Positions 1 through 64,000 are shown, counted from the stretch's first letter. The stretch is 64,000 nt of DNA from Candidatus Marinacidobacterales bacterium (GCA_965226495.1 OZ245365.1:6240001-6304000); one strand, 5' to 3'. Translations and numbers: made by a program. The notes: generated from the letters alone by a model not told the origin.

Positions 1-89
1 GTCGGGACGATCGTGGAATTCCAGCTACGCGGACAGTTCAATCCACACGTCTATGCTTGTTTCGCCAATAGAAGCTAGAATCCTCGATC

Positions 90-165
90 ATGAGGATGCC
101 GATGCAGCCCTTGACATTGTTGGTGGTCGCCATCGCTGGTTGGATCCAGCGTGACCAACAGGCCG
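90..165 (+). pseudogene. N-terminal fragment of integrase-core IS transposase
   Basis: MRMPMQPLTLLVVAIAGWIQRDQQAA resembles the N-terminus FLLLVVAGWVNRQQQD at 32171; cut off by a MITE end. Confidence 0.55.
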
Positions 166-204
166 CTTAGCGTCATCTCACCAACACTTGATGGCGGAAG
201 CACC
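166..204 (-). mobile_element. Partial end of IS1-type MITE
   Basis: Reverse complement of GGTGCTTCCGCCATCAAGTGTTGGTGAGATGACGCTAAG, as at 2138 and 2808. Confidence 0.8.
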
Positions 205-219
205 ACACGACCTGGCACC

Positions 220-894
220 TTATTTCTTGCGTCCGACTAGAAGAGTATTCGGGGGTTCCCGCCAGGCACATTCAGCGTTAAATCCGGCTTCGCGCATGGC
301 GGTAAGCTCGTCGTCGAGCGGGAAGTAGGTGTCTTCGGACGCCCACTCGTCGAAGTGCTCATAAGCGCGCCGTTCGTCTATGCCGCACGAAACCAAGTGG
401 CCAGCCCATATGCGGTAGCACTGCTCCTGCCTCACCGGGTGTGCGCTCATGGTCACGTCGGCATTCACGAACACCCCGCCAGGGCGAAGCGTCCGGAAAA
501 TGCCCTTGTACAGTGCACGCTTGCGTTCCATCGTGGGAACGTGGTGCAGGGCCAGGCAAGCGGACACGGCGTCACATTCCGGGAGCGGAGATTCGAAGGA
601 ACACTTCTGGAAACGCGCGCGGGCTCCGAATCGCTTGAGTCGGATACGTGCCCGGTCCAGCATCTCCGCATCCACGTCGATGGCCTCGACGACACCCACG
701 CCTTCATGTTCCAGCATCGCCTCTGCCAGAGCCCCCGTTCCCGCACCGAGGTCTAGCACTAGGGTGGGCCGGATGCCGGCGATTTCGCGGGCAGCCCAGG
801 TCAATCCTTCCTCGTAGCCCGGGATAAACTGGCGAATGGTCTCGTCGTAGGAATCGATCTCGAGGCGAAGGTGGTTGCGAACGGAATGACTCAT
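220..894 (-). CDS. Class I SAM-dependent methyltransferase
   Basis: 224 aa, motif I VLDLGAGTG and LRPGGVF. Confidence 0.9.
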   Translation of the reverse strand: MSHSVRNHLRLEIDSYDETIRQFIPGYEEGLTWAAREIAGIRPTLVLDLGAGTGALAEAMLEHEGVGVVEAIDVDAEMLDRARIRLKRFGARARFQKCSFESPLPECDAVSACLALHHVPTMERKRALYKGIFRTLRPGGVFVNADVTMSAHPVRQEQCYRIWAGHLVSCGIDERRAYEHFDEWASEDTYFPLDDELTAMREAGFNAECAWREPPNTLLVGRKK

Positions 895-933
895 AACTTG
901 ACGGCCACAAGTTCAAATCCTATCCTCCCGACC
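890..933 (+). pseudogene. Degenerate 3' half of tRNA-Met (att-like relic)
   Basis: CTCATAA loop, then 5+5 nt, ACAAG-TTCAAAT-CCTAT T-arm, 7-nt acceptor strand and ACC; canonical spacing but no 5' half. Confidence 0.55.
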
Positions 934-977
934 CCGCTTTTCAAAACCTCTGGGAAGAACCTACGGAGTTTCGCAGG

Positions 978-1124
978 TGTGCCTTCTATTTATTCATCCG
1001 CCAGCCCATGGGTCGGAAGTCAGCCCTGCGGCGCGAAATACCCTGGATTCTGCGCGGATTCCAAGGGCGTCTAAGCTGCTGATTTGTGGTCTATTTCTAA
1101 AGGGCCGAGTTTTGGCACAGGACG
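978..1124. mobile_element. Cluster of IS ends: TGTGCCTTCTATTTATTCATCCG end plus a reverse-oriented CGTCCTGTGCC TIR
   Basis: Both motifs recur elsewhere in the window (12613, 25692, 48541; 2048, 32043 and others). Confidence 0.8.
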
Positions 1125-1532
1125 GGATTATCGTGTGCGCGGTGTGCTCCGGTGAAAGAAACGGCGGTGGCTCGTCTGTCTCGCTAGGTGAGTTGAGGGG
1201 GGTGCTGAATTGAAATTGAAATATCCGACCATCCGAAACGGTTGTCCGTGCCCTTGCCATGCTGACAAGCTGGCGTGGTGTGGGCGATGCCTTGACCGCC
1301 ATCGACCGACTAAGGGTAAAGACGAGGGAGACGAGTCCGGGTTCGTCGATACCTCCACGGTGATAGGTGCAGGTGTTCCGGTGGCAAGGCGCGATCTAAG
1401 GAGATCATCGTCTCCCACGAAAACAGGCTTGCACATTCGCCGTCTAAAAGCTCTGTAAAGGTCCGCCCTTGCCATACCCCTCTGGCGGCTCACGGACCGC
1501 TTAGCAAAATCAAATATAACAAAGGCTTACGG

Positions 1533-2033
1533 GTGGAAAATCTCATGGCTAAAATGACCAATTGGTTGCGGAAGGCGATCGAATCGTCGAAAGTTCAACC
1601 TCTTGAAGTCCGGGAGGACGTGGCCATGGTCCATATCAATGCGAGCGCCGGCTATGCCCAGGTTGAAAGCTATCGCGATTCCAACTCCGCGTTGATTGAG
1701 CGCCTGCGACCACGAACGCGGCTGGCGATTGATTCCGCGAAGCTGGTCGAGATTGGTCCTGACGTTTGGCTTCGAGCGCACACCGTCCAAGAGAAAGGTG
1801 GCTCCGTGTTCAATTTTCAGATATGGCTAGCGCCCACGTCCGAGGATACGGCTCACATTGCGGCCGGCGTTTTCTTCAGTCGGCCAAGTCCGATTTGCTC
1901 CGGGCGATTTACTAACGTGAAGGATCTCGATCGGGATTACGCGCTCGGGTGGGAGTCGGCCGTCGCTTGGAGCTTTTTGGTTTGGAGCGATACACCCCTG
2001 TACTTCAACGATCCTGGCATGGTGAAAAACTAA
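1533..2033 (+). CDS. Hypothetical protein
   Basis: 166-aa ORF with plausible composition; no family recognised. Confidence 0.55.
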   Translation: MENLMAKMTNWLRKAIESSKVQPLEVREDVAMVHINASAGYAQVESYRDSNSALIERLRPRTRLAIDSAKLVEIGPDVWLRAHTVQEKGGSVFNFQIWLAPTSEDTAHIAAGVFFSRPSPICSGRFTNVKDLDRDYALGWESAVAWSFLVWSDTPLYFNDPGMVKN

Positions 2034-2047
2034 GGTGCCTGCTACCC

Positions 2048-2137
2048 CGTCCTGTGCCAAAACTCGGCCCTTTTGAAGTAGACCACAAATCAGCAGCTCA
2101 GTGCCTGTGTTTGCGACCGGACCAAAGGCCGTAGGCT
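2048..2137 (+). mobile_element. Solo TIR of long-TIR integrase-core IS
   Basis: Matches the TIR at 32043. Confidence 0.85.
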
Positions 2138-2303
2138 GGTGCTTCCGCCATCGAGTGTTGGTGAGATGACGCTAAGACTTTACGGTGCATTAAGTTACAG
2201 CCAAAATAGCGCTCGTGACCTTCGCTGCGCGCTAAATAGAGCGTAAGCGCCTTTTTTGCAAAGGGATGTGTACACATCACCAACAGTAAACAGCGCAAGC
2301 ACC
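2138..2303 (+). mobile_element. 166-bp IS1-derived MITE, copy 1
   Basis: GGTGCTT...AAGCACC imperfect TIRs shared with the IS1 at 27962-29161; near-identical to 2808-2973. Confidence 0.85.
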
Positions 2304-2358
2304 GATCAAGGCGGAATCAACGACGGATCGAGTTTTTGCAGCGCACAGGCGTTGGCGC

Positions 2359-2628
2359 ATGAATCACGTTCGTGCTGTGGTAAACTCCGGTCCGTTGATG
2401 CTACTGATTGCCAGTCTGATCGATGCCTACTCAGTCATCGTGTTCGTCGCGGCGATCCTCAGCTGGCTTCATCTCCCGCCGAGCGTCCAGGTGGTTCGCA
2501 TCGCCAGGATGTTGACCGAGCCGGCTCTGGCGCCGATTCGCAGGCTGGTGCCACCGAAGGGGAGGATCGACTTCTCGCCGTTGATTCTGCTGGTCCTCCT
2601 TCAGGTTCTGGGCCTCGCGTTGGTCTAA
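2359..2628 (+). CDS. yggT: YggT family membrane protein
   Basis: ILSW...LTEPALAPIRRLVPP..IDFSP signature. Confidence 0.9.
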   Translation: MNHVRAVVNSGPLMLLIASLIDAYSVIVFVAAILSWLHLPPSVQVVRIARMLTEPALAPIRRLVPPKGRIDFSPLILLVLLQVLGLALV

Positions 2629-2650
2629 GGGACAACGGGGTAAAATTAGT

Positions 2651-2800
2651 GACTCCTTCGGGGATGGTGGAAACCCCTCGCCTTTAGGCGAAGAAAAGAT
2701 TGTCGAAGTCCCCGAAGGGGACGAGACTCCCCCGACTGAAGTCGGGGGGTTGAGAATGAAGCGGGCGCATGAAGTCGACTTCCAGTCGACGCGCCCGCGC
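2651..2800. repeat. REP-like / IS200-IS605-end hairpin cluster
   Basis: CCCCCGACTGAAGTCGGGGG hairpin, GAAACCCCTCGCCTTTAGGCGA, the inverted pair CCTTCGGGGA/TCCCCGAAGG, and GCGGGCGC..GTCGAC..GTCGAC.GCGCCCGC. Confidence 0.6.
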
Positions 2801-2807
2801 AATCCAC

Positions 2808-2973
2808 GGTGCTTCCGCCATTAAGTGTTGGTGAGATGACGCTAAGACTTTACGGCGCATTAAATTACAGCCAAAATAGCGCTCGTGACCTTCGCTGCGC
2901 GCTAAATGGAGCGTAAGCGCCTTTTTTGCAAAGGGATGCGCACACATTATCAACAGCAAACAGCGCAAGCACC
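2808..2973 (+). mobile_element. 166-bp IS1-derived MITE, copy 2
   Basis: Direct repeat of 2138-2303. Confidence 0.85.
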
Positions 2974-5900
2974 GCATATCCAGAAACGGTGCCTGTCCCT
3001 CGGATCCCGCGGTCAGCGTCTAGTCGCCTTCGCCGTCACGCTGTCGGCGCTGCTGTCCGGCATCGCGGCGCCGCGGGTACACGCCCAGACCACCTGGGGA
3101 GTGGAGGTGTCGCCGACCACGCTGAGCATCGACGAGGGCGAATCTCTCACCTACCGCCTGAGACTGACTGAGCCACCCCTCGCCGACGGATGGTGGGTCG
3201 TGCTGCGCGTCAACGGCTCGATACGCTACGACGGCCACTATAGAGGAATCAGTTGGGTGCCGTCGGTCGGCTGGGAGTTCAATCGGGACAACTGGGACAC
3301 TTGGCGGGAGGTCAGGGTAACGGCGCTTCAGGACGAAGATGGATTGGATGGGTCGGTGACCTTCACCCACGACGTTTGGGATGAGAATGCCGATTGCCCG
3401 GTGAAGGGTGAGAGCCCGGTGACGGTGCGGGTCATCGACGACGACGATGACCGGGGCAGCAGCCTGCCCACCCTGTCCATCGCGGACGCGGCGGTGGCCG
3501 AAGGGGGCACGGCCGAGTTCGTCGTGACGTTGACACCGGCCAGCACCGAGACGGTGACGGTGAACTTCGAGACGGCGGACGGGACGGCCAAGGCAGGCTC
3601 GGACTACACGCAGACGTCGGCAACGCTGACCTTCACGGCGGGGCAACCGACGAAGACGATCTCGGTGTCGACGGTGGACGACGATGCCCAGGAGTCGGAC
3701 GAACGCTTCACGGTGACCCTGCGCAACCCGGACGGGGCCACGCTGGACGACCACACCGGGGAGGGGACGATCAGGGACAACGACGACGACGACGGTGGCG
3801 GCAGAACTCCGGAGCTGTCGATCGGGGACGCGGCGGTGCAAGAGGGGGGCACGGCCCAGTTCGAGGTGACGTTGAGACCGGCCAGCGAGCAGACGGTGAC
3901 GGTGAACTTCGACCAAGGCGGGCTCGGACTACACAGAGACATCGGGGACGCTGACGGGCTTCACAGCGGGGCAGCGGGGCAACCAACGAAGACGATCTCG
4001 GTGTCGACGGTGGATGACGACGCCCAGGAGTCGGACGAACGCTTCATGGTGACCCTGCGCAACCCGGACGGGGCCACGCTGGACGACCACACCGGGGAGG
4101 GAACGATCAGGGATAACGACGACGGCGGGGGCGGTAGCCTCCCGACCCTGTCCGTCGGCGACGCCGCAGTGGTCGAGGGAGACACGGCCACGTTCCGGGT
4201 GACGTTGAGCGCGGCGAGCGAGAACGTGGTGACCGTATCGTACAAGACGAAGGACGGAACGGCGGTTGCAGGCTCGGACTACACGGCGATGGCGGGGACG
4301 CTGCGTTTCGAGCCGGGCGACACGACGAAGACGATCCGGGTACCGACCGTGGACGACGACACGCCGGAGGAGACCGAAGCCTTCACCGTGGAATTGAGCG
4401 CCCCGTCGGGGGCGACGGTGGCCGACGGAACCGGGACGGGGACGATCAGCGACGACGACGGCGGGAGCCGCAGCCTCCCGACCCTGTCCATCGGCGACGC
4501 CGCGCCGGTGCCCGAAGGGCGCACGGCCAAGTTCAGGGTGACGTTGCGCAGAGAGAGCGGCGAGCCGGTGACGGTGGCTTACCGCACGGTCGACGGGACG
4601 GCGGTTGCGGGCTCGGACTACACGACGACATCGGGAACGCTGCGCTTCGAGCCGGGGGAAACGACCCGGGCGGTTGCCGTGGCGACGCTGATTGACCAGC
4701 TGATGGAGGGCGCCGAGCAGTTTACGGTGGAATTGAGCGACCCGGTGGGGACGACGTTGGCGGACGACACAGGGGTGGGAACGATCACCGACGACGTGGA
4801 GCGCCGCATCGGGCTGGTTAACCAGACCGTCCTTCCGGAGATAGGGCGGACGCTGGCTTTCAGCGCTGTCAGGTGTCGCAGCGATCAGGCGTTCTCGGAC
4901 GCCGCCCAGGGCAGGGCGGAGGAGCCGGTTGGCCGTCTGTCGCTATCTCTCGCGCCGACCTCCGACGGGTGGGCCGCGGCGGGCACCGAGCCGCTGACCC
5001 TGGAGCAGGCGCTCGGCGATTCGTCGTTCCTGATGCCGTCGAAGGAGGAAGAGGGCGGGGCGGGACGTTTCGCGGCGTGGGGCTGCGGCGACTACCGCAA
5101 CCTGGCGGGCGGCGGCGAGGACGGCGTGGTCGCTTGGAACGGCGAGGTGTTCAGCGTGCACCTCGGGGCCGATGTGCGGCTTGGTTCCGACGTGCTGGCG
5201 GGGCTGTCCGTATCCCGGTCGAGGGGTTCGTTCGACTACTACGCGGGCGGCAGAGACGCCGGGGGCGGCGCGTACGAGCTGCAGCTGACGGGCGTCCATC
5301 CCTACCTGGGCTGGTCGGTGTCGTCCGACCTGGACGTGTGGGGAACGGTCGGTCACTCCTGGGGAGAAATCCGGATCGTGGACGACCTCGCCGGGGATCC
5401 CCGGACGAGCGAGGCGATGCTGGACTCTGGAGCGGTAGGCGTCAGCGGTCGGCTCCTGGCGCGCGGGACGACGAGTGTGAAGCTGAAGGGAGAGGGGGCG
5501 CTGGCGCGGCTCGACGTCGCGGGCGACGGGGAGACGTTCGGGGCGGTGACGGTCGACATGCGGCGGCTGCGGCTGAGCACCGAGGCCAGCCATGAGCACG
5601 TGTTCTCCTCCGGCGGGTCGCTCACCCCGTGGGGAGAGCTGGGTGTGCGCCATGACGGCGGCGACGGAGAGACCGGCGCCGGCCTGGAAGTCGGCGGCGG
5701 CCTGCGCTACCAGAATCCGGAGGCGGGGTGGACCACCGAGGGCTACGGCCGCTGGCTGGCGGTGCATGAAGGCACGATACGGGAATGGGGCTTCGGCGCG
5801 CTGCTCCGCTTCGCTCCTGGAGCGTCCGGCCACGGCCCGTCGGTGAGCCTGATGCCGGCATGGGGCAAGACCACGAGCGGCGTGCAGCGCCTCTGGGAGC

Positions 5901-6169
5901 GCGGTGCCACCGACCCGACCGTGCCCAGCGCCTTGGGCACGCGCCTGGATGCGCAGTTCGGCTACGGGTTCGCGGCGTTTCGGGAGCGGGGCGTGCTGGC
6001 TCCCTTCGGAGCCGTGAGCCTGGTCCGCGAGGAAGGACGGAGCTACCGGCTGGGCGGACGGCTGGCGGTGGGCCACTCGGCCACCGTGAGCCTGGAGGCC
6101 GAACGCCGGGAGCGCCCCGCCGCGTCGGTGGTCTACGCGGTCATGGTGCGCGGCGACGTGCAGTTCTAG
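2906..6169 (+). CDS. Calx-beta repeat autotransporter / adhesin
   Basis: Signal peptide ending VHA-Q, four Calx-beta repeats (DGTA.AGSDY, G.GTI.DND), C-terminal beta-barrel ending VQF; the ORF start lies inside the MITE. Confidence 0.9.
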   Translation: MERKRLFCKGMRTHYQQQTAQAPHIQKRCLSLGSRGQRLVAFAVTLSALLSGIAAPRVHAQTTWGVEVSPTTLSIDEGESLTYRLRLTEPPLADGWWVVLRVNGSIRYDGHYRGISWVPSVGWEFNRDNWDTWREVRVTALQDEDGLDGSVTFTHDVWDENADCPVKGESPVTVRVIDDDDDRGSSLPTLSIADAAVAEGGTAEFVVTLTPASTETVTVNFETADGTAKAGSDYTQTSATLTFTAGQPTKTISVSTVDDDAQESDERFTVTLRNPDGATLDDHTGEGTIRDNDDDDGGGRTPELSIGDAAVQEGGTAQFEVTLRPASEQTVTVNFDQGGLGLHRDIGDADGLHSGAAGQPTKTISVSTVDDDAQESDERFMVTLRNPDGATLDDHTGEGTIRDNDDGGGGSLPTLSVGDAAVVEGDTATFRVTLSAASENVVTVSYKTKDGTAVAGSDYTAMAGTLRFEPGDTTKTIRVPTVDDDTPEETEAFTVELSAPSGATVADGTGTGTISDDDGGSRSLPTLSIGDAAPVPEGRTAKFRVTLRRESGEPVTVAYRTVDGTAVAGSDYTTTSGTLRFEPGETTRAVAVATLIDQLMEGAEQFTVELSDPVGTTLADDTGVGTITDDVERRIGLVNQTVLPEIGRTLAFSAVRCRSDQAFSDAAQGRAEEPVGRLSLSLAPTSDGWAAAGTEPLTLEQALGDSSFLMPSKEEEGGAGRFAAWGCGDYRNLAGGGEDGVVAWNGEVFSVHLGADVRLGSDVLAGLSVSRSRGSFDYYAGGRDAGGGAYELQLTGVHPYLGWSVSSDLDVWGTVGHSWGEIRIVDDLAGDPRTSEAMLDSGAVGVSGRLLARGTTSVKLKGEGALARLDVAGDGETFGAVTVDMRRLRLSTEASHEHVFSSGGSLTPWGELGVRHDGGDGETGAGLEVGGGLRYQNPEAGWTTEGYGRWLAVHEGTIREWGFGALLRFAPGASGHGPSVSLMPAWGKTTSGVQRLWERGATDPTVPSALGTRLDAQFGYGFAAFRERGVLAPFGAVSLVREEGRSYRLGGRLAVGHSATVSLEAERRERPAASVVYAVMVRGDVQF

Positions 6170-6212
6170 CAGCACGCGACGCGCAGGCGCACCGTGCGTC
6201 CCCGTTCTGTGC

Positions 6213-6317
6213 GGTGCTTCCGCCATCAAGTGTTGCTACGCGGCTGCGGGCAGTGGTTCAGGTGCGGAAGAGACCGGGTTGCGCGCCCCAGTGAGCAGGA
6301 AAACCTCGATCCGCGAC
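6213..6317 (-). mobile_element. IS1 family end fragment
   Basis: Matches 27962-28066; cut by IS5. Confidence 0.85.
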
Positions 6318-7402
6318 GGCGTTGTTGCACCGCTCTGGCTGAGAGCGAAATCCGCCTATGGTGGTGGCCGAGGTATGTTCGAGCATGAAGTATCCCAAGC
6401 GCTGCCAGTACAAGCACGCGAAGCAGAAGAAGTACCACGTTCGCAACTGGGCGGAATACAACGAAGGGCTGCGCCGCCGGGGCGATTTGACAGTCTGGTT
6501 TGACGAGGAGGCAATCGCGAACTGGAAGGCCGACAAGACCGGTAAGCCTGGCGGTCAACGGGTCTATTCAGACATGGCGATTGAAACGGGCCTGGTTGTC
6601 CGGATGGTGTACAAGCTCGCCTACCGACAAACCGAAGGCTTCTTGCACTCGATCGCCTCGCTTCTCGGGCTCGGTATCGAGATCCCGGACTACTCGACGT
6701 TGTGTCGGCGCTCGAGGTTGCTCCGCAAGAAGCTGCGGATTCCGAAAGCCGCGAGCACTCAACCCATCCACCTGATGATCGATAGCACGGGCTTGAGGAT
6801 TCATGTTGGAAACGCTCGCAAACCGCCAAAGCAGCGCGCATGGCGCAAGTTGCACATCGCCGTTGATCGCGAGACAGGGAACATTGTTGCGTCCGAACTG
6901 ACGGCGTCACGAGCTCGCGACGCAACCCGAGTCCCCGCTTTGCTAACACAGATTCAAGCACCTCTAGTGTCGGTGGCAGCGGACAGTGCATACGACAAGG
7001 AAGCGGTCTACGAAGCCATCGAAGCGCACAGTCCTGGACGAAGGACGCGCGTGGTGATTCCGCCGCAACGAAACGCGACGCTCAGTCAGAATTCGAACAC
7101 CGCCATGCAGGAGCGCGATCGCCATATTCGTGCAATCGAAAGACACGGCCGACGTGAATGGTACAAGCTCTCAGGCTACACCAAGCGAAGCATGGTGGAG
7201 AACGCGGTCTATCGTTACAAGGCGATCATCGGGCCGGAGATGCGGGCTCGAACGTTGGCGAGGCAACGAGTTGAACACCGAATTGGGTGCGAGATACTCA
7301 ACAAGATGGCTGCGCTCGGGATGCCCGATACGTACTGCGCCGGGTGACTCTGCAACCGGCACAGGGAGGTCAGCGATTTGCTCCGGGCCGTGCAACAACG
7401 CC
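6318..7402 (+). mobile_element. IS5 family (IS903 group) element, copy 1
   Basis: TIRs GGCGTTGTTGCAC / GTGCAACAACGCC. Confidence 0.93.
6358..7347 (+). CDS. IS5 family transposase
   Basis: NWAEYNEGLRRRGDLTVW, IDSTG, WRKLH, ADSAYD, Y..RS.VE motifs; likely start at ATG 6385. Confidence 0.95.
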   Translation: MVVAEVCSSMKYPKRCQYKHAKQKKYHVRNWAEYNEGLRRRGDLTVWFDEEAIANWKADKTGKPGGQRVYSDMAIETGLVVRMVYKLAYRQTEGFLHSIASLLGLGIEIPDYSTLCRRSRLLRKKLRIPKAASTQPIHLMIDSTGLRIHVGNARKPPKQRAWRKLHIAVDRETGNIVASELTASRARDATRVPALLTQIQAPLVSVAADSAYDKEAVYEAIEAHSPGRRTRVVIPPQRNATLSQNSNTAMQERDRHIRAIERHGRREWYKLSGYTKRSMVENAVYRYKAIIGPEMRARTLARQRVEHRIGCEILNKMAALGMPDTYCAG

Positions 7403-7855
7403 TCGCTGAATCGCCGGCTAGCTTCATCAAGGTCTATGAACAAATCAAGAAGAACGCTCCGGGAGGCTCGGGCGGTGGCACGGCTCACGAGACCGGGCAT
7501 ATCCAGCGCCAACTCGAACTGAAGGAAGCCGAGTAGGGGATCTATGCGCACATCGCCGCCGCCTCCGGACCGGGCAAGCCTGCAGAGCTGGTCGCCGACG
7601 AAATCGTCGATGCGGTCACCCGCGCAAGCGCCGTGCTCCAGGAAGAACAACGGGAGGCCCCGCTCGCAGAGGCTCTCGAACTCGTCCTGGAGGATGATGG
7701 TGGCGCACTTGACCGTAGCGGTGCGGCGGCTCGGGCTCCCGAGCTGGCTGACGAGGGAGGGTTTGCTAACTCCGGTAGAGATGGGGTTAAAAATGTGGGA
7801 ATGGAACAACATTAATATATCCAACCTTTTTGTTATCAGTAGTTTACAGTATTTA

Positions 7856-7952
<97 letters not shown>

Positions 7953-7994
7953 GCTTGAGGGACGCCCGAGCCTCGGCAGGCAGTTCATACTACA

Positions 7995-9278
7995 ATGCCC
8001 AACTCAAAAAACAAACCACCGAGACACCTAGAACAACTCGGCGGTGAAAAAAGGGTGATTGATTTGCTGCCGAGATTGCGGGGTGACATCGATGTCATGC
8101 CGTCCCCGCTTCCCGAGCAACCAGGGCTCTTGTTGCGAGACCCGTTCCTCTACACCGAGCACATCCTCGTGATCCCTCCGACGTGGGTCGTCGTGCTTCA
8201 ATGCCTCGACGGAGCACACTCGACCCTCGATGCCCAAGTGATCCTCACCCGTCTTGCCGGGGGCCAAATCGTCGCCCGCGAGGAAGTGGAGCAGTTCGTC
8301 TCGGTTTTGAACGAGGCCGGCTACATCGAGGGCGATGAGCTGGACGAGCTGAAAGAGCGCCGCCACGAAGAGTTCCGGCTCGCTCCCATGCGAGAAGCGA
8401 CTCACGCTGGCTCGGCCTATCCCGCGGAGCGCGATGACATCGATACCCTGTTCTCGAAACGACTTTCGAAAGCTCAGGATTCGGATGCAACCTGGCCGCT
8501 CGCGCTGGCTGCGCCCCACGTCTCGCCGCAAGGCGGGTTCGCATCCTACCAGGCGGCGTACCAGCTCCCACCGGTCGCGGAGGAGACCACGTTCGTCGTC
8601 TTGGGGACGTCACACTACGGAGCGCCCGAGCGCTTCGGCACGAGCACGAAGCCGTTTCGCACTCCTCTCGGGACCGCGGAGGTCGACCGGAAGGCTCTTG
8701 CCGACTTCGTGGCGTTCGCGGGAGGCGCGGTTGTCGAAGAAGACTATTGCCATCGCGCCGAGCATTCGATCGAGCTGCAAGTTCTCTTTCTTCAATACCA
8801 GCTCGCACACCCGATTCGTATCCTCCCGATCCTTTGCGGCCCTTTTCTCGACAGCTTGAAGACGGGCAAGCCGCCGGAGAGCATTGACTCAAACCGTCGC
8901 GTGTTCGATGCGCTGGCCGAGCTCCACGCGAAGCGAAATAACCTCGTCTGGGTTCTCGGCGTCGACATGGCCCACATCGGGACCCGCTACGGCCACGGCG
9001 AGGCCGCGCGCGCGGGAGAGGGCGTGATGGAGGAGGTTTCCGAAAAAGACCAACGCCGACTCGAGCGCATCTGTGAGGGCGACGCGGAGGGATTCTTCGA
9101 CCTCGTGCATCCGGGCGGCGACGAGCTCAACTGGTGCGGCTACGCGCCGATCTACGCGTTTCTAAGATCGGTCGGCGCGGCCGTGAAGCTGAGGGGCGAA
9201 GTCCGCTCGTACGAACAGTGGAACATTGACGATAGCTCCGTGGTCACGTTTGGGGCGGTGCATTTTGTTGAGCGCTGA
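7995..9278 (+). CDS. amrB: AmmeMemoRadiSam system protein B (MEMO1 family)
   Basis: HAGSAYP, APH, GTSH, HRAEHSIELQ, DMAH and CG motifs; likely start at GTG 8055. Confidence 0.9.
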   Translation: MPNSKNKPPRHLEQLGGEKRVIDLLPRLRGDIDVMPSPLPEQPGLLLRDPFLYTEHILVIPPTWVVVLQCLDGAHSTLDAQVILTRLAGGQIVAREEVEQFVSVLNEAGYIEGDELDELKERRHEEFRLAPMREATHAGSAYPAERDDIDTLFSKRLSKAQDSDATWPLALAAPHVSPQGGFASYQAAYQLPPVAEETTFVVLGTSHYGAPERFGTSTKPFRTPLGTAEVDRKALADFVAFAGGAVVEEDYCHRAEHSIELQVLFLQYQLAHPIRILPILCGPFLDSLKTGKPPESIDSNRRVFDALAELHAKRNNLVWVLGVDMAHIGTRYGHGEAARAGEGVMEEVSEKDQRRLERICEGDAEGFFDLVHPGGDELNWCGYAPIYAFLRSVGAAVKLRGEVRSYEQWNIDDSSVVTFGAVHFVER

Positions 9279-9342
9279 CGAGCCGAGCTCGCCATCGGTC
9301 ATCAACATCGCCGTGGTGGGTCCTGCGCGATCCGTCTCTGCT

Positions 9343-9771
9343 TCACGTCTTCTCGACGTCCGATGGAAGCAATGTCAGAGCGTTGCCCTTTGGGCGGACC
9401 GCTCGGAAGTCGCGTTCATCCACGGTGAGCACGCGTCGAATGTCCAGTCTCTCTGCCGTCGCGATGACGGCGCTATCTACGAGGCCTAGAGCGAGATCGC
9501 GATAAGTTGCGATCAGCTCGCGACAGCGCTCGATGTCCGTCGAGGTCATCGGCTCGAGGCTTAGAGCGCCGGAGCTCAAGCCATCGAGGAAGTCGATCTC
9601 CGCGTCAATCCCCAGGAACTCGCGCAGCAGGTAGTCGAGCTCACCCAAGACCGCGGAGGGAACAATGATCGGTCCTCGTTCCTTGTCGACAATGTCACGG
9701 ACGGCCATATGGTGAGCGTCGTCCGCGTCATACAGCGCATAAAGACCGCCCGTGTCCGCTACCAGACTCAT
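9343..9771 (-). CDS. vapC: PIN domain toxin (VapC)
   Basis: VADTG, ELDY, LGLVDSAVIATAERL and TVDERDF motifs. Confidence 0.92.
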   Translation of the reverse strand: MSLVADTGGLYALYDADDAHHMAVRDIVDKERGPIIVPSAVLGELDYLLREFLGIDAEIDFLDGLSSGALSLEPMTSTDIERCRELIATYRDLALGLVDSAVIATAERLDIRRVLTVDERDFRAVRPKGNALTLLPSDVEKT

Positions 9772-10034
9772 CTAGCTTCCCTTTCCCGTGGCCTCTCTCG
9801 TGCCTTTCTCGCGGCCTGACGCAGCAACTCCTCAGCGCGATCGGATACGTCGGTCCTGCCACTTCTGTGGCGCCCAATTCCTGTGATCGGCGGGCGCTCC
9901 GGGTGCTCGGCTTCCTCGACGTATCTGCGGAGAGCCTCCCGGATCAGCGCGGCTTGACTCCTTCCCTCGACGGCGGCTCGGTGACGGAGCGCGACGGCGA
10001 CGTCCTCGTCAACATAAACGGTCGTCCTAATCAC
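9768..10034 (-). CDS. Ribbon-helix-helix antitoxin (VapB/CopG)
   Basis: RTTVYV...SQAALIREALRRY; overlaps vapC start by 4 nt. Confidence 0.88.
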   Translation of the reverse strand: MIRTTVYVDEDVAVALRHRAAVEGRSQAALIREALRRYVEEAEHPERPPITGIGRHRSGRTDVSDRAEELLRQAARKARERPREREAR

Positions 10035-10284
10035 GCATATATGTTAACACATACAAATATCGTAGTCAGTAGGGAGAAAAAGAAACAAATAAATCTATCT
10101 AAGTATTGGTATTTATTGTCTTTGTTGGTGTACTAGATTTTACATTCACTTGTTATTCATCTAATATAAATCGTCTTAGAAAACATTCATTTTGAAGGAG
10201 GAACGGTGATGGCGAGCCCGGCTACTGCTACCGCGACGTGTCTGCTTACCGAAAAAGACATCGAGCAGGGCTAGCAGGGTACTG

Positions 10285-10527
10285 ATGCGGGTCTCGTCGA
10301 ACGGCGGTATCGCCGAGCCCATCACGACGCTCACGGAGGGGCAGGGGTTTCACAGTGCGCCTACGTTTTATCCAAACGGCGAAGCGGTGCTGTTCTCGTT
10401 GGTGTCGACATCAGTGGACGACGCTCAACTCGCCGTGGTGTTGCTCTCCACGGGAGACCGGCGGCTTTTGGGGCGAAACAATCCCGTTCCACTACGCGGC
10501 TCCTGGCTCGCATCGTTTCCACGGTGA
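10285..10527 (+). pseudogene. Beta-propeller (TolB-like) fragment of a kinase/propeller protein
   Basis: RVSSNGGIAEPITTL..HSAPTFYPNGEAVLF. Confidence 0.55.
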
Positions 10528-10590
10528 AGAACCGGGCACGGGCACGCACGCGGTCACGGGCAACGTGACACCTGGGCGCAGAAATCAGCG

Positions 10591-11151
10591 TTACTTGCAG
10601 AACTGGTTCGCGGGGGTGACACGGTCCCACGTCAGTCCCGCGGCACGCACTCTCCTGACTCGTGTCGTGTAGCAACCTCGAGGCGCCCTCCCAATCCGCA
10701 CCGTGACTCGACCGTCCTCTCCGGTAAACCCTTTGCGCCGCCACGTGCGGCTTTTCCTTCGAATCACCACGATGACTTTGGCGCCGCTCACGGGAAGGCC
10801 CGCCGCGTCCACCACGCTCACGGTGATGTGCAACGGATTTCGGCGTCGACCAAGGTCCTCCGGCGTGTAAATAATCGAGGCCACACGAACATCATCCGGC
10901 AGTGCGGGGCTCGTGACCGTGAGCAGAATGGCATCGGACGCGGTCTCTCCCTGGGCGTCGACGACCAAGGCCTGAATCGTGTGTACCCCTTCGCTCAGCA
11001 TCGTGGAAATGTTTCCGCCGACTCCGAGCGGACCATCGAGATCGGACGACCACTCGAGAGCGGAGCTCAGATCGCCGTCTTCGGGATCCAGGCCCGAGCC
11101 GGCCAGTGCGATGAGCGTGTCGGAATCGAACCGTGAGTTTCCGGCCGGAGC
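10591..11151 (-). pseudogene. C-terminal PKD/Ig-like part of a secreted protein, truncated by IS5
   Basis: GSGLDPEDGDLSSALEWSSDLDGPLG..LSEGVHTI; the 5' part is replaced by IS. Confidence 0.7.
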
Positions 11152-12236
11152 GGCGTTGTTGCACCGCTCTGGCTGAGAGCGAAATCCGCCTATGGTGGTG
11201 GCCGAGGTATGTTCGAGCATGAAGTATCCCAAGCGCTGCCAGTACAAGCACGCGAAGCAGAAGAAGTACCACGTTCGCAACTGGGCGGAATACAACGAAG
11301 GGCTGCGCCGCCGGGGCGATTTGACAGTCTGGTTTGACGAGGAGGCAATCGCGAACTGGAAAGCCGACAAGACCGGTAAGCCTGGCGGTCAACGGGTCTA
11401 TTCAGACATGGCGATTGAAACGGGCCTGGTTGTCCGGATGGTGTACAAGCTCGCCTACCGACAAACCGAAGGCTTCTTGCACTCGATCGCCTCGCTTCTC
11501 GGGCTCGGTATCGAGATCCCGGACTACTCGACGTTGTGTCGGCGCTCGAGGTTGCTCCGCAAGAAGCTGCGGATTCCGAAAGCCGCGAGCACTCAACCCA
11601 TCCACCTGATGATCGATAGCACGGGCTTGAGGATTCATGTTGGAAACGCTCGCAAACCGCCAAAGCAGCGCGCATGGCGCAAGTTGCACATCGCCGTTGA
11701 TCGCGAGACAGGGAACATTGTTGCGTCCGAACTGACGGCGTCACGAGCTCGCGACGCAACCCGAGTCCCCGCTTTGCTAACACAGATTCAAGCACCTCTA
11801 GCGTCGGTGGCGGCGGACAGTGCATACGACAAGGAAGCGGTCTACGAAGCCATCGAAGCGCACAGTCCTGGACGAAGGACGCGCGTGGTGATTCCGCCGC
11901 AACGAAACGCGACGCTCAGTCAGAATTCGAACACCGCCATGCAGGAGCGCGATCGCCATATTCGTGCAATCGAAAGACACGGCCGACGTGAATGGTACAA
12001 GCTCTCAGGCTACACCAAGCGAAGCATGGTGGAGAACGCGGTCTATCGTTACAAGGCGATCATCGGGCCGGAGATGCGGGCTCGAACGTTGGCGAGGCAA
12101 CGAGTTGAACACCGAATTGGGTGCGAGATACTCAACAAGATGGCTGCGCTCGGGATGCCCGATACGTACTGCGCCGGGTGACTCTGCAACCGGCACAGGG
12201 AGGTCAGCGATTTGCTCCGGGCCGTGCAACAACGCC
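11152..12236 (+). mobile_element. IS5 family (IS903 group) element, copy 2
   Basis: Same TIRs; near-identical to copy 1. Confidence 0.93.
11192..12181 (+). CDS. IS5 family transposase
   Basis: Near-identical to 6358-7347. Confidence 0.95.
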   Translation: MVVAEVCSSMKYPKRCQYKHAKQKKYHVRNWAEYNEGLRRRGDLTVWFDEEAIANWKADKTGKPGGQRVYSDMAIETGLVVRMVYKLAYRQTEGFLHSIASLLGLGIEIPDYSTLCRRSRLLRKKLRIPKAASTQPIHLMIDSTGLRIHVGNARKPPKQRAWRKLHIAVDRETGNIVASELTASRARDATRVPALLTQIQAPLASVAADSAYDKEAVYEAIEAHSPGRRTRVVIPPQRNATLSQNSNTAMQERDRHIRAIERHGRREWYKLSGYTKRSMVENAVYRYKAIIGPEMRARTLARQRVEHRIGCEILNKMAALGMPDTYCAG

Positions 12237-12353
12237 GGTGGAAGCCGCGAAGCTTCTACACGAGCGGTAGGCTGCAGCAATATTTGAGAAACTCGGAGAA
12301 CGTGGAAGTTCTAACCCTCGATTCGTTCATCGCAAGAGCAAGGAGACGATCTG

Positions 12354-12612
12354 ATGGCAGATGACACGACACAACGCGCTGCGCATAAATTCTTCGCGGA
12401 ACGATTGCACACGCTGGAGCCGTTCACAAAGGAGGACGTGCTCAACGCCACGGGCTGGACGCTTGACACGCTCAATACTTATTGGTCGAAGCAGTTTCGG
12501 GGCTTCATCGAAGATCTCGGCAGCGGCACTTATCGAGTCCGGGAGCGGTTCAGACAGTTTCTGAATTGGCGGAAGTTTCTAGCGCTCGTGACCCAGGTCA
12601 AGACTCTTCCCT
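12354..12612 (+). pseudogene. Hypothetical protein truncated by an IS end
   Basis: RBS AGGAG upstream; the ORF runs into the TGTGCCTTCT end. Confidence 0.45.
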
Positions 12613-12840
12613 GTGCCTTCTATTTATTCATCCGCGCGCACCGAACTTGATTAGTTTCTCCAGTCTGCCGGCATCATGCCTGCATGATTTCATCGTTTGT
12701 TCGCGCTCTCATCTCTGCCTTCAAGGCTCGTCCCGAGCTAGCTCTCGAGAGTGTCGCTCTTCGCCGTCTGGAGATTCAGGGTTTAGTCCGGCATCTGCTG
12801 GTAGCCGCTTCCGGCTCCCTTCGCTTTTTCAGACACGACG
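12613..12840. mobile_element. Integrase-core IS end plus N-terminal remnant
   Basis: Similar to 25692-25840; ends in CTTTTTCAGACACGACG. Confidence 0.7.
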
Positions 12841-12917
12841 GGCTCTGGAATGACCCGGTATAGTGTGGGCGGCTCTCAGCCAGTGGTCTCGGTGAGTTTC
12901 CGGCTTGGGCGAGGACC

Positions 12918-13011
12918 TGTGATCCGCAAAAAAGAAAACCGGCTAGAAGCAGCCGACCATGGCAGGCCTAAACCACGCAATCAACATTGGATAGACTTTT
13001 TGCGGAGCACA
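12918..13011. mobile_element. ~94-bp MITE, copy 1
   Basis: TIRs TGTGATCCGCAAAAA / TTTTTGCGGAGCACA; diverged copy at 48798-48892. Confidence 0.7.
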
Positions 13012-13066
13012 GGTCGCTCTCGTCCGATCCATCCGTGCTGGAAGGCGGTCAAGACGACGAGCGGCT

Positions 13067-13320
13067 TCACACGACGGCTGCCTCAAGCAACTGTATCCTT
13101 TCCTCTTGCTGGTAGTCGATCACATCCTGCTGCTGGCGGTTGACCCAGCCAGCTAGAACGAGCAGTAGGAATTGCACGTGGTACGTCATCATGGATCTGA
13201 AGATAACACCCTCGGGCCAGACGATTGTAAAGCCTACGGCCCTTGGCCCCGGCGCAAACACAGACACTAAGCTGCTGATTTATGGCCTATTTCAAAAGGG
13301 CCGAGTTTTGGCACAGGACG
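13067..13320 (-). mobile_element. Left-end fragment of long-TIR integrase-core IS
   Basis: TIR plus MMTYHVQFLLLVLAGWVNRQQQD start. Confidence 0.85.
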
Positions 13321-13820
13321 GGGACGCGAGGAACGGTCGACATCACCCGCACGAGAAAGTAGATCGACCACACGTACCCCGCGGCGAAAGGGATGTCCTT
13401 GGGATTGTTGAAACCGTGCCCCCAAAAACGTGGGGTGAGCAAGAGCAGGAGCGTGGCGAGAAACGCCGTGCGCGCCGTGCCGATCTCACGGGCGAGAAAC
13501 CAGCAACCGAGCGCGCCGGCGAGAGCTACGAGCGCGTTGAGAAGATGGCGGGAGTCGTAGACGTCGAGGGGCAGGAGCCGTTTCCCTACCGCACACAGCA
13601 GATCGAAAGCCGCGCCGTAGTAGTAGAGATCGAGGTAGCGGAACGCCTCCCGATCACGAAAGCCGGACGCGAAGTACTCGTAGACGCCGTCCCCGTACCG
13701 CACGTGGGACGCTTCATCCCACGTCACACCGTAGTCGGTGAACGTGAGCGACACGACGGCCAGTGCGATCCCGAACAAGACCACGGACCACCGACCGTAG
13801 GAGCTCGAGCGTGAGCTCAA
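13321..13820 (-). pseudogene. GT39/PMT-like glycosyltransferase N-terminus, truncated by IS
   Basis: DYGVTWDE, YYGAAFDL, TPRFWGHGFNNPKDIPF. Confidence 0.8.
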
Positions 13821-14350
13821 GACGCGACGGCTTCGACCGTGACCTCGAACCCCGCGTCCGAAAGATCGCTTTCGGAAACCTGGAAACGTTCGGCCGAAAT
13901 GCCACGCGTCGCGAGACCGTCGAGGACGGCTTTGGCGCGCTCCCCTGGCGGTGCCGGGACTTCGAGCGGGCCACGGTGGCCTCGGATCTCGGCGGGAACG
14001 TCCGGATGGGCTTCGAGCCAGTTGGCGATGGAATCGAGCACGCGCTCCGCATCGTCGTCGATGGAAGCCTCGCCCCGCCCGAAGACGACCGTCGCGCTCG
14101 GTCGTAGGACGTCGTCGAAAGACATGCTCGTCGGCGGAGCCTCGTCCACAATTTCGAGCGAGTAGTTCCCGTCCGTAGCCCAGACCTGGCACCAGGTGTC
14201 TCCACAGCCGTCGTTGTCTTGACGGTAGACGACCACCATTTGCTGATCCTCTCCACCGTGCCGCTCGGTCGTCAGTTTGGATTGAGGCACGGGCGCGATT
14301 CTGGGACACGCCTCCAACGAGAGGGCCGGCAGGACGGCCGCGACGCTCAT
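13817..14350 (-). CDS. OmpA C-like domain protein
   Basis: VVFGRGEASID...LDSIANWL...IRGH...RAKAVLDGLATRGISAERF. Confidence 0.65.
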   Translation of the reverse strand: MSVAAVLPALSLEACPRIAPVPQSKLTTERHGGEDQQMVVVYRQDNDGCGDTWCQVWATDGNYSLEIVDEAPPTSMSFDDVLRPSATVVFGRGEASIDDDAERVLDSIANWLEAHPDVPAEIRGHRGPLEVPAPPGERAKAVLDGLATRGISAERFQVSESDLSDAGFEVTVEAVAS

Positions 14351-16019
14351 GACGACATCCTACCTCACCTTGTCATCGGCCGGGGTTATCTATACCATCG
14401 GCGTCACTTCCGTGAAGCGCGTCTCGTTCGGCCTTGCGATCGTCTTGCTCCTCGCCGCGACGCTTCGGCTCTGGGGGCTCGACTACGGCCTACCGCACCC
14501 ACTCTCCCGCCCAGACGAAGAGCGCATCGTCGGCCGCGCTCAGACGATCTTTGCGACCGGAGACTGGCACCCCGGAAGCTTTTTCTATCCGAGTCTTCTC
14601 TTTTATCTGGATACCGCGGCACTCGGGGCCTACTACGGTGTGCAGAAAGCACGGGGACGCTACGCGCGGCCTTTCGACTTCCTGTACGATATCGCCGTCA
14701 CACGCCCGGGCTTGCACTACCTCATCGGCAGGTGGGTTGGCGCCATCGCCGGTACCCTGACCGTGCTCGTCGTTTTCTTTCTCGGGACGGCGGTCTCTCG
14801 AAGCCGGGCCGTGGGCCTCGTCGCCGCTCTCCTTCTCGCGGTGTGCCACCTGCACGTCCGCGAATCCCACTTCGCCACCGTCGATGTCGTGATGACACTC
14901 TTCGTCACCGTCTCGCTCCTCTTCGCCGTCCATGCGAGCTCGCGACCGACGACCTTCAACTACGTCCTTGCCGGGCTTTTCGCCGGCCTCGCCGCCTCGA
15001 CGAAGTACAACGCCGGCTTGGTCATCCTTTCTTTGTTGTCCGCGAGCTACTCCGTCTATCGGGCGTCGATGCTCGACAAACGGAACGTCGCCACCCGCCT
15101 CGCCGTCGCGGCGCTCGTTTCCGCCTCCGCCTTCGCCGTCACGTCACCCTACGTCTTGCTCCGCCACGAGGGCTTCCTCGCTAACATGAGCGGACTGAGC
15201 GCATTTCTCTACGAGCGTCACGCGGGGCTCGCGCTCTGGGACCACTTGAAGACGACGCTTCCGGCAGGACTCGGTTGGCCCCTGTTCTTGGCGTCGCTCG
15301 CCGGGCTCGCCCGCGCGCTGTGGCTTCGACGTCCCGCCGACGTCGTCATGCTCGCGTTCGTCGTCCCCTACTTCGTTCTCGTTTCCGGCGTACGCGTCAC
15401 CTTTCCGCGCTACATCGTCCCGATCGTTCCCGCGCTCGTCGTCCTCGCCGGGCTCGCCGTCGATTTCGTCCATGGGACCTCGTCCCGCTATCGCTCCGCC
15501 GTCCTCGCCGCGGCCGCGCTCGTGCTCGCGGTTCCGACGCTCGTGAGCTCCGTCCGTTACGATCGCATCGCTTCGAAAAAAGACACGCGTGTTCTCGCCG
15601 CGGACTGGATCGCGGCGAACGTCACACCCCAGAGCCAGATTCTCGTTTGCCGTGGATACGGAGCCCCGCACGTCAACGAGGATCGAAGAAAGCCCCCCGC
15701 TTTCGTGGTCCGCGAGATCGACTGCAACGTCCCCGCTGCCACGGACGACTACCTCGTCACCCACGAGCACGAGCAGCTCGCGAGCTTCTCGAAAATCTCC
15801 CCGGCGTTGTCCGGCTGGCTCGACGCGAATGCACGGCTCCTCGCAAGCTTCGATCCGTACCGGGAAGGCAGCAAGACCGAGCCCGTCTTCTACCGCGCCG
15901 ACGCGTTCTACATTCCAATCGCCGGATACGACGCCGTGGTACGGGGTGGGCCCATCGTCAAGATCTGGAGCTTTGCGCCGAGCCGAGCGATGACGCCGGC
16001 GGTTCCGAAGAAGGAATAG
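14349..16019 (+). CDS. GT39 (PMT-like) phospholipid-carrier-dependent glycosyltransferase
   Basis: [29 protein letters not shown] and many TM helices; likely start at GTG 14412. Confidence 0.88.
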
Positions 16020-16263
16020 GTGGTGGTGACGACTTCGTCGCCCGGGCCGATGCCGAGAGCCATGAGACTCATGAGAAGCGCGTCGGTCCCGGACGAAGCA
16101 CCCACGCCAGCCCTCACGCCGCAAAGGCCCGCGCCGCTTCGTTCGATCCGCTCGACCTCCTCACCCAGGATATAGCTTCCGGTATCGAAGCACCGCGCCA
16201 GGACTTCGTCCCGGATCGCCCGTGCCGGGCTCCGAGATCGACGAGAGGGTTCTTCGACGTCAT
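15970..16263 (-). pseudogene. DegT/DnrJ/EryC1/StrS aminotransferase N-terminal fragment
   Basis: [36 protein letters not shown]; frameshifted and truncated. Confidence 0.85.
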
Positions 16264-16319
16264 GGGTTCGTTTCCGGCACCATGATATCCGTTTGAAAGA
16301 CGCCGGGGCCTGGAATAAC

Positions 16320-16902
16320 ACACGCAAGGCACTCGTCGACGTTTTGGGGGACCTCGCGGTCATCCAAAGGTGCCAGATCCATAAACTCCGGAATCTTCGC
16401 TCGTACCTTCCCAAGTCTCGTCACGCCTACGTGCTCCAGACGATGAAGGAAGCCTACAAGTGCAAGAGTGCCGACAAGGCGCGCAAGCGACTTCAGGCAT
16501 TGGTGTCGTAGCTCGAGCGAAACGGCTACGACGAAGCTGCCGGAAGCCTTCGTGAAGGGATGGAAGAGACACTCACGGTCGTGAAGCTCGCGCTGCCCGC
16601 CTTACTTCGCCAGTCTCTTGCCACGACGAACGCCATTGAGAATCTCAACGGAACCATTCGCAGAGTATCGAGAAACGTCAAGCGTTGGAAGAGTCCTTCC
16701 ATGGTTCGCCGATGGACCGCTCTTGGCGTCGTCACCGCGCAGAAAGAGTTCCGGCGTATCAAAGGCTATCGCCATATGGGCGCTCTCGTTCACGCGCTTA
16801 GAAGCAAACAGAAATCTCTTGACAGCGATGAGTTTGCTGCCTAAGAGTATTCACAGGTGCCGCCGCTACCCGACCAAATTCAACAGCGGCCGGGACATCC
16901 CC
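16320..16902 (+). pseudogene. IS256 transposase 3' fragment with right end
   Basis: Near-copy of 51365-51945 with an internal TAG at 16509. Confidence 0.9.
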
Positions 16903-16949
16903 GGGAGTAGGGGAGCCACGCGATAACGAAGGCGATCCATTCTCGACCT

Positions 16950-17025
16950 CGTCCTGTGCCAAAACTCGGCCCTTTTGAAATAGGGGGATGTCCCGCCGGA
17001 TGTTGAATTTGGGGTAGCGGTGGCT
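16950..17025 (+). mobile_element. Partial long-TIR end followed by an IS256 left end
   Basis: CGTCCTGTGCC... then GGGATGTCCCGCCGGATGTTGAATTT. Confidence 0.8.
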
Positions 17026-17200
17026 TGTCCTTCGCACAATTCGAACGCGAGGTCACGGCCGAGCGGATCCGCGATAAGGTCGCTGCCTCCAAGCGCAAGG
17101 GACTATGGATGGGCGGCCGCGTACCGCTAGGCTATGAGAAGGACGAACGCACGCTGCGCATCAACGAGGCTGAGGCCGAAACGGTCCGGACGCTCTATGC
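17026..17200 (+). pseudogene. Serine recombinase fragment
   Basis: Matches 55190-55364 with 3 synonymous differences. Confidence 0.9.
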
Positions 17201-17386
17201 CGTCCTGTCCAAAAACACAAACGAACTCAAGACTGGCGCGCCGGGCCGTTTTGATCGCGTCGTGTCCAAAAATACAAACGAACTCAAGACCGGCGCGCCG
17301 GGCCGTCGCCGAGTTTCATCTATCATTATGATGGAGAGCGCAACCATCAAGGGCTTGGCAACGCGTTTGTGTTTTTGGACACGACG
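17201..17386. mobile_element. CGTC(C/G)TGTCCAAAAA-ended MITE-like remnant with a tandemly repeated end
   Basis: Two ~50-bp tandem ends, an integrase scrap ([13 protein letters not shown]) and an inverted end TTTTTGGACACGACG. Confidence 0.75.
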
Positions 17387-17810
17387 GGCGCCCCAGTCCG
17401 TCAGGTCCGCCCGCCGCCGGCTCCAGCGCGCGACCGCATCCGGTGTAAGGACCTCGCTGAACGCTCGCGCGCGCTTTCCACCGGCTTCGACGTAAACACG
17501 GAACTCGACATCTTCGCCCCGCTCGAGTCTCGTCAGGAGTGCCAAGGAAAATTCGAGTATCGTGCCCGACGGAATCTCAACGGGTAGAGCCAGTTTGGAG
17601 CCGACCGGAAAGGTTATCGCTTCGCTGGCCTCGCCCGAAACGGTTACGGACTGAAGGGCGGGTTGATGGTGCGACACCTCGTCGACATCCGCCGTCGCGA
17701 GTTCGACAAGATCGAATAACGAAATCGTGTCGTTCATGGCGCTGTCCGGAAGCCCGGCATCCCATTCCCGCAATAGCCAACCAGAAAATCCAGGAAGCGA
17801 AGTGCCGCAT
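17387..17810 (-). pseudogene. N-terminal fragment of an exported protein (sulfatase-associated type), truncated
   Basis: Signal-like MRHFASWIFWLAIAG; domain similar to the N-domain of the CotH protein (W..R..DLT.W.G); frameshifted. Confidence 0.5.
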
Positions 17811-17947
17811 GTAGAAAGTATCTTAGCCCGATTCGGATGAGCTCCGGCGGTCCGGTTACGCGGCTCGCTGCAACGATCGGAAACGCGCGACGCCTATTGT
17901 CTGCGTCTCCGAAAAGGACTCGAATAACATCCGGAAGTATAAATGTT

Positions 17948-19903
17948 CTAGCGTAAGGAGGAAAACTCGACCGGCTCGAGCGAGATCCAGTCGACGGACA
18001 TCACGGTGTTCCTGCCCCGGAAGCCCGGGAGCCTTCTTCGCGGCGTCTCGGGATAGAAGAAGAAGAGCTGATTCACTCCAGGAAGGAGCACGCTTTCCGG
18101 GACCTCGAGACGATAGGTGGACCAGCCGGCGACGAGGTCGAGCTCGCCCAAAGCGTTGCCGTTGATATCGACGCGCGCCGAGACGGGAAAGTCCTCGACC
18201 TCACGTCGGGCGCGAAAGGTGAGCACGTAGTCTTTGGGGTTACGAATCAGAAGCGTAAGCCACGAGCGGCGACCCCGCGACTGCCTGAAACTGATTCGAT
18301 CCTCGAACTCCGGCACGAACCACCCGTCCCCGACGAGAGGATAGAAGCCCTCGGGCTCCTCACCTAGATCCACGAGCCCGCCGAAGGACCGCGATCCATC
18401 ATGGAGCCACACGCCTTTCAAGTTATCGTAGAGAACCACCCAGACGGGCGAAGGCATCCATCGGTGCGCACGAAGCAATCGCCTGTACACCAGTTCTACC
18501 TGGGCTTCGGCGACTTTGTCGAAGGTCAATGCGTCGTTGCGCGTCGCAACCATCATGCTGTTATAGATGTAGGCGAGCTGCGCGTTCCACATCGCCAGAC
18601 CGAGCATGGCCCCCCCGATGAGCCACATCGGTCTTCGCCGCAGGGCCGCAATTATCTCGGCCAGCCCCCAGGCGAAGAGCGGCAGCATTCCCAGCATCCG
18701 TCGTTGTCCGAATGAGTCCGCGCCCCACCAATCCTGGTTGGAGCTGTTGAATAAGACCTGGACCGCAAAGGCGGCCCATATCGCGAGAACGGCGCGTCTT
18801 TGGCTTCGCAGCAGCAACAGCCAGCCCAGGAGCGAGGCCGCGAAAAGCGGCGTCCAGGTCAAGAGTCCATGCCGGGGCGATAACAGAAAATCCACCCACT
18901 GAGGCCCACTCTCCGCGAGCCTCCCGTGCGACTGAACGGTCCCGACAAAACCGATGCCGTAGCGTGCGAACCAGATCGACGCCTGTATCACACCCGCGAC
19001 GGCCGGCCCGGAAAGGAGAGCCCCCAAGCGCCGGGCGATGCCCCGCTCGCGGCTCAGGATCAGGTCGAGAACGGGGATCAGGATGAGCATCCCGTCCTGC
19101 ACACGAACGAGGGCCATCAATCCCGCCCAGATTCCGGTAATGACCCAGGGACGGATCTCCTCGGTCTCGCGGGCTCGCCACCAACTGAGCGCAAAGGCCG
19201 TGACCGTGAAAACGGACACGCCATGCGACATAAAGGGGTTTGCCGTCAAGTAGAAGTAGAAGGGCGTCGCGAACCAGATGCCTGCTGCCGTTACGAACGC
19301 AATCGCACGTCCGTAGAGCCTGCGCGTGCCGAGCTCGATCAGCACGATCGCAAGGACCCCATAGAAGAACGTCGACGAGGTGGCCGCACCTTGGTAGTAG
19401 GGCGAGAAACCGTCGGTCGACATCTCCACACCAAGAACGGATGCGATCACCGCACTGATGTGGGCCACGCCCATCGCTGGGATCCAGAAGAGGGCCACGC
19501 CCACGGGCATTCGGCTCGTGACCTCGCCTCCACTCATGATCGGCGGCGCTCCGAGCCCCGCATAGTCGTTCTCGAAATCGAGATCGAAGTCGAATAAGAG
19601 CGACCTGGCCTGGACGTAGTACTCGATGCCGTCCCCACCGACACGGTCGTGGATGGACGGCACCGACCAAAGCGCTACGAGCAGGAGACAAAGGCGCGGG
19701 CCGTCCAGCCACGCCTTCTTCACGGGAAGGATCGTCACCACGGCCGCGACCAACGCGACAAAGAGACAGTAGAAGCGCAGCACGTCTGCGGACATTCCGG
19801 CCGAGACTGCGACGCGCACCGGCAGCGCGAGTACGGCGAGCACGAGCGTCAATAGTTCGGCTCGGGTCACCAGAAAACTCCCAACGAGCTGGAGGCTCCT
19901 CAT
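17948..19903 (-). CDS. GT-C-type integral membrane glycosyltransferase
   Basis: DGIEYYVQARSLLFDFDLDF, PFMSHG, WWGADSFGQRR and many TM segments. Confidence 0.8.
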   Translation of the reverse strand: MRSLQLVGSFLVTRAELLTLVLAVLALPVRVAVSAGMSADVLRFYCLFVALVAAVVTILPVKKAWLDGPRLCLLLVALWSVPSIHDRVGGDGIEYYVQARSLLFDFDLDFENDYAGLGAPPIMSGGEVTSRMPVGVALFWIPAMGVAHISAVIASVLGVEMSTDGFSPYYQGAATSSTFFYGVLAIVLIELGTRRLYGRAIAFVTAAGIWFATPFYFYLTANPFMSHGVSVFTVTAFALSWWRARETEEIRPWVITGIWAGLMALVRVQDGMLILIPVLDLILSRERGIARRLGALLSGPAVAGVIQASIWFARYGIGFVGTVQSHGRLAESGPQWVDFLLSPRHGLLTWTPLFAASLLGWLLLLRSQRRAVLAIWAAFAVQVLFNSSNQDWWGADSFGQRRMLGMLPLFAWGLAEIIAALRRRPMWLIGGAMLGLAMWNAQLAYIYNSMMVATRNDALTFDKVAEAQVELVYRRLLRAHRWMPSPVWVVLYDNLKGVWLHDGSRSFGGLVDLGEEPEGFYPLVGDGWFVPEFEDRISFRQSRGRRSWLTLLIRNPKDYVLTFRARREVEDFPVSARVDINGNALGELDLVAGWSTYRLEVPESVLLPGVNQLFFFYPETPRRRLPGFRGRNTVMSVDWISLEPVEFSSLR

Positions 19904-21759
19904 GAGACGATCTCGTACACAACGACCTCGCCATCACGAAAACGCTCCGGGATCCGCTCGCGATACCGCTCCATCGCCGATTCGAGCTGCCGCCGACGCG
20001 GCTCGGGGATCTCCGAGTAGTGGATCACGACGTAGCGCACCGGCGCACGCTCGAGGAGAAAGCGCAAGATTCGGGAGGTTGGGAAGTAACGCAGCCGTCC
20101 GACGAGCTCCCAATAATCGTTCGGCCACCAGCCGCTATAGCCGTTTACCAGTGGCTTGAAGTGGGACGTCGAATAGTACATGTAGCTCGATTCGCGAACG
20201 ATCTCCTCTCCTTCATGAATTGGAAGCACGAGCACCGCGCCGGGAGATTTTGCCGTGGCGAGCCATCGGTGAGCCGCAGGTATCGGGAGCGCCTCCGGTA
20301 CGACGCGATCCAGCGAGCTCGTTTGGTATTCGAACAACAGAAGCGCGACGAGTCCGACGCCCGCGGCGTTGCGAAAGCGACCAGCGTGGTCGAGTAGAGC
20401 CCTTGCGGCGAAGGCGGCAAGCATACTGCCCCCCACGAGCGCCAGGGTCGTGATCCGTGCGGGAACGCGCATGCCGTTGAAGCCGGGGAAGTGGAGTTGG
20501 AATAAACGATACGGCAGTGGAATACGTACCCCTAGAGCTCTTGTTTCCGGACCGAGCGAGAGTACGAATCCGACCAACAGGAGAGCAACGCCAAACTGCC
20601 AGAAAAGACGGCGCTCACGGGCGCCCGCGACCGCACCCGCGGCGGCGAGCAAAACGGCGACGAAGCCAGGAAACAGAGCTTTCCGACCGCGAGGAAGCCA
20701 CCGAATGTGGGGCGCGTCGTTGAATGCGCTCGGTGTCAGGTACTCGGAGGGCGTCGCCGAGTAATGCACCGTATCCTCGTAGCGCCGATAGAAGCCACGA
20801 TCGCGGTTTCGCTCGTACGGAATAAAGAATGGCAAAGCCACGACGCCGACGCAGATGGCTCCGAGAACGAGTTGCATAGCCGTGCTTTTCGTGAGACGCG
20901 CATCCGGCAGCGAGCGAGTTGACTGCGGAGTGGAAGAGGCCCTGGCGGTTTCGAGGCAAAGCAGAACGCCGAATAGAAGCACCGCGATCACCAGGTACAT
21001 TGCGTAGTAGTTGCACGACAGGATCTGGAGCAGCGAGAAAATGACGACTCCTCCGAGCCAGCCCAGTCCGCCTCCCCGCAGAAATCGATAAAGACACCAA
21101 AAGACGAACGGAAACCATTGGTAGGTGAGCAATTGGAGCTGAACTAAGTGCTGAAAGCGATAGGGCGCCGCGAGGAAGATCGTTCCCGCCACCAACGCCG
21201 CCCAGCCGTTCTTGGTCAGCTCACGAGTGAGCAGGAACATCCCGAGGCCCGATAGGACGAAGGAGCCGAAAAAGGCGACGTTGTAGGTGAGGACGAGGTT
21301 GTTCGTTGCCCAAAAGACCGGCCCTACGAGCACGGTGATGCCCATCATATGCTCGGAATAGGCGAGCGTGTCGGGGCGAGGCGCGAAGATATTCGCGTCG
21401 AACAGAGAAAATGGATCGCGCGGCAGGATGTGAAAATTCCAGGCGAGTGCCCACGCGTTGAGGAGCGAATCGGGGCTCGAGCTCAGCCCTGAGCCGAACC
21501 GTGGAGCGAGTGGCCACGTGAGCCACACGGAAACGGCCACGAAGAATCCGACGGCCGCGAGCGCGGATCCTCTTTTGTCACCCTGGGGCGCGGTGCTCGA
21601 CACGGTCTCTATGTTCCAGTTCATGGTTCCATTGAGGCGCGATTTCTCGTCACGCGCACGAGCTGACAGAAGATGTTGCAGATCGAGGACCAGACAGGCT
21701 CTCTCGGTGTCGGTCTCGAAGCGGACATTCTGGTCGTCGAGTGCAATCTCTTCGAGCAT
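19900..21759 (-). CDS. YfhO-like GT-C membrane protein
   Basis: DSLLNAWALAW, FDANIFAP..TLAYSEH, MRVPAR, PLVNGYSG; likely start near 21624. Confidence 0.78.
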   Translation of the reverse strand: MLEEIALDDQNVRFETDTERACLVLDLQHLLSARARDEKSRLNGTMNWNIETVSSTAPQGDKRGSALAAVGFFVAVSVWLTWPLAPRFGSGLSSSPDSLLNAWALAWNFHILPRDPFSLFDANIFAPRPDTLAYSEHMMGITVLVGPVFWATNNLVLTYNVAFFGSFVLSGLGMFLLTRELTKNGWAALVAGTIFLAAPYRFQHLVQLQLLTYQWFPFVFWCLYRFLRGGGLGWLGGVVIFSLLQILSCNYYAMYLVIAVLLFGVLLCLETARASSTPQSTRSLPDARLTKSTAMQLVLGAICVGVVALPFFIPYERNRDRGFYRRYEDTVHYSATPSEYLTPSAFNDAPHIRWLPRGRKALFPGFVAVLLAAAGAVAGARERRLFWQFGVALLLVGFVLSLGPETRALGVRIPLPYRLFQLHFPGFNGMRVPARITTLALVGGSMLAAFAARALLDHAGRFRNAAGVGLVALLLFEYQTSSLDRVVPEALPIPAAHRWLATAKSPGAVLVLPIHEGEEIVRESSYMYYSTSHFKPLVNGYSGWWPNDYWELVGRLRYFPTSRILRFLLERAPVRYVVIHYSEIPEPRRRQLESAMERYRERIPERFRDGEVVVYEIVS

Positions 21760-21896
21760 ATCCGCACCATCCAGGACCGCGCATGATCATCAGTAACGGC
21801 GAGATCGTGCGGAAGCGTTTCTGAGCTCAATTGCGGCGCCGGGGGATCGCCACTCTCAGCGGGGCACCTTCTCCCGTTTCGGGGTCCAGCGCTTCC

Positions 21897-22015
21897 CGTC
21901 CTGTGCCAAAACTCGGCCCTTTTGAAATAGGCCATAAATCAGCAACTTAGCACACTGGCAAAAATTATTTCCCATTCTTGGATGGACGCAATGTGTAGTT
22001 CCACTTCGGCAGCGA
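21897..22015. mobile_element. Long-TIR end with an ISAzo13 end joined at CTTAG
   Basis: TIR 21897-21950, then sequence matching 25957-26012. Confidence 0.8.
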
Positions 22016-22076
22016 AGTGGGTCGTTGGATGTGTCCCGAGGTTCGTGGAAAAAGAACGGCACCCTCCACTCCGTCA

Positions 22077-22717
22077 TCAGGGTATCAGATCAGGCGGCAA
22101 ACCTCCGCGTGTTCGAGAACCTTGCTCAGACGTTGGCAGCCGTCGATGCGCCGTAGTTGAATCTGGCCAGAGGCCGATAAGCCCAAACAGCAAAGCGACC
22201 GCGGACTCCTCGCTGGAGAACGACGCTTGGGTTTTCGTCCGACGTCGAAACTCGCGGTTGAGATTCTCCAGAGCATTGGTCGTTCGAATCGATTTCCACA
22301 TGGCACTAGGAAATTCGTAGAAGGTCAGCAGCTGATTACCGGCCTCCTCTAGGCTTCGGACGACGGCCGGCGCGAGAGGCGTCCATTTGGCGACGAGCTC
22401 GTCATAGGCTTTGCGAGCATCGATCCCGTTCTTGGCGTAGACGATCCGGTTGTAGTCACGCCGGAGCTCACGGCGTGCGTGCGCCGGGCAATGTTCGAGC
22501 AAGTTGGCGCGCTTGTGCTCGGTACATCGCTGCAACCGGCACCCCGGCCACTTCTCCAGCGCTTTCGTCAGCCCCTTGTGGCCGTCGCTGATCACTAGCT
22601 TGGGAGCCCGGAGTCCTCGAGCCTGGAGTCCCTCCAGCACGGAGCCCCAATGCGTCGAGGCTTCGCTCACCGCCACACGCAATGACAACAGACGTTTCTG
22701 CCCGTCTGGCGCGACCC
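22077..22717 (-). pseudogene. IS256 family transposase fragment (second subtype)
   Basis: ISDGHKGL, QRCTEH, IRTTNALENLNREFRRR; 5' end cut by the TIR at 22718. Confidence 0.85.
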
Positions 22718-22766
22718 CGTCCTGTGCCAAAACTCGGCCCTTTTTAAAAGAGCCTCTCCTGCCATT

Positions 22767-24047
22767 TCAGTGGATCCTCTCGAGGGTGAGACCGCCACAG
22801 TTTAGGTAGACGAGACTGATGAGAGCTTCGGCAGAGTGGAGTCCAAAGCTGCGGTGGCTCAGCAGCCGGATTTTGTTGTTCATTCCTTGGAGTCGGCCGT
22901 TGCTGAGTCTCCACGTGACCCACGCGATGACGCCATCGAAGTGGCTGCGGATCATCTTCGCCGCGCGTTTGACGGGCTCTATCCTCGAGCTCATAGCGCG
23001 CCGCAGCCATCCTCGGAGAAACTTCTTGGCCCATGTCTCGGTTTTGTAGGTGTAGAGGTCCATGAAGTCGTCGCGCAGAAGCATGGCGCGGTAGAGGCGA
23101 CGATTAGCTCGCACCTGCTCGCGGAGCACCCGTTTGTCTTTCGCGCTGCGGTTGTGTTTGGCCTTGAGAAGGGGAAACTTGGTGTTCTTGAGGTTGCGTC
23201 GGGCAGTCCCTTTGAGCTCGCGCACCAGCTCGCGCCGGGTCTTATCCACGGCCTCGTTCAGATGCTTGACGATGTGGAAGCGGTCAAAGATCACCCGTGC
23301 CTGAGGAGCCTTTTTGCCGACGACAGTTATGTACGGCTCCCACATGTCCATGCTGACCGCTTCGAGCTCCGCGGCTCTTTGTGGTCCGAGCTTGCGGAAA
23401 AACCGCAGCAGCGTCTTGGCCTTGCGCTCCTTTCCCGCCCAGACGACCCGGCCGCTGAGATGGTCTATTACCACTGTTAAGTACTTGTGGCGTTTGCGGT
23501 AGCTGATCTCGTCCATCCCAATCACCCGCAATCCATCGAGCTCGCGCCGCTCATCCCGCTGCTCGGCAACCACTCGCTGGATGATCCGTCGCACCGAACG
23601 CCACGTCACTCGGAAATAGTTCGCTACGGCGCTGACGTCCGTCCTCTGTGCCAGCCACGCTACCTCTTGCTCGAAGCTTTTGGTAAAGCGGCTTCCCTTG
23701 TCGGCCCAAGGCACCTTTTCTCTGACCACTCCACACCGCCGACATACCACTCGTCGGATCGAGTAGCGAAGATAGGTCCGGACTCCGAACAGGTCCAAGT
23801 GCCGCCAGTAGCGATTGTAGCGATCTTTGTTCTTGCGGACCTTTCGTCCGCAAATCCCGCACAGAGGCTTCCTCCTCCGTGGTACTACATCCACCACCAC
23901 TCTGGCTTTGTCCGCCTGGAAGTGGAAACCTCGGACCCACAGGCCTTGCAATCCGATGAGCTTGTTGACTAACGTAGTAACGCGCATCGCGGGAACGCTC
24001 TTTTCTCTTTCGGAAAAAAAGATTCTAGCGTTCTCGCCGATGCGCAT
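22767..24047 (-). CDS. ISL3 family transposase
   Basis: Zn finger CGICG / CRRCG, GMDE, SMDMW, FDRFH, SNG..GMNNKI; likely start MRVTTL. Confidence 0.92.
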   Translation of the reverse strand: MRIGENARIFFSEREKSVPAMRVTTLVNKLIGLQGLWVRGFHFQADKARVVVDVVPRRRKPLCGICGRKVRKNKDRYNRYWRHLDLFGVRTYLRYSIRRVVCRRCGVVREKVPWADKGSRFTKSFEQEVAWLAQRTDVSAVANYFRVTWRSVRRIIQRVVAEQRDERRELDGLRVIGMDEISYRKRHKYLTVVIDHLSGRVVWAGKERKAKTLLRFFRKLGPQRAAELEAVSMDMWEPYITVVGKKAPQARVIFDRFHIVKHLNEAVDKTRRELVRELKGTARRNLKNTKFPLLKAKHNRSAKDKRVLREQVRANRRLYRAMLLRDDFMDLYTYKTETWAKKFLRGWLRRAMSSRIEPVKRAAKMIRSHFDGVIAWVTWRLSNGRLQGMNNKIRLLSHRSFGLHSAEALISLVYLNCGGLTLERIH

Positions 24048-24114
24048 CTACACATGGCTTACCCTCTCAACCCACGGGCCTCACCAAATGCCACTGCCCC
24101 TCAGCGGGAGACGA

Positions 24115-24425
24115 GGCTGTGGGAAACGCCCCCACGGTTCTGGTCGTTCAGACCTTGCTCACGACTGAGTTCTCTTCGAAGCCTGGAAGGGCGTTTTCCA
24201 TAGCCTCCACTAATCGAGCCCCCCCTTCCTTATTCCATATGAATTAATCTTTCTTGTATATATATCAGGAGGGGCCTGTGGGCGCTCGTGGGAAACGCGA
24301 AGCGTTTTCCAAGCGATTGTGGAAAACGCCGCTCCACGTTTGTACGTGCTCACAACCTTTCCCTAAACGCCTCTCTCGCCCGGAGTTTCCGGCGTTTTCC
24401 ACAATCGCGGCAGCGTCCATAGGCC
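24115..24425. repeat. Nested long inverted repeats
   Basis: 24115-24131 pairs with 24189-24205; 24313-24331 pairs perfectly with 24390-24408. Confidence 0.7.
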
Positions 24426-24469
24426 ATGCCCTCCAACACAAATCAGATCCCCCGAAACGACAGGAGAAC

Positions 24470-24885
24470 CGTATTTTTGGACACGACGGCCTTGAGGAAG
24501 GTGCTCCACGACATGCTCTTGCCCCGCTCCGGAGCCGACGCGATACCGTGCTCGGCGAGGAGCCTCTTGATGGTGTTGCGTCCAAGTTCATGTCCTAGGT
24601 TCTTGAGTGCGCCCCGCAGGCGCGTATATCCCCACGTCGGGTTCTCTCTCGCCACGCGTACAATGAGCTCACGGATATCCTTCGCCGTCGGAGGTCGGCC
24701 TGGGCTCCGGTTCTTGCTGCCATCGTACTTGGCTGCGATGAGGTAGCGGTACCAGCGCAGAAGCGTAGCGGGTGTGGCAACGGACGCAATCTGGGCCAGC
24801 GCCTCGCGGCCTAAAGCCTGGGACTTGACGGCGAGCCTACGCCGGTCGTCGTCAGAGAGCTTGAGACGCTTGCCCCGAAGCCCGG
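24470..24885 (-). pseudogene. Integrase-core IS transposase internal fragment
   Basis: Near-identical to 32280-32670; bounded by a CGTCGTGTCC end. Confidence 0.88.
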
Positions 24886-25691
24886 CGCTCGGGCCGCCGT
24901 AGCCGCCCAGGCCGAGGCTGCGCCCCACCGACAGGCCGACCGTGAGCGGACCCCGCCTGTAGTCGGCCCCGAGCATCGTCGTGCGCATGTCGCCGTTGAG
25001 CGACAGCGCCCCCTCCATGCCCCCGAAGTACGACCGGGAGCTGCGGCTCCATACCGACACGACCCCGCCGTGCTGCTCGCGGTTCAGCTCGAACTCCGAG
25101 TTGGAGAACAGGTCGCCGCCCGGCAGGAACGAGCCGAATCCGCCGCCGTGCACGCTGCCCGATGGCCCGTAGTCCGTCATGGCGGCCGCGCCGCCGGCGC
25201 CGCGGGAGCGAGGCTTCCGGGCGCGGTTCGCCGGCCGGGAATTCCGGCCGGGCATGGAACGGGACTTCGCGCTCGGCTTCCTGTCGCAGTTCGGGCAGCC
25301 GATGGGCGCAACCGCGATGGGCGCGAACCCGGTGGGCGCCGCATCAATGAGCGCTGCCTCGATGGGTGCGTCCCCGATGGGAGCACGCCCGTCCGGCCAC
25401 GGCGCCGCCATCCGCTGCTCGACGTGCTCGACCACCTGCTCGGCCGTCGCCCGCCCGAACCGCGCCAGCAGCGCCGCCGGCATCAGGTCCGCGTTCTCGA
25501 TCGTCCCGGTCGCCTCGGCGTCCTCCAGCCACGCCCCCGCCGCGTTCGACAGTGCGAGCACGAACGTCTCCTCGCCCTCGTCGTGCGCGTCGTCGAGCAC
25601 CGTGACCTCGATGGTCTTGCTCGACTCGCCCGCCTGGAACGTCAGCGTGCCGCTCGCCGCCCTGTAGTCCTCGCCCGCCTGCGCGCTGCCG
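24886..25691 (-). pseudogene. Calx-beta autotransporter fragment containing an internal inversion (25195-25407)
   Basis: Calx-beta ([17 protein letters not shown]), [12 protein letters not shown] linker and barrel start LGADY; both ends cut by IS. Confidence 0.85.
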
Positions 25692-25915
25692 TGTGCCTTC
25701 TATTTATTCATCCGGGCGCCCCAAACTTGATTAGTCTCCGGTCTGCCGGCACCATGCCTGCTTGATTTCGTCGTTTGGTCGCGCTCTCATCTCCGCCTTC
25801 AAGGCTCGTCGCGAGCTGGCTCTCGACAATGTCGCTCTTCGGCAGCAGCTCGCCGGCCTCCCCCGTTCGGTGAAACGGCCGCGGCTCTCGAACGTCGACC
25901 GCGGGTTTTGGGTAA
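25692..25915 (+). mobile_element. Integrase-core IS end plus N-terminal fragment
   Basis: RELALDNVALRQQL..RPRL...DRGFWV. Confidence 0.75.
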
Positions 25916-25965
25916 CTGTAGAGCCTAAGGGCCCTTGGCCCAGTCGCTAAGGACCGTGGCAGAAA

Positions 25966-26889
25966 TTATTTCCCATTCTTGGATGGACGCAACGTGTAGT
26001 TCCACTTCGGCAGGGAAGAGGATTTTTTGATGTTGAGTAGCGCCATCGCAGGGTCCGAGATTTTGATGCCCTTAGGATACTGCTTCTTGACGAGACGGGC
26101 GTTAACCTTGAGCCCAGTTTTGGTCTTGGTGGTCCGTATGAAGTTCAGGATGGTTTCGTAGCTATCGAGCGGCCGGCCCGCCCAATTCTTGCTAATCTCG
26201 CTGAACAGGCGGTGCTCGATTGGGTTCCACTTGGACGCACCTGGTGGATAGTGTGCGACCGTGACGTCCAAACCGTGCTCGTTGCACAGCTTGTGCTGGA
26301 TGCCGTGTTTCCATGCACGGCGGGTTGCGCCGTTGCTTCCGCCAGTGTCAGCTACGACAAGTAAATGTTTGCGGCCGGGAAAACGCTTCTGACCTTCAGA
26401 GCGCCACCACTTCTCGATGCATTCGACTGCGAATTGCGACGTGTCGTAAGACGTTCCGACATACACGGTGCCTCGATTACTCTGGAGATCATAGATGCCG
26501 TATGGGATTGCGACCCCATCTGCCATGGAGCGAAAGTCGTGGTCGTTGACGGCATCGCTCTTTTGAGCCCAGACGCGTCCTGGGTTCTTGAAGCGTCCGA
26601 CCAACTCTTTCTTCTTGGTGTCGACACTCAATATGGGATTGCCACGTCGGCTAAAGCGCTCCCGTAGCTGTGTGATGTTGGCGAACTGGGCGTCGCGAGT
26701 TGGAGGAGAGCCATTCGAGATCTTCTTTTTGTTGGTCCGGAGTGAGAAGTTCATCTGTTTAAGCAGCTTCGCGACGGTTTTGCGACTGACGCGAATGCCC
26801 AAGGCCGAGAGTTCGGCAGCTATTTTTTTCGTGGTCTTGCGAGTCCATCTCAGACCGCTGACGGGATCGCCAGCGACCTCGTACTTCAT
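25966..26889 (-). CDS. ISAzo13 transposase, DDE part
   Basis: GDP...LRWT, SVDTKKKELVG, ADTGGSNG, SKWNPIEHRLFS. Confidence 0.92.
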   Translation of the reverse strand: MKYEVAGDPVSGLRWTRKTTKKIAAELSALGIRVSRKTVAKLLKQMNFSLRTNKKKISNGSPPTRDAQFANITQLRERFSRRGNPILSVDTKKKELVGRFKNPGRVWAQKSDAVNDHDFRSMADGVAIPYGIYDLQSNRGTVYVGTSYDTSQFAVECIEKWWRSEGQKRFPGRKHLLVVADTGGSNGATRRAWKHGIQHKLCNEHGLDVTVAHYPPGASKWNPIEHRLFSEISKNWAGRPLDSYETILNFIRTTKTKTGLKVNARLVKKQYPKGIKISDPAMALLNIKKSSSLPKWNYTLRPSKNGK

Positions 26890-27689
26890 AAGTTCTTCGA
26901 TCGCCGCGATGACTTCTGGCGTTTTTTTTCGACAGCTTTGCGGCCGGCACCCGCTTTTCGGACCCGCTCCACATTCACATCATGCTCAAGTAGCTCGCGA
27001 CGGCCCCGAGCCACAGTGCTAACGTCGAGCCCGAGGATCTCCGCCATCTGGCGGTCACCGCCATAACCTAACTTGAGAGATTCAAGCCCCGCATACACAC
27101 GCCTTTCTCTCTCATCGAGCAGGCTAAAGAAAAGGATGATGGCTGCTTTGAGCTCATCGGGTAGGACGTCTTGAGCAGCAATACTCTTGGACACAGAGGG
27201 TTGCGCTTCCCAAACACGTCGGCTGGCTATTTGCTGTTCACGAATGCTCCTCTTCGGAGAGAAGTAGACATTGCGATTTCTAATCCGAGTGCGGCGAAGT
27301 CTTTTCTCCCAGGCCAATTTCGGCAGCACATCTTTGGTCCCAACCCTAACAATGGCATCAAGCTCCTCCACCGCGTAGCCAGCCTCGGAGGCGTTCACCA
27401 GTCCTTCGGCCGTGGCGACGAGTGTCCCTCGACTTGAAAAGCCGACGGACCGAATCCACCACAAGCCGTTCTCATCAAACTCCGCGAGCTCTCGGAGCGT
27501 GTAGAAACGTCCACGGTGCGAATAGCTGGTGCAGTAGTCGAGCTCTCTCAGTTTCCGGAACACCGTCAGGTCAGCGACAGTCCCCACTGTCTTCTTGAGC
27601 ATGTCCATGGTGGCGATGAGACGTTTGGCAAACAACCCCCGCAGGCGGTCAATGTCAGAGTTACGAATCATAATTCGTAACTCTAACAC
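26886..27689 (-). CDS. ISAzo13 transposase N-terminal ORF, probably frameshift-fused at an A8 run near 26922
   Basis: LDERERRVYAGLESLKLGYGG..TVARGRREL..RVRKAGAGRK. Confidence 0.85.
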   Translation of the reverse strand: MLELRIMIRNSDIDRLRGLFAKRLIATMDMLKKTVGTVADLTVFRKLRELDYCTSYSHRGRFYTLRELAEFDENGLWWIRSVGFSSRGTLVATAEGLVNASEAGYAVEELDAIVRVGTKDVLPKLAWEKRLRRTRIRNRNVYFSPKRSIREQQIASRRVWEAQPSVSKSIAAQDVLPDELKAAIILFFSLLDERERRVYAGLESLKLGYGGDRQMAEILGLDVSTVARGRRELLEHDVNVERVRKAGAGRKAVEKKRQKSSRRSKNL

Positions 27690-27868
27690 ACAATGACCTA
27701 CGTCTCCAGGGGCAAGCTCTCAAAGAGCTGCAAATAGCTCCATTTGACGCGGTCCCGCCAGGCGATCCGCTTCCCGCCGGCTCGGATCGTTATCCCTGCA
27801 GCAGATGAATTACGACAAAGACTTGGTAGTTATTCTTGCCCCGACCCTAAGGGCCCTTGGCCCAGTCG

Positions 27869-27922
27869 CTAAGCTGCTGATTTATGGTCTATTTCAAAAG
27901 GGCTGAGTTTTGGCACAGGACG
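27869..27922 (-). mobile_element. Solo long-TIR end
   Basis: Reverse complement of CGTCCTGTGCC...CTTAG. Confidence 0.85.
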
Positions 27923-27961
27923 AGAGTTCGATGACAACGAGCACATAGTAGGTCACGAGCC

Positions 27962-29161
27962 GGTGCTTCCGCCATCAAGTGTTGCTACGCGGCTGCGGGC
28001 AGTGGTTCAGGTGCGGAAGAGACCGGGTTGCGCGCCCCAGTGAGCAGGAAAACCTCGATCCGCGACCACAAAGGAATCGTCGTCGCCAAGAAGATGTCTC
28101 GAAAGGTGAGCCGTCGAATGGTCAGACCGGCCTGCATAGCCGGAGTTCGGATCTCACGTCCGAACTTCAGAGCTCCGTGCGGTCGGACGAAGTTGTAATA
28201 GCAACGGAGCAACTCCAGGTGCTCATCGAGCCTCTCCGTCGAGCGAGCGTGGGAAAGCGTTCGTCTCGAAAGGTATGCCGAGCTTTGCCGGATGGTCAGA
28301 TTCAACCGCTCGATGAACGACGTGTTCAATGTCGAGGAGTCCTCGGAGTTATTGAGCGCGTCTTCGAATCGCCACGCGGCTCCGTGCAGCGCTCTGCGTT
28401 CGACCTTGATGATGCGATCGTTCCTGCGCGTTTTGAGGACTTGGCCGTAAAGACACGCTGGCCCGAAGAAGCGACGGATGACCCTCTGGTAGAATTCGAA
28501 TCCATCCGTAACGATCAGGGGAAGACGCCCGAAATTCATCCGCTTCGAAAGGTCGCGAAACAGAGCGTGAGTGTTCCGGTAGCTTCGCCTTCCCGTCACC
28601 GTCGATGGCCAGAGCCGAGACCAGACCTCGATCGTAACGAAGACCCAACTCGGCGTCTTCTTGTTGCCCGCGAACGTGCGAATCTCGTCGGCTTGAAGCT
28701 CTTCGGCAGCGAAGCCAGCGATCCTTGTGTGGTTGAATCGACGACACACTTGGGCTGCCTTCTCAAGCCAGCGGGCGACGGTGTTCCAGGCAATCCCTTC
28801 GATCCGGGAAATCGAGGAAATGCTGACACCCTCGACTCTGAGAGCGATGACCCCGTCGAAAGTAGCTCTTCGATGTTGGAGACGGTAGTAGGGCGTGCCT
28901 TTCGTCGAGGAGGACGTCTTTCCGCACTCGCCGCACCGGTATCGACGGCGTTTCCCAGACCTGGTTCGGTAGAATCCGTGGCGAACGATGTTTCCGGAAC
29001 TGACTTTGCCCCGCAACGGACATGCGAGATTGAAACATCTGCTATTCTTCACTTCGGCTCGGCCCTGACGATGAGAGAACTGTGTCTTCGGAAATCAGGC
29101 TCAAACTCTAGCACGCGAGCGGGTTACGCGGCGGCCACCAACACTTGATGGCGGAAGCACC
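27962..29161 (-). mobile_element. IS1 family element
   Basis: 23-bp TIRs GGTGCTTCCGCCATCAAGTGTTG. Confidence 0.9.
27985..29052 (-). CDS. IS1 family transposase
   Basis: Zn ribbon RYRCGECG, HTH, QADE, VTDG, TSFIERLNLTIRQ. Confidence 0.9.
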   Translation of the reverse strand: MKNSRCFNLACPLRGKVSSGNIVRHGFYRTRSGKRRRYRCGECGKTSSSTKGTPYYRLQHRRATFDGVIALRVEGVSISSISRIEGIAWNTVARWLEKAAQVCRRFNHTRIAGFAAEELQADEIRTFAGNKKTPSWVFVTIEVWSRLWPSTVTGRRSYRNTHALFRDLSKRMNFGRLPLIVTDGFEFYQRVIRRFFGPACLYGQVLKTRRNDRIIKVERRALHGAAWRFEDALNNSEDSSTLNTSFIERLNLTIRQSSAYLSRRTLSHARSTERLDEHLELLRCYYNFVRPHGALKFGREIRTPAMQAGLTIRRLTFRDIFLATTIPLWSRIEVFLLTGARNPVSSAPEPLPAAA

Positions 29162-29474
29162 GCCGCGACGCCGCATAGGAGTTCGGGCGCGCCAGTTGGA
29201 CGGAACGGATGGTCTGGAGGAGAGGTCTGCTCGGGAGCGCCTATCGCAGAGCCAGTGCCGCGTCGGCTGGTCTCCGCGAATCTCGAGAACGCCTCCAGGA
29301 TTCGAGCTTTCGGCTCCGTTCGCATTTTCGAACACGACGGGGTGCCGAGTGTCCAATTTTCGTCCGCCACAAATGTGCAATTTACAGCCGCCGCTAACAC
29401 CCCAACTTCAAAATGCTACAATTCTTGTCGGCGGGTCAATCGTGCCGACGGCACCAGCTGGCCCTCGTAACGTG

Positions 29475-31881
29475 ATGATGGAGAGACGAATCGGCACGCT
29501 TGTCCTGATGCTGCTAGCATTTGGCGCAGCTTGCAGCGACTCATCGAGAGAGAGCGCTGTTTCCCTTCTCGCTCCTTCTCAGCCTTCCAGGGAAGTGGAG
29601 TTGGAAGGAAAGTCCCGAACAGCGTTTGACGGATCGAGGTGGGTGTCCCCGCTAAAGGTACCGCAGAACGCCGTGCTCCAGTTCTCGATGGCCGTGTTAG
29701 GCACACCCAGTGCCGGTCTACTTGCGACAGAGTTCCTGATCGAGATCGAAGTCGATAGCAAGCGGAGGCGCGCGTTCCGCGAGACCCTTGCTGCACAGGG
29801 GGGGAATCGTTGGAACGACCGCATGATTGATCTCACTCCGTGGGAGGGGAGAGCGGTCTCGCTGATCTTCACGGCGCGGCCTGTGCTGGACGCCTCGGGC
29901 GTGGTGCATCGGCAGTCACTGGTTCCGGTTTGGGGCGATCCGGTTCTTGCGAGCGTGCCTGCGAACGCCAGGTTGGGGCAATCGGTCGAGCTCTTCAATG
30001 ATTGGCATCGCCGACCCGGCCGGACGCACTCAGTAGGCGATACGAAGTTCAGCCACGACCGCGGCTTCTATGAGACCCCTTTCGAAGTGATCCTCACCAC
30101 CGCCACTCCCGACGCAACGATCGTCTATACCACCGACGGCAGTAAGCCGAGCGTGAGTCATGGAATCGTTGGCAACAAGGTTCTTGTGGACAAAACGACC
30201 GTCCTTCGAGTCATGGCGTACAAACCTGGTGCGACGAGCACGAACGTCGACACCCATACCTATATATTTCCGACCACGGTGAAGGAGCAGGCGACTCCGC
30301 CATTCGATTATCCGGCCCCGTTTCGCTCCTTCAATATGACTCCGTACGCAGATCTCGACGTCGGGATCGATCTCGATGTCGTGAATACGAGCAACCAGCG
30401 GGAGTTCGTGGAAGGACTGACGTCGATTCCCACCCTCTCCATTGTCATGGACGTGGACCATCTCTTTAATGAGAGCCAAGGGCTCTACTTTGGAAAGGGT
30501 CCACTGACCCGTCCCACCTCGGTTGAGCTCCTCTATCCCAGCAAGTTTTCCCACTTCGAGGGCTTTCAGGTCGATTGCGGAGTTAGAAGGCATAGTTGGT
30601 CGCATCCCAAGGAAAAGAACTCGTTCCGCCTGGTCTTCAGCAAAGATTTCGGTCCAGGAATGTTGAGATACCCTTTTTTCGAGAGTGCCGTGCATCATGC
30701 CGAATCTGCAGTGAAAGAGTTCAATACCATCGTTCTTCGGGCAGGGGGGGAAGAAAACTGGTCGAGAGGCAGGATCCTCGTCCGGCCGGGAGTGAGCGAA
30801 TTGGCGGTCTATGTCCGCGACCAACACGCTCGAGACTCGCAGCTTTCTTTGAGCGGTACGGCTGCGCACGGCATTTTCGTGCATCTCTATCTGAACGGGA
30901 TTTACTGGGGCGTATATAACGCGGTGGAGCGTCCGGATCGGCGTTTTCTCGCTTCGTACTATGGTGGTGACTCGGCTGACTGGTTTGCTATCAACCATTC
31001 CGGCGTAGTCGGCAAGCCGAACTACCCGCGCTGGTATGTCACCATGTACCGTTATGCGCGTAAGCATGACCTCTCGGAGCCTGCAAAGTACCGGGAGATG
31101 AAAACCCTATTGAATACGGCCCAGTTTAGCGACTACATCCTGCTGAATTGGTTTTCCGGTACGGGAGATTGGGGAGAACGAAATTGGTATGGAGGGATTC
31201 GGATTCACCCTCCCGGTGCCGGATTGTATTTCTGCTGGGATTCGGAGAATACCTACGGGCCTTGCTGACAAAGTTGGGCATGCGGGGGCTTGGGTTCCAC
31301 CCAAGTTCGTATCGGGCGGAACGTCCGTGCTACACCAACTATGGATGGCTTTGGCGGACAGCCCAGAGTTCCGGCTGGAGTTCGCGGATCGCGTCTATCG
31401 TGCCTGCTACAATGGCGGTCCCCTCGCGGACCATATAAACCAAACCAATTTTCGAAAGCTAGCGGACTACGTGGAAGCGGCGATGTTTTGTGAGTCGGCC
31501 CGCTGGGGCGATGCGGGCCCCGGAAGGGAGAATCGTCCCCGCACGCGGGATGTGCATTGGAAGCGGGCGCGGGACTATGTTCTAGACTTGATGGACGGAA
31601 ACGTGGAAAGGTTCATTCGAGAGCTTCGGGACCATGATTACTATCCCACCCTCGACCCGCCGGTGTTCGAACGAGCTTCTGACAGCGTCACTATCCGACG
31701 CCCGGCGGGAGCGGAAAGGGTCTACTACACCCTTGATGGAAGCGACCCACGAAACCCCACAGCACACAGTTTCAGCGAAGCTATTTCGACAATTCCTTTC
31801 TCTCCCAATCTCAAGGGACGTTCACGGCGGGGCGACGAGTGGAGTGCTCTGAACGAATACAGGACTTGGGAACGAGATTAA
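29475..31881 (+). pseudogene. CotH kinase family lipoprotein with Fn3-associated/CHB_HEX_C domains, frameshifted near 31260
   Basis: Lipobox FGAAC, YTTDGSKP, FVHLYLNGIYWGVYNAVER, WDSE; continues in the next frame (ESARWGD, YYTLDGSDP). Confidence 0.82.
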
Positions 31882-32042
31882 CCGTACAGCGATTCGATAT
31901 CGGCGAGGTCGGCTTTAGTGGTGTCGTTTATCACTTTAATCCGTAATCCACCGCGATGAAATATCAAGAACGTCCACCACTCCATGAGGGTACGGGAGTG
32001 CTCGACGGCGTCAAGGGTTCGCTCGCTACGCGCCCTTGACCC

Positions 32043-33469
32043 CGTCCTGTGCCAAAACTCGGCCCTTTTGAAATAGGCCATAAATCAGCAGCTTAGAGTC
32101 TGTGTTTGCGACCGGGCCAAGGGCCGTAGGCTTTACAATCGTCTGGCCCGAGGGTGTTATCTTCAGCTCCATGATGACGTACCACGTGCAATTCCTACTG
32201 CTCGTTGTGGCTGGCTGGGTCAACCGCCAGCAGCAGGATATGATCGACTACCTGCAAGAGGAGAACCGTGTGCTCCGAGCCGGGCTTCGGGGCAAGCGTC
32301 TCAAGCTCTCTGACGACGACCGGCGTAGGCTCGCCGTCAAGGCCCAGGCTTTAGGCCGCGAGGCGTGGCTCAGATTGCGTCCGTTGCCACACCCGCTACG
32401 CTTCTGCGTTGGTACCGCTGCCTCATCGCAGCCAAGTACGATGGCAGCAAGAACCGGAGTCCAGGCCGACCTCCGACGGCGAAGGACATCCGTGAGCTCA
32501 TTGTGCGCGTGGCGCGGGAGAACCCGACGTGGGGATATACGCGCCTGCGAGGCGCACTCAAGAACCTAGGACATGAACTCGGACGCAACACTATCAAGAG
32601 GATCCTCGCCGACCACGGTATCGCGCCGGCCCCGGAGCGGGGCAAGAGCATGTCGTGGAGCACCTTCATCAAGGCTCATTGGGGCGCCATCGCTGCGACA
32701 GACCTGTTCACCGTCGAGGTTGTGAACCCGTTCGGGCTCGTCCGCTACCATGTCCTGTTTGTCATCGATATCGCCACTCGCTGCGTGTGCATCGGTGGGA
32801 TAACGTCGGACCCAAACGGGGAGTGGATGAAGCAGGTGGCAAGAAACCTCACTGATATGTGGGATGGTTTCCTCCTTGGCAAGCGATACCTCATCCACGA
32901 CCGAGACCCACTATTCACCGAGGCGGTACGTGGGCTCTTGAGAGATTCAGGCGTGAAGCCCCTCCGCCTTCCCGCCAATAGTCCGAATCTGAACGCATAC
33001 GCGGAAAGATTCGTTCTCTCCATACGTCGAGAGTGTCTCGACCGCTTCGTACCTCTCAGTGAGCGACACCTGCGGACAGCGATAACCGAATACGTAGTGC
33101 ACTATCACACAGAACGGAACCACCAAGGTCTCGGCAACGAGCTCCTCACACCTCTGCCGGCAAGCGCGAATGACGCTGGCCCCATCGTGTCGCGAGAGCG
33201 ACTTGGGGGCATTCTCAACTACTACTGCCGTGCCGCGTAGATTGTCGCCGGCGACGGTAGCCCCTTGGTAGGCCCGCTCGGCGTAGCGTGAAAACAGCTT
33301 CAGGCACACGCTTCGATATTCGCTCTCGACTAGGAGGTCATCTGCATGGTGACGACCCGCCCGCCCAAGACGATTGTAAAGCCCACGGCCCTTGGCCCGG
33401 TCGCAAACACAGACACTAAGTTGCTGATTTATCGTCTATTTCAAAAGGGCCGAGTTTTGGCACAGGACG
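32043..33469 (+). mobile_element. Complete integrase-core (rve) IS with ~102-bp TIRs
   Basis: TIRs at 32043-32144 and 33368-33469. Confidence 0.9.
32171..33240 (+). pseudogene. Integrase-core transposase with a 1-bp frameshift near 32365
   Basis: [35 protein letters not shown]; the copy at ~24800 has the extra C. Confidence 0.88.
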
Positions 33470-34258
33470 GGAGCGGTCCAGCAGGTAGCCCAGCTTGAGC
33501 GTCTTCGGCTGCGTGGACAGACGCAGCACGTCGAAGCCGGAGCAGGCCACTATCTCTGTCGCACTGTTTCGCGTGAAGTAGTGGAGATGCATCCGCATGA
33601 ACCAAGGCCAACGGGCGCGAAAGAGGCGCGCTCCGAGACCCCCCATGTTGACGGTCGTGAAGCAGAAAAGCCCGCCGGGTGCCAGCAACTCGGCGACCCG
33701 GGCGACCGCGCCCACCGGGTCCGTCAGGTGCTCCCAGACATCCCACGAGACGACAACGTCGAAGTGCCCGTTCGAGCGGTACTCTTCGAGCGTTCCGTTG
33801 AACACGTCGAGTCCGTTCGCCTGCGCCTGCTCGGCCGCCCAGCGCGAGGGCTCGATGCCCACCGCCTTCCAGCCACACTCGCGTGCCTCTTCGAGGAAGA
33901 GCCCCACCGAGGCGCCTATCTCGAGCAGTCGGCCAGGTGGCCCGGTGAAAGGATAGCGCTCGATCGCCTTCAGAGACTCTCTGAAGGTGGCGCGCCGCTC
34001 CTGCTCGGAGGTGAAGTAGTCGGGGTCCTCGACGTCCCGGTACAAGTCGGCGAGCTCCGATGAAGAGACCGGAGGAATCGAACGCGCAAGCCCGCAGGGC
34101 CGGCAGGTGTAGATGTCGTCGTGGAGGGCGAGGTGCGGGCTCGTACAGGCGACTTCGCTGCAGGCGATCGCGTCACCGTTGGGCACGTTCGACGGGTAGA
34201 GAAGGTGGGTCCCACCACCACAGAGCAGGCAAAGGGGTCCTTCAGAGACTGAGGGCAT
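33470..34258 (-). pseudogene. Class I SAM methyltransferase with N-terminal Zn site, 3' end truncated by IS
   Basis: CLLCG..CRPCG, LLEIGASVG, WDVWEH, HLHYF. Confidence 0.85.
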
Positions 34259-34988
34259 CCGAGCGTTCCGTGAGCTCTCGCTGGAGGCGCTCGCGGTCCT
34301 GCAGGTTCCGGTAAAGCGCTCCGAAGGTCGAGAGGATGTAGCGAATGGAACTGAGGACGTCCACCGACGAGGAGTCCTCGGCGTAGCGGGTAGGGATGGC
34401 CATTTCCTCGATGCGGAATCGAAGCAGCACGGCCTGGATGACCATCTCCGAGTCGAAAACGAACCGATCGGAAAACTGCTGGTAGTCGATGAGTTCGAGG
34501 AAGCGCCGGGAGTAGGCTTTCATGCCGCTGTGCAGCTCTGAGAAATCGGTACCTAGAAAGTAGTTCTCCACGGCGGGCGTGAAACGGTTGCCAACGTAGC
34601 GATAAAAGGGCATTCCGCCGTCCATCGGCCGCCCGCCGTCTGCGAAACGGGAGCCGAAAGTGAAATCGGCTCGGCCCTCGACGATGGGCTCGATGAGCGC
34701 CGGAACCCGGTGAGGGGCGTATTGGTAATCGGGGTGCAATAGAACGACGATGTCGGCCCCCTCTTCGAGAGCCCAGTCGTAGCAGGTCTTCTGATTGCCA
34801 CCGTAGCCGCGGTTGGCGGGATGCCGTCTCGTCTTCAGGCCAAGGGAACGGGCGACCGCCACCGTATCGTCGGGGCTCGCGTCGTCCACGACGAGCGTGT
34901 CGTCGAAGCAGTCGGGGGGGATCTCCCGGCACGTTTTCTCCAGGGTTCGTGCCGCCCGGTAGGCGGGCATCGTAATGATGACTTTCAC
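34242..34988 (-). CDS. GT2 glycosyltransferase (DPM1-like)
   Basis: MPAY, VVDDAS.D, NRGYGGNQKTCY, HPDYQY. Confidence 0.93.
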   Translation of the reverse strand: MKVIITMPAYRAARTLEKTCREIPPDCFDDTLVVDDASPDDTVAVARSLGLKTRRHPANRGYGGNQKTCYDWALEEGADIVVLLHPDYQYAPHRVPALIEPIVEGRADFTFGSRFADGGRPMDGGMPFYRYVGNRFTPAVENYFLGTDFSELHSGMKAYSRRFLELIDYQQFSDRFVFDSEMVIQAVLLRFRIEEMAIPTRYAEDSSSVDVLSSIRYILSTFGALYRNLQDRERLQRELTERSDALSL

Positions 34989-35118
34989 GTTAGACCTTAT
35001 TCCGGCCGGCGATGTTAGCGCAGCACACCATCGGACACAAGGATGCTTCGACCGGCCAAGGTCCAGAGGTTCTCACAGCTCCGAGTTGAGCTCTTGTCAA
35101 CAGGTGTGTAAAAAAGTT

Positions 35119-35779
35119 GGGTCTACGCGGATTCGTGTGGGTTGAAGACGGCATTTCTGGGTAATGGCGGAAGGAATGCCGCCACGATCTTCAGCTTGAG
35201 ATATTCCTCGTCGCGATAGCCGTAGGCGCGTCGTTGCAGCACACGGATTTTGTTGTTGACCCCTTCAACTAGGAGGCGCAGACGTTCCATCTCGGCCACC
35301 GCCTTGTCCGGCACAGCTTGCCCACATGCGTCGCAAAACGCTGGGTGTAGCGCGAGTTGTTCGCCAGCCAGTCTAGGTGTTCTACATGCAAACCGCCGCA
35401 CCCAGAACAGTTGACGCGCCAACGCTCGTATTCCAGATAGATCCGCCAGCCTGCCAACGACAGGTCGCGGACCCGGCACACTTGCTTGTCATAGCGCCCC
35501 CGGCACCGTTGCCCACAGTAAGAGCACACAGCTGTTTTTTTCGCCTCTTGAGCTGGATGACGCGGGCGTATCGGTCACCGAATAGACCCTTCAATCCGGC
35601 ACACCACGAAACCTGGCAGCGCAAACAGCGAGCGGATCGACTGGGAATTTTTCACTCGGTTAGCCTATCCTCAAAATGGACCACCTTTCAGCACCTGATG
35701 AAGTACTCGATACCTTTTCCACACAATGAGTTACACTGTTTTTCCGTCAGAACTTACCCACACGAATCCGCGTAGACCC
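35119..35779 (-). mobile_element. Internally deleted ISL3 element
   Basis: Perfect 24-bp TIRs, 8-bp TSD AAAAAGTT, transposase N- and C-terminal scraps (EGVNNKIRVLQRRAYG). Confidence 0.9.
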
Positions 35780-35928
35780 AAAAAGTTTAGGCAGCAGCAA
35801 CCTTCGACGACTCCGTTACCCTCTCTCCACCTTCGAATCGAACGCCCAGGTAGGTACTTTCGAGATTACGGCCTCTCCCTAAAGCTCCGGCTGGATCGGG
35901 ACGATAGGAAAGGGCGGTACAAGCTTAA

Positions 35929-37851
35929 TCACGGTTGGCCGGAGCGATCGGCCACCATCAAAGGTGAAGCGTAAGTCTCCAAGTAGCTTCTGTGCTTGTT
36001 CACACCAAAGACGGCGAGGCTTGCACTCAACACCACCGCCGCGATGAAACCGGCGCGGCCGCGACGGGAGAGCTCGGCCAGCGTGAGCCCCGAAAGCATC
36101 GCGATCCAGGGTCCGACGAAGGTGATCTCCTTTAGGTCCTTGAACGTTCCCCCGCCAAACGCCCTCAAGCTGAGCAGCAAGACGAAAGCGAGTCCGTAAA
36201 CGACGAGGAAGCGATATCCCGCCGTCGTCGTGCGCCGCCGCGCAAGGGCGAGACCGACGAGAGCGAGCGCCGGGTACAGATAGCCGTAAAACAATGGGAT
36301 ACGTGACAGCGCCGCGAGAGGCGGCGTTCCCGATCCCGATGCGCTGACTCCTGCACTGCCGGCCATCAACGCCGGGAGCATCTCCGTCGCAAAAGCCCAA
36401 ACGAAAGGCCGATAGAGGCCGAGGATGGTGAGGGTGCCCGTCACGAGAAGCACGCCGAGTAGGCGAAAGGTGAGCCGCCTATCGAAGAGCGCAAAGATGC
36501 CCATGAAAGCCGCAAGGCTGAAATAGCTCGACGTATATTCGAGAAAGCTCGCAAGCGTCGCGCCACCGACGGCGGCGAAACGTTTCGAGCTCTCCGGCTT
36601 CAATGAAAGCAGGAGCACCGCCGACATCACAAGAAGGTCGAGAAAGTGCCCGACCACGGTCGCGTGCAGCGCGAGGACGAGACGGCTGAACAAAGGCGGC
36701 AAGAAGGCCGAGAAAAACGCCGCGGCGATCGCGACGCGCGCATCGAAAAGCGTTGTCGCGAGCCAAAAAACGGCAAGAACCTGGAGCGATGCGGCGGCAA
36801 GACCGAACAGGCGCACGCCGTCTTCCACAGCGCCCGGCGTCGGTAGGAAAGTGAACGGAAGAAAATAGAGCGGAGAATAAGGAAACGCGTAGTCCTTCCC
36901 GCCGACGGTGCGGGGATAGCCAACACCCGTCCGCTCCTGTGTAGCGACCCCTCGCTCCGCCATGGTTCCTGTCATTTCTGGATAGATGCCCACGTAGCGG
37001 CGCATGTTGGCCACGTCGGGATAGAACGTGACTGGATGGAACAGGCCCGCGCCCTTCACCAAGAAGCCGAGCACGAAAATCGCGAGAGCCCACCGGCCAG
37101 AATCTCGCCTCCGTAACCACCAAGCCGCGAACAACGACAACACGATGGCGGCAGGAGCGATTTTCTGGATTGCAAAGGCGAAGCTGAAAGGGTCGAGACC
37201 TGCCCAGATAGCCGTCGTTACGATCCAGGGAAGTACGAGAACGAACGCGAGCAGCCGATCGAAGCCAGCGACGCGAAAGAGAACGAAGAGAAACGTCGTC
37301 GAGAACCCCGGAAGCCAAAGGGCCCAACCACGCGCTCGGACCCGCGCGCGCTCTCCGGTCTCGAGAGCGACCCAGTCGAGCCTCAGGCCGAGATTCTGGC
37401 GCTCGTGGGAGTCCACTTTGAAGTGGATCGAGACCGGCGTCTCCGAGACGGCAGCGAGCGTCACATGCCTGAGGCGCGTCTGGCCGCCCCGGCTTTCGAA
37501 CATGTCGATGAGCTGTTCGTCGAGATAGACCTCGGAGATAGCGGTTTCTGGAAACACGCGCCAAAAACGATAGGAAAGCTCGAGCGGCCCACCTTCGACG
37601 GTGACAGGAAGCTCGATCGAAGCATCGTAGCTCGTCCAACGGGACGCGGAGACCCCATCGCTGATCTCATAGTGCGGTGCAAAGCCCGAGATGTAGGACG
37701 CGTCGTTCGGGCCGAGCTGAAAAAGAATCGCGTTCTCGCCAGAGCGTCCCCTTCCGGTGAGAAACACGGTCAAAGTCAGCACGACGAGTGCGACGACGAC
37801 GTCGCCCCATTTCCCCGCGTTCAACCTCGTGAGGTATGCTTGGCCGCTCAT
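35929..37851 (-). CDS. Multi-pass membrane protein (GT-C-like)
   Basis: 640 aa, many TM helices, FPYSPLYF. Confidence 0.75.
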   Translation of the reverse strand: MSGQAYLTRLNAGKWGDVVVALVVLTLTVFLTGRGRSGENAILFQLGPNDASYISGFAPHYEISDGVSASRWTSYDASIELPVTVEGGPLELSYRFWRVFPETAISEVYLDEQLIDMFESRGGQTRLRHVTLAAVSETPVSIHFKVDSHERQNLGLRLDWVALETGERARVRARGWALWLPGFSTTFLFVLFRVAGFDRLLAFVLVLPWIVTTAIWAGLDPFSFAFAIQKIAPAAIVLSLFAAWWLRRRDSGRWALAIFVLGFLVKGAGLFHPVTFYPDVANMRRYVGIYPEMTGTMAERGVATQERTGVGYPRTVGGKDYAFPYSPLYFLPFTFLPTPGAVEDGVRLFGLAAASLQVLAVFWLATTLFDARVAIAAAFFSAFLPPLFSRLVLALHATVVGHFLDLLVMSAVLLLSLKPESSKRFAAVGGATLASFLEYTSSYFSLAAFMGIFALFDRRLTFRLLGVLLVTGTLTILGLYRPFVWAFATEMLPALMAGSAGVSASGSGTPPLAALSRIPLFYGYLYPALALVGLALARRRTTTAGYRFLVVYGLAFVLLLSLRAFGGGTFKDLKEITFVGPWIAMLSGLTLAELSRRGRAGFIAAVVLSASLAVFGVNKHRSYLETYASPLMVADRSGQP

Positions 37852-37892
37852 ACCAAGCGTAACACTAACACTTCGCGAGCATCGAACAGAAA

Positions 37893-39794
37893 ATGTGTGG
37901 AATTTGTGGCGTTTTTGACAGAGAAGCGGAAACGAAGCCCGACCCTTCTATCATCGAGGAGATGAATCGAGCGATCACTCATCGGGGCCCCGATGATGAC
38001 GGCACGTTCTTCGATCGCGGCGTTGGACTAGGCGCACGACGTCTCTCAATCATCGATGTGGAAGGGGGCCACCAGCCCATCCATAACGAGGATTCCAGCA
38101 TCTGGATCGTATTCAACGGCGAAATCTACAACTGCCGTCAGCTGCAAGCACTTCTGGAGAAGCTGGGTCATCGCTTCTACACGCGTACGGACACCGAGAC
38201 CGTCGTCCATGCCTATGAAGAGTTCGGCGACGAATGCGTCAAATACCTCAACGGAATGTTCGCCTTCGCCATCTGGGACCATCCTCGTCGGAGGCTGTTC
38301 GTCGCGCGAGACCGTTTCGGCATCAAGCCGCTTTATTACACGCTCGTCGACAAGAAGCTCGTTTTTGGCTCGGAGCTCAAATCCATTCTGAAACACCCCG
38401 CGGTGGAGCGCCGGATCGATTTCGTCGCGTTCAACGAATATCTCTCCTTTGAATACGTGCCCTCTCCGAGGACGATCTTCAAAGGCATTCACCGGCTAGA
38501 ACCTGGGCACGTGCTCGTAGCCAACGACTCGGGCGTCAACGTTAAGCGCTACTGGGATATGAGCCTAGCGAAGAGCGAGCGCCGGCCCCCGGTGAGCTGG
38601 CGCGATTTCAAGGACCAACTGCGCGTAAAGCTAAAAGAAGCCGTCGAAAAAGAGATGCTGAGCGATGTGCCGATTGGCGTCCTCTTGAGTGGCGGCATAG
38701 ACTCGAGCGCCGTGGCCGCGATGATGTCGCAGATAGCCCCGGGCGCCGTCAAGAGTTTCTCCATCGCATTCGAAGAGAAGTCTTTCGACGAGTCGCGCTA
38801 CGCCCGGATGGTGGCCGACAAGGTCGGCTCGGAGCACCACGAGCTCACGGTTACTTCGCGCATGATGCTCGACCTCGTGCCAAAGCTCATGGATTTTCTC
38901 GACGAGCCCTTCGGCGATTCCTCGATCGTGCCGACCTATTTTCTGTCGCAATTCACGCGAGAGAAGGTCAAGGTAGCGCTCGGCGGTGACGGGGGCGACG
39001 AGATGTTCGCCGGGTACCCAACGCTCCAAGCCCACCGCCTCATCGAATATTACGAGCGGTGGGTTCCGTTTTTCATGCGCGCGAGCGTCGTGCCGCGCTT
39101 GATCGACGTGCTTCCCGTTTCGAAAGACAACATCAGCTTGGACTTCAAGGCGCGCCGTTTCATTTCCGGCCGAGGCGTCCCGGTCGCGAGCCGGCACCAT
39201 CGATGGCTCGGCTCGTTCACACCCGAGCAGAAGGCAGAGCTCTTTATCCCCGAGCTCGTGCAAGAGGAAGTCGATACCTACGAAGTCGCCTACGAGCACC
39301 AGCGCCGATGCGACGCCGCCCAAACCTTCAACCAGATCCTGTACATGGATACGAAGCTCTATCTCGAAGGCGACATCCTTGCAAAAGTCGACCGCGCCAG
39401 CATGGCCAACTCGCTCGAGGTGCGTGTGCCGCTTCTGAACCACCACCTCACTGAATGGGTGGCCGAGGTACCTCGAGAGCTTAAATTGCACGGCCTGACA
39501 TCGAAGTCGTCGAAGTTCATCCTCAAGAAAGCCATGGAAGGCATCCTTCCGAACGAAGTGCTCACGCGCAAGAAGAAGGGCTTCAACGTGCCGGTTGCCT
39601 ATTGGCTCAACGCCGACTTGAAAGAGCTGGTCCAGGATCAGTTCGCGCCGGCCAAGCTGAAGCGCGAAGGTTTCTTGAATCCGGACTACGTGCAAAAACT
39701 TCTCGCGCAGCACGCCGAGGGCACGCACGACAACCGCAAGCAGCTCTGGACGCTCCTCGTCTTCGAGCTCTGGTACGAACGCTACATGATCTGA
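37893..39794 (+). CDS. asnB: Asparagine synthase (glutamine-hydrolysing) family amidotransferase
   Basis: MCGI, HRGPD, FNGEIYN, LSGGIDSS, GDGGDE, KVDRASMANSLEVRVP. Confidence 0.95.
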   Translation: MCGICGVFDREAETKPDPSIIEEMNRAITHRGPDDDGTFFDRGVGLGARRLSIIDVEGGHQPIHNEDSSIWIVFNGEIYNCRQLQALLEKLGHRFYTRTDTETVVHAYEEFGDECVKYLNGMFAFAIWDHPRRRLFVARDRFGIKPLYYTLVDKKLVFGSELKSILKHPAVERRIDFVAFNEYLSFEYVPSPRTIFKGIHRLEPGHVLVANDSGVNVKRYWDMSLAKSERRPPVSWRDFKDQLRVKLKEAVEKEMLSDVPIGVLLSGGIDSSAVAAMMSQIAPGAVKSFSIAFEEKSFDESRYARMVADKVGSEHHELTVTSRMMLDLVPKLMDFLDEPFGDSSIVPTYFLSQFTREKVKVALGGDGGDEMFAGYPTLQAHRLIEYYERWVPFFMRASVVPRLIDVLPVSKDNISLDFKARRFISGRGVPVASRHHRWLGSFTPEQKAELFIPELVQEEVDTYEVAYEHQRRCDAAQTFNQILYMDTKLYLEGDILAKVDRASMANSLEVRVPLLNHHLTEWVAEVPRELKLHGLTSKSSKFILKKAMEGILPNEVLTRKKKGFNVPVAYWLNADLKELVQDQFAPAKLKREGFLNPDYVQKLLAQHAEGTHDNRKQLWTLLVFELWYERYMI

Positions 39795-39819
39795 TGTTTG
39801 GCGCCTACTCAGTGCCAAC

Positions 39820-40098
39820 TCACTCGCCTATCAAAAGCGTTTCTCGCGACTGTGCTATTCGCGAATCACAACGATCTGGTCGTCGAGAAGGCGGTAGCCC
39901 AGCCGAGGCGGCTTTGGCTTCCTCCTCGAAACGCTTCCGCCTCAAAGCGTCGGAGGCGACGTCCGAGCGAAGGATCCTGATGGCGGCATCGCGACCGAGT
40001 CGGGTGTCTCTCGCACGATAGAGCTCCCACATCCCGCCCGCGCCGATCGGAGAGACGATCTCGTAATCACCTAGTCACGTTCCAGCGGGCAGGGACAT
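39820..40098 (-). pseudogene. Ser/Thr protein kinase N-terminal remnant
   Basis: YEIVSPIGAGGM.E.YRARDTRLGRD; degraded. Confidence 0.75.
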
Positions 40099-40182
40099 CG
40101 CAGGTGGATTCTAAGATGATCGGGAACGGGCAACAACCCCGTCGGGGAAAACGATTTCGTCTAACGCCGTTGAAGAGCTCGC

Positions 40183-41019
40183 TCAGCTCCTCCGGCCGCC
40201 GAACTTCCACGAGTTCCCGTTGCGAAAGACGATGTAGCGCGAGTCCGGCTCCACAGCCGGATCCTCGAGCCAGCGCTCGACCGTCGCCCGGTCGATATAG
40301 TGCGTCGTCGGCGTCACGAGCTGATCGAATGCGACGTGGTGGAAGAACGAGAAGCTCCGCTTCGCGATCCAGAGGCTGTAAGCTCCGAGGGGGAAACGTC
40401 GTATGAGCGGCTCCCCGAGGAGCATGGCGAGAAGACGGAGAAGCCTCGCGTAAAGGAAGTACTTTGCGGCAAGCGGGAGCGCGACGCCGTATTTAGTCAG
40501 CCACCACGGGAGCCGCGACGTCACCCGGCGCAACGGATCGACAACGTAACGGATGACGGCGTTTCCCTCGCGCGCATAAACCCAGCAATGGAACCGGCCT
40601 CGGGCGCGCGTATGCCGGAGCACCGCTCGAAATCCGTCGACCGGCTCTTTCAGATGATGGAGCACGCCGATGCAGTAAACAAAATCGAATGGACCGAGGT
40701 CGACCTTTGTGAGATCGGCCTGGTGTAGATCGAGCTCGCCCGCGAGCGCCTCGCCGAGATTGGCTTTCGTTCGCTCGAACGTGTGTCCCAACTCAACACC
40801 GGATAGCCGCGCCGGTCGGCACGCCGCCATGTGGTAGAGAAGCGAGCCGTTGCCGAACCCTAGCTCGAGAACCGCTTTCCCCGAGAAGGCCTCCGGCTCG
40901 AGCGGGGTGAACCAGTCCAGAAACTGCTCGCGCGTGTAGACGGAGCCCTCGCGCTGCCGATTCCACGAACCGGCAAAGGCCGCCGCAGTCTCAGCGTCGG
41001 GCGAGCGCTCGACGCTCAT
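40183..41019 (-). CDS. Class I SAM-dependent methyltransferase
   Basis: VLELGFGNG, YCIGVLHH; start overlaps the upstream stop. Confidence 0.88.
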   Translation of the reverse strand: MSVERSPDAETAAAFAGSWNRQREGSVYTREQFLDWFTPLEPEAFSGKAVLELGFGNGSLLYHMAACRPARLSGVELGHTFERTKANLGEALAGELDLHQADLTKVDLGPFDFVYCIGVLHHLKEPVDGFRAVLRHTRARGRFHCWVYAREGNAVIRYVVDPLRRVTSRLPWWLTKYGVALPLAAKYFLYARLLRLLAMLLGEPLIRRFPLGAYSLWIAKRSFSFFHHVAFDQLVTPTTHYIDRATVERWLEDPAVEPDSRYIVFRNGNSWKFGGRRS

Positions 41020-43106
41020 GGAGTCTCCTCGTGCGCGGCCGCGGTGAGCTTCAGCGAGTGGACCGCGAGCTCCAACCGCTTGGACGGGTCGTCGTTCTCG
41101 GCACTGAAACGCAGCTCGAGCTCGTTGAAACCGGGACGCAGTTGATGCACCGTGACTGGAAACGCGTAGTCCTGCCACCGGGCTACGGCGTCGACGAGGC
41201 CGGCTGAGCGTCCATTCACCACGAGCTCCACCCCGAAAGGCACGGACTCAGGATCCGCGTGAGCGCGGAGCGTCACGGTGAAGTCGCGCGGATAGCGAAT
41301 GGGCACAGTCAGCGTCGAATTCCGTGTTCGCGTCCGGCGGATCGGCAAGCCGAACTCTTCGCTCGGAGGGCGCCACGCGTCATCGAAGAGAACGTGCGGC
41401 GCCTCATCTTCGTCCGGCACCCAGCCGATATAGCGCCTCTTCTCGTCCGACCACCAGCCCGCGCCGTTATCGAACGGGCGTACCCGGATAGGCTCGAGCC
41501 CGGTAGGGACGTAGTGCTCTTCGAGAAACGCCGTGATCTCGGGTGTGATGGCATCGCGCAAATAGTGGCTCCAGAAAATGAACTTGGGCGCCGCACGACC
41601 GCTGCGAAGAGCCTCGTACATCTCCGTGTGCTCTTCTTTCGACTGAAGCATGAACGCGTGCGGATGCTGGAAGTGATGGAAGAAAGCTTGAGGCCGGAAC
41701 ATGCCGAGCCCGGTGAAACCGTCGAACGTCGTCTCCCAAGGAGCGCTGTTTCGCAGCACGTATTCGACGGCCTGAATCGTTCCCCAGTTGCCACGATCGA
41801 ACATGTTTCGAAGGCGCGTGAGCGGATAGGCGCTCAGAAGAACGACGATGATGGTGAGAGCGGATTCTCGCGAGCCGCGCCAGAGGCAAACACCGAGTGC
41901 CAAGGTCAACGCGCCGAGGACGAACGGCGCGAAAGAAGGCAAAACGAGCTCGGGTGGCGCGAGCCGCGAGAGCCCGTAGACGCCGAGCGCCCCAAAAGCA
42001 AGCGTCGCGGCGGCCGGGAGCGCTTTGCCACGGACACGGTTCGTGACGGCCTCGACGATTCGAAGAAGGCCAAGGGCGCCATAGAGCGAGGCAAGAGGAA
42101 GAATCAGAAGAAAATGTTGATAGGACATCGCCGGATGCGCGGCCAAGGAGACCGTGACTGAGAGCGTCGCGAACGTGACTACAGGCTCCCCGCGAAGGAT
42201 GGCTTGCCGCGTGAACGCGCGTTTCGCCTCGAGCAGAAATCCCGCCACCACGAACAGGACGAAGAACGGGTCCTGCCGTACGAGCTCGACTAGGAACGGT
42301 CCCGCTGGAAGACCCGGCCATCGCATGTTCACGATATAGTTGGCATCGATGAACGCCCAAGCCGCGCCGTGAAGCGCGAAATAGCCGAGCGTCCCGGCGA
42401 CGGGAAGCGCAAAGCCGGCGGAAAGCGCCGTGACGTGGCCGAGGCGCGCCGTGAACGGAAGCTCGAGGCGCCGATCGAGAAGAAGCCAAAACACGATCGC
42501 CGCATAGCCCGGCCCGACGAAAACGACTTTCTGCGTGAGCATTACGGCAGCGCCGAGCGCGAGGCCCGACACGAACAACCGGGGGCGTCCTCCCGGCTCA
42601 CTGGCTACGGCGCGTCGCGAGCCGAGCAGCGCCAACCACACCGACAAAAGAAGGAGCGCCGTGGCGGGGACACCGGGCCGGATCTCGAAGCTCTTCGAGA
42701 GAAAAAACGCCGTGTTACTGAGAAGCAAGGCCGCGACGAGACCGGTTCGCGCGTCGTGCCAGGATCGTCCGAGAAGGAACGTGAGACCCAGGCTCGCCGC
42801 CGCGGCGAGCCACATGAGGTGCCGAGCCATAAACGTGAACCCGAGCGCATCCGCCGGAAGCCGCTCGACGTCGTAGAAATCGAACAATTGCGCGAGAAAA
42901 AAATGAAGCCAGGGCGTGTGATGGTCGAAGTAGTCCACGTAAGGAACGAGGTCTCGCCAAACGCACCAGGACCAATGAAGATGCTCGAGCTCGTCCGGGT
43001 TGTAGCCGCGCGTCTCGATTAGAGGAAGCCGCAGAAAAAAGGGTGCGAGCACGAGCAGAATGGCGACGGCGGCGAAGACGAGGCCGGCTCGGTCGGAAGC
43101 TTTCAT
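41016..43106 (-). CDS. GT39/GT-C membrane glycosyltransferase
   Basis: NPDELEHLH, PYVDYFDHH, EIRP and many TM helices. Confidence 0.82.
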   Translation of the reverse strand: MKASDRAGLVFAAVAILLVLAPFFLRLPLIETRGYNPDELEHLHWSWCVWRDLVPYVDYFDHHTPWLHFFLAQLFDFYDVERLPADALGFTFMARHLMWLAAAASLGLTFLLGRSWHDARTGLVAALLLSNTAFFLSKSFEIRPGVPATALLLLSVWLALLGSRRAVASEPGGRPRLFVSGLALGAAVMLTQKVVFVGPGYAAIVFWLLLDRRLELPFTARLGHVTALSAGFALPVAGTLGYFALHGAAWAFIDANYIVNMRWPGLPAGPFLVELVRQDPFFVLFVVAGFLLEAKRAFTRQAILRGEPVVTFATLSVTVSLAAHPAMSYQHFLLILPLASLYGALGLLRIVEAVTNRVRGKALPAAATLAFGALGVYGLSRLAPPELVLPSFAPFVLGALTLALGVCLWRGSRESALTIIVVLLSAYPLTRLRNMFDRGNWGTIQAVEYVLRNSAPWETTFDGFTGLGMFRPQAFFHHFQHPHAFMLQSKEEHTEMYEALRSGRAAPKFIFWSHYLRDAITPEITAFLEEHYVPTGLEPIRVRPFDNGAGWWSDEKRRYIGWVPDEDEAPHVLFDDAWRPPSEEFGLPIRRTRTRNSTLTVPIRYPRDFTVTLRAHADPESVPFGVELVVNGRSAGLVDAVARWQDYAFPVTVHQLRPGFNELELRFSAENDDPSKRLELAVHSLKLTAAAHEETP

Positions 43107-43364
43107 AGAAGAGACGTGGGCATTTTAGCCGCTCTCCAGAACATGATCAAAATGCGCGCCGCGGCCCCCCGCTTGCCTGATCGTCATGAGGTTACCTATC
43201 CTTGTTGCCGACGCGCCTCTTGCAGGTCACCTTTTGGACCACCGGCCCAACGTGGACCGCGTGATTCGCGAAAAACTCGTCGATCGAGTGGTTGCAAGGG
43301 TACTTTCGAGTGAACGAACGATTTCGGTCACTTCCCGATGACCTCCGCCCACGCGGGCGGTGCC

Positions 43365-44089
43365 ATTGCTGTCAAATTGAGCTGGTGACTGACAGAATGG
43401 TCCAATGAAAACCGATGCGCCAAGCTACCACGGCTATCGATTTCCAGCGGAAATCATCAGCCACGCCGTCTGGCTCTACCACCGATTCTGCGTGAGCTTT
43501 CGAGACGTCGAAGAGCTGCTTGCTCAGCGAGGCATCACGGTTTCCTACGAAGCGATCCGACTTTGGTGCATCAAGTTCGGGCCGGCATACGCTCGGCGAC
43601 TGAAGCGTCGGCAGGGTCGTCTCGGTGACACGTGGCACCTAGACGAGATCTTCACAAAAGATACAAGGTGAACGCCAATACCTCTGGCGTGCGGTAGACC
43701 AAGATGGTGATGTGATTGATATCCTCGTCCAGCCTCGCCGTGATCAGAAAGCCGCCAAACGATTCTTCCGCAAGCTGTTGAAGGGGCAAGGCCGCCCGCC
43801 CTGGCAGCTGGTCACCGACAAACTGAGAAGCTACAGTGCCGCTCACCGCGAGGTCATGCCGTCCGTCGTCCACGACACTGACCAGTACAGAAACAACCTA
43901 GCCGAAGTCTCGCACGAACCGACGCGACAACGGGAACGACAGATGCGGAAGTTTAAAACTCCTGGGCAGGCGCAACGATTCTTGTCCGTGCACGGACTCG
44001 TGCAAAACCTCTTTCGCGTCGGACGGCATTTGTTGCAAGCGCATCATCATCGGGAGCTACGAGACCGCGCTTTCATCGTCTGGCAGGAC
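43365..44089 (+). mobile_element. IS6 family transposase (frameshifted); right end inverted to 44263-44336
   Basis: YHGYRFPAEII, WHLDE, LWRAVDQDG, VTDKLRSY, NN.AEVSH. Confidence 0.88.
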
Positions 44090-44477
44090 GGCCAGCTACG
44101 CGACATCCCCGACATCGATAGCCTTTATTTCACGATGCTGAATCACAACAAACGGAGCGTCGCCCTGAACCCGAAGACCGAAGCGGGCAAGAAGAACTTC
44201 ACGAGGCTCCTCGAGGAATGTGAGCTTCGCGCACCAAATCAAGCAGTTTTAGTGTTGTGAAGGGTATTGTCAAGTTGACGTTGAGCGAGCGAACCTATCG
44301 CGTCGAGCTGATTTCCTTTGCTCTCGTCGGACGGCCGCGGGGTCGCATCGTCTTTACCGGGCCGTTCCACCTTGATGACATCGGCGCCGAGCCACGCCAG
44401 CATCTACGTGCCTGTCGGTCCCGATTGCACGCGAGTCATATCCTAAGGATGCGAACACCCTCCAGAGGCTTTCCCAT
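44090..44477. pseudogene. frc: Formyl-CoA transferase 5' remnant split across strands by an inversion
   Basis: Minus strand 44477-44337: MGKPLEGVRIL..VQSGP..LAWLGADVIKVERPG; plus strand 44090-44222: GQLRDIPDIDSLYFTMLNHNKRS. Confidence 0.8.
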
Positions 44478-44511
44478 AATCGTCCTCTCTATCCTTCCGC
44501 TGGTGTTGACT

Positions 44512-44874
44512 TGGAGTCCTCGGAGTTATTGAGCGCGTCTTCGAATCGCCATGCGGCTCCGTGCAACGCTCTCCGTTCGACCTTGATGATGCGATCGTTC
44601 CTGCGCGTCTTGAGGCGTGAGGTCAAAATACTCATGCGGCTTCCCGATGGTAGAAACGTAGCAACCCGCCAAGCCGTTCACGGGAGCGCACCTTGCGCTC
44701 GGACTGAGGTAACGGGTCGCTGGCTGGGAACAGCAGCAGATTCTCCTTGCCTTGATGATTCCTCTCGTGGTGATGGTAGACAACGTACTCCCTAAGCGCA
44801 TGACGGAGCGACTTCTCGCCGAACAGAATGAGCTTCGAGAGACATTCCTCTTTGACTGACTTCACCCAGCGCTC
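44512..44874 (-). pseudogene. IS1 scrap plus integrase-core C-terminal fragment
   Basis: Matches 28335-28437; AERWVKSVKEECL..ERNHQG..RERLGGLL. Confidence 0.8.
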
Positions 44875-45959
44875 GGCGTTGTTGCACGGCCCGGAGCAAA
44901 TCGCTGACCTCCCTGTGCCGGTTGCAGAGTCACCCGGCGCAGTACGTATCGGGCATCCCGAGCGCAGCCATCTTGTTGAGTATCTCGCACCCAATTCGGT
45001 GTTCAACTCGTTGCCTCGCCAACGTTCGAGCCCGCATCTCCGGCCCGATGATCGCCTTGTAACGATAGACCGCGTTCTCCACCATGCTTCGCTTGGTGTA
45101 GCCTGAGAGCTTGTACCATTCACGTCGGCCGTGTCTTTCGATTGCACGAATATGGCGATCGCGCTCCTGCATGGCGGTGTTCGAATTCTGACTGAGCGTC
45201 GCGTTTCGTTGCGGCGGAATCACCACGCGCGTCCTTCGTCCAGGACTGTGCGCTTCGATGGCTTCGTAGACCGCTTCCTTGTCGTATGCACTGTCCGCCG
45301 CCACCGACACTAGAGGTGCTTGAATCTGTGTTAGCAAAGCGGGGACTCGGGTTGCGTCGCGAGCTCGTGACGCCGTCAGTTCGGACGCAACAATGTTCCC
45401 TGTCTCGCGATCAACGGCGATGTGCAACTTGCGCCATGCGCGCTGCTTTGGCGGTTTGCGAGCGTTTCCAACATGAATCCTCAAGCCCGTGCTATCGATC
45501 ATCAGGTGGATGGGTTGAGTGCTCGCGGCTTTCGGAATCCGCAGCTTCTTGCGGAGCAACCTCGAGCGCCGACACAACGTCGAGTAGTCCGGGATCTCGA
45601 TACCGAGCCCGAGAAGCGAGGCGATCGAGTGCAAGAAGCCTTCGGTTTGTCGGTAGGCGAGCTTGTACACCATCCGGACAACCAGGCCCGTTTCAATCGC
45701 CATGTCTGAATAGACCCGTTGACCGCCAGGCTTACCGGTCTTGTCGGCCTTCCAGTTCGCGATTGCCTCCTCGTCAAACCAGACTGTCAAATCGCCCCGG
45801 CGGCGCAGCCCTTCGTTGTATTCCGCCCAGTTGCGAACGTGGTACTTCTTCTGCTTCGCGTGCTTGTACTGGCAGCGCTTGGGATACTTCATGCTCGAAC
45901 ATACCTCGGCCACCACCATAGGCGGATTTCGCTCTCAGCCAGAGCGGTGCAACAACGCC
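44875..45959 (-). mobile_element. IS5 family (IS903 group) element, copy 3
   Basis: Same TIRs as copies 1 and 2. Confidence 0.93.
44930..45919 (-). CDS. IS5 family transposase
   Basis: Same protein as copy 1. Confidence 0.95.
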   Translation of the reverse strand: MVVAEVCSSMKYPKRCQYKHAKQKKYHVRNWAEYNEGLRRRGDLTVWFDEEAIANWKADKTGKPGGQRVYSDMAIETGLVVRMVYKLAYRQTEGFLHSIASLLGLGIEIPDYSTLCRRSRLLRKKLRIPKAASTQPIHLMIDSTGLRIHVGNARKPPKQRAWRKLHIAVDRETGNIVASELTASRARDATRVPALLTQIQAPLVSVAADSAYDKEAVYEAIEAHSPGRRTRVVIPPQRNATLSQNSNTAMQERDRHIRAIERHGRREWYKLSGYTKRSMVENAVYRYKAIIGPEMRARTLARQRVEHRIGCEILNKMAALGMPDTYCAG

Positions 45960-46250
45960 GCGTGCATGGCCGAGCTGGCAAAGCTAGGCACATTTCCCAG
46001 GCCGCCGTCTCCAAGTATATGGTTCGCCATCGCATGCCACCGTCCCCTACTTGGCGGAGCTTTCTTGATAATCATGCAAACGACTTGGTGTCGCTCGACT
46101 TTTTCACTTTGCCGACTGCAACCTTCAGAGTTCTGTTCGTCTTCATTGTCCTTCGCCACGACCGTCGCCGTATCGTTCATTTCAATGTCACCGAACATCC
46201 TTCCGCCGAGTGGACGGCACAGCAAATAGTCGATGCTTTTCCATGGGATA
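45960..46250 (+). pseudogene. Integrase-core transposase fragment
   Basis: PSPTWRSFLDNH..DFFTLPT..HFNVTEHP. Confidence 0.8.
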
Positions 46251-47661
46251 CAGTGTATTCTACCTGGCGCAATGTGGATTACTTCCGGCACGATCCGCCC
46301 GGGGTACGACTGCTATGTAATCGGCTCTGGCCCGGCGGGCATCACGCTCGCCCTGGAGCTGGCCAAGAAAAATAAGAAGGTGCTGGTCTTTGAGTCCGGC
46401 ACTGCAACGGATGCTCGGGCCGACATGCCAAACGCCATCAACCAAGGACACCTTCCAGACGGCTGGTGGGATAGACACTCTACACGTACACTCGGTGGCA
46501 CCTCAAAGGTCTGGACAGGCTGGTGTACCACGTTAACGGAGCGGGATTTCGATAACCCGGCCGTCGGCGTTCGCTGGCCGATTACTCGCACCGAGTTGGT
46601 GCCGTACTATCGGCGCGCGGCTGAAGTCCTGGACCGAGATACCTCTATCGTCGATGTCGAGACGCCCCTGGTGCCGGGGTTCGTCTACCGACCGTTCTCA
46701 AGAGGTGTTCCGACCCGTCTCGGCCTCAAGTATTTCGATGTACTGGAGAAATCCTCGACGATTCACGTTGCGCTCGCCTCCTCGGTGGTTGGCCTCGACG
46801 CCGATACGTCTCGCTCCGCGGTACGGACGCTGACGTATTTTCATCATTCTTCAAGCACCACGCACCAGCTTGCCATCGATCCCGCACAGCCGGTCGTCCT
46901 CGCGGGCGGCGGCATCAGCAACGCACAACTGCTACTTCAGCCTCGTTCGGATGGTGCGGTCCCGGTCGGCAACGAGGGCGGCTTGGCGGGGAAGTTCCTG
47001 ATGGAGCATCCGCATTTCATTGGAGTGGCCGAACTCGTGCTTGACGAAGACCTGAACCGGCAACCCAGGCCCGCTGCCTTTGGGGGAATCACCCATGCGA
47101 TGGTGCCGGACAATGCTCTGACGATGCAGCACGGGTTATTCGGGTGCAGTGTGGACTGTCAGGACCAAACCACCGATCATCCAATGGTCGAGTATCTCTC
47201 CAGGGAGTACGGGAAGCCCTTCTATCACTACACCAGCTCAGTACGATCTGAAATGTTGCCCTCTGCCAGTAACCGTGTGTTGCTGACCGGGGAACGCGAC
47301 GCCGCGGGGTTCTACCGGCCCAGCGTCCGATGTGTCTTCAACGCCGGGGACTTCCTCAACGCGGAGACGACGCTGCGGCCTCCTCGGAGAATTGCTGATA
47401 GAGTCGAAGAAGGGCCGGGTACGCATTCACAATAATGTCCTATACCGGCGGGCGGACGGTGGCGGGCACATCATGGGAACGACCAGAATGGGCACGAGTC
47501 GATCGACTTCGGTGGTCGATCGAGACTGCCGGGTGCACGGGTACCGCAACCTGTTCGTCGCTGGCTCGTCCGTGTTTCCCACCGGCGGGTACGCGAACCC
47601 GATGCTGACGATTGTCGCGTTGTCTCTGCGACTGGCTGACACTCTCGCGACGTCACGGTGA
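46251..47661 (+). pseudogene. GMC oxidoreductase, 5' end truncated, frameshift near 47375
   Basis: VIGSGPAG, LGGTS..W, FLMEHPH, HIMGTTRMG, AGSSVFPTGG.ANP. Confidence 0.85.
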
Positions 47662-48278
47662 AGATGCCTGACATGACACGCCGCATCTCACGACGGACAT
47701 TCGTGATGGGGTTCGGCGGTGGTGCCGCTTCCGCTTCGCTCGTCTGGGGACTCTGGGGGTTTAGGCGTTGGCCGCAAACGCCCGGCGAAGAACATCCGGT
47801 CATCGCGAGGTGTTGTGCCTACGCCGAGTACGATGGTTGGCTGGTCACGACCGAGGACAAAAGACGCCTCCCCTTAATTATTGTACTGACCTACACCAGC
47901 GGCTGGTACCGGAAGGAAACAGGAGGCGAAACGCCGGGGCGATGGACCCATCAGGCCGCCACACTGTCGTTTTTGAACCCGCAGGCGAACGCGACGTTCT
48001 CCCTCGACTACGCCGCACGCGCGAAGCAGACGGTCACGGTCAGCGTCGGCGGCCAACTGCTGCAGTCATTCGTCACCGATGCTTCTGGCCGCCGCCGCTG
48101 CCGCCGTATTCTCCTCCCCGCCGCAGTGCTGGGAAATGGGGATAGGGCCGAGATTCAGATCACTGTGGACCGGACGTTCGTGCCAGCGAATCTGATCGTG
48201 GGCTCGCGCGACGCCCGTGAACTCGGCATTAAGGTCTATCATGCTGCTGTTGAACGCGATCCTGTTCCAACTCCCTGA
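47658..48278 (+). CDS. Hypothetical exported protein with Tat-like signal
   Basis: SRRTFV; C-terminal D.RELGI beta-sandwich motif. Confidence 0.6.
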   Translation: MKMPDMTRRISRRTFVMGFGGGAASASLVWGLWGFRRWPQTPGEEHPVIARCCAYAEYDGWLVTTEDKRRLPLIIVLTYTSGWYRKETGGETPGRWTHQAATLSFLNPQANATFSLDYAARAKQTVTVSVGGQLLQSFVTDASGRRRCRRILLPAAVLGNGDRAEIQITVDRTFVPANLIVGSRDARELGIKVYHAAVERDPVPTP

Positions 48279-48797
48279 CGGGTACTGCCAAGTTTGACGA
48301 AAAGCTAGCTGTGCCCGCAATGGTCCAATGGAACTCGTTATGTGCTGTACGTAATATTTCCCTGTTCGCTGATCTCTATTCTCCTGTTCTTCCAGAGCAA
48401 ATTCACTGAAACTCGGCCGCTCTCTGGTCGCGCGTTTCCGAGATCGTTACCCCTCCGCCATCCAGTGTCTGGAGAAGGACCTCGAGGAGACCGTCATCTA
48501 TCTTCGCTTTCCCACGGGACATCACAAGCACATCCGAACCTGTGCCTTCTATTTATTCATCCGCGCGCACCGTTGCTCCGGGACGGGGCGCGATCACAGG
48601 CCGCGGTGGGAAGTCTGTCTGGGGCTTTCTGTCGCTGGTGGACCGCCTAAAGAAAGGTCATTCACGAACTATCCCCACCTCACCTTGGGTGTCCACGCGG
48701 ACCGGCTCAAAGTTGCCGTCACGATTCCCAATGGCTTAGATTCGGCGTTAGGCATCTAGGCCGGGCCGCACCGTTCACCGCTCGCAGACAACCCCGT

Positions 48798-48892
48798 TGT
48801 GATCCGCAAAAAAGAAGATTAGCCAGAAGCAGTCGAACGTAGCATTGTCTAGAACGCGCAATCAACGCCGGATCCATTTTTTGCTGAGCATA
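48798..48892. mobile_element. ~95-bp MITE, copy 2
   Basis: Homologous to 12918-13011. Confidence 0.65.
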
Positions 48893-48957
48893 GCTGAACT
48901 GACCCCACGAGTACTTAATTGACCCACGGTCGCAATCGACGCTAGGCTCTGGAGCGC

Positions 48958-49324
48958 ATGAGGAAAAGGACGCCGCTTGCTGTGCTCGCCGTCGGTCTGC
49001 TGGTCGTCATCGCCATCGGATGCGCTGTGAAGCTGACTCCTGCTGGGGCGATGGTCCGGGAGGGGCACGGCCCAGCCGTTAGTGCGCGGTGCGAGTTTCT
49101 GGGGGATCGTCAGGCTGACGACAAGACGGCTGCGGTAATTGCCAGGGGTACAGCCGGTTCCCGTGGTCGGTCCCTTGATCGCTGGGGTGCGCACGGATCC
49201 AACGTCATGCGGGAAATCCGCAAACAAGGTCGCCGAGCTTGGCGGCAATGTCTTCGTTTCGATCGGCGGCGACAGGTTCGAGGTTCAGGCCGAAGCGTAC
49301 CGTTGCGCCCACGAGCGGCGGTAG
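48958..49324 (+). pseudogene. DUF4156-like lipoprotein, frameshifted
   Basis: IAIGC lipobox, LTPAG..V, CEFLG, NKVAELGGN, AEAYRC spread across frames. Confidence 0.55.
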
Positions 49325-49374
49325 CTCCAACCCAGCGACGATTCTTCGCATTTCGGGTCGTTTCACCTGGGACA

Positions 49375-50459
49375 GGCGTTGTTGCACGGCCCGGAGCAAA
49401 TCGCTGACCTCCCTGTGCCGGTCGTAGAGTCACCCGGCGCAGTACGTATCGGGCATCCCGAGCGCGGTCATCTTGTTGAGTATCTCGCACCCAATTCGGT
49501 GTTCAACTCGTTGCCTCGCCAACGTTCGTGTCCGCATCTCGGGCCCGATGATCGCTTTGTAACGATAGACCGCGTTCTCCACCATGCTTCGCTTGGTGCA
49601 GCCTGAGAGCTTGTACCATTCACGTCGGCCGTGTCTTTCGATGGCACGAATATGGCGGTCGCGCTCCTGCATGGCGGTGTTCGAATTCTGATTGAGCGTC
49701 GCGTTTCGTTGCGGCGGAATCACCACGCGCGTCCTTCGTCCAGGGCTGTGCGCTTCGATCGCTTCGTAGACCGCTTCCTTGTCGTATGCACTGTCCGCCG
49801 CCACCGACGCTAGAGGTGCTTGAATCTGTGTTAGCAAAGCGGGGACTCGGGTTGCGTCGCGAGCTCGTGACGCCGTCAGTTCGGACGCAACAATGTTGCC
49901 GGTCTCGCGATCAACGGCGATGTGCAACTTGCGCCATGCGCGCTGCTTTGGCGGTTTGCGGGCGGTTCCAACATGAATCCTCAAGCCCGTGCTATCGATC
50001 ATCAGGTGGATTGGTTGATTGCTTGCGGCTTTCGGAATCCGCAGCTTCTTGCGGAGCAGCCTCGACCGCCGAGACAACGTCGAGTAGTCCGGGATCTCGA
50101 TACCGAGCCCGAGCAGCGAGGCGATCGAGTGCAAGAAGCCTTCGGTTTGTCGGTAGGCGAGCTTGTACACCATCCGGACAACCAGGCCCGTTTCAATAGC
50201 CATGTCTGAATAGACCCGTTGACCGCCAGGCTTACCGGTCTTGTCGGCCATCCAGTTCGCGATTGCCTCCTCGTCAAACCAGACCGTCAAATCGCCTCGG
50301 CGGCGCAGCCCTTCGTTGTATTCCGCCCAGTTGCGAACGTGGTACTTCTTCTGCTTCGCGTGCTTGTACTGGCTGCGCTTGGGATACTTCATGGTCGAAC
50401 ATACCTCGGCCACCACAAGAGGCGCATTTTGCTCTCAGCCAGAGCGGTGCAACAACGCG
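49375..50459 (-). mobile_element. IS5 family (IS903 group) element, copy 4 (more diverged)
   Basis: TIRs present; several amino-acid differences. Confidence 0.92.
49430..50416 (-). CDS. IS5 family transposase
   Basis: Homolog of the other three copies. Confidence 0.94.
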   Translation of the reverse strand: MVAEVCSTMKYPKRSQYKHAKQKKYHVRNWAEYNEGLRRRGDLTVWFDEEAIANWMADKTGKPGGQRVYSDMAIETGLVVRMVYKLAYRQTEGFLHSIASLLGLGIEIPDYSTLSRRSRLLRKKLRIPKAASNQPIHLMIDSTGLRIHVGTARKPPKQRAWRKLHIAVDRETGNIVASELTASRARDATRVPALLTQIQAPLASVAADSAYDKEAVYEAIEAHSPGRRTRVVIPPQRNATLNQNSNTAMQERDRHIRAIERHGRREWYKLSGCTKRSMVENAVYRYKAIIGPEMRTRTLARQRVEHRIGCEILNKMTALGMPDTYCAG

Positions 50460-50485
50460 GGGCGAACGATGCATCCCCTCGCTTC

Positions 50486-51945
50486 GGAAATGTCCCGCCG
50501 GATGTTGAATTTGGGGTAGCGGCGGCTCCTTGGCCGGCCTAAGAATAGGTCTGCCAAACCAACCGTCTCCAGAGGGGGACAAGGAGCCACCATGCCAAGG
50601 AAATCAAAGAAGCCAGTAAGAAAGCAAACGCACTCGCCTACGGGCAAGGTAGTTGGCCAAGTCGGTCAGATACTGCTACCGATGATAGCTGGGATCGCGG
50701 CCACGAAGGCGGACCTGACGGAATGGGTGTACGAGCAAGGACTGACCGCATTGCACCTACTCCTGAGAGAGGACGCGGAGAAGATCGCGGGGCCGAAGGG
50801 CAAGCACGAGAAGGAGCGAACTCATAACCACTGGGGGAGCACGGATGGGGAGCTGAGCTTCGGCGGTCGTCGAATCCAAGTGTCGCGACCTCGAGTTCGT
50901 TCGAAGTCGGGCGAGGAGGCGTCGCTTCCACACTTCGAAGCCTTCCGCGAAGAAGACCCGCTTCCGGAGCGAGTGCTGAACCAGATCTTGGTGGGGGTAT
51001 CGACCCGAAATTACGAATCGAGTCTGGACAAACCCTCGGCGAAGTTGAAGTCTCGTGGCACGAGCAAGAGTGCCGCCAGCCGTCACCTCGTGAGCCAGAC
51101 GACTAAGAAGCTCGAGGAATACCTATCTCGGAGGCTAGAGGAGTTCGAGCTTGCGGCACTAATGATGGATGGCCTTGAGGTGGCCGGACAGACCGTCGTC
51201 GTAACTCTCGGTATCACAATAGATGGAACGAAGGTGCCCTTGGGTATATGGCTGGGCTCGACGGAGAACTCTCGGGTGTGCACCGCGATGTTGCAGAACC
51301 TTCTCGAGCGGGGATTGCGGATCGACGAATCGATTCTCTGCGTAGTGGACGGAGGCAAAGGGATCCGCAAAGCACTCGTCGACGTTTTGGGGGATCTCGC
51401 GGTTATCCAAAGATGCCAGCTCCACAAACTCCGAAATCTACGCTCGTACCTTCCCAAGTCCCGTCACGCCTACGTGCTCCAGACAATGAAGGAAGCGTAC
51501 AAATGCAAGAGTGCCGACAAGGCGCGCAAGCGACTTCAGGCATTGGTGTCGTGGCTCGAGCGAAACGGCTACGACGAAGCTGCCGGAAGCCTTCGCGAAG
51601 GGATGGAAGAGACCCTCACGGTTGTGAAGCTCGCTCTACCCGAGTTACTTCGCAAATCTCTGGCCACGACAAACGCCATCGAGAATCTCAACGGCACCAT
51701 CCGCAGAGTCTCGAGAAACGTCAAGCGGTGGAAGAGTCCTTCCATGATTCGCCGATGGACCGCTCTCGGCGTCGTCACGGCGGAGAAAAAGTTTCACCGT
51801 ATCAAAGGCTATCGCCATATGGGCGCTCTCGTTCACGCGCTTAGAAGCAAACAGAAATCTCTTGACAGCGATGAGGTTGCTGCCTAAGAGTATTCACAGG
51901 TGCCGCCGCTACCCGACCAAATTCAACAGCGGCCGGGACATCCCC
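50486..51945 (+). mobile_element. IS256 family element inserted in a CRISPR repeat
   Basis: Ends ATGTCCCGCCGGATGTTGAATTT / AAATTCAACAGCGGCCGGGACAT; TCGCTTCG on both sides. Confidence 0.9.
50592..51887 (+). CDS. IS256 family transposase
   Basis: GVSTR, MDG, VVDGGKG, QRCQLHK, TTNAIENLN. Confidence 0.95.
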   Translation: MPRKSKKPVRKQTHSPTGKVVGQVGQILLPMIAGIAATKADLTEWVYEQGLTALHLLLREDAEKIAGPKGKHEKERTHNHWGSTDGELSFGGRRIQVSRPRVRSKSGEEASLPHFEAFREEDPLPERVLNQILVGVSTRNYESSLDKPSAKLKSRGTSKSAASRHLVSQTTKKLEEYLSRRLEEFELAALMMDGLEVAGQTVVVTLGITIDGTKVPLGIWLGSTENSRVCTAMLQNLLERGLRIDESILCVVDGGKGIRKALVDVLGDLAVIQRCQLHKLRNLRSYLPKSRHAYVLQTMKEAYKCKSADKARKRLQALVSWLERNGYDEAAGSLREGMEETLTVVKLALPELLRKSLATTNAIENLNGTIRRVSRNVKRWKSPSMIRRWTALGVVTAEKKFHRIKGYRHMGALVHALRSKQKSLDSDEVAA

Positions 51946-51949
51946 CAAA

Positions 51950-53432
51950 TCGCTTCGGCGGGGGGAGTGGATTGAAACTACGCGTTGGCATGAGGATGAC
52001 CTGGTAGGAAGGCGTCTCCCCTCGCTTCGGCGGGGGGAGTGGATTGAAACTTCACCGCTCAGGGCTTTGCCATCACAGGGACGCCGCTGTCTCCCCTCGC
52101 TTCGGCGGGGGGAGTGGATTGAAACCTCGTTGGACGCTCGCTGTAGAACTTGGCTACCGTCTCCCCTCGCTTCGGCGGGGGGAGTGGATTGAAACTCTCA
52201 GAAGGTGGGTTTGAGAGACGTTTACATGGCTCGTCTCCCCTCGCTTCGAGGCGGGGGGAGTGGATTGAAAGCGTCTCGTTCCAGGGGCATCGACCGCGAG
52301 CTCTGGAAGTCTCCGCCTCGCTTCGATGCGGGGGGAGTGGATTGAAACACTCGTCTCTCTTGGCCGCCTTGCGCGCAGCCTCCGTTGCGTCTTGTGTCCC
52401 CTCGCTTCGGCGGGGGGAGTGGATTGAAACACGTTCCCGAGCTCTGGCGAATGAAGAAGCACTGCAGACACGTTCCCGGTCTCCCCTCGCTTCGGCGGGG
52501 GGGAGTGGATTGAAACATTCTGGCCAGCGCGTTGACGAGGTCCTGTGCCCGAGCACCGTCTCCCCTCGCTTCGGCGGGGGGAGTGGATTGAAACGTAGCA
52601 ACTGCTCAACGCCGAGGCCTTCACGGCCGACGAGATGTCTCCCCTCGCTTCGGCGGGGGGAGTGATTGAAAAGGACTGCCTCGGACGGAACGAGATCAGC
52701 TCACGCCCGCCTTCGGTCGTCTCCCCTCGCCTTCGGCGGGGGGAGTGGATTGAAACGTCTTCAGGCGGGCGGCTTGAAAATATTGCCTAGGACGCGATCA
52801 GCGTCTCCCCTCGCTTCGGCGGGGGGAGTGGATTGAAACACGCACTTCGAGCTGCGGAACGGTGTTCGGGGTCGAGCCAGGTCTCCCCTCGCTTCGGCGG
52901 GGGGAGTGGATTGAACGACCATGGAATCCGCAACCTCCGACGATTGCGAGATCACTCCCTCGTCTCGGCGGATCCTCGCTTCGAGCGGGGGGAGTGGATG
53001 AATGCGCCACGTCGCTGTGCAACTTCGTTGCGAGCCACGTCTCCCCTCGCTTCGGCGGCGTTCGCGGGAGTGGATTGAGTTCAAAGAACCGACGTTTCGG
53101 GCCTGTATTATCCCGGAGCCCGGCGTACAGCATGGGTCTCACCTTCGCATCTTCGGCGGGCGAGAGGAGTCCGGATCGAAACTTCTCTTGCTCAACCTGG
53201 ACCATCGTCTGCACCATCCCGTATGTCCTCGCTTCGGCGTGACACCCGAGGGCGACTCGAATCTCTTGGAAAAGCGGATCCTGAGCTGAGTGCCATGGGC
53301 TAACCCGTCGTCCCCTCGCTTCGTTGGTTGGCCACGGCAAGTGCCATTGCAAAACGTGAATACGCGATAAGGCAGATGGCGGACCGTGGCGCCGAAAGTC
53401 GACTCCTTTTGGCGGGGGGAGTGGATTGAAAC
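51950..53432 (+). CRISPR. Orphan CRISPR array, 37-bp repeat GTCTCCCCTCGCTTCGGCGGGGGGAGTGGATTGAAAC, about 13 good and 6 degenerate repeats
   Basis: Regular repeats at 52014, 52089, 52159, 52233, 52309 and onward with unique 33-48-bp spacers; hairpin CTCCCCTCGC-TTCG-GCGGGGGGAG; 3' ATTGAAAC. Confidence 0.95.
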
Positions 53433-53611
53433 TTCTGGCGTGAGCAGTTGTCCCTTCCATAAACTCGAGCTGTATGAGATTGGCGCACCTCCTGCAACCA
53501 GGATGCTTTGGTCGTCTTCATGTAGGACGTTTTAAGAGCCGGCGTCGGCTCTACTCAGGGGTAGAGGTGTAAGCTGGTGCGAAGTCCGGCAGCCGTTCCG
53601 AGCGGACCGGC

Positions 53612-53960
53612 TCAAGCAGCGGCGTGTCGAGTGTAATAATGATGGAGACCACCGACCTTTGGAATGGCTCTCACTTTGCCCATCGCCGGTGACTCTACCC
53701 GGCGAGGCTCAGGCGCGTCCTTCTCAAGCGACAAATGAGTCCGGCACGAATGATAGTAGTCGACGTATTTGCGTAGGATTCGCTTCAGGTGCCGCTCGTC
53801 GAGGACGATCACGTGGTCGAGACACTCACGTCGAATGGAGCCGATTATCCTTTCGACAAATGGATTCTGCCACGGGGAGCGCGGTGCGGTAAGGACCTGC
53901 TCGATCCCGAGACCGTCGACGCGAGTATCGAAGTACGCTCCGTAGGTCTGGTCTCGATCC
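53612..53960 (-). pseudogene. Integrase-core transposase C-terminal fragment
   Basis: [29 protein letters not shown]. Confidence 0.85.
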
Positions 53961-54260
53961 CGTCCTGTGCCAAAACTCGGCCCTTTTGAATAGACCATAA
54001 ATCAGCAGCTTAGTGTCTGTGTTTGCGACCGGGCCAAGGGCCGTAGGCTTTACAATCGTCTGGCCCGAGGGTGTTATCTTCAGATCCATGATGACGTACC
54101 ACGCGCAATTCCTACTGCTCGTTCTAGCTGGCTGGGTCAACCGCCAGCAGCAGGATGTGATCGACTACCAGCAAGAGGAGAACCGCGTCCTGTGCCAAAA
54201 CTCGGCCCTCTTGAAATAGACCACAAATCAGCAGCTTAGACGCCCTTGGAATCCGCCGAC
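53961..54260 (+). mobile_element. Long-TIR IS left-end fragment plus a second nested TIR at 54186
   Basis: Matches 32043-32267. Confidence 0.85.
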
Positions 54261-54356
54261 CCTTGGGCTGCGGGGCGAGCTGCGGGCAGCGGACTGCGCA
54301 CCCGGAAGCCCCTCATTAGACTGGACTTTATCGAGCACAAGAGCGAACGTTCGGTG

Positions 54357-54794
54357 ATGCCGCAGAATACAGGGGTTGGCCGGAACGTCGTTTTGGACGG
54401 TTTGGACTTCGCCAGCTTACGGCGGGTCTGGGAGCAGGCCTTCGGGGCTGCTCCCCCACGCTCGCTCTCTCGCGTTTTCCTGTGCCGTGTTCTGGCGTAC
54501 GAACGCCAGTGCCGGACTCATGGCGGGCTTTCGGCCGCAACCCGGCGCGCTCTGGCCGCCATGGCGAACGGGACGCCAGGCAACGGCGCCGCCGCTCCCG
54601 CAGGGTCCGTTTCTGCCGGCACCCATCTCGTCCGCGAGTGGAATGGCCGGACCTACCAGGTCGAGGTAATCGACAACGGCTATCGGTTCGATGGCAAAAC
54701 CTATCCGTCCCTCACTACCATCGCAAAGCGAATCACCGGCACCCACTGGTCAGGACCACGCTTTTTCGGTCTGACGCCCAAGCGCAAGGCCTAA
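54357..54794 (+). CDS. DUF2924 domain protein
   Basis: GTHLVREWNGRTYQVEV..SLTTIAKRITGTHWSGPRFFGL. Confidence 0.9.
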   Translation: MPQNTGVGRNVVLDGLDFASLRRVWEQAFGAAPPRSLSRVFLCRVLAYERQCRTHGGLSAATRRALAAMANGTPGNGAAAPAGSVSAGTHLVREWNGRTYQVEVIDNGYRFDGKTYPSLTTIAKRITGTHWSGPRFFGLTPKRKA

Positions 54795-54795
54795 C

Positions 54796-56457
54796 ATGAA
54801 GAAGATCCGCTGTGCCATCTATACGCGAAAGAGCGCGGAAGAGGGTCTCGAACAGGAGTTCAACTCCCTCGATGCGCAGCGAGAAGCCTGCGCCGCGTAT
54901 GTCGCGAGCCAGAAAGCGGAGGGCTGGGTGCTGCTGCCAACCGTCTACGAGGACGCGGGGCTCTCGGGAGGAACCCTGGAGCGCCCGGGCCTGCAGCGCT
55001 TGCTCGACGACATCGATGCCGGTCTCGTCGACCGGATTGTGGTCTACAAGGTCGACCGGCTGACCCGTTCCCTCTCCGACTTTGCGAAGCTCGTCGACCG
55101 GCTCGACGCGGCCAGCACCGGGTTTGTCTCGGTGACCCAGTCCTTCAACACCGCGACCAGCATGGGACGACTGACGCTGCATATGCTGCTGTCCTTCGCA
55201 CAATTCGAACGGGAGGTCACGGCCGAGCGGATCCGCGATAAGGTCGCTGCCTCCAAGCGCAAGGGACTATGGATGGGCGGCCGCGTACCGCTCGGCTATG
55301 AGAAGGACGAGCGCACGCTGCGCATCAACGAGGCTGAGGCCGAAACGGTCCGGACGCTCTATGCGCTGTACCGGAAGCACGGAACGCTCCGGCAGGTGAA
55401 GGCCGAGGCGGACCGTCTGAGACTGCGCACCAAGCAACGCTTCGCCGCGGATGGAACCCGGACAGGCGGGCTGCCGTTCCGTCGCGGACACCTCCACTGC
55501 CTGCTGACCAATCCTCTCTACGCCGGCCGCATCCGGCACCAGAGGCGTGTCTACGAGGGCCAGCATCCATCGATCATTGCTCCGGAGCTCTGGGACGCGG
55601 TCCAGGCGCAGCTGCAGGCAGGGGCTGCCAAACCAAGGAGACGCACGACGAAGGGCCGTGCAGCCCGTTCCCCACTGGCAGGCAAGCTCTTCGACGAGAC
55701 CGGGGACCGGCTGACGCCGAGCCACACCAAAAAGAAAAACGGGCAACGGCTCCGCTACTACGTCTCCCGGCGCCTCATCCAGCACAGTGGCCAAAAGGAC
55801 CTCTCCGGCTGGCGACTGCCCGCCCCGATGCTGGAACAGACCGTCGTGCATCTCATCCGACAGCATGTGGATGCCACGACCTTCTCGGCCTCGTTGATCC
55901 ACACTCCGACGATGCAAGAGCTCGCCTCGGTGCGTCGCTTTTTAGACGGGCTGTGTTCCGGTAGTAATGATGATAGTGCCTCGGCAGCCCCCCTGCTCCG
56001 TCTTATCCGGCGGGTCGATATCAGCCCCGGCTCTGTGTCCATCCTGCTCGACCGCAATGCGTTCGCTGCTTGCCTCTCTATGGGACCCGACCGCATTCGC
56101 GAGGATGCACTCCGCATCCTCGCACCGTTCCGCTTGCGTCGACGCGGCGTCGAGACCAAGCTCGTTCTGGGCAACCCCACGAAATCCGTCGACCGCACAC
56201 TCCTGCGCAATATCGCCAACGCCCTCTCCTGGCTCGACCGAATCAAAGCAGGCAAAACCTATGAGCAGATTGCCACCGAAGACGCCATCCCAACGGACCG
56301 CGTGCGCAAGGCAATCCGTTATGCCTTCCTGGCTCCCGACATCGTCCGCGCCATTGTCGAAGGCCGCCAGCCCGTTGGGCTGACCTCGAGCTACCTCTTG
56401 CATCATCCGCTTCCCGACGATTGGGAGAAACAGCGAGTGCTCGTCAAAACGCTGTGA
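54796..56457 (+). CDS. Large serine recombinase
   Basis: CAIYTRKS, SLDAQRE, YKVDRLTRS, FAQFERE, WMGGRVPLGY. Confidence 0.93.
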   Translation: MKKIRCAIYTRKSAEEGLEQEFNSLDAQREACAAYVASQKAEGWVLLPTVYEDAGLSGGTLERPGLQRLLDDIDAGLVDRIVVYKVDRLTRSLSDFAKLVDRLDAASTGFVSVTQSFNTATSMGRLTLHMLLSFAQFEREVTAERIRDKVAASKRKGLWMGGRVPLGYEKDERTLRINEAEAETVRTLYALYRKHGTLRQVKAEADRLRLRTKQRFAADGTRTGGLPFRRGHLHCLLTNPLYAGRIRHQRRVYEGQHPSIIAPELWDAVQAQLQAGAAKPRRRTTKGRAARSPLAGKLFDETGDRLTPSHTKKKNGQRLRYYVSRRLIQHSGQKDLSGWRLPAPMLEQTVVHLIRQHVDATTFSASLIHTPTMQELASVRRFLDGLCSGSNDDSASAAPLLRLIRRVDISPGSVSILLDRNAFAACLSMGPDRIREDALRILAPFRLRRRGVETKLVLGNPTKSVDRTLLRNIANALSWLDRIKAGKTYEQIATEDAIPTDRVRKAIRYAFLAPDIVRAIVEGRQPVGLTSSYLLHHPLPDDWEKQRVLVKTL

Positions 56458-57721
56458 GCCTGCCAGCGCCCACTTCGTGAATGGGCTCGGTTAGCAGCAA
56501 GCTGCTCTCCGACACTGGCCTCCACCAATCAGCCTCAAACTGGCCCAAATTCCCTGTCATGGTTTCCAGACTCGGATAGCTCCTTGTACTGGACCGTCTG
56601 CGGAGTCATCTTCGTTTCCTCCGTAAAACTCCGCTGGATGAATTCGAGGTTTGGCCAATTCGAATTCCGCTATTCGCCTTCTCCTCAGGCGCGATCTAGG
56701 CGTAGAGCGTCTTCTCATTGTCTGCGCGATTAAGTGGAAAAACGACACGATAAGCCCCAAAATCGCCCCAAATTGCACGCTAAGGCCTGTTTTGCTCTGT
56801 TTCTGATCGTTTCCAGCCAAGAATCGGAAGCTCCACTCGAGCCTCCCGACTGCGATAGCCGGAAAGATGTTCCCGTCGACGAACATTCGCTGATGAGACG
56901 TAAAGCCTTTTGCGACAATGAGTAACGGTCGGAGCCGCCTCCGGAGGGTTTACGACACGGCCCTCTTTCAAGCGTCCAGGAGGTTGAGATTGCCGTATAG
57001 AAAATTTGATTGAAGCAATTCGATTCCGGCTCGAACGACCACCCGTCGATAATGCGTGCGGGGACCAGCACGTGACAGAGGCCGTTAAATCACTGTAGGG
57101 GAAGAGGATGGAACGAAATTGGCATCATGGTTGAAACCCGAGAGGGCGTAAAACAGCCTTTTCGCAAAACCTGTGTACGCGTCAAAAAAGTCAATAAATG
57201 CGCGAAACTCGAAACCTCCTGAATCTCCACTGGCTTTTCTGTTTGAGGATTTCCGCCAAAAGCTGGACCACCTTTTGCCGAGACCGGATAGCTCCAAACT
57301 GCACCATCCGCCACCCAGTCTTGCAAATTGTGGCACTGCAGAGACGGGTGAGATTTTCCGCGCGGTTGGCGGGGTTTTGCAGGGTGGGTGTCACCAGAGA
57401 CGCGCTAGAAGGGCTGAAGAGGCCTCATTTTCGGTTTTGGTCTCTAATCTCGATTTTCGAGTGCCACGTTTGCGCCAAAGGGGGGGAGCGGGTCGCTGAC
57501 AGGGCCGTGCAGCGTCGGAAAAGAGGCCGCCCGAGGGGTCCAGAATCAAGGCCAGGGCTACCGCGGCGTAGCCGGCTAGCACGTTCTGGTCCAGGTCTCC
57601 GCCCGGGAGCGTGGCATCCCGTTGCTGGACGGTGTTTTCGCTGCGCGTACGGGGAACCCGAATCGCCGACATCGCCTCCGACACGCCCCAGATCTGGGGC
57701 TCGCCATGGGTCGATGACGAT

Positions 57722-57773
57722 CGAAACGGCCCGGCGCGCCAGTCTTGAGTTCGTTTGTGTTTTTGGACAGGAC
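57722..57773 (-). mobile_element. Solo CGTCCTGTCCAAAAAC end
   Basis: Reverse complement of 17201-17250. Confidence 0.8.
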
Positions 57774-58079
57774 GGGCACTCCCAAAGGAAACGGGGAGAA
57801 ACAGATAGGCCGCGCCTACGGAGCACCGCGCCAGCCCTCGACCCTACCGGGTTCGCTGGCAATCAGCCAATCCCCAAGCTCGGCGCTCATGACGCAGCTT
57901 GATGGTCTTGACGACGTTCATGCTCGGTGCGACCCGATTGGGTACGAACTTCTCTTCGGAGAAACGGTTCTTCACTTGGACCCTCCCACTGGAGCTTCAG
58001 TCTATGCGACTTCCTTCAGCTGTGTTTGGGGCAGTTTTTGGCGGGCACACCACGGGCATCGCCTCGATGAAACGAGATG

Positions 58080-58841
58080 TCATCCCTGGTCTTTTTTGAA
58101 ATGATTCGCTCGATGCCATGCGAGCCGTTTCCGGTGCTCTTCTGTCAAGGGAATGGGATGATGCCAGCGCAGCTCGGTTCGTGCCGGCTCGCTCAGGGCA
58201 GGCGAGAACTCTGGTCTCCCATCGTCATCGAAGGTTACCAATCCCCTGTCAAAGGCCGCGTCCCAAAGCGCTGAGAGAAGCAGGCCGTTGTGGACGTTCA
58301 ACCGTTCGGCATCGTCGGGGCAGTCCTTCCACGGAATGATGTGCGAGGCGCGCAGCAAGTCTCGGTCCGTGATTCCGGTCAAGGGGCAGCAGCCTTGCCA
58401 GTAGGTCAGCAGACGGTCGCGAAAGATGTCTTGGCCAATGCGCTGAACGACGAGGCGCTCGGCCTCGGTGGTCTTCGGCAGGTTGCGGGTTGCGGCGCGG
58501 AAGTCTTCGAGCGGGGCTTCGGGCAACGCTACGCCAAGGGCATAGACCTTGGGCAACACCGCATAGAGTTCGGTTAGCGTGGCGAAGGTATAGCGGGCAA
58601 GACCGGGACCGGGCATGTCGGCGCGTGGATGCTCCAGTTCCTCGACGACGCCCGTGTGGTCGAGAGCGAGGAACCAGGGACCGGAAGGCCCCGTCGCGGA
58701 GAGGTAGATGGTCCCCTTCGCAGTCGTGGAGCCGTATCGTGCCCAGCCGGTCTTCTCTTTCATAGGGCGGCGATAGCCGTTCTGCCAAGCGGCCTTCCGG
58801 CATTCCTCAGCGACGACGAAGCCTTGAGGTATTTCGATCAC
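58080..58841 (-). CDS. HNH endonuclease
   Basis: QRIGQDIFR..CPLTG..LRASHIIPW..NGLLL..DAAFDRG; GTGA-coupled to the MTase stop. Confidence 0.88.
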   Translation of the reverse strand: MIEIPQGFVVAEECRKAAWQNGYRRPMKEKTGWARYGSTTAKGTIYLSATGPSGPWFLALDHTGVVEELEHPRADMPGPGLARYTFATLTELYAVLPKVYALGVALPEAPLEDFRAATRNLPKTTEAERLVVQRIGQDIFRDRLLTYWQGCCPLTGITDRDLLRASHIIPWKDCPDDAERLNVHNGLLLSALWDAAFDRGLVTFDDDGRPEFSPALSEPARTELRWHHPIPLTEEHRKRLAWHRANHFKKDQG

Positions 58842-61800
58842 AAATCGAGTTCCGTGAATTGGCCACTCGCCTCCATCCGGTCCCACGCGGCGAGGACGAG
58901 GCGGTGGGTGCGGTATTCGCCGTATTGGCGGACTTCCTTTTCCTTGAGTACACGGAAGGTTTCCGAGGGATAGTCGGGGCCCTTCACGTCGGTGGGGTCG
59001 AGGATGTAGCGCAGCTCGTCGCGGGTCAGGCCGTAGGCGCGAGCGTAGAAGGCGTCGAGATCGGCGCGCAAGTAAGGACGGCGTTCCTCATCCCAGGCGA
59101 AGGGGGCGCCGTCATAGCCGAGGTCGCGGGCGAAGGAAGTCAGTGCGTGTGAGGTGTAGGTGAGTTCCAGAACCTTTGGAACAAGAAAAGACGGCGCTCG
59201 GTGTAGAAGGTTGGGAGGGAGAAGCGTAATTGCGGTAGTGAAGAACTTTAAAGTCGCCCCCAACTTTATGCCGTGCAATGAAAGTCCACAAGCGAGTTTA
59301 GGTTCGCAGTCAGCCCGCCAATGATCTTGAGGTACAGTGGTCCAAAGAGCATCAATGGGAAACTTGTCGTTGACCCCCACTCTCGGAAACACCGCAATCA
59401 CTGTCCGCTCGTCGGTCGCCCGCGCGATATCACGCCACCCCATCAACCAGCCTCGGGACCAGCCTTTGGCAATGAGGCGCTCGTTCACTTCAGTATCCGG
59501 CACCCAATAACGGGGGGCGGGCTCGCAGGTCGGACGCTGCTTTTCCGTCTGGCCAAGGTTGGCCGAGCTTTCGCCGTCCTCGGCATAGCCCGCCCAGCGA
59601 TGGTCGAATTGATGGATCATCTTCGCCTCGTAGAGCGGTACATAGCGCATGGCGCGAGGCCCACCGTCCAAAAGCGGCAGGTTGCCGCCATCGGCCCCTC
59701 TAACCGCCAGCCCGCCTTGTGAAGGGCGCTGGTCGGAGCAGATCCAATCGGCGCCTTCGCGCACGGACCCGGCTTCCGTCAGCTCTCGCGCCGTGCGGAA
59801 CAGGGCTGAGTCGGAGGTCATGTTGAACAGGCCCTGTCGAAACTCGATCCCCCACGGGTTGCCTTCCCGCCCCTTGCCCTCCTCGATCAGTATCGGGGCG
59901 TTGGCGTAGATCTTTGCGGTCAGTTCCGCATCGGCACGAGAGCGGAAGACAGGTGCTGTACGGGTGTTGGGGTTGATCGCCGCGATCTGCTGGGAGCTCA
60001 GGGTAAAGTTTCGCTCCGTTTCGGCCAGTTGCGCGGGGTCGGTCAGGAAGAAAGCAAATCGGGCGGCGCCTTCGTTCCGTCCAAGAGTCAGAAGGCAGAA
60101 CTTGATCCTGCGATCTACGCTACCAAACAAAGGTGCGCTATTCTCGAAATCCACCAGTTGTGAGAGCCGCCGCTCTTCGACCAACGCGGCGAAGAATGCC
60201 GCGGTGGTGGCATCGGTGGCGATTCCCGTCGGCACGATCACCCCGGCGCGATCGCGCGTGAGATCAGCGAACAGTTCCGCAAACAGGGAATAGGTGTTCA
60301 CCTTCCCCCTTGCAGTCAGCTCAAAACGGCCCGATCCTCGAGCAAACTGATTTCCAGCGTCGAACAAGCGCTTGGCGGCAACGAAATCGCGGAACGCCGC
60401 CGGAGCGATGTGTTCAAGCTGGTCGATGGCTTCCTTGCGGGCTGCACCGGCAAGTGCGGCAATCTCGGGATGTGAAGCAGCAAAATATTCCTTCTCCGAA
60501 AGTTGCATTACCTCCCACGGTGGGTTGCCCAGCACGACATCGAAGCCGCCACGCCCCATGATGTCAAGAAATTCCAGCGGCCAGTGGAAGGCCCGTGCGT
60601 GACGGGCGGCCTCGGGTGCTCCCGTCATGGATTGCCGAATCGTGCCTTGGCTCAAGGCCAGCCAGACTTCGTCGGTCGTGGGCACGGTGCCTGCCTTGGT
60701 GCTCAAGGGTGTGCCCCCGGTCTTTGGCAGAAGGAAGGCCCCGACATAGAGGTCTCCCGCAGCCCGCGCGCGAGCAAATGCCTCCTTCTCACGCAGTTCT
60801 TGAAAACGGGTGGCCTTCACACCGATTTGCTCGACCGTGTCTTCGGGGAGATTGCGGAAGCCCGAAAAATCCCCCGCCAGCGGCTTTATCGCAGGCAGTA
60901 CCGCTTGGCCCGTGCTGAAGTCGAACTCGCCTTGGCCTGCCGTCGCGTCGCGGTTCGCTCTGAGGTAGTACTTCGCGGTGACCTTGTCATCTCCGGTCAA
61001 CGGCTTGTAGGCGGCATCGGGAATGCCGTCCTCGAGAACTTTTAGATCAAAGATACCCAGCAGCGCATCACCGCAACGGATCTGCGCGTCGAAGAAGCCG
61101 AGGGGCAGACCCGGGTCCACCGTCTCGATCCAGAGCGCTACCTTGGTGAGCTCTACGGCCATGGGATTGCGGTCCACCCCGTGGATGCAGCATCGCGCGA
61201 CATCGCGGAGCGCATGGCGGAAGTCGGCGAGCGAAGGCGTGCCTTCGGCCCGGATGCGAGCGAGTCGTGTGGCGATGCGCCTTGCCGCCGCCAGAAGGAA
61301 GTGGCCCGAGCCACAGGCTGGGTCGATCACAGAAAGCCTGAGCAACGCTTTCGCCGGATCCTTCGCCTCGGCTTCGGTCCGGTCGAGCACGGGGTCGAGC
61401 GCAGTGTCGAGGAGTGCTTGAACGAGGCTGTCTGGGGTGTAGTAGGAGCCGGTAGTTTTGCGCTGATTGCCCTTCTGCTCCGAGACATCGGAAGCAAAGA
61501 CCAGCGCACGGCCGTCATCCGTGAGCTGCGGCTGGAGTTCGAGGAGAGATTCGTAAACCGAGCCCAGCTCTTCGGTTTCCATCGCCCGCCAGTTGACCGG
61601 CACCATACCGGTGTGGTCGGAAAGCCAGGAGAGTCGATAGACGGCCTCCATGAAGGCGCTGTTCTGCAGGCGGGCAGAGGCTAGATGCGGCAACTGGTCG
61701 GCTCCGAAGAGGCCGCCGAGGGCAGGAAGCGCGAGCGCGTCTTCGCCAGTCGCGAGTGCACGGAAGACCACCTTCATGCCCTCGTAGCGGTCATAGTGGC

Positions 61801-62788
61801 GGTCCCACGTCGCACCGCGCACGCAGTGCGCCCTGAGCATCGCAAGACCATAGCCGTCGATATAGAGCGTTCGAGCATCCCTCTTGGCGTTGGTGGGATG
61901 GAGAAGATTCCGGTCCTCGGCCACCATCAAGAAGATGAGTCGGTAGACGAGGCGCAGGAGCTCGTTGAACCAGACCGTCAACGATAGCGCGCCTGACTGA
62001 AGCCGTGCGGCGAGGCTTGGGTTTACGTCGAGGAAGCTCGAGCCAAGAACGCGGAGGGCGACCTCGACCTGGCCCGCCAGCCGGTCCCTTGCAGCCTCTC
62101 CTTCGCGCGCACCGGCTTCCCGCCAACGTTCAAGGGCGCAGTCGGTGGCGGGGGTTCCCGCCTCCCCGAAGCGGGAACGGTGAATGAGAAGCCAGAGCGC
62201 CGCGAAGGAGGCCGCGTCCTCGTTGGTGAAGATCTGGCTGAGGTCGGCCTCGATATGGGCGGGCCGAGTGAGCGAGGCATTGTCGCGCAGCAGGCGAAGA
62301 TGAACGCCGTTGGTGGCAAGGCCCCAGAGCGCCTCATCATGCTCATTCAGATAGTCCTGAAGCGCAAACATGGGGGAACGCGACCTGTCGGTCGAGAGGG
62401 TTGGGCTGCGCCTTTCGAGGGACTCCGACGGGGGCACGACGATGACCGGCACGCGGCGGTCTCCGGCGATGCAGGTGACGATTCCCGATGTGTCCGTGAG
62501 ATCGGCGAATCCGAAGGTTTCCTTCAGGAAGTCATACGCGAAGCGGCTGGTCGCTTCTGCCGACGGCGTGTTTACTTTCGTGAACGCATCGAAGTGTGCC
62601 TGTCCGACGCGGAAAGCGAGGGGAATTTCCTCCCTGATGGTGAGTCCCTTGCGAACCTCGTAATCGTCTTCGGTCTGCTCCGCGGCCTCACGGCGGTCGA
62701 TTTTCGCGACCATTGCCGGAGCAATCAGATTCCCCTCGAGCGAAAGCGCCGGCCAAGCGGACATATCGGTGACTTGCTTGCGCGCCAT
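58838..62788 (-). CDS. Eco57I-like N6-adenine DNA methyltransferase (type IIG / DrmMI-like)
   Basis: EELGSVYESLLE, RKTTGSYYTP, DPACGSGHFL, GNPPW. Confidence 0.92.
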   Translation of the reverse strand: MARKQVTDMSAWPALSLEGNLIAPAMVAKIDRREAAEQTEDDYEVRKGLTIREEIPLAFRVGQAHFDAFTKVNTPSAEATSRFAYDFLKETFGFADLTDTSGIVTCIAGDRRVPVIVVPPSESLERRSPTLSTDRSRSPMFALQDYLNEHDEALWGLATNGVHLRLLRDNASLTRPAHIEADLSQIFTNEDAASFAALWLLIHRSRFGEAGTPATDCALERWREAGAREGEAARDRLAGQVEVALRVLGSSFLDVNPSLAARLQSGALSLTVWFNELLRLVYRLIFLMVAEDRNLLHPTNAKRDARTLYIDGYGLAMLRAHCVRGATWDRHYDRYEGMKVVFRALATGEDALALPALGGLFGADQLPHLASARLQNSAFMEAVYRLSWLSDHTGMVPVNWRAMETEELGSVYESLLELQPQLTDDGRALVFASDVSEQKGNQRKTTGSYYTPDSLVQALLDTALDPVLDRTEAEAKDPAKALLRLSVIDPACGSGHFLLAAARRIATRLARIRAEGTPSLADFRHALRDVARCCIHGVDRNPMAVELTKVALWIETVDPGLPLGFFDAQIRCGDALLGIFDLKVLEDGIPDAAYKPLTGDDKVTAKYYLRANRDATAGQGEFDFSTGQAVLPAIKPLAGDFSGFRNLPEDTVEQIGVKATRFQELREKEAFARARAAGDLYVGAFLLPKTGGTPLSTKAGTVPTTDEVWLALSQGTIRQSMTGAPEAARHARAFHWPLEFLDIMGRGGFDVVLGNPPWEVMQLSEKEYFAASHPEIAALAGAARKEAIDQLEHIAPAAFRDFVAAKRLFDAGNQFARGSGRFELTARGKVNTYSLFAELFADLTRDRAGVIVPTGIATDATTAAFFAALVEERRLSQLVDFENSAPLFGSVDRRIKFCLLTLGRNEGAARFAFFLTDPAQLAETERNFTLSSQQIAAINPNTRTAPVFRSRADAELTAKIYANAPILIEEGKGREGNPWGIEFRQGLFNMTSDSALFRTARELTEAGSVREGADWICSDQRPSQGGLAVRGADGGNLPLLDGGPRAMRYVPLYEAKMIHQFDHRWAGYAEDGESSANLGQTEKQRPTCEPAPRYWVPDTEVNERLIAKGWSRGWLMGWRDIARATDERTVIAVFPRVGVNDKFPIDALWTTVPQDHWRADCEPKLACGLSLHGIKLGATLKFFTTAITLLPPNLLHRAPSFLVPKVLELTYTSHALTSFARDLGYDGAPFAWDEERRPYLRADLDAFYARAYGLTRDELRYILDPTDVKGPDYPSETFRVLKEKEVRQYGEYRTHRLVLAAWDRMEASGQFTELDL

Positions 62789-62791
62789 GGC

Positions 62792-64000
62792 TCACGCCTC
62801 GCTCGGCAACAGAACGAAGAGGCCGATGACGTCAGGGGGCTGGACGCCTTCCACGCTCACGCGCGATGCCGACCCTGCAGCCGCCCGCAGTCTGGCATGG
62901 TCTTCCGCAAGCTTGTCAGCACGCACGCGTACGAACTCGCCGATGGGACCGGCCACGAGGTCGGGCAGATCTTCCTGCGCGCGTTGGATGAACCGATCCC
63001 TTGCCGTTGGAGCCAGATCGGCAGCGGCGGGTGTGTCGAGGAGCGTCTTTGCGGTATCGCCCGATGCGACAATGGTGCCGTCGTGCAAGGCGACCAGCGC
63101 GGCTTCTTCCGCGAGCAGCAGGCGTTCCTTTCGGGCATGGATTGTGAGCTTGAAGCGAAGCCTCAGAAGCGCGATCCACGTCACGCGTTCCACGGCTGGG
63201 GTCGGCCATGCCCCCACACGACCGATTCCAAGGTTGGCGAGCGTTTCGGGGTCGAGCGATGCCTCGACAAGCGCCTCCGCAAGGGTTGCGGTGAGGGGGT
63301 GGGTCCGTGTGAGAAGCGCTGTCCCTGAGGGGGCTGGCTCGGACGGGGCAAGCCGCACAGACCGGGACATACCTTGTTGCGCCAGGCGCTCGCGCAGTCC
63401 GGCTTCGAGCGCATGAACGTGGGCCACGAGGACCGACCTCCGTGGCTCCAGGGGGACGCCAAAACGCGACATGGTGCGTTCGATGAAGGTGCGAGCTGCC
63501 TCCGGCGAACCGAGGAAGCTTGCAGCCTTTTTCCATTCGGGAGCCACTTCTTGCGGCTTCATCGCGTTCTGGGCGAAGCGAGTCCGGGAGCGTTTCTCCT
63601 TCTCCGAGACGTCGCGCCAACGGGTTTCGACGAGGCGAGCACCGTCCTTGAGACGCAGATCGAGTGTCATCTGCTCCCTACCGCCCTGGCGAAGCATCAT
63701 CGAAGCCATGAGGGCATCGGTGACGGGACCCCGTTCGTCCGGGAGGGGCACGGTCACGCCAGTCACCTTACGGATCTCCTCGGCCTTGCGCAGGATGACG
63801 TCCAGGACGGCACCGTCGATCGCGCTCGCCGGCGAGAACATCATGATCGAATGGACGAGTTCGGCGGGCTGGCCGAAACGGTCGACGCGACCCTCCCGCT
63901 GCTGATGGCGGGTCGGATTCCACGAAAGATCGTAATGAACCACCGTGTCGAAGAGCTGCTGGAGATTGATCCCCTCCGACAAGCAGTCGGTAGCGACCAG
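62792..64000 (-). CDS. SNF2-family helicase C-terminal part (DrmD-like), 5' partial
   Basis: ATDCLSEGINLQ, YDLSWNP..QREGRVDRFGQ. Confidence 0.88.
   Translation of the reverse strand: MVATDCLSEGINLQQLFDTVVHYDLSWNPTRHQQREGRVDRFGQPAELVHSIMMFSPASAIDGAVLDVILRKAEEIRKVTGVTVPLPDERGPVTDALMASMMLRQGGREQMTLDLRLKDGARLVETRWRDVSEKEKRSRTRFAQNAMKPQEVAPEWKKAASFLGSPEAARTFIERTMSRFGVPLEPRRSVLVAHVHALEAGLRERLAQQGMSRSVRLAPSEPAPSGTALLTRTHPLTATLAEALVEASLDPETLANLGIGRVGAWPTPAVERVTWIALLRLRFKLTIHARKERLLLAEEAALVALHDGTIVASGDTAKTLLDTPAAADLAPTARDRFIQRAQEDLPDLVAGPIGEFVRVRADKLAEDHARLRAAAGSASRVSVEGVQPPDVIGLFVLLPSEA

Follow-up and report, generated by a model that had tools for sequence, protein, structure and literature searches.

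A gene remnant with an inverted middle

The window (the whole 64,000-nucleotide stretch of DNA that was analysed, from a Candidatus Marinacidobacterales bacterium, GCA_965226495.1 OZ245365.1:6240001-6304000) contains an 813-bp remnant of a gene for a probable Calx-beta surface protein, set between insertion sequences and delimited by its DNA homology to six loci (L014-L019) found in a scan of species-representative genomes (Table 1). The coding sense of a block in the middle of this remnant lies on the plus strand, whereas both gene flanks read on the minus strand. Read on the plus strand, the block gives RERGF...RPSGH, the ancestral sense, and its minus-strand reading, WPDGR...KPRSR, is the antisense of it. 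Both ends of the block carry the self-complementary octamer CGGCGCCG; a palindrome is its own reverse complement, and the two copies therefore form an 8-bp inverted-repeat pair, which can be extended to 11 nt with one mismatch (91% complementarity). Turning 25195-25407 around gives the same DNA as turning 25203-25399 around.

Table 1. Features of the remnant and of the insertion sequences around it (window coordinates).
Feature	Position	Strand	Remarks
ISL3-family transposase gene	22767..24047	-	Pfam PF01610, E 6.5e-69
IS481/IS3-like transposase gene, N-terminal piece	24443..24892	-	Pfam HTH_21 and HTH_32; NCBIfam IS481 and IS3 partial matches
Remnant of the Calx-beta / C-terminal beta-barrel (probable) surface-protein gene, 813 bp	24880..25692	-	DNA homology to L014-L019
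Downstream flank, in sense	24880..25194	-	Rest of the Gly/Ala/Met-rich linker, then the C-terminal beta-barrel region for roughly its first 90 residues
Palindrome CGGCGCCG, breakpoint 2	25195..25202		Ancestral-order CAC GGC GCC GG (His-Gly-Ala-Gly); joints 25195/25202
Inverted block, 197 bp (213 bp including both palindromes)	25203..25399	+	Ancestral coding sense now on the plus strand
Palindrome CGGCGCCG, breakpoint 1	25400..25407		Gene-sense codons GCG GCG CCG (Ala-Ala-Pro); opposite-strand joints 25401/25407/25408
Upstream flank, still in sense	25408..25692	-	End of the Calx-beta domain and a predicted helix
Other IS481/IS3-like insertion sequence, 5' end	25692..25951	+	Points away from the remnant
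ISAZ013-type DDE transposase gene	25966..26889	-	Pfam PF07592, E 1e-119; cuts the neighbouring insertion sequence

Both octamers fall inside one minus-strand stop-to-stop frame of 418 codons (24443..25699), and the plus-strand open frame over the block runs from 25203 to 25400 (66 residues). Translated in the present and in the flipped orientation, a stretch of 273 codons contains no stop either way. The positions of the octamers, the readings on the two strands and the stop-free flip had been described in an earlier reading made from the sequence alone, and all three proved exact when the sequence and its translations were checked again.

That reading had also considered the gene to be cut by insertion sequences on both sides, which is what the comparison with related loci bears out: family homology stops at 24880 and at 25692 (the latter being its end in three of the loci, L015, L017 and L018), and there are insertion-sequence ends on either side. 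The stretch 24893-25685 is single-copy in the genome. On the left side, 24480-24892 has at most three other genome copies, with the two longest matches ending at 24886 and 24892; on the right side, 25692-25951 has up to eight, most of them beginning at 25692. The right-hand element is also present in a fuller copy (L040), whose 348-aa frame scores below the cut-offs of the IS481 and IS3 transposase models that it matches. The transposase genes around the remnant (window 22000-28500) also include a Mutator fragment, and the nested, truncated elements (ISL3, ISAZ013-type, Mutator and IS481/IS3-like) look like an insertion-sequence graveyard, about 140 kb in extent. Copies of the flanking elements are almost confined to the two ends of the single contig (1-23 kb and 6.218-6.337 Mb), with one further copy at 1.35 Mb.

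Compared with P0008, a 974-aa protein that is the closest among the homologues listed, the remnant is without at least 330 N-terminal and about 360 C-terminal residues, and it has no start, no signal peptide, no passenger and no complete barrel. Translated, the remnant begins within a Calx-beta domain, of which the last two thirds survive, and continues through the helix and the linker into the barrel region for about 90 residues. The host gene is thus, as judged from its sequence, a dead gene. The transposase piece is fused in frame to the remnant, and the product is annotated as a 385-aa protein (P0124, with a GTG at 25600); this open reading frame is a sense/antisense/sense/transposase chimera and most likely has no role.

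The remnant has a GC content of 70-75%, against 59.1% for the genome. No DNA match to it was found in the seven other genomes of the same family (one of them, G007, unpublished), and the 55 genomes of its own order gave weaker matches only. The closest DNA relatives (91-94% identity, and 99% over 85 nt) are found in a different and larger order. Given the GC contrast and the placement of these relatives, the remnant is probably horizontally acquired DNA that was trapped between the ends of insertion sequences.

The protein family

The Calx-beta assignment of the sequence-only reading is well founded, with a match to Pfam PF03160 of 53.6 bits against a cut-off of 27 (E 2.9e-14) over frame residues 3-68; this match covers profile positions 47-116 of 119, which is the C-terminal part of one domain. 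The word autotransporter, used in the same reading, is plausible, and it comes without a family-model match: the C-terminal region of about 430 residues gave no match to PF03797 or to any NCBIfam model at E <= 0.1 in three whole homologues, and a search for PDB sequences matching the C-terminal region of the family found none at E <= 1. A language-model search with the C-terminal 505 residues of a homologue offers a lead, as 29 of the 30 neighbouring clusters carry PF03797 (score 0.95).

An AlphaFold model of the C-terminal region of a homologue, built on a nine-sequence alignment, was poor (mean pLDDT 42.7), and the block can therefore not be placed in a fold. At this low confidence, the model has a helix at ARFGR...MAAP, and the linker behind it is unstructured and leads into a long series of strands. 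With the same poor model, Foldseek retrieved outer-membrane barrels of a generic kind (TM 0.2-0.5); porins head the list, and EstA, EspP and Hbp come further down. The layout of the homologues (passenger, helix, barrel and a final Trp) fits an autotransporter architecture. The family is probably one of Calx-beta surface proteins with a predicted C-terminal outer-membrane barrel, of the autotransporter type.

The linker is variable and of low complexity in this family, and probably disordered. The block contains a conserved motif of 26 residues with several invariant positions (R30 and G33 in the alignment).

Two further observations were made on proteins of this kind. Residues ~860-974 of P0008 depart from the family consensus, which ends in ...RRES....G.P.H.V....T..W, and this suggests a frameshift in the C-terminal tail of the P0008 record. 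Elsewhere in the window, at 2906-6169 (+), there is an apparently intact open reading frame of 1087 aa and 70.7% GC with three Calx-beta stretches and a match to the Pfam autotransporter beta-domain (30.6 bits, cut-off 26); it resembles the family of the remnant in its Calx-beta part only, with a different linker and barrel.

Ancestral orientation of the block

The orientation of the block was compared with that in homologues at the protein and DNA levels. Against nine homologous open reading frames, the plus-strand reading of the block was matched in all nine by blastp (E 8e-11 to 3e-31), each time exactly between the sites matched by the two minus-strand flanks, whereas the present minus-strand reading had no significant match in the same nine (best E 0.007). 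Long open reading frames in three relatives of the same order were likewise matched by the block protein (G035, E 3.2e-8; G034, E 4.2e-8; G026, E 3.0e-5), between segments colinear with the minus-strand flanks of the window, and the DNA of G035 has the same strand pattern.

The six loci L014-L019 are closer, being 71-77% identical over the block, and in all of them flank, block and flank are continuous in one frame and un-inverted. By blastn, each of the six resolves into three pieces of the window: 24880-25195 on the minus strand, 25195 to ~25403 on the plus strand and 25401-25692 on the minus strand. In the five genomes with these loci, every one of the 16 block pieces is on the other strand from the flank piece next to it, and 15 of them belong to complete three-piece loci. 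The pieces abut or overlap at 25195 and at 25401-25403 with no extra letters; alignment pieces and contig joints (see below) meet within the two palindromes, where the earlier reading had put the breakpoints.

Among the best 120 of 1244 database homologues of the remnant, which were the ones compared, the plus-strand reading was matched in 115 and the present reading in none, with a colinear arrangement in 112; the five without a plus-strand match are distant and have little similarity beyond the Calx-beta flank. In P0008, the upstream flank is 97.9% identical (P0008 residues 332-428), the block 92.3% and the downstream flank 97.0% (P0008 residues 510-610). With the block re-inverted by script, the window's protein is 89.9% identical to P0008 (6 mismatches), compared with 73.0% (41 mismatches) as it stands, and about 20 linker residues of P0008 are absent from the window directly after the block.

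The proposal that the flipped form is the ancestral linker is therefore upheld by the nine open reading frames, the six loci and the 16 block pieces alike, and no homologue examined favours the present orientation. Paralogues with the same boundaries, which had also been suggested as a source of evidence, do not exist in this genome, since the plus-strand block matches itself only (next E 1.31).

Repeats, open frames and chance

The homologues also indicate where the palindromes come from. At the left junction, they read ATG GCG GCG CCN and then, across the joint, CGG GAG; at the right junction, they read TCC GGC CAC GGC GCC GGT. The octamers arise as a by-product of codons for Ala-Ala-Pro and for His-Gly-Ala-Gly. 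Among L014-L019, a perfect octamer stands at the left site in L017 only and at the right site in L016 and L018 only; none of the six has both, and the pair of sites is therefore not conserved in the family. The direct ancestor of the copy in the window happened to carry both octamers.

Neither the repeats nor the open frame exceeds what chance alone provides. CGGCGCCG has seven copies in the window, where 6.68 would be expected, and seven or more copies were obtained in 49 of 100 shuffles. Between 24800 and 25800 there are 29 inverted-repeat pairs of at least 8 nt, one of which is a perfect 11 nt, so that the presence of an inverted-repeat pair flanking a segment wholly inside one frame is at chance level. 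It was correctly pointed out in the sequence-only reading that the gene stays in frame in both orientations, and this carries little weight. The downstream frame is kept because an inversion in place leaves the length unchanged, which is trivial, and the read-through without a stop is due to the frequent lack of stops in the antisense of GC-rich coding DNA: in the register concerned (offset two), 36% of 7995 windows of 66 codons in the nine homologous open reading frames were free of stops. Neither feature is evidence of design. The homology signal of the block is, by sequence comparison, far above chance, unlike the repeats or the open frame.

Orientation in independent assemblies

The orientation of the block was followed in contigs (not raw reads) of four runs from four studies; contigs drop rare variants. 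In X16, one contig (24857-25522) crosses both junctions with zero differences from the window. In X15 and X19, both junctions are spanned by overlapping pairs of contigs, again with zero differences (25108-25289 with 25265-25430 in X15, and 25107-25283 with 25280-25430 in X19). The fourth run, X17, contributed a contig of 1554 letters (depth 2.15) that is ~98% identical to the window over 24941-25665 and has the same inverted order. In this contig, the 829 letters past 25665 (upstream in the sense of the gene) are unlike the window, and the inverted form may thus also exist in another, possibly longer, context.

At the protein level, the present linker reading was found among proteins of 229-732 aa in a single cluster with four variants, located on contigs of 630066, 202302 (two contigs), 5835 and 6337479 bases and inverted in four out of four. 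The three full-length variants (P0121, P0122 and P0124) have the same fusion to the insertion sequence as the window. P0121 differs by one substitution and P0123 by a frameshift, and the variants are therefore not copies of one record. The frameshift of P0123, just after ...SFLPGGD, matches a one-letter deletion at 25111 in one X16 contig, and is a further decay of the remnant.

Un-inverted joints, reported as joints between opposite strands, were also seen, at 25195/25407-25408 and at 25202/25401, with seven letters that fit either side. Where they can be judged, the contigs that carry them differ from the window by 8-10% (17 of 204 positions in record 26 of X19, and 16 of 169 in record 13 of X16), and the X19 joint contig of depth 13.3 carries a variant at 25246, as judged from depth sums. 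Apart from one further X19 contig (depth 19.4, joint 25202/25401), which is not among the listed pieces, the contigs with un-inverted joints look like relatives in the ancestral order. Joints away from the palindromes occurred as well, at 25138/25335 and 25298/25299 in X15 and at 25263/25405 in X19 (depth 2), and were taken for relatives or chimeric contigs.

Nothing in this material points to switching: wherever the comparison could be made, contigs with the un-inverted form differ from the window. Contigs leave room for rare flipping; flipped molecules of the same strain would be missed if they were few.

Recombinase genes

No match to the phage-integrase family (tyrosine recombinases) was found in the window, and the nearest match to the resolvase family (serine recombinases) lies 29 kb from the site, at 54814-55269 (+). 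The latter sits in an open frame of 560 aa, that of a large serine recombinase. A second resolvase-family copy, which is split, lies ~8 kb before the start of the window and ~33 kb from the site. In the whole genome, the phage-integrase family has seven matches and the resolvase family five, of which three are short frames or parts of split genes. No recombinase appears assignable to the site from these data.

Origin of the inversion

The arrangement is very probably the product of a one-off inversion through short inverted repeats in a pseudogene, now fixed, and not a working switch. The intact ancestor would have had passenger domains ending in Calx-beta, followed by a helix, a Gly/Ala/Met/Pro-rich linker and a C-terminal outer-membrane beta-barrel. 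The 197 bp between the copies of CGGCGCCG were turned around, probably a single time, with no bases gained or lost. The mechanism would be an exchange inside the repeats, which could have been a template switch across the replication fork or a break followed by microhomology rejoining; no dedicated enzyme would be needed. The event may have been neutral because the gene was already dead, or may itself have killed the gene, and the inverted state would subsequently have become fixed in this lineage. We infer enzyme independence from the non-conserved repeat pair, the lack of an adjacent recombinase gene and the fixed state, and we likewise take the inversion to have occurred a single time and to have been neutral.

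An inversion that happened earlier, in an intact donor or ancestral gene where the new linker was tolerated or useful, with transfer and truncation by insertion sequences following later, is unlikely. The X17 contig, with the same inversion followed by upstream letters unlike the window, would be consistent with such a history, and a variable, low-complexity linker might tolerate replacement. The antisense reading replaces the conserved motif of 26 residues, a change that would probably not be neutral if the protein were functional. The present linker, which none of the best 120 homologues has, is confined among proteins of 229-732 aa to the window's own cluster, and among 42 candidates of 733-2090 aa it was found in none at E <= 0.001, which is weak evidence. 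A profile-free search of 1.84 billion protein representatives with the present reading (E <= 0.001) gave six matches: the own cluster, four short open reading frames (P0125-P0128) and one unrelated repeat protein. In P0125-P0128, the antisense continues through the flank, as in gene calls made on the opposite strand of un-inverted homologues. At the DNA level, a 161-nt probe centred on the junction had a match in 25 of 401 sampled genomes of the nearest relatives' order (two candidates scored per genome), and none of the 41 listed matches crosses the junction, as all of them begin at or after probe position 74. The exact 26-mer of the inverted junction had no match in JGI metagenome contigs, where the block protein gave 599 pattern matches, none of them confirmed.

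A relative of the X17 type, with the inverted linker in a longer and perhaps intact gene that is still flipping or has fixed the segment as a new linker, is distinctly improbable.

The sequence-only reading had left a choice between a recoding intragenic inverton and a microhomology-mediated inversion, and of these the short-repeat inversion fits and the inverton is unsupported. In the latter, a recombinase encoded elsewhere would flip the segment at the two CGGCGCCG sites and so produce two linker isoforms in a programmed manner. Short inverted repeats at both ends and a frame that is open either way are what such an element would have, recombinase genes are present in the genome, a minority orientation could go unseen in contigs, and known cases have ~11-nt repeats and no adjacent invertase (PMC10028968). 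Against this stand the single orientation at full identity (in the four runs as in the four protein variants), the confinement of the other orientation to contigs that differ from the window, where judgeable, and the distance of 29 kb to the nearest recombinase gene. Two isoforms would serve no purpose in a dead remnant of 813 bp that has lost its start, its passenger and part of its barrel, and the present reading is plain antisense without a homologue, of the same kind as the antisense open-reading-frame calls P0125-P0128. Furthermore, the six homologous loci have a perfect octamer at one site or at neither, and no match among those listed from the 401 genomes spans the junction. A programmed inverton is thus very unlikely.

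Finally, a segment mis-oriented during genome assembly, the artefact against which the earlier reading had warned, is scarcely conceivable even though small palindrome-bounded inversions could in principle come from mis-joined reads and the assembly may derive from one of the four runs, as the same order runs over both junctions in four runs of four studies (in three of them without any difference) and in four non-identical protein variants on contigs of other assemblies (with the P0121 substitution and the P0123 frameshift).

Comparison with described inversions

The preferred reading, a short-repeat inversion in a pseudogene, makes the locus one more instance of a mutation type already known. 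Inversion of a spacer between short inverted repeats in coding DNA has been described in yeast as an outcome of template switching (Abraham & Hazkani-Covo 2021, PMC8604942). The inversions described there resemble the present one in their arms of ~8-11 nt, in an exchange inside the arms without gain or loss of bases, in their location within coding DNA with a block of changed residues, and in that no dedicated enzyme is needed. The spacers documented in that report are of 2-5 bp, from a search restricted to spacers of at most 70 bp, and the spacer inversions it describes alter at most two residues; here, in contrast, the spacer of 197 bp lies outside the range shown there, 66 residues are swapped for an antisense reading, and the host is a bacterial pseudogene remnant, hence unfiltered by selection.

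Intragenic invertons are defined, in the preprint of Chanin et al. (PMC10028968), by orientations that coexist in a clonal sample, and are taken there as invertase-mediated. The validated example described in thiC has 11-nt repeats, and short repeats are therefore no argument against an inverton; the invertases were not pinned down in that work and need not be adjacent. Loci that are 100% in one orientation may, according to the same source, have ceased flipping. The present block is like the invertons described there in lying wholly in frame between short inverted repeats and in being recoding, with no stop introduced; it is unlike them in its single orientation in all near-identical sequences seen, its truncated host and its unconserved repeat pair.

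The nearest comparison is with Calx-beta/beta-barrel proteins from Acidobacteriota-labelled metagenome-assembled genomes (P0008 and L014-L019, the latter titled 'Vicinamibacterales bacterium'). These share the linker motif with the remnant, and their flanks are at the identities given above in DNA and 95-98% identical in protein. They are whole and un-inverted, with frames of 703-1502 aa in L014-L019, whereas the copy in the window is cut down to 813 bp, inverted in its middle and shorter in the linker than P0008.

Implications

As it stands, the biological weight of the finding is small. It provides a clean natural inversion of ~200 bp between 8-bp self-complementary motifs, which was preserved because the DNA is under no selection. 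For inverton scans, it is a caution that a dual open frame together with short repeats is to be expected by chance in GC-rich genes, and inverton calls therefore need comparison with homologues and evidence from reads. For annotation, the caution is that a called open reading frame, here one of 385 aa, can be a chimera of sense, antisense and transposase parts.

Should both orientations appear in reads, or should an intact gene with the inverted linker be found, the locus would be a case of large-block recoding in a surface protein from outside the group in which such events have been described, the gut Bacteroidota. If an intact gene of the X17 type were to exist, 66 residues of an outer-membrane protein would have been replaced at once by an antisense reading.
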